A DNA stretch of 62,978 bases, filler included, from Welwitschia mirabilis (Eukaryota): NCBI GenBank assembly GCA_051453625.1. It is 7 parts of one record of this genome, joined end to end, with 100 filler letters (N's around TTAATTAATTAA, not from the genome) between each part and the next. Parts side by side here need not be neighbours in the genome. Positions count along the whole stretch, not along the records: positions 43,462 to 47,226 come from JBOZIK010000001.1; positions 47,327 to 53,931 come from JBOZIK010000001.1; 5 more parts are not named here. One strand, written 5' to 3'. The position numbers and the translations under genes are program-made. The notes under the pieces are model-generated. The model was not told where the DNA came from and did not search any database. It was given only the letters and a program-made list of their open reading frames with translations. Below, piece after piece: positions 1 to 62,978 of this stretch (position 1 is its first letter; each line of letters opens with the position of its first letter).

Positions 1-99
1 GCATTTCACATCTTTTAATCATATTATTCTAGTGTACAGTGTGTTTTAATGACATTTATATTGTTAAAGTTGTCATATTTGAAAAACATGGTTTCTGAT

Positions 100-215
100 T
101 TTATTTCATTACCGACTTTTTGGCCGACATTTTGCCGACTAATCTCCGACTCACCAACACGACTTTCATTTTTGAGGTTGCCGACTTTTTAGTTTTGCCG
201 ACTTTTTAAACATTG
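100..215. mobile_element. Terminus of a hAT-type DNA transposon (TIR plus subterminal CCGAC repeats); the element extends off the window to the left
   Basis: About seven (C)CGAC motifs at 111-203 end in GCCGACTTTTTAAACATTG (rev-comp CAATGTTTAAAAAGTCGG), a plant hAT-like CA(A/G)TG terminus. Confidence 0.6.
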
Positions 216-773
216 ATCTAAAATATGTTTTCCTTTGTAGATCTTCCTTCTGAATTTGAAATCAAAACTAGAAAAACAATTTTTGGTCTTGTTGTAAGAA
301 CTTTTGACATTATTTTATAAATAACATTACATGAGCCTACTAGTCTAAAATCTTATATTATCAATGTCGAGTATGAGCTCAGAATTCCCATTTGATACTA
401 AAGAAAGAACATAAAGAGTATACAAAATATATGCAATAGAACTTCTAGGAAGCAAAATTAAAAGTGGATAGGAAAGCAAAATGGGCTACTAAAAGCATTG
501 AAGAAGAACAAGGTTAATCTAGCACTAGAAGAAAAGGGCGAAAACAAAAGCAACTATCACAGCCCCAGAATCACTACCCACCAGCAAATTTGATTCTAGA
601 ACCTAAGCAAGAAGAAAAAGACCTAGAGGCCAAATTGACATACTGCCTCAAAGTTGATCTCTAAATGTTTTGTAGATGCAGATGTTGAATGAATACAAAA
701 CTAAAGTTTCTCTTATTACTATGAGGTTTTGTAGTGTTCCATATTTTGCTTCTTTGCTCTTATAGAATGTATA

Positions 774-813
774 GAAACGGTAAATAGATAAGGGAAACGG
801 TAAATAGATAAGG
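774..813. repeat. Perfect 2 x 20-bp tandem duplication (GAAACGGTAAATAGATAAGG)
   Basis: Directly visible. Confidence 0.9.
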
Positions 814-1299
814 GAATATTAGAAACTATGCTGGAAAGTTGAACAATAAAAATTACCCTTGTATGTAAAATATCCAATAAGGTTTGCTTTTATTCGGTAA
901 GAATAAAATGGTGAGAAAGGATATATATCTATATATAAAGGAAGAAACAAGCACATAGCATTTGAAACAATGGCTAACCAGTATAACAATTAATTGAAAC
1001 TACAAGAGATAGGTTCTAAAAGATCAATTAATTATTAGAGTTATATTAAGAACCATAATAGTATGTAGAAAGTATGGTTGGAGATGACAAACGAGAGGAA
1101 TCAAATAATAAAGTAAACAAAAACCTTATAAGCTAGAAACGATAAAGATAAGTGAAGGCATGTGGAAACAAGTTAGAAGCAAGTGCTCAATGTATAAACA
1201 TGGAATCATTTTTCTAAGCAATGCCTTAATTCAATTTGAAGAAAGATTGAAAAGTTACACAAAAGTGACACAATGGTTCACCTCAACTACTCCCACATA

Positions 1300-2415
1300 T
1301 ATGATGAAGACTCCAAAGCATACTAAGAGAGAATGAAAGAAATAAACAATGTAGTACAGAAAAGATTAACCCAAATTAAAACTCAAATAAAAATAATCAA
1401 ATCTATTAAACCAACTAATTCACCTAAAATGCATCAAATCGAAATAAAATGCAAGAAACAAAATCGAAAAGAACACACCAAATTTATAGTGGTTTGGCAC
1501 ACCTACTCAAGGGGCAACATCAAAGCTCCTAAACCTGCCTACTTCCATTAATCCTCTTTCAAAAGCAATATGGTTTTAGGCTTACCAAAATCCTTACAAC
1601 AAAACATTGTATCCGTCTTAGGCTCCACAACAAAAAATAGAGATCTAAAAGCAAGGATAGAAAGTGCCTTCATGTACAAAAATCCTTTAACACAACCTTC
1701 AAGAAAACTGATTTTAGCATAGGAAGGAAGAGCATACAAGATTTGAGAGGCCAAAATTTATACAAGGAGAGATCCTCCTCCATCTTATGGAAATCTAGAG
1801 GGAAAATGGTTGTTAGAGAATAGGGAGTAGATTTAGGATGTATGGAATAGAAAATAGAACTTCTAGTTCAAACCAGAACTCAAACGAAAGTTAGAATGTT
1901 CAAATTTGTGTCATATAGTTATAGGTCTAGTCTACCGCTGAAAAGTATGGTTGACTACCAATGGCTATATAAACTCCTTTGAATAAATTGTCTGCACCCA
2001 ATTGGTTAATGACCAAAATGCTTGGTCTACTAATGTAGATGCTAGTCAACCATCACTTAGAAGTATGATTGGTCACCAACAAACATTTAAACTCCCTTTG
2101 AATAAATTGTCTACTCCCAATCGGTTGACTACCAAAACGCTTGGTCTATCACCTCGGAGGCTAGTTAACTACCCTATTCTCAGCCCTGGAATCTTAATAG
2201 TCGGTCAACCCAAGATTGGGACAGCTGACACCCCTATTTTCAACCAAGAATCTTGTAGAGTCAATCAAGCCAAAGTCTGATCAACCTCATGTTAGTTTGT
2301 AATCTGACACTTAAATCATGTGCGTTTGCCCTTAAAAAAAATCCAATCAATCCACTGCATGATGTAGGCTGTCATTTGGCATTAGTTGGAAACTTTTGAT
2401 CAACTTCTACTAACA
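1300..2415 (-). mobile_element. LTR-like sequence (solo or truncated), probably copia-type
   Basis: Contains ATTTATAGTGGTTTGG...CCTACTC, shared with the other minus-strand LTRs here; repeated GGTTGACTACC/GGTCAACC motifs at 1930-2280; ends in ...CTAACA. No TSD seen. Confidence 0.5.
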
Positions 2416-3349
2416 ACCTACTCCTTTTCCAAACAATCACAAAACCAATGACCCGATGAGAATGATGAACTTAGCTGCTTTGCTTTCCCAAGAATTTTAA
2501 CCCTATGAAGGTTCTACAATGCATTTAAAACTCATGGCATTAGATCAAAGAAGTTGACCCATATCATGAGTGTCAAAGACGTGTGGACTTGAAGCATTCT
2601 AAATTTTCAGCTCCTCTTCTTCCCCTTTTTGTCACAATTTGGTACTTGAAAAATTAGTTAAAAAACGTGCAATGGCCATTTTAGATCACAATAATAAGCA
2701 GATCATATTCTATTAAGCATACCAAGTACAAAATTGCTAAGACACGCATATAATAACATAAATGCTCTACTACTGCATAAAGCATGACATGCAAGAGGTA
2801 GCACTAGATTTAGTAGAGAGCAAAGGATAATACACACTAGATAGGTAGAACAACATTAGATTAAAAATAAAAAAGATAACATGCAAGGAACTAGGTAGGT
2901 AGGGTGGTAGGGAAAGCAAGAGAGGAGTCAAGTCTCCACCCATCATCACCGCCAATGATGAAAATTTCAGCAATTAGTTTACGTCAACAGCCTGAAAAAG
3001 TCATGTTGAGGAGACATGTCGCCATGTCAGCGTAAAATGTGGACAGTAATTTTTTATTCAAAAAATTACAGGAATTTCATTATTTACAAGATTTATAAGC
3101 AACATAAGCTCAAAATAGCTAAAAATAAGCACTTCAAATACTCATTTGATGTGCATAATAACTAGAAACCCATTACCACATCAAAAGCTAAAACTATAAA
3201 ACTATTATAACATCAATTGCTCATTTCCTTCACTGCAGAATAATGTGCATGTACTTAAAACAACATATGAGTTTATAAAAAACAGACCATCGAGTGTCAT
3301 TATAGACTAGAAGGCTTATACGAAATACAAATAACATCAACATGCAAAA

Positions 3350-6300
3350 ATCCATAATCTTGTGCCACTACTACATGCACTGCCCCTCCCTCTTATAGCC
3401 TTAAGCTTTTATCTATATGTTTGTGCCTCTCTATGTGGTTGACGAATCTCTTCCCTAGTAGCAGCAAATTGTTATGCATCCTGTTCTAGTCATCAAAGCT
3501 CCTCCTCAATGAATAAATCATCATGGCTAGGAGTAATCTCTACACCTCTAGCCATCTCCTCCTCCTCCTTCTCACTGTAATCATCACCATCGGAACCATC
3601 ATCAACATCCATGCCCTCGTAGCCAACAGATAAGGGTTGTGAAGAGTGGCATCGTGGACGAGATGTCGTAGCCTGAATTGGAGGTGCATCAAGAGGAGGC
3701 GAAGCAGGACAATCTTCCTCAGGAGGAAATTCTGCTTCCTCTGCTTCCCTCGTGCATTTGCATGAGAAGTAGAAGCTCCCTCAGTACTAGGTACATGTAC
3801 ATGTGCATGTGAAATTGTGGATCATCATCAACAATGGTAAGAACCCAATCATGAAGAGGCTCAGAAGCATGGACATTTTCAAAGTCCACATCATTATGCT
3901 TGTTGTCATTAATGGCAGCAATAGCACTAAAGATATCTTTCTATATTAACTTTAGATTGTAATGCACAAATACAAGATCGTTTAATATCTCTGCAGTGAG
4001 CCTCTTACATTTTTTAAAGTGAATGTGCTCAAAAACACTCCAATTCCTTTCACAACCTATGTCAACAAGAAAATGACAATAATTAATGACATATAAAATT
4101 ACTCCAAAACAACAAAAACACTTAAATTGTACTAGAATACAATAAAATTGAATGTGAAAAATTACAAACATGCAGCCAACTTTCCAGATGCACTATAAGG
4201 TTGGATTAATATTCTTATGGCTAGTTGGTGTAGATTGGAAACTTCTATTCCAGAAGTAAGCCACCAATCATCTACAATAATAAACAATCAAATTAAAATC
4301 ATTGAAAGTTAGAGAAGAAGGGTAGTAGTCTGGTACTTTACAATATTAAAGTGAAAAATTACTAACAAAAAAGCAAGAGTATAATATGGTAATTGTAAAC
4401 TATAAAGTTTACCTTGTGTACATTCATTAACTCCTAATTCACTTAAGGCCATCATGAATGTTGGGCGATCTCTCTTCCTATATCTGTTTAGCTCATTTAT
4501 AAGTTTTAATGACTTCCGTGAATCTGTTACCATTTTGTGGAAGACAAAGGTGATTCTTGTGGCAAGATGAGGATCATGTAGAAGTGATTTTCCAAAACCA
4601 AATTATTGATTTAAAACATGTGCTATAGCATGCAAATGTTCATTCCATCTTTTTTGTATAAGAGAGGATATGTGCACCCATTCTGAATCTTGCTTGCTTG
4701 CAAGCATGTAAATCTCAACTTGACTTTTGGCCTTCCCCATGGCATCATAAATAAATCTCATAGAAGGTCTTCCACTATCTACGATAGGTAACACTTTCAC
4801 CAAGGGATCGGTGATCGATAAAAACAAAATCAAAGAAATTGCATCAACTCATTTATTATGTCAATGTGAAGAATTCAAAAAAAATAGAGTTGGAAATTGG
4901 GATTACTTACACATATAATATTCTCCACACCAAACCAAAAATGTATTTCATCAAACACTGCTCTTTTGATAACCTTTGCTAAAGGAAGTTGTCTAATCCT
5001 GTTGAATTTTTCGAAATCTCTCCATTCTTCACTAACAAACACGTTCATCAAAGCACTTTTCCTTTTCAATAAGGAATCCAAGAGAATAAAATTGGTGGCA
5101 GACCTTGTTGTACAAGGCCTAATGAGTTCATTGCCATATGAAAATTCCAAAAAGAAATGATGAACATGCTAATGCAAGTAGATGAACTTGGAGATAATTT
5201 TTGCACATCTCACAACCTAGAAAAAGGAAAGAAGTTAATTACTAGTCACATTGAGCCATAAAGTAATAGGCCACAAAGCCATAACATTGACGTTATTAAA
5301 ATTCACTAAAATTTACCATAGTAATCCACTGATTTTTTTCTATGTCTTCAAAAAGAAGGTCAAGGCAATGTGCAACACAAGGTGTCCAATAAATTGTTGG
5401 ATAAGAAGTCAGTAGAATCCAACCAGCCACAACAAAGGAGGTTGCATTGTCTGTCATAACGTAATTAAAATTAAGAAATAACTATGGGTCAAAATAAAAT
5501 AACAATTATTAAATAACCAACATTTTTAAAACAAATTAAATAACAATCACAAAATTCTATAGCTTAAAAATCTTATTTCAACCACATTCTCTACACTAAT
5601 GACCTCAATGCATTCTCTAAGGACTCCAAACAAGTACTCAACATTTTTCACATGCTTTGATGCATCTAAGCTTTTTAAAAACATGATTCTAGATGCAGAG
5701 CCAACCAAAAAAATTCAATAAGGTTCTACCTCTCATCTTCCCAACCATCACACATTAAATTGTAGCCCTTTTCTTGCCATGTTGCACGTCAGATTTAACT
5801 TCATCAAGCAAGTTTGTTCTCACCTTAGTATATGTTGGGAGTTTGAAACAAGGCCCTGCTTTGTAAATTGCATTACACATTTCTTTAAACATGGCAGTAG
5901 AATGAAAAGGATTAAGAGGGAACATGTGAAAGCACCAACATTCAGCCATTCTCTTCTTCGCATCATGCATTAGTTTTTTCACTTGTGGAGTGTTGCGCAT
6001 GTCTATTGTATTAATGAAGGAGAAGATGAACTTCCCATTCCTTCACCACTGCCACTTCTACTTGTTTGAGTACTTGCTTGGCTAGAAATAAGATCTATTT
6101 GCTCTTTATCCCTTTTTCAAATCCAAAGTGAAGGGGCATAACATGTCCTAGTATAGCTTGAAGTATCTGTACCTACCAGAGAAGATCCCCCACCTCGATC
6201 ATTTGAATGAAAATGCAATTGTTTTTCTCTTTGCAATCATTTCTTCTGCCTGCCGAGAAGCACATCTTCTTTTATCCCTCTCTGCAAGCATTGTCATACA

Positions 6301-6480
6301 CTCTTGCCTGGTTTTGTCATTGATTTCACCTCTTGGTTCAGGACACTTGCAAATATCATGCCTTGTAATGCCTGCAGTATGATATTTCAATTGTGTAACT
6401 CCTTCAAAAACACTCATACCATAAAACCTACAAATAACTTTTGTTGCCTTTGTTCTAGAAGTACTTGATCCTTAGGGTGA
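3350..6480 (-). pseudogene. Intron-containing hAT transposase pseudogene (BED-finger remnant, DUF659-type core, C-terminal dimerisation domain, acidic tail)
   Basis: Minus-strand peptides: VICRFY..GVTQLKYHTAG..ICKCP; AIYKAGPCFKLPTY; CDGW; TDNA..AG..YWTPCVAHCLDLLFEDI; RPCTTRSATNF; DPLVKVL..VDS..M.FIYDAM; LHAIAHVLN; WW..LAIRIL..SASG; CERNWSVFEHIH.KK..RL...LNDLVFVHYNL. About 5 introns, plus stops and frameshifts. Confidence 0.92.
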
Positions 6481-7149
6481 ACCATCTTCAAGACTCAAGA
6501 GAAATGAATCTTATAAATAGCATTAAAACAGAAAACGAAGAAAAGGTAAGTATTCAAAATCTTACAAATGCAAAACAACATCAATAATTCAATACTAGAA
6601 AGGATTGCATAAAAAATTTGGCAACTNNNNNNNNNNNNNNNNNNNNNNNNNNNNNNNNNNNNNNNNNNNNNNNNNNNNNNNNNNNNNNNNNNNNNNNNNN
6701 NNNNNNNNNNNNNNNNNNNNNNNNNNATCAATAATTCAATACTAGAAAGGATTGCATAAAAAATTTGGCAACTACTTTCAATAAAAGAAGTTCATTTACT
6801 TTCTAGACTACGAATATTTAGTCTAGAAAAAAGCAAGGAAAAGCAATAATTAAAAAAATCATAAAAGAAATATTCATACACTTAAAGATTAGCACATTTC
6901 TTCTTGCTCAGTATGTTCATAGATATCATCAATAGACATGCAAAAGGCAATAATGTTTATATCTAAGAAATTTATCCTTACATTTTGACATAATGACATG
7001 TATACTAAATAGTGTGATGTTGCTTGTTGGAGTCGGGTGTGAGGTCAATTCTTAATGTATACTATTGCCAAGGACTTCTGTCTTTATAAATTGATGTTAT
7101 GTTATAGTCACTTTATATTGTTATGTTTTAACATCATGTCTAGTTTAGG

Positions 7150-8030
7150 AATGACATATTTTTAATGAAACATATGTAATCCTCTTATAAAGATTATGTT
7201 GTTATGTTTTAACATCATGTCTAAGAACGTTCACTTCTTGGACTTTGGAGGGATGTGGTGTTTGACGAAACCTTTCTCAAGAGGAATGTTCTATCTATGG
7301 AATTTCAATTTGAATGAAACAACAATAGTAACGACTAACAAGAATGAAAAAGTAGCTCAATTAACGAGATGGNNNNNNNNNNNNNNNNNNNNNNNNNNNN
7401 NNNNNNNNNNNNNNNNNNNNNNNNNNNNNNNNNNNNNNNNNNNNNNNNNNNNNNNNNNNNNNNNNNNNNNNNAAACCTTTCTCAAGAGGAATGTTCTATG
7501 TATGGAATTTCAATTTGAATGAAACAACAATAGTAACGACTAACAAGAATTAAAAAGTAGCTCAATTAACGAGATGGAACAAAAATGGAAGTGCATCCTA
7601 GAGGATCTTTAAGGAAACTTACAGCATTGCATCAATAACATTTGATGGTGAATAAGCATATCTCACTTTGGCTATAGAACTGGATGAACAAATATCTTAT
7701 CAAGATGTTTTGAATAATTAGCAAACGATGAAGAACATATGTACTCTCTCTTGAAAAACTAGATATAAGTGTTGGTATAGATTTCAAAGGGTAGGAAAAC
7801 ATTTGATTGTAGGTGACTGTTCAAAGCAAAGCACGTTGCAACATGGATGATTAAAAGGTTCAAGACACACTTGGCAATAGACTATCATCCAACGTTGGCT
7901 ACATACTTTTTTGTTGTGGCTGAACTTGTGTTCAAATTAGCTTCAATCAAACTCATGGCTTTGGCTATGTTGGAAGGTTTGAAGCCAGAACAAATGGATG
8001 TAAGGATAGCCTCTTCCATGTTAAGTTGGA
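7150..8030 (+). mobile_element. Degenerate Ty1/copia pol fragment (integrase end to RT start)
   Basis: KGRK..., KRFKTHL, FKLASIKLM..LA..EGLKPEQMDVRIASS match copia RT motifs RFKARL and QMDV.TAFL. Confidence 0.7.
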
Positions 8031-8349
8031 AACTATGTCTCTGCTCGACCGTAGGCCCATAACTCTACCACACTTTTGGCTATTTTTCCTTTGTCTGCAA
8101 GTTTGCGCACCATTTCTCTGTCTTTGTGCACTTCTCTCTATCCTGGTGTGCTTCTCTTGTCTTTGGGTGTTTTTATTAATGCGCCTCCAGCAAAAAGTCG
8201 TGACTTGTTATCAATAAGTCATGACCAAAAACATTTATTTCATCAGCGACATGTCGGCAACATTTACAATACGTCGACTCAAAAAGTCACACCAATGGTG
8301 ACTTTTTGATTGATTGAAAAAAGGGCAAGATATCGCCAAAGAGATCACC

Positions 8350-9580
8350 ACCCCTCCCACATTCAGAGGCCTCTAAATCCCCTAGAATCTCTATAGCAAA
8401 ACCTGAAGAACTACATGCACACCATCTCCACAAATACTCTTAATAATATTAAGAAATGAAAGCAAAAAGACTAACATAGATAACAAATACAAAGAGAGAT
8501 TTACAACGTAAAACCCTTAAATACTAAGGGAAATATCCATGAGAAAATAGTGGAAAGCACTTAATTAAAAGACAAGCTTACAAACAAGGCAAAGAAGGCT
8601 TCAATCTTAGCTCTTAAACTCTCTGACAGGAATCACTCCTGAAGACAAATGTTCTCCAAAACAACTCATTGCCCCAACACAAACTCACAAGGGGATTAAA
8701 TAGTTATATGACAAAACCTTCTACCACACTCTAGACTTATTCTCTTTAGCTATAAGTAATAGTTAACCCACACATAACCTTTAAAATAGTTTGCTAAACC
8801 TCAAAATGACTTTACTTAAAATCACCTTTTACAATAATCTTTTTGTTAAATAAAAGGGGTCAATGATAAAATACAACATTACAAAGGGAATAAATTTGCC
8901 TTTACAATATAAAAATCTCCCACTTGACAAATTTCCAGTTTCCAAAACAAGCTCCAACTTCAAGCTCCCTTGTTATGTTTCTTCAAGTCTAATGCCAAAC
9001 ATGTAGGAATCATGCTTTGCTCCATCTACTGGCTTAGCCAAGAGATTAGCCAAGGTGGGCATGGTGCCCAATTTTATCAACCTATGGTATCATTGCCTCC
9101 AAGATATCCTTGATGAAGTAGTACTTCACGTGAATGTGCTTTGTCCTTGTATGATGTATAGCATCTTTAGCCAAGACTTGGCTATCATAGCACACAACAT
9201 ACTTGGCTTCGAGAAGTCCAAGCCATTCAAGCATGCATCTTAGCCAAACCATCTCATTTGCTACCTTCACCAAAGCAATATTTCCAACCTCTGTAGTAGG
9301 CAAAGCCACCAAAACTCTACAAACATGACATCTAGCTAATAGCACCACCACCAATATAAAAACAAGTCCTATAGTATACTTCTGAAATCTATGCAACCAT
9401 CACAATTTGCATCTACATATCCAACAAGTTCTAAAGCTAAGCCTCCAACACATAAACAGACATGTTGAGTCCCTTGCAAATATCACAAAACCTATTTGAC
9501 AGCTTCCCAGTGAGCTCTTCTAGGTTGTTTGTATATTTGGAGGAAACTCTCACTACAAACTAGGGCATACAACAAGCTTT
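8350..9580 (-). mobile_element. 3' end of a Ty1/copia element: RNase H (~8990-9580), PPT (8916-8927) and probable 3' LTR (~8350-8915)
   Basis: YVDANCDG, VALPTTEV, CYDSQ, HHTRTKHIHVKYYFIKDIL; ATCTCCCACTTG is the rev-comp of copia PPT CAAGTGGGAGAT. Confidence 0.8.
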
Positions 9581-9584
9581 AAGA

Positions 9585-10373
9585 GAGGGACGTCCATGCG
9601 GGGACAATATGAGGAGATGTCTAACCTGTCATCCTGGGACGTCCGAGATACACTCGATTTTTAACAGTAAATAGAGGGACATCCGGATCACTCGAAGGGG
9701 ACATCCAGATAGGCGAATGTTGGAGCGCAAGCTGATGGTTCTAACTCCATAAGCACAACGTTCAAGAGAGGAACAGCTAAGAAAACTCTTGGCACAGTTA
9801 ACGACCCATTGCACTCTTCTCAAGGTCCAAACAGCTAGTTTTACAAGAGAGTCTATAAAAAGCCCTATGCCTTCTTCAGAACATACCTGAATCTATTATA
9901 TCATTTTCTGAAAAGCAAATTATGTCTCTCTCTATCTCTGCTCCTAACTTGTATCATCTCCTAGAGAGATCATTGTACTACAGGCTGATGCACTGTGCCT
10001 AAAAGCATACCATCCATCAAAACCTTCAATTTGATTGAACTCTAGTGAATGCTTCGTGGTTGAGCAATCTGACCGTTGAGAAGGGTATTGTAAAGGAACC
10101 CTTGGTGAAGGGTGTTGTAAGCTACCCTGGAGAAGGGTGTTCTAAGGGAACCAGGAGGCTGAGAGCACATTGCTGGCAAGGATTGCCGAACCACTATAAA
10201 TCTGTGATGCACTCTTTCTGCTTGCTTGAGTTCATTTTGTTGTGTTCTTGTTTCAATTGTTTCTAATTTATTTTCTTAAGCAAAGTTTAGACTTTAGCTT
10301 CTTGAACTTAAGTAGTTATTTTTGGTAATTCACCCTATTCACCCCTCCTCTAGGATGCCAATCGATCCTAACA
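9585..10373 (+). mobile_element. 5'-truncated Sirevirus-type LTR
   Basis: Repeated GGGACGTCC/GGGACATCC motifs at 9588-9710; TATA-like CTATAAAAAG at ~9853; CCGAACCACTATAAAT; 3' end CTATTCACCCCTCCTCTAG...CCTAACA. No PBS follows. Confidence 0.75.
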
Positions 10374-10379
10374 ATCTTA

Positions 10380-11520
10380 ACTTATTCCAAATGATGATTC
10401 TATTCTATCTCTTTCATTTTGAAAAACCCACTTTGTGCCAATAACATTCTTACCTAGAGATCTTGATACCAATTCCAAACTTGATATCTTTTGAACTAAT
10501 AGATTTCCTCTTGCATTGCATCAATCCAAAACTCATCTCCTTAAGCTTCCTTGAAGTTCTTTTGTTTAAGTTGCTAAACTATATGAAAGTGTGCACAAAT
10601 GTTTTAAGTCCTTTTTGTGCAAGCTAATCCATCTATTTTGCTAACTGTTTGATCTAGTGGATTGTCTCTTCTTGTTCTTCATGGAAATTTAATACATTTT
10701 GTATCCAGTTGATTAATCAGTGATAGTTATGTTGTTTCACTTGGTGTAGACCTTTGAAGATGATAGACCTTGATTTCCCTCTTTAGAAAATGCATAGTTC
10801 TTTTCTACGTCAACACCCCCTTGTTCTTATTCTTGTGTATCTCACTTATCATTCATGTTATAATCACATACAGTTACATGAATAGTCTCTTCAACTTTCA
10901 AAGTTCTTTTATTGAAAACCCCATGAGCTTTACTTGTGAAAGAGCATCCAGGAAAAATACCTTCATCTAACGTTGATTCAAATTTATCACGAACAGGCTT
11001 TCTTTCAAAGTAACATGTGCTTCCAAGGTCTTCAAATACCCTGCTAGTTGTTTCTGACATTTCCAAAGTTTGTAAGGTGTCTTATCAATATCAATCCTTG
11101 GATAAACTTGATTTTAAATATATCATGCTTTACCTACTACTTCAGCCCACATCCTCAAAGGAAAATGATGCTTATTTAACATTGTTCTTGCAATCTCAAT
11201 GACAAGTTGGTTTCTACTTTGCACAACACCATTTTGTTAGGGATTTCTTGCGATGCAACCATTAAAATCACAACAGTTAGCAAATGTTTCCTTGTCAAAA
11301 TCACCATCATGGTCTAATCTAAGCATTTTAAGATTAGAACCTTTCTCATTTTGAATCGATCGGCATAATCTCACAAGCCCATCAAAACATCATCTCTATT
11401 TTATAAAAAGACAACCCAACAAAATCTATTAAAGTCATCAAGTATAACCAAAGCATACCTTTTCCCACCAAAACTAGAAGTCTTAACTAATCCAAATAAA
11501 TCTATATGAAGTAAGGATTT
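10380..11520 (-). mobile_element. Sirevirus-type copia integrase to RT-start fragment
   Basis: LHIDLFG..GGKRYALVILDDFNRF; QNGVV; RDKFES.LDEGIF.G.S..SKA..VFNKRTLKVEETIHV; DEFWIDAMQEE; KNVIGTKWVF. Confidence 0.88.
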
Positions 11521-11839
11521 CAATGGCAGTGACAAATCATTGTGTTCTGTCAGGATTCAAAGTTGCAAGGCAAATGTAAGGGTCCCTTCCTAGATCCTAT
11601 AATAAAATTTTAAATTTTGTCGCTAAAATGGTTTTTTAATTAAGAATCAGTGATAAATTATCATTTTTGCAGAAAAATAGAAGAAAAACCTTTTTTTTAA
11701 AAAAATAATTAATGCAACTCTTGGAGAGTTCCAATCGCTTGGTGATTTGGGCATGGAAAGCAATGTAACTCTTAGAGAGTTGCAAAACAGCTTAGGGAAG
11801 AATGTTGAAATGTGACACTAAAGTCTATTTTTATTCCCT

Positions 11840-12293
11840 TGTTGGTTATAATCTTATGTCGATCCCACATCGTTTAAAAGGTAGACTGAGTTATAAAATC
11901 ACCTTGAGGTAGTCATGAAATAAATTGTAATTTTCAAAAGGGAATATGTTGGGTAGGAGGCATCTAGGGTTGTGCTAGTTTAGCCTAAATCTCTCTCTTA
12001 TATATGTCGCTCAAGCCAGTGAGGGTTAGATGTAGTGTGCTTCACAGCTATCTTGTATTCTTTAAAGCTTTCAACTACTGTTAAAAGCTTTGCATTGCTT
12101 TTTCAAGGAAGTAGGATAGAACGGGACCAAGCCTTATGTTCTCTAAAGCTTTGAACTACTATTAAGAGCTCTGCATTGCTTTCTCAAGGAAGTATGCTAG
12201 AAAGGGACCAAGCCTCGTTAAATCTTTTGTGTGCTTTCACTTTTGTTTGATTTTCCAGTTATCTCATTTTATGGAGCATTCATTTTTATAACA
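11840..12293 (+). mobile_element. Short copia-type LTR-like sequence with an internal ~80-bp tandem duplication (~12057-12215)
   Basis: Starts TGTTGG, has the TCCCACATCG motif typical of plant copia LTRs and a TATA-like tract at ~12000, ends ...TAACA. No TSD. Confidence 0.5.
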
Positions 12294-12949
12294 ATCATGC
12301 TATAAACATTGCTTGTACATTTTTATGAATTTACTAAATATTTCAGCTACATCTACTTTGCCATTAACAAGAGTTGTTGGAGCCTCTTGCTAGCGAATTG
12401 AGTTCAGTGCATGCAAATTAGCGTACTATAGACTAAATGTGCAAGGTGTGATACATGTGATGTCCCAAATGTGAAGGCTATTGTAACAGGGTAATTATTA
12501 CAAACAAGTTAATCAAATTGATGCCTATATTGATAAGAAATTGAACACCATGATGGACACTAATCTATGTGCATAGCATGTGTAGTAAGCTCTAAGGATG
12601 GCCTACGGTGGCATGCCTTGATCCATGAAAAATGAAGTATTTAAAATGACAATATAAAGATATGAAGTTACGACAACATGATATCATATTTTATCATTAT
12701 TTGTGTTTAATTTTAAATTGTAAACTAGCCCTACCTCACCCCGTAAGGTATCCTAGAAGATAAAACCGAAAGTTGTTGCTACTCTTCAAAAGCATCATGA
12801 TAAAGTAGTTTAGAACTAGCTAGTTACAACAAAGTTGCATCTAACTATGAGTGGGCACAACCTAAAGCAAAAGAAGTAGAATTGACAACTAGACCTAGCA
12901 AAATATAATTGCATTGAAGCACAAAGGTGAAACATTAGGTGATTGTTTT

Positions 12950-25200: not shown

Positions 25201-26095
25201 TGACCAAGTACAAGTGATAACAATAACTATTTATTCTTCTTTAGTAGATAGAGGATGTGCTAATGAGTTGTATAGTAATTCCCAAAACTGATTCAAAAGT
25301 GATACAATGATTTTAACTCTTGAAAAATATATAGGAAAATCTTTTTAGGGTTTTTACAAATGAAAAAATTCTCCAATGGATAAAAACAAGTGCCTAAACG
25401 GCTAGAAAAGTCCCATTTCCATTATGGTCGGTAGACCCCTTAAAATGTTTGATTGATCCCATCTGGTGCCATTACTAAATTCGGTTACCTTCATCTTCTT
25501 CCACTTGATCCCTATTTCTTATAGCTCTATGTTTGGTTGACCCCTCATGATCTAGTCAACTGCATGTCTAGTTATCCACATATTTATCCAGTCGATCCCA
25601 TATCCAGTAAGATGCAAAACAATATTTATGGCCTAGGTCTAGTGGACCCCTTAAAAGTCTAGTTGATCCATTATTGACAAAGGTTGGAAACATCACTCAA
25701 TGTATAGTTGACCCCTTTAGAATCTGATTGATTCATTAATGATCAAATATGAAAGATTTAATGCTCAAGTCTGATTGACCCCTTTAGAATTTAGTCGATC
25801 CTTTGATAATTAGATGTGAAAGATTTGATTCTCAACTCTGGTCAACCCCTCTAGAATCTATTCAACCCATCTATAATCCGTTTTTAGCACTTTAAGATTC
25901 AAGTTTAGTTAACCTTTTAGGAATTTGGTTAACTCCTTTAAGGGTATTAAAACTGTGTAGTTCAGATAAGATCTGTGACAGAATGTTTTAGCTTCTAACA
26001 TGCAAGAATTAATATTTTTTTAACACAAGATGCAACATGTTTTTCTAAATAATAAATGTTAGTTTAACATCAACTTGATAAATATTAACTTAACA
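22269..26095 (-). mobile_element. 5' part of a Sirevirus-type element: 5' LTR (23931-26095, partly duplicated across a gap), PBS and gag
   Basis: Zinc knuckle IQCYACKDHGHIANEC (~22780-22825); KVVTIEEK..LDELQGNLQ; LTR motif AGGGGGAGTGAATAGG; many GGTTGACCCC motifs. Confidence 0.88.
23917..23928 (-). promoter_or_regulatory. Primer-binding site (tRNA-iMet type)
   Basis: TCTCTGATACCA is the rev-comp of TGGTATCAGAGA, 2 nt from the LTR edge. Confidence 0.85.
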
Positions 26096-26099
26096 TTTG

Positions 26100-29000
26100 C
26101 AACTAGCCTAGTCTACATTACGAAATCCTACAAGATCAAAAGATGTTCCTTTAGGATATCATAACCTATAGTCATAAGTGTCTTTTATGTATTTTATGAT
26201 TCTTTTTATAGCTTAAAGGTGTGATTCTTTTGGCTTTACTTGATATCTTATGTAAACAATCATACTAAACATTATATTGGGTTTTTTAGCTATTAAATAC
26301 AATAGGCTTCCTATCATACTCTAATATAGTTTTTGATCTATAGGTTTTCCTTGGTTGTTAAGACTGATTTTACATGTTGACATAGGAGTGGTGGTGAATT
26401 TTGCATTCTTAAGATAAAAATGCTTCACTAAGTTCTTAGCATACTTTGATTAGGAAATGAAGATTCCTTGATTGATTTATCTAATTTGCAGCCTAAGAAA
26501 CATGTTTACTTCTTCTAACATGCTCATCTTAAAGTGTTTTATCATGATATTGATAAACTCTTTTATAACTTTTTTCTTTAATGCTCCAAACATTATGTTA
26601 TCGACATATATCTGAATAATGATTAAGTCTTGTTTAAATTTCTTCATTAATAGGGTTTTATCTATCGATTTTAAGTTATAGTAACTATTCTTAAAAAGGT
26701 TATTAATTTTTCACACCATGCTCTAGGAGCTGTTTCAATCCATATAAAGCTTTCTTAAGTCTATAGATATGGTTTGGTTTATGAGGATCTACAAAACCTC
26801 TAGGTTGTTATACATACACATCTTTATTAAGAACACCATTTAAGAAAGTGCTTTTTACATTCATTTGAAAACCTCTAAAATTTTTCAAAGTTACAAATGA
26901 AAGAAACGTTCTGGTATGATTTAACTTGGGCACCAGAGTAAAGGTATATTCTATATCGATTTCTTTAATTTAATTGTACCCTTGAGCCATTAGTCTTGTC
27001 TTGTTCTTGATCACATTATTGTGTTTACTACATTCATTCTTAATGATACATTTTGTTCCAAATACATTTTGATTCTTAGGCCTTTTAACTAGTTTTAAAA
27101 CATGATTTTTTTAAAAACTGTTACAACTCCTTTTGCATAATTATCATCCATTCTTCATGAGTTTCAACCTCCTCATAGTTCTTGGACTTANNNNNNNNNN
27201 NNNNNNNNNNNNNNNNNNNNNNNNNNNNNNNNNNNNNNNNNNNNNNNNNNNNNNNNNNNNNNNNNNNNNNNNNNNNNNNNNNNNNNNNNNNNNNNNNNNN
27301 NNNNNNNNNNNNNNNNNNNNNNNNNNNNNNNNNNNNNNNNNNNNNNNNNNNNNNNNNNNNNNNNNNNNNNNNNNNNNNNNNNNNNNNNNNNNNNNNNNNN
27401 NNNNNNNNNNNNNNNNNNNNNNNNNNNNNNNNNNNNNNNNNNNNNNNNNNNNNNNNNNNNNNNNNNNNNNNNNNNNNNNNNNNNNNNNNNNNNNNNNNNN
27501 NNNNNNNNNNNNNNNNNNNNNNNNNNNNNNNNNNNNNNNNNNNNNNNNNNNNNNNNNNNNNNNNNNNNNNNNNNNNNNNNNNNNNNNNNNNNNNNNNNNN
27601 NNNNNNNNNNNNNNNNNNNNNNNNNNNNNNNNNNNNNNNNNNNNNNNNNNNNNNNNNNNNNNNNNNNNNNNNNNNNNNNNNNNNNNNNNNNNNNNNNNNN
27701 NNNNNNNNNNNNNNNNNNNNNNNNNNNNNNNNNNNNNNNNNNNNNNNNNNNNNNNNNNNNNNNNNNNNNNNNNNNNNNNNNNNNNNNNNNNNNNNNNNNN
27801 NNNNNNNNNNNNNNNNNNNNNNNNNNNNNNNNNNNNNNNNNNNNNNNNNNNNNNNNNNNNNNNNNNNNNNNNNNNNNNNNNNNNNNNNNNNNNNNNNNNN
27901 NNNNNNNNNNNNNNNNNNNNNNNNNNNNNNNNNNNNNNNNNNNNNNNNNNNNNNNNNNNNNNNNNNNNNNNNNNNNNNNNNNNNNNNNNNNNNNNNNNNN
28001 NNNNNNNNNNNNNNNNNNNNNNNNNNNNNNNNNNNNNNNNNNNNNNNNNNNNNNNNNNNNNNNNNNNNNNNNNNNNNNNNNNNNNNNNNNNNNNNNNNNN
28101 NNNNNNNNNNNNNNNNTACACTCTATTGATGATATAGCATGTAGTACTCACTACTTTAGCCTAAAAAGTTCTTAGAACTTCCTTATTGTTGAACATTGTT
28201 CTTGTCATCTCTTGGAGAACTTTATTTTTCCTTTCAGCTACACATTTTGTTATGGTATTTTTGGTGATAAAAACTCATGCGTAATCCCATTGTTGGCATA
28301 ATAAGTTTCAAAATAATGGTTTTCAAATTTGCCTCCATGATTACTTCTAATACATTTAATAGAATACCCTTTTTCATGTTGTATTTGATTAAATATCTTA
28401 ACAGATTATTTGAATGTTTTAGCTTTATTTCCTAGGAAGTAATCTAAGTAAATCTAAAGTAGTTATTAATCATTACCAAGAAATATTACTTTCCTACTAG
28501 GATTTTTGTTTGGAAAGAACCTCCAAAGTCCATATGAATAAGTTGAAGAGGCATAGACATGAAGCTTAAGTTTTTGCTCTTATGGGAGGTTCTAATTTAT
28601 TTTCTCTTTTAACAAGCATCATATAACCCATGTTTACCATCACTAAGTTTTGGAATCCCTCTCACAATTTTCTTTTTGATGAGAGTCTTAAGTTGATCAT
28701 ATTTTACATGTCTTAAACATTGGTGCCATAACTCTTCTGGGTTAACTTACAAGGAATGACAAATAGAAGAGGATTGTTTAATTGTGTATCTATCCTATTT
28801 TCTTTGATAAGAACTTCATCTATTCTATCATGTCTAACTTTACATTTTTTACTATGGAAAATAACTCGATGATTTTTATCACAACTTTGACTAATGTTAA
28901 GAAAATTATCTTTAAGACCATTTACATATAAAACTTCATTAATTTTAGGGATATTACCTCCACTAATGCTTCTTATGCCTTTAATTTTTTTCTTTTCCAT

Positions 29001-29870
29001 TGTCACTGAAAGTTATCTTTTCCCCATCAAAGTCATCTATTCATTGGAATCTTGAATTATCACTTGTGATATGATGAGAGTAATTGTTATTCAAGTACCA
29101 GCAAGTTTCACTACTAGTCCTAAAAGCTGTTTGAATTAATAAAATTGTTAAATTATTAGCCCTCATTCACTTAGTCCTTTTGAATTGTTATGGTGATGAA
29201 TATTTATGCATAGATTTGAAAGAAAAAGTACTAGTGCTACTTGAAAAAAGCATAACCTTTTTCAAATTGTAAAACAACTTAGAATGGCCTAGTTTACCAT
29301 AAAAGTCATAAGTAATCTTTGAAATGAGATTGTTATTTTATTAAGTTATCTAATTAGAAGAAGTGGATGGTTTTAAGAAATAAAATCCAATACTTCTTTG
29401 GTTATGGACCAAATTTCCTATTTCAAGCATCTACTCCAATTTATTAGAGCTGTCAAAAAATTTATTTACAAAATAAGACAAACTTTTCACCTCTTAAAGT
29501 TAACTCTTATTCTCCATTTAAATTTTCTTGTAGTTGAGCTCTAAAGATTCTTTTTCCTTGTGTAGATACTTCATTATTTTGTTTAGTTTATTTATTAGCT
29601 TATCTAGCTTCTCATATTTTGAGTATAGTTTTTGAAAGATACGTTCTAAATCTTCTTCCCTTTTTTCTATGATGTTTAAGTCATCTAGTTTGGTTGAACA
29701 TGGAATTCCACTTAAAGTTGGTGCTATTGCCATGAAACAAAGTCTCTTATCTTGTTTTAACTTTTGACTAGAACTACTATCTTATTTGTCATTCAAGTTA
29801 TCCCAAATTGTAATAAGAGAGGGTATTTTTAATTTTTTGTGATGCCTTTTGTTATTTGGACATTTATTAG
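26100..29870 (-). mobile_element. Sirevirus-type gag-pol fragment (gag end, protease, integrase, RT), abutting the preceding element's LTR
   Basis: WYLNN..SHHIT (~29090); VLYVNGLKDNFLNISQSCDK; IVRGIPKL; LQLIHMDFGG; IRSNHGGKFEN; QMNVKSTFLNG; IIQIYVDNIMFG. Confidence 0.88.
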
Positions 29871-30097
29871 GTAACACCCCAACTTTAATTATCTTAATTA
29901 ACCATAATATTTTTTCTAAAGTATTAATAACTAACATGCACAATGGAACCTAGGATCAAATCCTATTTAGACTCTATTAATACATTATAAGATTTAANNN
30001 NNNNNNNNNNNNNNNNNNNNNNNNNNNNNNNNNNNNNNNNNTTAATTAATTAANNNNNNNNNNNNNNNNNNNNNNNNNNNNNNNNNNNNNNNNNNNN

Positions 30098-30720
30098 CAT
30101 CTAAGTAAAAAATGGATAAGAAGAGTAAAAAAAAAATAAAAAATAATCAAGATCCTAATTTCTCAGGAGCTGAATGACATCCCTGAGCTCTTTAAGCTCT
30201 GAGGTTACCACAGGCTACTCTTGGCACATTAGCTTCTTCTCAAACTTTTCTAAGAACTTTTCAATGTCCTCCTCTGATATCCCATGATAAAAAATAGTAG
30301 GATCTATTGAATAAGCTTCCTTCACTCTCCTCTTAGATAAGCTTTCAACTATTTCAAAGGCTTTAAAAGCAATACATCTAAAATTAAGGCACTAGATCTG
30401 AGAGTAAATATCTAGATATAGAAGAAAAAGCTCTAGATCTAAGAGATGGAGAAGGCTAAAACATAAGAAAATTGATTTAGGAGCTCTTTCTTTTACAGAC
30501 TATGCGAAATAAGGTGAAATGAAGAAAGAAATCAGGTCCACCAATGGTACTTCTACACTGTGATCCGTTAGGTCTGGCTGACCATTTGAAATTCTAGTCG
30601 ACCCCTCGAGACATAGGTCTATAGTAGNNNNNNNNNNNNNNNNNNNNNNNNNNNNNNNNNNNNTGATTAAATCATAGATTTGGTTGACTATCCTACAAGC
30701 AGTCACAAAACAATGAGTAA
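30098..30720 (-). mobile_element. N-terminal part of a Sirevirus env-like ORF and upstream GTCGACCC-motif region
   Basis: Minus-strand FLEKFEKKLMCQE*PV..ELRDVIQLLRN..SYPF resembles the N-termini of the other env-like ORFs; motifs at 30535-30700. Confidence 0.5.
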
Positions 30721-31897
30721 AACCCCAGTTTGTTTTTGTAATTGACAAGTAAATTATAAAAATAGGGTATTACTTCAGAGTTTTCTAGAAAATGTTCTGA
30801 ATTATCAAAATTTAAGCTAATATTTCTATTTTCCATGTTGCATTTCATATGATTTAACTAATCAATCAAACAAGTATCTATTCTATAGATATTATCTACN
30901 NNNNNNNNNNNNNNNNNNNNNNNNNNNNNNNNNNNNNNNNNNNNNNNNNNNNNNNNNNNNNNNNNNNNNNNNNNNNNNNNNNNNNNNNNNNNNNNNNNNN
31001 NNNNNNNNNNNNNNNNNNNNNNNNNNNNNNNNNNNNNNNNNNNNNNNNNNNNNNNNNNNNNNNNNNNNNNNNNNNNNNNNNNNNNNNNNNNNNNNNNNNN
31101 NNNNNNNNNNNNNNNNNNNNNNNNNNNNNNNNNNNNNNNNNNNNNNNNNNNNNNNNNNNNNNNNNNNNNNNNNNNNNNNNNNNNNNNNNNNNNNNNNNNN
31201 NNNNNNNNNNNNNNNNNNNNNNNNNNNNNNNNNNNNNNNNNNNNNNNNNNNNNNNNNNNNNNNNNNNNNNNNNNNNNNNNNNNNNNNNNNNNNNNNNNNN
31301 NNNNNNNNNNNNNNNNNNNNNNNNNNNNNNNNNNNNNNNNNNNNNNNNNNNNNNNNNNNNNNNNNNNNNNNNNNNNNNNNNNNNNNNNNNNNNNNNNNNN
31401 NNNNNNNNNNNNNNNNNNNNNNNNNNNNNNNNNNNNNNNNNNNNNNNNNNNNNNNNNNNNNNNNNNNNNNNNNNNNNNNNNNNNNNNNNNNNNNNNNNNN
31501 NNNNNNNNNNNNNNNNNNNNNNNNNNNNNNNNNNNNNNNNNNNNNNNNNNNNNNNNNNNNNNNNNNNNNNNNNNNNNNNNNNNNNNNNNNNNNNNNNNNN
31601 NNNNNNNNNNNNNNNNNNNNNNNNNNNNNNNNNNNNNNNNNNNNNNNNNNNNNNNNNNNNNNNNNNNNNNNNNNNNNNNNNNNNNNNNNNNNNNNNNNNN
31701 NNNNNNNNNNNNNNNNNNNNNNNNNNNNNNNNNNNNNNNNNNNNNNNNNNNNNNNNNNNNNNNNNNNNNNNNNNNNNNNNNNNNNNNNNNNNNNNNNNNN
31801 NNNNNNNNNNNNNNNNNNNNNNNNNNNNNNNNNNNNNNNNNNNNNNNNNNNNNNNNNNNNNNNNNNNNNNNNNNNNNNNNNNNNNNNNNNNNNNNNA

Positions 31898-34800
31898 GTA
31901 GGTTTTTACACTCTAAGCATCTGTTCCAATTTAGAAAAACCATCAGAAAATTTATTTACAAGGAAGGAAAAATCTTTTACCTAAGACATTAAATTGGTGT
32001 TGTTAGATTTTATCATATTATATTTTATTTTCATTTCCTCCTTTTTTTTGGGGAGAGTCTTTACTACTTTGTTCAGATCATTTATCCTAGCTAGCTTTTC
32101 ACATTTATCATATAGCTCCTAGCATGTATCTTCTAACTCATCCTCTTTTCTATTGATCATGTCAAAATCATCAGACTCTAACATGCTAGGAATATCTTTA
32201 AGGAATGGCACAATCACTGTGAAAGACAATCTTTTTCTTTGTCTGATTCTTGATCTGAATAGCTATCATCATCATTATCATCATTATTCCATGCGATAAT
32301 AAGAGAGGGAATCTTTGTTTTCTTATTATCTCTCCTTGTGTTGGGATACTTATTTGCCATATGACTAAATTATTTACATGAGTAGTATTGGATTTCTTTA
32401 CCTTTTTCTTGTTACTTTCTATGCTTTAAATGATTTCTTTTTGAATTTCTACTTGATTCTTCTTCCTTTTCCTTCCTATGTAGAAACTTTCTAGACCTTC
32501 TGTTAGAAGAGATACTTCATTATCNNNNNNNNNNNNNNNNNNNNNNNNNNNNNNNNNNNNNNNNNNNNNNNNNNNNNNNNNNNNNNNNNNNNNNNNNNNN
32601 NNNNNNNNNNNNNNNNNNNNNNNNACATGATAGGAATATCTTTGAGGGATGGAACAATCACTGTGAAAGATAACCTTTTTCTTTATCTGATTCTTGATCT
32701 GAATAGCTATCATCATCATTATCATCATTATCCCATGTGATAATAAGAGAGGGATTCTTTATTTTCTTATTATCTCTCCTTATGTTGGGACACTTATTTG
32801 CCATATGACCAAATCCTTTGCATGAGTAGTATTGGATTTCTTTACATTTTTCTTGCTCCTTTCTATGCTTTAGATGATTTATTTTTGAATTTCTACTTGA
32901 TTCTTCTTCTTTTTCCTTCCTATGTAAAAACTTTCTGAACCTTCTATTAGAAGAGACACTTCATTATTGTCCAAGGTCTTATCTTATCTTTCATATCTAT
33001 AGTCTTCTTGCACACATTTTAAAGTAATACTTTTCTTCTTATCTTTAACAAATTTAAGTTCATAGATTTGTAAATTAACTTGTAGTTCTTCCAATACCAT
33101 TGTATTTATGTTTTTGCTCTCCTCGATAGTTGTGACCTTTGGTACAAATCTCTTCGATAGAGGTCTCAAGACTTTTCTTACCTCCTTTCTTTCATCCAAG
33201 CATTCTCCAAAGCTTTCCATAGAGTTTATGATATTCTTAAGTCTAGCAGAGAATTCCTACAACATCTCCTCTTCATCCATATAGATGTCTTTAAATTTTG
33301 AAATAACAGTTGAGGTTCCTTCGTGTGCTACTTCTAGAATTTTCCAAGCTTTTTTACCATGATTATAGTTTCCTTTAAACTTAAACTCATCTACATAGAT
33401 TACATAAAATATGGCATTAAGAGCATGGCATCTATGATAGCTTTTGACTTGTTAATGGAGGTCCATTGATTTTGGATTTTGGGAACCAAGATAGTATTAC
33501 CATTGACATCANNNNNNNNNNNNNNNNNNNNNNNNNNNNNNNNNNNNNNNNNNNNNNNNNNNNNNNNNNNNNNNNNNNNNNNNNNNNNNNNNNNNNNNNN
33601 NNNNNNNNNNNCAAAGAATTCCTATAAGGTCTTCTCTTCGTCCATATAGATGTCTTTAAATTTTAAAATAAGCATTTAAAGTTTTGCTTGCTTTACAGTT
33701 GAGGTTCCTTCGTGTGCTACTTCTAGAATTTTCCAAGCTTTTTTACCATGATTATAGTTTACTTTAAACTTAAACTCATCTGCACAGATTGCATAAAATA
33801 TGGCATTAAGAGCATGGCATCTATGATATCTTTTAACTTGTCAATGGAGGTCCATTGATTTTTGGTTTTGGAAACCAAGATAGTATTACCATTGACATTA
33901 GTTTGAGTTAACATAGGCATAGTATAACCTTTATAAATGACTTCCTTTATATCAACATCTAAAGATTTANNNNNNNNNNNNNNNNNNNNNNNNNNNNNNN
34001 NNNNNNNNNNNNNNNNNNNNNNNNNNNNNNNNNNNNNNNNNNNNNNNNNNNNNNNNNNNNNNNNNNNNNGAGTTAACATAGGCATAGTATAACCTTTATA
34101 AATGACTTCCTCTCTAAAGATTTAAGAAATATTCTCATTTTAGCTTTTCAATAAGCATATTTTAACCTATCAAACATGAGTGGATGACTGATGGAAAAAG
34201 CATTAGATGGATTACTTATTGTATGGTTCTAAAGTTAAGATTGATTAAAATCTAAAGAAGACTTAACTTTGTTCGAATACCAATTGATAAGATCAAGAAC
34301 CCTAGAAGGGGAGTGAATAGATTCTTAAAATTACAATATGATATTCTAAACAAATTTGAAATAAATCAAAAACTTGCATAAAATAATTTACTAAAACAAA
34401 ATGTACATGAAAATAAAAGTTAATAGAAAAAAATAAACTAACTAAAATCATAAAAGTACCAAATAGATGCACGCAGGATTTATAGTAATTTAGAAAACCC
34501 CCTACCCTACTCTCACGATTAGCTTATCCCCAAGGTTGATTTGGATTTTTATTACTCCACTAGGTATTCCAGGTTCATCTTTAATCTTTACAAATAGACT
34601 TTTCCAGGCTTAGTCTTAATATTTGAATGGATTTTCAAGGCTTAATCTTGACCTTTGAATAAACTTTTCAAGGCTTAGTCTCAATCTTTTATAATACAAA
34701 GTAGTAATATAATGATGCAAATATACACGGATATCACTCATTCTTGATACAGTGGATTTGATAGAGCTNNNNNNNNNNNNNNNNNNNNNNNNNNNNNNNN

Positions 34801-36415
34801 NNNNNNNNNNNNNNNNNNNNNNNNNNNNNNNNNNNNNNNNNNNNNNNNNNNNNNNNNNNNNNNNNNNNTAGATGCACACAGGATTTATAGTAATTTAGAA
34901 AACCCCCTACTCTACTCTCATGATTAGCTTATTCCCAAGCTCGATTTGGATTTTTATTACTCCACTAGGTATTCTAGGTTCATATTTAATCTTTACAAAT
35001 AAACTTTTCCAGGCTTAGTCTCAATATTTGAATGGATTTTCAAGGCTTAGTCTTGACCTTTGAATAAACTTTCCAAGGCTTAGTCTCAATCTTCCATAAT
35101 ACAAAGTAGTAATGTAATGATGCAAATATGCACGGATATCACTCATTCTTGATACAGTGGATTTGATAGAGCTCTTCTCCTATAGATGTATAATAGATGA
35201 AGCATAGGATCTGATCTAGAATGTAGACATGATATAGACAGTAGATCTTCCTTGGTAAGAAATACAGATGCCAAGACATGACAGTGAATATCACAAGATA
35301 ATAATGCTTATTTCTTAGATCCAATAGATTAACATAATTAACAATGATTCCAAAGGATTCTATAATCATCTATCTCTTGGCTATTTATATTAGAAGGATT
35401 TTATGGTTTATTACCTTTGAAATGTGCTTTCAATAACTATAAATGGCTAGAAAATGGCTATCTAATGGATACATAATGAATAGAAAATATTAGTTTCATT
35501 CCATCTGNNNNNNNNNNNNNNNNNNNNNNNNNNNNNNNNNNNNNNNNNNNNNNNNNNNNNNNNNNNNNNNNNNNNNNNNNNNNNNNNNNNNNNNNNNNNG
35601 CTTTATGTCCAATCAATACCATCTAGGTCTGGTTGACCCTAGTCCAATTACTTGCTTGTCTTGATAAAGATCTTTTCACTTTTCAGCATTAGGTCTGGTC
35701 GATACATTTAGGTATCTAGTCGACCCCATGATAATTGGATTACGAGTATCAACTATATAATGCTTAAGTTCGATTAACCCATCATAGATCTAATTGAACC
35801 CTTGATAATTAGTTTAGGAGTACTATTTCTTGGTTCACAGATCCGATTAACCATTATAGACTCGATCGACCCCTTATTATTTAGTTCAGGGATACTGTTT
35901 ATCAGGTCCTCAAATTCGGTTGACCCCATAAATATCTGGTTGAACCCATAAATGTTTGATCAACCTCTTGCCATTTGATTAAGGAACACTGGTTCTCGAG
36001 GTTATAGGTTCGGTTGATCCCATCAGAAATCTAGTTGACCCCTTTCAACGCAGTTTATTTTGTTTGTCTACTTTAGGTGTAGTTTACTCCTTAAAACTTT
36101 AGTTGACCCTTCAAGAGGGTAAAAGAACTGATAGGTTTTTAATGCTTAGAATTCAATGTTTTTTATTTCATCTTTCGACTTGTAAGAAATTAACATCTTC
36201 TAAACAAGATACNNNNNNNNNNNNNNNNNNNNNNNNNNNNNNNNNNNNNNNNNNNNNNNNNNNNNNNNNNNNNNNNNNNNNNNNNNNNNNNNNNNNNNNN
36301 NNNNNNNNNNNNATCTTTTGACCTGTAAGAAATTAACATCTTCTAAACAAGATACACAAAATTTGCTATACCAAAAATATTAGTTTAACATTAATTAACA
36401 AGACATAATTTGATA
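31898..36415 (-). mobile_element. 5' part of a Sirevirus-type element: LTR (34285-~36415), degenerate PBS (~34271-34282) and gag, with several gap-flanking duplications
   Basis: VRKVLRPLSKRFVPKVTTIEESK..LEELQVNLQ; AWKILEVAHEGTS.VKQAKL; knuckle remnant YYSCKGFGHMANKCP; LTR edge TGATAAGATCAAGAACCCTAGAAGGGGAGTGAATAG. Confidence 0.87.
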
Positions 36416-36419
36416 ATAT

Positions 36420-36910
36420 TACTATGATACCAAAGAAATAGAAAGTAGTAGATGTTTAGAATCATGGACTCATTGGAATGTGTAATGTTCTCTATATGAT
36501 CTTTACTAAGGTCATGATTAATAGAGTAAGACTTTAACTTTAGAATGTAGTGAGATTAAACCAAGTAGGACATCTAGAGAAAAAAATCATTTTTGACCAA
36601 TTGATATTCAATCATGAAGTTTTTCATTCTATAGAGAAGAAAAATATAAGAGCCTATGTATTAAAACTAGATATTTGAAAAACTTATAATAGTATTTCTA
36701 GGGGTTTCTTAGAATATGTCCTAAAAACAAATAGTCTCTCTTCCTATTTATCAAGCTAATCATGCATATTGAAAGAATGGCTAGATTTAGTATTAAAAAG
36801 AATAAAAATCTTTATGAGTTTGTCAGAATAGAAAGAGGGTCATGTAAGGAGGATCCCCTCTCACTATACCTTTTATAATCATTTTAGATGTATTAAAATA
36901 CTTCATAAAG
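36420..36910 (+). mobile_element. LINE (L1-like) reverse transcriptase fragment
   Basis: IGMCNVLYMIFTKVMINRVR; VLKLDI*KTYNSISRGFLEYVL; RGSCKEDPLSLYLFIIILDVL match L1 motifs CNV.YKI..K...NRL, KLDI.KAYD and RGLRQGDPLSPYLF. Confidence 0.85.
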
Positions 36911-36934
36911 AAAGAAGGGGGAAAAGGGTGAAAA

Positions 36935-39900
36935 TAAAGATTGACCCTAGAGGGGATTGAATAGCTTATAATAAAAATATTCATTCACTTTGAAGACCTA
37001 CAACTAAAATTCAAATACACCACCGAAAATCACAAAATATTTTAATGGTGGATAGACACCAGCCTTTAGATCTTAGACCACCTATCTCTAGCTTGCATAG
37101 ATTAACCTTAAAGGATGGTTTTTAGGCTCACCATAAATCTATACATTTACCAAAGGATTTTGGGGTTAATCCACAATCATGAAAGAAAGTATATAAGAAA
37201 AGTGCACAAATGCATAGTTATGCTTCCTAGGAATAAGAGGCACAACAAGCTCTTACAAGCGAAGATACGAAGAAAAGCTCTTAAAAGAAATCTAAACTCA
37301 CAGTCGTTCAAGTATAGAATGATTAATGTAATAGTTTAATATCAAAAGAAGTAATCTTTACTTTAGAAAGGAAGGTACTTAAATAGAGTATCCAAATGAG
37401 TTAGTCGTTTGAAGATGAAAAGTGAATCATTGCCATGGATTCTACACTTTTTGATGAACTACTAAAGTATAACAGTTATATTTATAATATGTTGGGTTAA
37501 CCTTACAATAAACTCGGTTGCCCTAGTATTTAATTGCCCTTATCTATTTTGTTTAGTCATCCATCTTTGATTTAAATCTGTCAGTCTGTTGTATAGAAAT
37601 ATTTAGTCCCCCTTTAATAAACATGGGGTTGACCTTATTTAGATTGTCCTAACTTAAAATATCAGTCGATCTCTTTATAATATTTCTAGGCAGTATGCAG
37701 TTGCCCTTAATTAAATACTCAGTTGCCCTTACTGTTAGTAGATTAAAATTTTTAGAATATAGTTCGGTCATCCTTGAGCATATAATCGGTCATCCTCTTT
37801 TGTCTCAGTCTATAACAGATTTGAAAGTTGGTCACCTTATGCAATATGCATGGTCACTCATGCTGGAACCGGTCTTCATCTAATTAATAGTTTAGTCACC
37901 CTAACTTAGAATCTTGATCATCTAATATTAAAGCAGATTTAGCTTACTAATAATCTGTTCGCCCTTTGAATTTCATGCAGTCGCCTACTTGTTTTTTAGT
38001 ATAAGTTCATATGATATGTCAGTCACCAAAATTTATATAGTCTTTGCCTAGTGCTAGAAAATATTTGCATAATAACTACCTTTATAAAAACTTATTTAAT
38101 TTGATCAATGACAATAGGTTTTTAATAAACTCCTCCTTTGTCATTGATTGAGAAAAAACACTATTTTAAAATGCAGGCCCCCCTTAATCAAATAAATTTG
38201 TAATCAAGTTAAATTAACATGAGTTTTGCAGGTAANNNNNNNNNNNNNNNNNNNNNNNNNNNNNNNNNNNNNNNNNNNNNNNNNNNNNNNNNNNNNNNNN
38301 NNNNNNNNNNNNNNNNNNNNNNNNNNNNNNNNNNNCGATCATCCTCTTTTGTCTCAGTCTATAATAGATTTGAAAGTTGGTCGCCTTATGCAATATGCAT
38401 GGTCACTCATGCTGTAACCGGTCTTGATCTAATTAATAGTTCAATCGCCCTGACTTGGAATCTTGATCATCTAATATTGAAGCAGATTTAGCTTACTAAT
38501 AATCTGTTTGCCCTTTAAATTTCATGCAGTCACCTACTTGTTTTTCAGTATAAGTTCATATGATACATCGGTCACCAAAATTTATATAGTATTTGCCTAG
38601 TGCTAGAAAATCTTTGCATAATAACTAACTCCATAAAAACTTGTTTAATTTGATCAATGACAATAGGTTTTCAATAAACTCCCCCTTTGTCATTGATTGA
38701 GGAAAAATACTATTTTAAAATGCGGGCCCTCCTTAATCAAATAAATTTGTAATCAAGTTAAATTGACATGAGTTTTATAGGTAAAAAAAAATAGTTTATA
38801 CAAGAGGAATTTTTATTAGTAAAAAAACATTTTGTATTAATTAAAAGATTTGAATTTTAAGATGACATTGATGATCATAAAAGTACATATAACAAAAATA
38901 CAATGTGTTCTTCCCCTTTTTGATGAAATTAAAGAGAAGGAGTACAATGAAAAAGAGAGAAGTAAAAGACTCAATCAGACTTGAATGCTTCAGAAGACTA
39001 GGTACCCTTTCTTTGAGAAGTATCAGCAACTAGAGTACCACTAGCAATAAGAGTAGCCTTGATATGCCGAGTGCAAGAATTAAGTTGATGCAAAAGATAA
39101 AGAATTTCTGGAGTATGAGAGGCCTTAATCTTGAGCTTAGAAGGAGCAGCAAGTTTCTCAAAGATGTACATCTTAGAAAGTGTGGTATGGTTAATGGACT
39201 CCCTAGGCTTCTAAATATCTTACTAAGTAAGATGAGGAATGTCAAAGTGCTGATAAATCCGTGTAATAAGAAAAGGATATAGTAAAAAGTGCCTCTTATG
39301 AGGATGAAGCTAATTTGCCATGTGCTTTAGCATAATGCCAGGAGAATTAATGTTACATCTCTGATCTAATGAGTAGAGAAGAAAGGCCTAGTAGTTAGAG
39401 AGTTTATCTCTATTCTTGGTAATAAAAAGGAAATTGTAGGACAAAATTAACTACAAAAGATGAAACCTAGAAAGAAGTTATGAGGCTTTGAGGGTCTTTC
39501 TCTAAGTAAGAGCAGTGCCACATACATGCTAAGTGGAAATGTACTTTTCTTCAAAGGACTTAACCATGGGCTAATACTCTTCCATGTTTTCTCGAGGTAG
39601 CCCAATAAGGAAAGCTATCAAATCAGTAGTTATGTGCATCTCATGGCCAAAAATAAAGGTAATAAAAGTGTAGTGGATAGCATCAAATCTAGCATTTAAA
39701 TAGAATAAGCGAGTGATTAATGGATAACACGTGCCTAAGACATGGAGGAAGTAACTCTAGTTCACTTTCTTAAGAAGAGTCTATACCTTCCTCAAATTAA
39801 GAAATTGCATAGGTTCGCAGGTCCTCTCCAATGCAATGGGGCTGGACTCAAAATTATTTCAAAATACTTGATTTGTTCTAAACTCATTCTTAAAAAGATA

Positions 39901-42900
39901 TAGCTAGGAGGTTTGATAGTAGACTTCTTTCTTCTCTTTCTAAAACCCTTTCCTTACTGTTGAAAAGTCATTTGAAGACTATATCTGAAGAAAAAATGTG
40001 ATAAAGGAAAAGAGTGAGCCACAAGAGCTGAGAAAAATGACAAGAGAGGAAAAAGATAAGTAAGTATTTGACAAGAGGTGGCCAAATTTAAAAATCCACG
40101 ATGCATCACCTTAAATGCGGGTGATCGATTGACAAGGTCGATTGATCCATGTAAAAATTTTTAAAATTTAAACTGTAAGGCAGTGATCAATTATAAATTA
40201 TGAGTGGTCAACCCTACAAGAGAAAGATTTTATAAAAAAAACTAAGTCAAGGTCGGTTAACCTGAAAATAAGTGATTGACCTAATATAACCAAAAATGGA
40301 TCTTAATGAGGTTGATCTTAGAATAAAGGCAGTTGATCCATTAATGAGAAGATACAGTAGTAAATACTAAGATGAATCCAGTCAACTCAANNNNNNNNNN
40401 NNNNNNNNNNNNNNNNNNNNNNNNNNNNNNNNNAAAAACTAAAAGACAAACAATCATCCCACTTTACTAAGGAGGTCGACCAGGGTTTAACTTGATATAA
40501 CAAAGAAAGTTTTAAGCCCACCAACTGAACTCTACTATTTAGTTGAGGCTGGGTTTTATAGATCTTTTTGAGACATAATACCTAGAAAGTAATGAAGTGT
40601 ATTAAAGTGATTAGATGATAAAGGTTTTGTAAAAATATTGGCCAATTGATCTTGAGTACAAATATATTCTATTGTAATAAATTTCTTTTCTACCAAGTCT
40701 TGGATAAAGTAATACCTAAGATCGATGTGCTTGGTGCAAGTTTATTGAAATCAGTTATGAGTGATTTTAAGGGCACTTGAGTTGTTGCATAAAATAGAAA
40801 CTTCTGTGATGTCTAAGCCATAGTCTTTTAAATTTTCTTTCATCCATAGCATGTGAGTGCAATAAACTCTAGTAGCTATGTATTTATCTTTAGTTATGAA
40901 GAGAGATATGAAGCATTTTTTCTTGCTGTATCAAGTTGTGAGGTAATTTTCAAAGAAAAACATCCATCACTTGTGCTCTTTCAATCATCTTTATAGTCTG
41001 TCAGTTTGCATCACTATAACTTATCAAGCTTAAAGAAGTATTACTTGAATATCATAAACCAAAATTAAGAGTACCTTTTACATAGTGAAGTATTCTCTTT
41101 ACAACAATAAGATAAGATTCCTTTGGTTTACTTTGAAACCTAGCACAAAAATCAACACTAAATGTTATGTCAGAATAACTAGCTATTAGATACAAGAGAC
41201 TTCCAATAATGCTACAATATAAATTTTGGTCCACATCCTTGACTTTTTCATCAAGAGAAAGTTTAAAATTTGTGACCATTAGAGAGTTCATACACTTGAC
41301 ATTTTCAAGTCTAAATTATTTGATTAGATCTGAAGAGTATTTCTTCTAACTTATGAAGATAACATTTTCATATCATTATAGGTATAAAAACATGTCAACT
41401 AGTTCAATCATACTCATTTCAAAGTCAGAAATCATCAAATTTACAAAACCATTTGGTAATTTTTCATTAGTTGATCCAAAAATAATGTCATCCATATATA
41501 TTTGAATCAAAATTAAATCATCGTTTAATAATTTTCTAAATAAAGTTATGTCAATGGAGCCTCTAGTAAAACCATGCTAAAGTAAAAAAGAAAAAATCTT
41601 TTCATACCATGCTTTGGGAGCTTGTTTTAACCCATGCAAAGCCTTGTTAATTTTGTACACATAATTTGGTTTATAAGAATCAGCAAAGCCTTGTGGTTAT
41701 TTTAGAAAAAATTCTTCCTTAATGTGTTAATTTAGAAAGGTACTTTTTACATCCATTTAAAAAACTTTGATTTTTTTTATAGTAGGCAAAACCTAGAAAC
41801 ATTCTTATAGACTCTAATCTAGCAATAGGAGTAAATGTATCATCATAATCTACTTTTTCTATTTGAAAGTACTCTTAAGTCATAAGTCTAGCTTTGTTCT
41901 TGGTAATCTCATTCTTTTCATTTACTTTATTTTTAAAAATACATTTTATGCCTATAAGATTTTTCCTAGCTAGTTTAGAAACAAAAGACCATACATTATT
42001 TTGGAAGTATTATTNNNNNNNNNNNNNNNNNNNNNNNNNNNNNNNNNNNNNNNNNNNNNNNNNNNNNNNNNNNNNNNNNNNNNNNNNNNNNNNNNNNNNN
42101 NNNNNNNNNNNNNNNNNNNNNNNNNNNNNNNNNNNNNNNNNNNNNNNNNNNNNNNNNNNNNNNNNNNNNNNNNNNNNNNNNNNNNNNNNNNNNNNNNNNN
42201 NNNNNNNNNNNNNNNNNNNNNNNNNNNNNNNNNNNNNNNNNNNNNNNNNNNNNNNNNNNNNNNNNNNNNNNNNNNNNNNNNNNNNNNNNNNNNNNNNNNN
42301 NNNNNNNNNNNNNNNNNNNNNNNNNNNNNNNNNNNNNNNNNNNNNNNNNNNNNNNNNNNNNNNNNNTTACTTTATTTTTAAAAATACATTTTATGCCTAT
42401 AAGATTTTTCCTAGCTAGTTTAGAAACAAAAGACCATACTTGATTTTGGAAGAATTATTCAAGTTCTTATTGCATTACATTCATCCAATAAGAATCAGAT
42501 TTAGCATCCTCAAAGGTTTTTGGTTCCACCTAAGATAATAGAGAAATACGAGAACTAAAATTTTTAAGAGAGTTCCTAGTAACAGTACCTTATTGAACAN
42601 NNNNNNNNNNNNNNNNNNNNNNNNNNNNNNNNNNNNNNNNNNNNNNNNNNNNNNNNNNNNNNNNNNNNNNNNNNNNNNNNNNNNNNNNNNNNNNNNNNNA
42701 TTTTTAAGAGATTTCCTATTAACAGTACCTTATTGAACATTTCCAATAATTAAGTCCAAAGGATGATCCCTGAGTTATTTAATTTTTGGTATTATCTTCT
42801 TTCTTGAATCATTTCTGTTATGGTAGAAAGAAGAAGGAACTAAAGCTTCACTAGGTTCAAAGGATTTTGAGGTATTAGGTACATCATAAATTTTCACATT

Positions 42901-43360
42901 TATAAATTCTTTCATATGAAGAGTGCATTTGTTAAACACTCTATAAGATCTACTCAATTGAGGATACCCTANNNNNNNNNNNNNNNNNNNNNNNNNNNNN
43001 NNNNNNNNNNNNNNNNNNNNNNNNNNNNNNNNNNNNNNNNNNNNNNNNNNNNNNNNNNNNNNNNNNNNNNNAGTGCATTTGTTAAATACTTTATAAGCTC
43101 TACTCAATTGAGGATACCCTAAGAAAATTCTTTCATTAGATTTAGAACCAAATTTATCCAAATCCTCTCTATCTCTTATGATAAAGTCCTTACTTCCAAA
43201 GTTTTTGAAATAAGATATATATTTGGCTTCTTTCCTTTCTAGAGTTTGTAAGGAGTTTTAGAAGTTTTAGGTCTTAAATAAACACTGTTTAAAATATGAC
43301 ATGCTATGCTCACTGCTTCAGCCTAAAATCTTTTTGGAATATCTTTGTCATTTAACATAA
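36935..43360 (-). mobile_element. 3' two-thirds of a Sirevirus-type element: integrase, RT, RNase H (~40560-43360), env-like ORF (~39000-39970), multiple PPTs and 3' LTR (~36935-38675, partly duplicated)
   Basis: DKFGSKSNERIFLGY..SRAYKVFNK; ALHGLKQAPKAWYE; LIQIYMDDIIFGSTN; IIGSLLYL..DITFSV..CARFQ.KPKES; TKHIDLRYYFI.DLV; DQLANIFTKPL; CYPLITRLFYLN in the env-like ORF; PPT copies at ~38128/38678, ~38177 and ~38910. Confidence 0.9.
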
Positions 43361-43461
43361 CNNNNNNNNNNNNNNNNNNNNNNNNNNNNNNNNNNNNNNN
43401 NNNNNTTAATTAATTAANNNNNNNNNNNNNNNNNNNNNNNNNNNNNNNNNNNNNNNNNNNN

Positions 43462-46068
43462 TGAGAAAAAGGAAAAAAGTGGTAATAAACTTTCAACAAA
43501 AACCAAATGAAGATTATACCTTTACTTATGAACGTTTCTTCATAGCAATCCGTTCTAATCCAGTTAATGCTTTTCCAAAAAACAAAACAAGTAGACTGTT
43601 TTTATAGTGGATTAGCTCCCCATACAAAACAACTTGTAGATTTCTCTTATGATGGAAGCCTCATGAACCTTACTCTAGATAATGCCTAGACAAAATTNNN
43701 NNNNNNNGAAGAGCTTGTGGAGGTTAGCCAAACTTGGTTAACTCCTAAATAAAATCCAATTGTAGGCCAACTCATCGAATATTTAACAAAGATTAAACAA
43801 CAAAAAAAGGTGCAATCAAATCCTAAAAATTCCATGAAAGATTTTACAACAACCTTGGAGAAGTATGCAGAAATGATCTTAAATGCCAAATCCATAATTG
43901 AGAAAAATGTTATGCAAACTTGTGATTTATGTAAAGATAATTATCATGTCACTAAAAACTATCCTCTTTTGCCAACATCCAAAGAAAGAATATGTGAATA
44001 AGTTTATGCTTTTAACCAACAACCTCAAAACTTCAGAAATCAAAATCAACAACAACANNNNNNNNNNNNNNNNNNNNNNNNNNNNNNNNNNNNNNNNNNN
44101 NNNNNNNNNNNNNNNNNNNNNNNNNNNNNNNNNNNNNNNNNNNNNNNNNNNNNNNNNGAAGTTTATACTTTCAACCAACAACCTCAAAACTTCAGAAATC
44201 AAAATCAACAACAACATAGATTGAATACTCATTTCCAAAATAATTCTCAACCTTTTAGAAACTAATTTGAAAATGCAAACAATCCACTAAGTTCATCCAA
44301 CTACCAACATCTAAATGATCCAATCACAAATCTTGTCAATGAAATAAGAAGATCATTAGAAAAAATAAATGCCAAATTTGAGAAACAAAATGCCAACATG
44401 GAAAACATAGTAAACATCCTTTAATAAATATTTCTAGCAAACTAAAGACCTTAAGGAACATTAGCTACATAACCTTTACCAAATCCAAATGAAGTAAGTA
44501 AAGATTATAAGTTGTGACAAGAAGCGAACAAGAAACAATCCCTTATCCATGTGAACCATCCACCTCAAAAAATAACCTTAGAAATGATAAAGAAGAAGAG
44601 GAAGAGGACATTGAGATATTAGACAATTACNNNNNNNNNNCCTTCTCTTGGCAACAAGAGAAAAAAAATCCTTCACAATAAATCACCCTTTGGCTTAATA
44701 GGGATAACAACAATTCAACTTTCAATGATCATTTAAAAGCCTTGATGAAAAATGTGAGCATAAACTTATCCTTTTGAAAAGTTTTACAAGTAAGCCTAGG
44801 GTACTCAAAATTATGGAAAGACCTAATAAGAAGAAAATAAAAATAAGTTATACCTAGTAAGGTCTTTCTTGCTCAATTCCTCACAAATATAATATTACAA
44901 AAATCATCCAAATTTAAANNNNNNNNNNNNNNNNNNNNNNNNNNNNNNNNNNNNNNNNNNNNNNNNNNNNNNNNNNNNNNNNNNNNNNNNNNNNNNNNNN
45001 NNNNNNNNNNNNNNNNNNTGAGAAACAAAATGCCAACATGGAAAACATAGTAAAAATCCTTTAATAAATATTTCTAGCAAATCAAAGACCTTAAGGAACA
45101 TTAGCTACATAACCTTTACCAAATCCAAATGAACTAAGTAAAGATTATAAGTTGTAACAAGAAGTGGACAAGAAACAAGCCCTTATCTATGTGAACCATC
45201 CAACTCCCAAAATAACCTTAGAAATGATGAAGAAAAAGAGGAAGAGGACATTGAGATATTAGACAATTACANNNNNNNNNNCTTCATAATAAATCACTCT
45301 TTGGCTTAATAGGGACAACAACAATTCAACTTTCAATGATCATTTAAAAGCCTTGATGAAAAATGTGAGCACAAACTTATCCTTTTGAAAAGTTTTACAA
45401 TAAGCCTAGGGTACTCAAAATTATAGAAAGACCTAATAAGAAGAAAATAAAAATAAGTTATACCTAGTAAGGTCTTTCTTGCTTAATTCCTCACAAATAT
45501 AATATTACAAAAATCATTCAAATTTAAAGATCTAAGAGCAGCGATGGTGAATGTTATTATAGAGGGAAACAAAAAGATTAGAAAAGCTTTAATAGACATT
45601 GAAGCGAGTATTAACATTATGCCACTTCACATTTGTAAGAGACTTGATTTAGAGGATAGAATAGAGCCTACTACAGTTGTTTTAGAATTAGCGAATACAT
45701 CAGTTAAGAAACTATTAGGTGTTATTAAAGATTTGGAAATTCAAATTGAAGAGGCTTGCTACCCCATAGATTTGATCATCACAGAAGTTGAGCATAACAA
45801 AGGATACCTTTTACTTCTAGGTCACTTTAGAAATAGAAAATTTTCAATTAGAGTTTTTAATATGGCTGAGAAAGATTTGGGTGATGATGAAATAAATATT
45901 AAAATAAATATCAAACCAAATTTATTCCTATAACATCACCCACTAGAAGAAAGAGAGATAAAATTAAATGAGCATGTGCTTTGTGATGACCAAATTAAGA
46001 ATAAAAAAGAAATGAAACCTTTATAGTGTAAGGAAGTCCAACTTTTAAAAAAAGATTATGTGGGAGAT
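43462..46068 (+). mobile_element. Athila-like Ty3/gypsy gag and aspartic protease fragment
   Basis: FYSGLAP..KQLVD.S.DGSLM; CDLCKDNYHVT; KALIDIEASINIMP..PTTVVLELAN.SVK..LGVIKDL..YPID. 44379-44918 is duplicated at 45019-45525. Confidence 0.85.
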
Positions 46069-47620
46069 NNNNNNNNNNNNNNNNNNNNNNNNNNNNNNNN
46101 NNNNNNNNNNNNNNNNNNNNNNNNNNNNNNNNNNNNNNNNNNNNNNNNNNNNNNNNNNNNNNNNNNNNNNNNNNNNNNNNNNNNNNNNNNNNNNNNNNNN
46201 NNNNNNNNNNNNNNNNNNNNNNNNNNNNNNNNNNNNNNNNNNNNNNNNNNNNNNNNNNNNNNNNNNNNNNNNNNNNNNNNNNNNNNNNNNNNNNNNNNNN
46301 NNNNNNNNNNNNNNNNNNNNNNNNNNNNNNNNNNNNNNNNNNNNNNNNNNNNNNNNNNNNNNNNNNNNNNNNNNNNNNNNNNNNNNNNNNNNNNNNNNNN
46401 NNNNNNNNNNNNNNNNNNNNNNNNNNNNNNNNNNNNNNNNNNNNNNNNNNNNNNNNNNNNNNNNNNNNNNNNNNNNNNNNNNNNNNNNNNNNNNNNNNNN
46501 NNNNNNNNNNNNNNNNNNNNNNNNNNNNNNNNNNNNNNNNNNNNNNNNNNNNNNNNNNNNNNNNNNNNNNNNNNNNNNNNNNNNNNNNNNNNNNNNNNNN
46601 NNNNNNNNNNNNNNNNNNNNNNNNNNNNNNNNNNNNNNNNNNNNNNNNNNNNNNNNNNNNNNNNNNNNNNNNNNNNNNNNNNNNNNNNNNNNNNNNNNNN
46701 NNNNNNNNNNNNNNNNNNNNNNNNNNNNNNNNNNNNNNNNNNNNNNNNNNNNNNNNNNNNNNNNNNNNNNNNNNNNNNNNNNNNNNNNNNNNNNNNNNNN
46801 NNNNNNNNNNNNNNNNNNNNNNNNNNNNNNNNNNNNNNNNNNAACTTTTTCCTTTGGAGGATTATTATGATGTTACTTGATTATTTTTTAAACTTTACTT
46901 ATGTATTTATTTTCATAATTAGTCTCTTGACTTGGGCATTTTAGTGGTAAGATTGAATTCATCCAATCTTAGAACATTCACATGTCCATGAACTTTAGTT
47001 TAAAAAAAGATGCTTTATTTTTTAAGTTTTTTTCAATGAAGAAAAGATCTTAGATTATTTAAGAGTGTTCTTTTTTGCCTTAATCTTACAACTTCCAGCT
47101 TTATCTTTTGGAGTGTTTGGTCATGTGGAATGTTGTTTTGTTTTATTAAAAAAAAAGAAAAAAAAAGGAAAGGAAAAAAGGAGAGAGAGAGAGAAATAAA
47201 AACCATGATGTTTTTTATTTGTGTTGNNNNNNNNNNNNNNNNNNNNNNNNNNNNNNNNNNNNNNNNNNNNTTAATTAATTAANNNNNNNNNNNNNNNNNN
47301 NNNNNNNNNNNNNNNNNNNNNNNNNNTGATTTTTGATTGGATCTGGATTTGAGCAACATAATTATGCCTCAGATCGGTATTTTCTTAATATTTTCATTTG
47401 TTTTTTATTTTGCAATAGAAGCATTACTGCAAATAACTGAATTATATAATGGAGGCATCTTCAATTTGAAATCACTATTTGAAGAATACAAAAGCATATT
47501 AGTGGCTCTGTATCTCCTACTTGTTTTTGTCTCTATAGAGTCCCTTTACTGTCATAGAATTAAGTTTCCTTATCTATTCTAGAGCAAGGAATTCTTTACT
47601 GCTGTAGAAGGAGCTTGAGT

Positions 47621-47719
47621 AGGGCAGATGATGAGTATGATGATCTCTTTAAGATTACTCTTATTAGCAATTCTGGCATCGGCAAGTCAAATTTGCTATC
47701 ATAGTTCACCCAAAATGAG
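47621..47719 (+). pseudogene. RABA: Isolated fragment of a RabA/Rab11 small GTPase gene (N-terminus and P-loop)
   Basis: Translates [32 protein letters not shown], versus plant RabA1 [32 protein letters not shown]; no ATG, internal stop, similarity ends abruptly. Confidence 0.9.
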
Positions 47720-49489
47720 TGCTGCTCTCAGATGTGCATCCATAGGGAGTGGTGGTGCTTGCAGTAGCTATAATAGTGATAGAGCAACAAAGATGAAGCA
47801 ACAGATAATTATCATTCTGAAACAAAACTATGTAACAGTAGCTCGCTATTCTCGTGCATAGAGAAATTGGCATGGAGGGCACAAGAGTAATAAGGGTGAA
47901 GCCTAAAAGAAAGCACTTTATTAGAGATAGTCAGTGCTGGGCATTCAAAAGTTTAATAAAGGAAAAAAAACATTTTTCTGATAAAAACACTAGATAATAT
48001 GCACATAAAAATAGAAACTAAGAAAGAAATATAGCTANNNNNNNNNNNNNNNNNNNNNNNNNNNNNNNNNNNNNNNNNNNNNNNNNNNNNNNNNNNNNNN
48101 NNNNNNNNNNNNNNNNNNNNNNNNNNNNNNNNNNNNNNNNNNNNNNNNNNNNNNNNNNNNNNNNNNNNNNNNNNNNNNNNNNNNNNNNNNNNNNNNNNNN
48201 NNNNNNNNNNNNNNNNNNNNNNNNNNNNNNNNNNNNNNNNNNNNNNNNNNNNNNNNNNNNNNNNNNNNNNNNNNNNNNNNNNNNNNNNNNNNNNNNNNNN
48301 NNNNNNNNNNNNNNNNNNNNNNNNNNNNNNNNNNNNNNNNNNNNNNNNNNNNNNNNNNNNNNNNNNNNNNNNNNNNNNNNNNNNNNNNNNNNNNNNNNNN
48401 NNNNNNNNNNNNNNNNNNNNNNNNNNNNNNNNNNNNNNNNNNNNNNNNNNNNNNNNNNNNNNNNNNNNNNNNNNNNNNNNNNNNNNNNNNNNNNNNNNNN
48501 NNNNNNNNNNNNNNNNNNNNNNNNNNNNNNNNNNNNNNNNNNNNNNNNNNNNNNNNNNNNNNNNNNNNNNNNNNNNNNNNNNNNNNNNNNNNNNNNNNNN
48601 NNNNNNNNNNNNNNNNNNNNNNNNNNNNNNNNNNNNNNNNNNNNNNNNNNNNNNNNNNNNNNNNNNNNNNNNNNNNNNNNNNNNNNNNNNNNNNNNNNNN
48701 NNNNNNNNNNNNNNNNNNNNNNNNNNNNNNNNNNNNNNNNNNNNNNNNNNNNNNNNNNNNNNNNNNNNNNNNNNNNNNNNNNNNNNNNNNNNNNNNNNNN
48801 NNNNNNNNNNNNNNNNNNNNNNNNNNNNNNNNNNNNNNNNNNNNNNNNNNNNNNNNNNNNNNNNNNNNNNNNNNNNNNNNNNNNNNNNNNNNNNNNNNNN
48901 NNNNNNNNNNNNNNNNNNNNNNNNNNNNNNNNNNNNNNNNNNNNNNNNNNNNNNNNNNNNNNNNNNNNNNNNNNNNNNNTTCTGTCGCATTGACAAGCAT
49001 TTGACATTCTATCTAAAGTTAAAGATTTAAAGCTAATGTTCTACATACTTTAACTAATAACATTTTCTTACAATTGATTTTAGAAAAGCATTAGATTTTA
49101 TTAGTGGATGCTCAATTTGTTGTGTGATTAATTGTATCATTATTTACATCTCATTTGGAAGATTATCCTATTCTATACAAGTCTTTCATCCTCATCTAAG
49201 CTTATTTCTATCTACTTTACATTGGTTTCTTTCCTGATAATAGAAAAACCATATCCCNNNNNNNNNNNNNNNNNNNNNNNNNNNNNNNNNNNNNNNNNNN
49301 NNNNNNNNNNNNNNNNNNNNNNNNNNNNNNNNNNNNNNNNNNNNNNNNNNNNNNNNNNNNNNNNNNNNNNNNNNNNNTTTGTTTTTAATTATCTTATTGG
49401 CCATGAGGGTTGTCTTTAGGAAACTTGGGTCATTTATCATGTAAATAGTATAGATGTAATTTATCATGTAATTGGTGCATAAATCTTTT

Positions 49490-49751
49490 TTTTTTAATCG
49501 CCTCAAAAGGATTTTAAGGCGTTTATCTAAGAAAACACCTCAGAAGTACATTTCAATAATTTTAAGGCGTTTATTTCACAAATATACCTTAAAAGACATT
49601 TTTAAGGCATTTGTATTCAAACGCCTTAGGCTTTTAAGGTGACCCCTTTTAAAGAGTTTTGCAAACAAATGCCTTAAAAGCATTTAAGGCATTTTTTATG
49701 GCTTTTTAAGACATTTTAGAAACACCTTAAAAGCCTATATTTCTTGTAGTG
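49490..49751. mobile_element. CACTA (En/Spm) transposon terminus with subterminal repeats
   Basis: Ends ATTTCTTGTAGTG (rev-comp CACTACAAGAAAT), preceded by about 10 direct/inverted TTTTAAGGCGTTT / AAACGCCTTAAAA-like motifs. Confidence 0.92.
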
Positions 49752-50649
49752 TAATGATAGAAGAGTTCATTTTTGAGTAAATCTTTGGTCTGATCATTCA
49801 TTGTTTAATGCATTTTACTCTAGCATCATCATAATCACTACCTTATCGAATGGAATTTTTGTACATAAAGTCATGCATTTTCCATATTAAGTGATGTTAT
49901 GATTTCTTTCATGAGATTCTGCTAGGTTAAAATATCAGATCAATGAGCTATGTTTGTTTATGTTATCTTATGCCCATTCTTCTTATTTTCTTTTGTGATC
50001 TGGTTAGTTATTTTAAAATTGTTACCATATTTTTTAGCATGTTTTCCTTATTCAAGTTTTCAATAAAAGATAATTTCTTAGATGAGTGTTTTCCCAATAA
50101 ATTTGTGCTATTTATTTTTCATATTCTTTTTGGTGTTGTAAGCACTACTCATGTTCTTTCTATGACAAAACATTTTTATTATTCACTCTTTTTTTTTATT
50201 TGTCATAATATTTTATAAATCTATATTTTTCAAATTCNNNNNNNNNNACTTGCCTTCTCACTCCTATTTACTTTCTTTGATTTATCTTTCAATACGGGAT
50301 GTGTTGCTTTTTCTTTGGGGGATTAGAGACCCATTTTCATGGCTCATTTTCAAAAAAAGATTAACATAATTCAGATATTTTATAACATAAAATTTTCAAA
50401 TTTTCATACACATTATGCATTACTTGTTATATATCTATGTGATGTGTTTTATGAGCCTTTTTTATAATTCCAGATTTATCCTTTGAAAAACAAATTAGAT
50501 CGCAATTATGGTTTTTCGTCTGGTTTNNNNNNNNNNNNNNNNNNNNNNNNNNNNNNNNNNNNNNNNNNNNNNNNNNNNNNNNNNNNNNNNNNNNNNNNNN
50601 NNNNNNNNNNNNNNNNNNNNNNNNNNGTTTTTGTCAGCAATTGATAAAG

Positions 50650-62978: not shown

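What the first reader, a model, noticed from the sequence alone, without database searches (positions are those of the whole stretch)
47327..49751. Candidate Pack-CACTA carrying a captured RabA/Rab11 GTPase fragment
Seen: a 99-bp piece encoding the RabA N-terminus and P-loop (47621-47719) sits in non-TE-looking DNA. The same scaffold segment has a clear CACTA terminus at 49751 and no visible transposase. Known: non-autonomous CACTA elements capture and shuffle host gene fragments. Inference: the Rab piece is cargo of this element. Two sized gaps lie in between and the left terminus is not visible.
Basis: partly seen in the sequence, partly recalled or inferred. Interest (0 to 1): 0.72.

Follow-up and report, generated by a model that had tools for sequence, protein, structure and literature searches.

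The report
Dead RabA fragment near CACTA end
A short, dead piece of a RabA/Rab11 GTPase gene and a genuine end of a CACTA transposon both exist in this gap-ridden plant scaffold, but nothing shows that one carries the other, and either way it is an ordinary kind of plant genome debris.

Summary
Both observations hold. At 47612-47725 (+) lies a 36-38-codon RabA/Rab11 N-terminus. It matches Rab11A at E 1.5e-10 and has an in-frame TAG and a broken P-loop. At 49751 lies a true CACTA end: CACTACAAGAAAT on the minus strand, about 250 bp of TTAAGGCG-type subterminal repeats, and over 100 public-run contigs per run that stop matching at 49750-49752.

No other Rab homology exists anywhere in the window. 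The homology appears to stop inside exon 1, so this is not a decayed gene in place. Diverged copies in public DNA runs share that breakpoint and the dead state. The piece was therefore copied after it died, as part of a low-copy repeat of at least 440 bp.

The cargo claim itself cannot be decided:
- No left terminus is visible.
- 1062 of the 2425 bases are N.
- The three contigs are joined only by scaffolding.
- A stretch at single-contig depth (47817-47914) separates the Rab repeat from the CACTA end.
- The abundant CACTA family similarity covers only the last 170-250 bp.

My odds: separate neighbours 0.5, CACTA cargo 0.3, scaffold misjoin 0.15. Gene-fragment capture by CACTA elements is already well described. 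Interest is low.

The parts
47227..47326 (.). Artificial linker (44 N, TTAATTAATTAA, 44 N) that joins separate scaffolds. It marks the left edge of the scaffold holding the finding. The next linker is at 53932-54031.
   Evidence: 6 such linkers in the window
47327..48037 (+). 711-bp contig that carries the Rab piece. It is a mosaic of repeated DNA. Summed contig depth in X1/X2: 47327-47522 is 96-109 / 35-53; 47523-47816 is 41-45 / 8-12; 47817-47914 is 4.4 / 3.4 (one contig's worth); 47915-48012 is 30.6 / 2.2.
   Evidence: tables 2, 3 and 8. No Pfam domain. No Rfam family.
47612..47725 (+). Dead fragment of RabA/Rab11 exon 1, about residues 2-38. It covers the N-terminus, the P-loop (degenerate: SNSGIGKS) and the start of switch I. 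There is an in-frame TAG at 47702-47704 and no ATG in frame.
48038..48979 (.). Sized gap of 942 N. It is large enough to hide a CACTA left terminus or other sequence.
48980..49257 (.). 278-bp AT-rich contig with no ORF, domain or CACTA subterminal motif. It is present as several variants in public runs, for example 9 contigs with G at 49219 in X2.
49258..49377 (.). Sized gap of 120 N.
49378..49499 (.). Sequence just inside the CACTA subterminal region. It has low copy depth (53-95 in X1, 67-79 in X2). It is either the interior of the element or unrelated DNA abutting a one-ended remnant.
49500..49751 (-). Subterminal region and terminus of a CACTA (En/Spm-type) element, read inward on the minus strand. 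The 13-nt end CACTACAAGAAAT lies at 49739-49751. There are 8 copies of TTAAGG[CT][GA], in both orientations.
   Evidence: depth 970-2870 at 49581-49678; 116 (X1) and 115 (X2) contigs leave the sequence at 49750-49752.
49752..49754 (.). TAA directly outside the terminus. It is a candidate half of a 3-bp target-site duplication. The partner is not visible.
49777..50070 (.). Very high-copy repeat flanking the CACTA end. Summed depth is 4.1e4-9.6e4 in X1 and 1.4e4-4.8e4 in X2. A few RNA reads lie on it.
   Evidence: table 2
51798..52343 (-). RT-RNase H of a Ty3/gypsy-type LTR retrotransposon in the same scaffold.
   Evidence: RT_RNaseH E 2.3e-27; RT_RNaseH_2 E 2.7e-24; RT_RNaseH_2 E 1.9e-8

Best explanation
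Two real but separate pieces of repeat debris sit on one small, unplaced, gap-ridden scaffold.

(1) A piece of about 110 bp from the 5' end of a RabA/Rab11 coding exon was cut out of its gene inside exon 1 and joined to unrelated DNA. This is gene-fragment transduplication or filler capture. The composite was then copied a few times as part of a low-copy dispersed repeat of at least 440 bp. It has since decayed: it has a stop codon and a broken P-loop, and most amino-acid changes are of the G-to-A type. It encodes nothing.

(2) Two kilobases to the right lies the true right terminus of a CACTA family with hundreds of copies. It may be a one-ended remnant, or the end of an element whose left end is hidden in a gap. 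It abuts a very high-copy repeat and a gypsy retrotransposon.

Shown: both features, the multi-copy state, the shared breakpoint, and the element boundary at 49751. Inferred: that the two belong to different insertions.
For: Rab homology is confined to 47612-47725.
- There is one significant tblastn hit per query in the whole window.
- Flanks score no better than shuffles: downstream 26 against a shuffle mean of 30.0, with 268 of 300 shuffles at least as high; upstream 29 against 30.2, with 185 of 300.

The break appears to lie inside exon 1. Six truncated RabA gene models among the 9 hits I fetched leave the canonical sequence only after ...GVEFATRTL(Q)V. That is about 19 codons beyond where the window's homology stops (inference, because the organisms are unnamed).

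The dead composite was copied.
- A contig with 10 differences spans that break (47688-47800).
- Another, with 8 differences over 47613-47713, keeps Ser in place of the P-loop Gly and adds a further Gly-to-Ser change.
- Diverged contigs tile 47389-47829.

The two features look separate.
- Depth falls to one contig's worth (4.4 / 3.4) at 47817-47914, between the Rab repeat and the CACTA end.
- Depth of hundreds to thousands is confined to 49581-49751.
- 116 and 115 contigs diverge into unlike sequence at 49750-49752.

No left terminus or inverted subterminal motif occurs in the visible contigs.

One-ended CACTA deletion derivatives are documented (PMC6379663, passages).
Against: - No other transposon signature was found around the Rab piece that could name an alternative carrier.
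- All three contigs left of 49580 show similar modest multiplicity. That is what a low-copy non-autonomous CACTA subfamily with family-wide termini would look like.
- Pack-CACTA relatives need not share their whole interior (PMC6379663), so the single-copy stretch is weak evidence.
- Summed contig depth is not a copy number, by the tool's own warning. Polyploidy or heterozygosity could account for two to four of the variants.
- 44% of the interval is unread.
Confidence: 0.5

Rival explanations
1. Pack-CACTA, or cargo of a larger CACTA. The Rab fragment lies inside the CACTA element that ends at 49751. The left terminus then lies beyond the scaffold's left edge (left of 47327), so the element is longer than 2.4 kb. 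The fragment was acquired by the element and multiplied by transposition in trans.
For: - The terminus is genuine and belongs to a family with many copies.
- The Rab piece is a short exon fragment with a breakpoint shared among diverged copies. That is the usual look of transduplicated cargo.
- All contigs between the two features are low-copy repeats of similar multiplicity, and none carries a domain of another transposon class.
- No transposase was found in the readable 1363 bases.
- CACTA elements carrying host gene fragments are documented in Arabidopsis, maize, rice and soybean (PMC6379663 and PMC8903248, passages; PMC1947982, abstract start in the search listing).
Against: - No left terminus was found. 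The two plus-strand CACTA pentamers in the visible contigs (47473, 47988) match the 40-nt end at only 15 and 16 of 40 positions. Among all 70 such sites in the window the best match is 23.
- No subterminal motif occurs anywhere in 47327-49257.
- A stretch at single-contig depth lies at 47817-47914, and depth is uneven along the interval.
- Linkage rests on scaffolding across 942-N and 120-N gaps in repeated DNA.
Confidence: 0.3
2. Scaffolding artefact. The 711-bp Rab contig and the CACTA-end contig are not neighbours in the real genome. Paired reads falling in repeats joined them.
For: - The scaffold is a 6.6-kb unplaced piece with six gaps. It is concatenated with others through artificial linkers.
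- Every contig in it is repeated DNA.
- No listed public-run contig spans any gap (run table and table 8, where 16 of 19,649 pieces are listed).
Against: The gaps are sized (942 and 120 N, not the default 100), which implies paired-read distance estimates. Nothing in the data contradicts the order.
Confidence: 0.15
3. Decayed RabA gene in place. The rest of the gene is hidden in the 942-N gap.
For: The gap could hold a second exon. The piece includes the protein's N-terminus in the right orientation.
Against: - Homology stops about 19 codons before the inferred end of exon 1, and the next 318 bases score below shuffles.
- Diverged copies share the same breakpoint.
- There is no ATG, there is an in-frame stop, and the P-loop is destroyed.
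- No other Ras-domain hit occurs in 43462-57246 or elsewhere in the window.
Confidence: 0.03

Closest known systems
En/Spm (CACTA) superfamily termini, e.g. maize En1, Ipomoea Tpn1, carrot Tdc1
   Same: The 13-nt end CACTACAAGAAAT matches the En1 TIR CACTACAAGAAAA at 12 of 13 positions, using the TIR as listed in Table 2 of PMC3193017 (passage read). About 250 bp of short subterminal repeats lie in both orientations. There is a sharp boundary shared by many copies.
   Different: Only one end is seen. The 3-bp target duplication cannot be checked. The subterminal motif (TTAAGGCG-like) is this family's own. No transposase is in view.
Pack-CACTA / Pack-TYPE elements (Arabidopsis Pack-CACTA1/2; packFinder classes in rice and maize)
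   Same: A short host exon fragment without transposase lies close to a CACTA terminus and is present in a few diverged copies. Captured pieces mixed with DNA of unknown origin are typical of these elements (PMC6379663, passages).
   Different: The defining frame of two TIRs plus a TSD around the cargo is not shown here (PMC8903248 and PMC6379663, passages). 44% of the candidate element is N.
Soybean Tgm-Express1 (CACTA carrying host gene fragments)
   Same: A plant CACTA element associated with fragments of host genes (PMC1947982, abstract start seen in the listing).
   Different: Tgm-Express1 is a complete, genetically defined element whose fragments are spliced into transcripts. Here neither completeness nor transcription of this locus is shown.
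Plant RabA / animal Rab11 GTPases
   Same: Residues 2-38 align at 69-72% identity, including the DDEYDxLFK and [14 protein letters not shown] signatures.
   Different: Only about 17% of the protein is present. It has a stop codon, the P-loop Gly is changed to Ser and the Asp to Asn, and there are no G2-G5 motifs.

Membership tests
CACTA (En/Spm) transposon | Terminal sequence beginning CACTA(C/G), conserved for about 13 nt | tested here: met
   49739-49751 on the minus strand reads CACTACAAGAAAT. This is 12 of 13 identical to the En1 TIR listed in PMC3193017 Table 2.
CACTA (En/Spm) transposon | Second terminus in inverted orientation | tested here: inconclusive
   None is present in the visible contigs (best 15-16 of 40 positions, at chance level). 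However, 1062 of the 2425 bases are N, and the scaffold ends at 47327.
CACTA (En/Spm) transposon | 3-bp target-site duplication | not testable with these tools
   TAA follows 49751. The other flank is unknown.
CACTA (En/Spm) transposon | Clustered subterminal repeats in both orientations | tested here: met
   8 of the window's 16 motif matches fall in 49514-49730. See also families D2/D7 and inverted pairs I7, I8, I15, I18-I20.
CACTA (En/Spm) transposon | Multi-copy, with homology ending exactly at the terminus | tested here: met
   116 contigs in X1 and 115 in X2 run into unlike sequence at 49750-49752, with consensus agreement of only 0.42-0.44 (table 7).
Pack-CACTA (Pack-TYPE) | Host coding fragment located between the two TIRs | tested here: inconclusive
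   The host fragment is real. Its position between TIRs is not shown, because no left TIR was found.
Pack-CACTA (Pack-TYPE) | No transposase between the TIRs | tested here: inconclusive
   No transposase domain was found in six-frame Pfam scans of 43462-57246, but only 1363 of the 2425 bases are readable.
Pack-CACTA (Pack-TYPE) | Clusters with similar elements (not a singleton) | tested here: inconclusive
   Diverged copies of the Rab composite exist (records 2, 4, 5, 13, 14). Whether they carry CACTA ends is unknown.
Functional RabA/Rab11 gene | Complete Ras-type GTPase domain (G1-G5) in an open frame | tested here: not met
   Only residues of about 2-38 are present. There is a TAG at 47702-47704, and the P-loop reads SNSGIGKS. 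No further homology was found.

The most novel reading that the evidence does not exclude
The interval is the right-hand 2.4 kb of a low-copy Pack-CACTA subfamily. Its cargo is the 5' end of a RabA gene (possibly 5'UTR plus the first 38 codons). At least one member of the subfamily is transcribed in sense orientation, so it could yield antisense-independent small RNAs or chimeric transcripts that touch RabA expression.
Probability: 0.08. Interest if true: 0.35.

Novelty: new member of a known kind. Interest (0 to 1): 0.15.

Why it matters
It matters little beyond annotation. It is a worked example showing that, in a fragmentary draft assembly, a gene fragment lying near a transposon end is not evidence of capture. 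If the cargo reading were confirmed, it would add one more Pack-CACTA to a class already described in several plants. A 110-bp dead RabA piece has no evident functional consequence.

Tried and rejected
- Whole-genome search: no genome is held for this window. The parental RabA locus and sibling copies could therefore not be retrieved.
- Earlier notes of this scan: three look-ups returned nothing.
- Self-comparison: BLASTN of six contigs of the scaffold against the window found no other copy. The only hit was the internal subterminal repeat.
- The search for homologous proteins with the 44-residue read-through: 4 candidates, none scored. This is uninformative for so short a query.
- Metagenome scans with a 36-nt stretch of the Rab piece and a 23-nt stretch of the CACTA end: 0 matches each.
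- Rfam on 43462-53931: 0 families.
- The look-up of sequencing runs: no RNA holder listed.
- RNA raw reads laid: 12 reads (X13) and 9 reads (X16) over the whole 2.9 kb. 20 of these 21 were only 90-95% alike, and most fitted only in part. They probably come from relatives, not from this locus, and they say little about expression. About a quarter of each run was read.
- An idea of mine, that Rab homology continues downstream in another frame (…IGSGGA… against …TIGVEFA…) or without an intron, was rejected by the shuffle test.
- Two weak minus-strand tblastn hits inside the Rab contig (47533-47486 and 47427-47368, E 23-38) are at chance level.
- An 18-nt imperfect inverted repeat at 47348-47365 / 47805-47822 (78% complementary) roughly brackets the Rab repeat. 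It is one of 52 such pairs in 3.4 kb of AT-rich DNA and has no matching flanks, so I did not rely on it.
- The CACTA pentamer at 47473 (CACTATTTGAAGAA) was rejected as a left terminus: 15 of 40 positions match, no subterminal motifs, low depth, and flanks AAT against TAA.
Full report
**Setting.**
The window is AT-rich plant-type DNA with 50 runs of N. Six 100-base blocks of the form 44 N, TTAATTAATTAA, 44 N look like artificial joins between separate scaffolds. That reading is my own; no call confirms it. The finding lies in the scaffold 47327-53931. That scaffold consists of short contigs:
- 47327-48037, which carries the Rab piece;
- 48980-49257;
- 49378-50237, which carries the CACTA end;
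- four more contigs, which carry RT-RNase H of a gypsy-type retrotransposon on the minus strand at 51798-52343.

**The Rab piece is real and dead.**
- Frame 1 from 47600 reads [41 protein letters not shown].
- Against all PDB chains the 36-residue read-through (stop as X) hits Rab-11A at E 1.5e-10. Rab11, Rab25, Ypt31/32 and Arabidopsis RABA1a rank above Rab1 and Rab35.
- Pfam Ras reaches only E 0.018, below its cut-off. That is expected for 23 aligned residues.
- A search of 1.84 billion representative proteins gave 728 hits at E<=0.001.
- From these I took three proteins with a complete RabA-type domain and ran tblastn against the whole window. Each gave exactly one significant hit, at 47612/47618 to 47719/47725 (E 5e-11, 5e-11 and 1.4e-7). 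Every other alignment had E>=0.22.
- Against the invariant RabA residues the piece has Gly-to-Ser and Asp-to-Asn in the P-loop, two Val-to-Ile/Thr changes, Arg-to-stop, Arg-to-Gln and Phe-to-Cys.
- Read from the codons in the window, at least four of these eight replacements need a single G-to-A change on the plus strand. This is what long-silenced, methylated repeats tend to show (inference).

**It is not a gene decaying in place.**
- The 318 readable bases downstream and the 285 upstream align to RabA no better than shuffled versions. Downstream scores 26 against a shuffle mean of 30.0, with 268 of 300 shuffles at least as high. Upstream scores 29 against 30.2, with 185 of 300.
- Six of the nine representative proteins I fetched are truncated gene models. 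They follow the canonical RabA sequence up to ...GVEFATRTL(Q)V and then run into unrelated residues. I read that as the end of exon 1.
- If so, the window's homology stops about 19 codons short of the exon end. The piece was broken inside an exon. This step is inferred, since those proteins carry no organism names.

**The dead piece was copied.**
I laid the contigs of two public DNA runs (X1, X2; two organism labels) on 47327-50237 at 90% or more likeness.
- Several distinct contigs cover the same places.
  - Nine contigs in X1 carry G at 47417.
  - Three contigs in X1 and four in X2 carry A at 47620.
  - Listed pieces with 0, 8 and 10 differences overlap at 47688-47713.
- One diverged piece (10 differences) runs from 47688 to 47800, across the point where Rab homology ends.
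- Another (47613-47713, 8 differences) keeps the Ser that replaces the P-loop Gly and adds a second Gly-to-Ser change.
- Diverged pieces tile 47389-47829.

So a composite of at least 440 bp, made of the Rab fragment plus non-Rab DNA on both sides, exists in at least three variants that share the breakpoint and the dead state. The fragment was multiplied after it had left its gene. Two caveats apply. The tool warns that summed depth is not a copy number. Polyploidy or heterozygosity could explain two to four of the variants.

**The CACTA end is real.**
- The minus strand at 49739-49751 reads CACTACAAGAAAT. This is 12 of 13 identical to the En1 terminal repeat as tabulated in PMC3193017 (Table 2, passage read).
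- It is the only exact CACTACAAG in the window. A 9-mer alone would not be significant.
- The 250 bases inside it hold 8 of the window's 16 matches to TTAAGG[CT][GA], in both orientations.
- In each DNA run more than a hundred contigs follow the sequence up to 49750, 49751 or 49752 and then run on into mutually unlike, AT-rich sequence. The counts are 38+50+28 in X1 and 34+57+24 in X2, with consensus agreement 0.42-0.44 (table 7). That is the signature of many insertions of one family at different sites.
- Summed depth is 970-2870 at 49581-49678. It is only 53-95 (X1) and 67-79 (X2) at 49385-49580.
- Outside the end, 49777-50070 is a far more abundant repeat, with depth up to 9.6e4.

**Is the Rab piece cargo of that element? 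This cannot be decided.**

For the cargo reading:
- The two features share a scaffold.
- Nothing between them bears the mark of another transposon class.
- All three contigs are low-copy repeats.
- Pack-CACTA elements with short exon fragments, often mixed with DNA of unknown origin and only partly shared among relatives, are well documented (PMC6379663 and PMC8903248, passages).

Against the cargo reading:
- No left terminus exists in the readable sequence. There is no CACTACAAG, even with one mismatch, between 47327 and 49742.
- The two plus-strand CACTA pentamers at 47473 and 47988 match the 40-nt end at 15 and 16 positions. The best of all 70 such sites in the window is 23.
- The inverted 120-nt end aligns to the Rab and middle contigs no better than to shuffles.
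- No subterminal motif occurs in 47327-49257.
- If the cargo reading is right, the left end must therefore lie off the scaffold.
- Depth drops to a single contig's worth (4.4 / 3.4) at 47817-47914, between the Rab repeat and the CACTA end. It is uneven elsewhere.
- Linkage of the contigs rests on scaffolding in repeated DNA.
- One-ended CACTA remnants left by aberrant excision are known (PMC6379663, passages). The abundant family similarity here covers only the last 170-250 bases.

I put separate neighbours at 0.5, CACTA cargo at 0.3, scaffold misjoin at 0.15 and an in-place gene relic at 0.03.

**Expression.**
I laid two RNA runs with the same species label as X2, as raw reads, with about a quarter of each run read. 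Only 12 and 9 reads fell on the 2.9 kb. 20 of the 21 were 90-95% alike and most fitted only in part. A few lie on 47425-47725 with the first mate on the minus strand. They most likely come from related copies or from a RabA mRNA. They do not show transcription of this locus.

**Comparison and verdict.**
The terminus is a member of the CACTA superfamily by its end sequence, its subterminal repeats and its copy behaviour. The second end and the target duplication remain untested. Membership in Pack-CACTA fails for want of its defining frame: two TIRs and a TSD around the cargo. The Rab piece is not a gene. Even if the cargo reading were right, gene-fragment capture by CACTA elements is established in Arabidopsis, rice, maize and soybean (PMC6379663, PMC8903248; PMC1947982 by the abstract start in the listing). 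The finding is a correct observation of ordinary repeat debris with an untestable link. Interest is low.

Noticed in passing
window 22169-22268, 29998-30097, 43362-43461, 47227-47326, 53932-54031, 57247-57346: There are six identical 100-base blocks of 44 N, TTAATTAATTAA, 44 N. They look like artificial six-frame-stop linkers that concatenate unplaced scaffolds. If so, neighbouring segments of the window are not neighbours in the genome.
   Followed up: partly
window 49777-50070: The flank of the CACTA end is an extremely abundant repeat. Summed contig depth reaches 9.6e4 in X1 and 4.8e4 in X2, against 3-9 for single contigs. Public-run contigs disagree consistently with the window at 49933-49953 and 50030. 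A few RNA reads lie on it. Its class was not determined.
   Followed up: no
window 51798-52343 (-) and 54178-55582 (-): Gypsy-type RT-RNase H lies in the finding's scaffold. RT-RNase H plus an integrase core lie in the next scaffold. Copia-type RVT_2, gag and Pol_BBD pieces lie at 17450-19528 and 32987-33256. No DNA-transposase domain was found in the 24 long ORFs scanned or in the six frames of 43462-57246.
   Followed up: partly
window 47417, 47419, 47445, 47620, 49050, 49219: At these places every (or nearly every) contig of one or both DNA runs carries a different letter from the window. For example, 47620 is T in the window and A in all 3 (X1) and 4 (X2) contigs, which turns Ser into Arg just before ADDEY. 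These are either private variants of the assembled plant or consensus errors in the draft.
   Followed up: no
P0003: One representative RabA-like protein model also has EYDDLFK instead of the usual EYDYLFK. The Tyr-to-Asp difference in the window piece may therefore be inherited from its parent paralogue rather than being decay.
   Followed up: no
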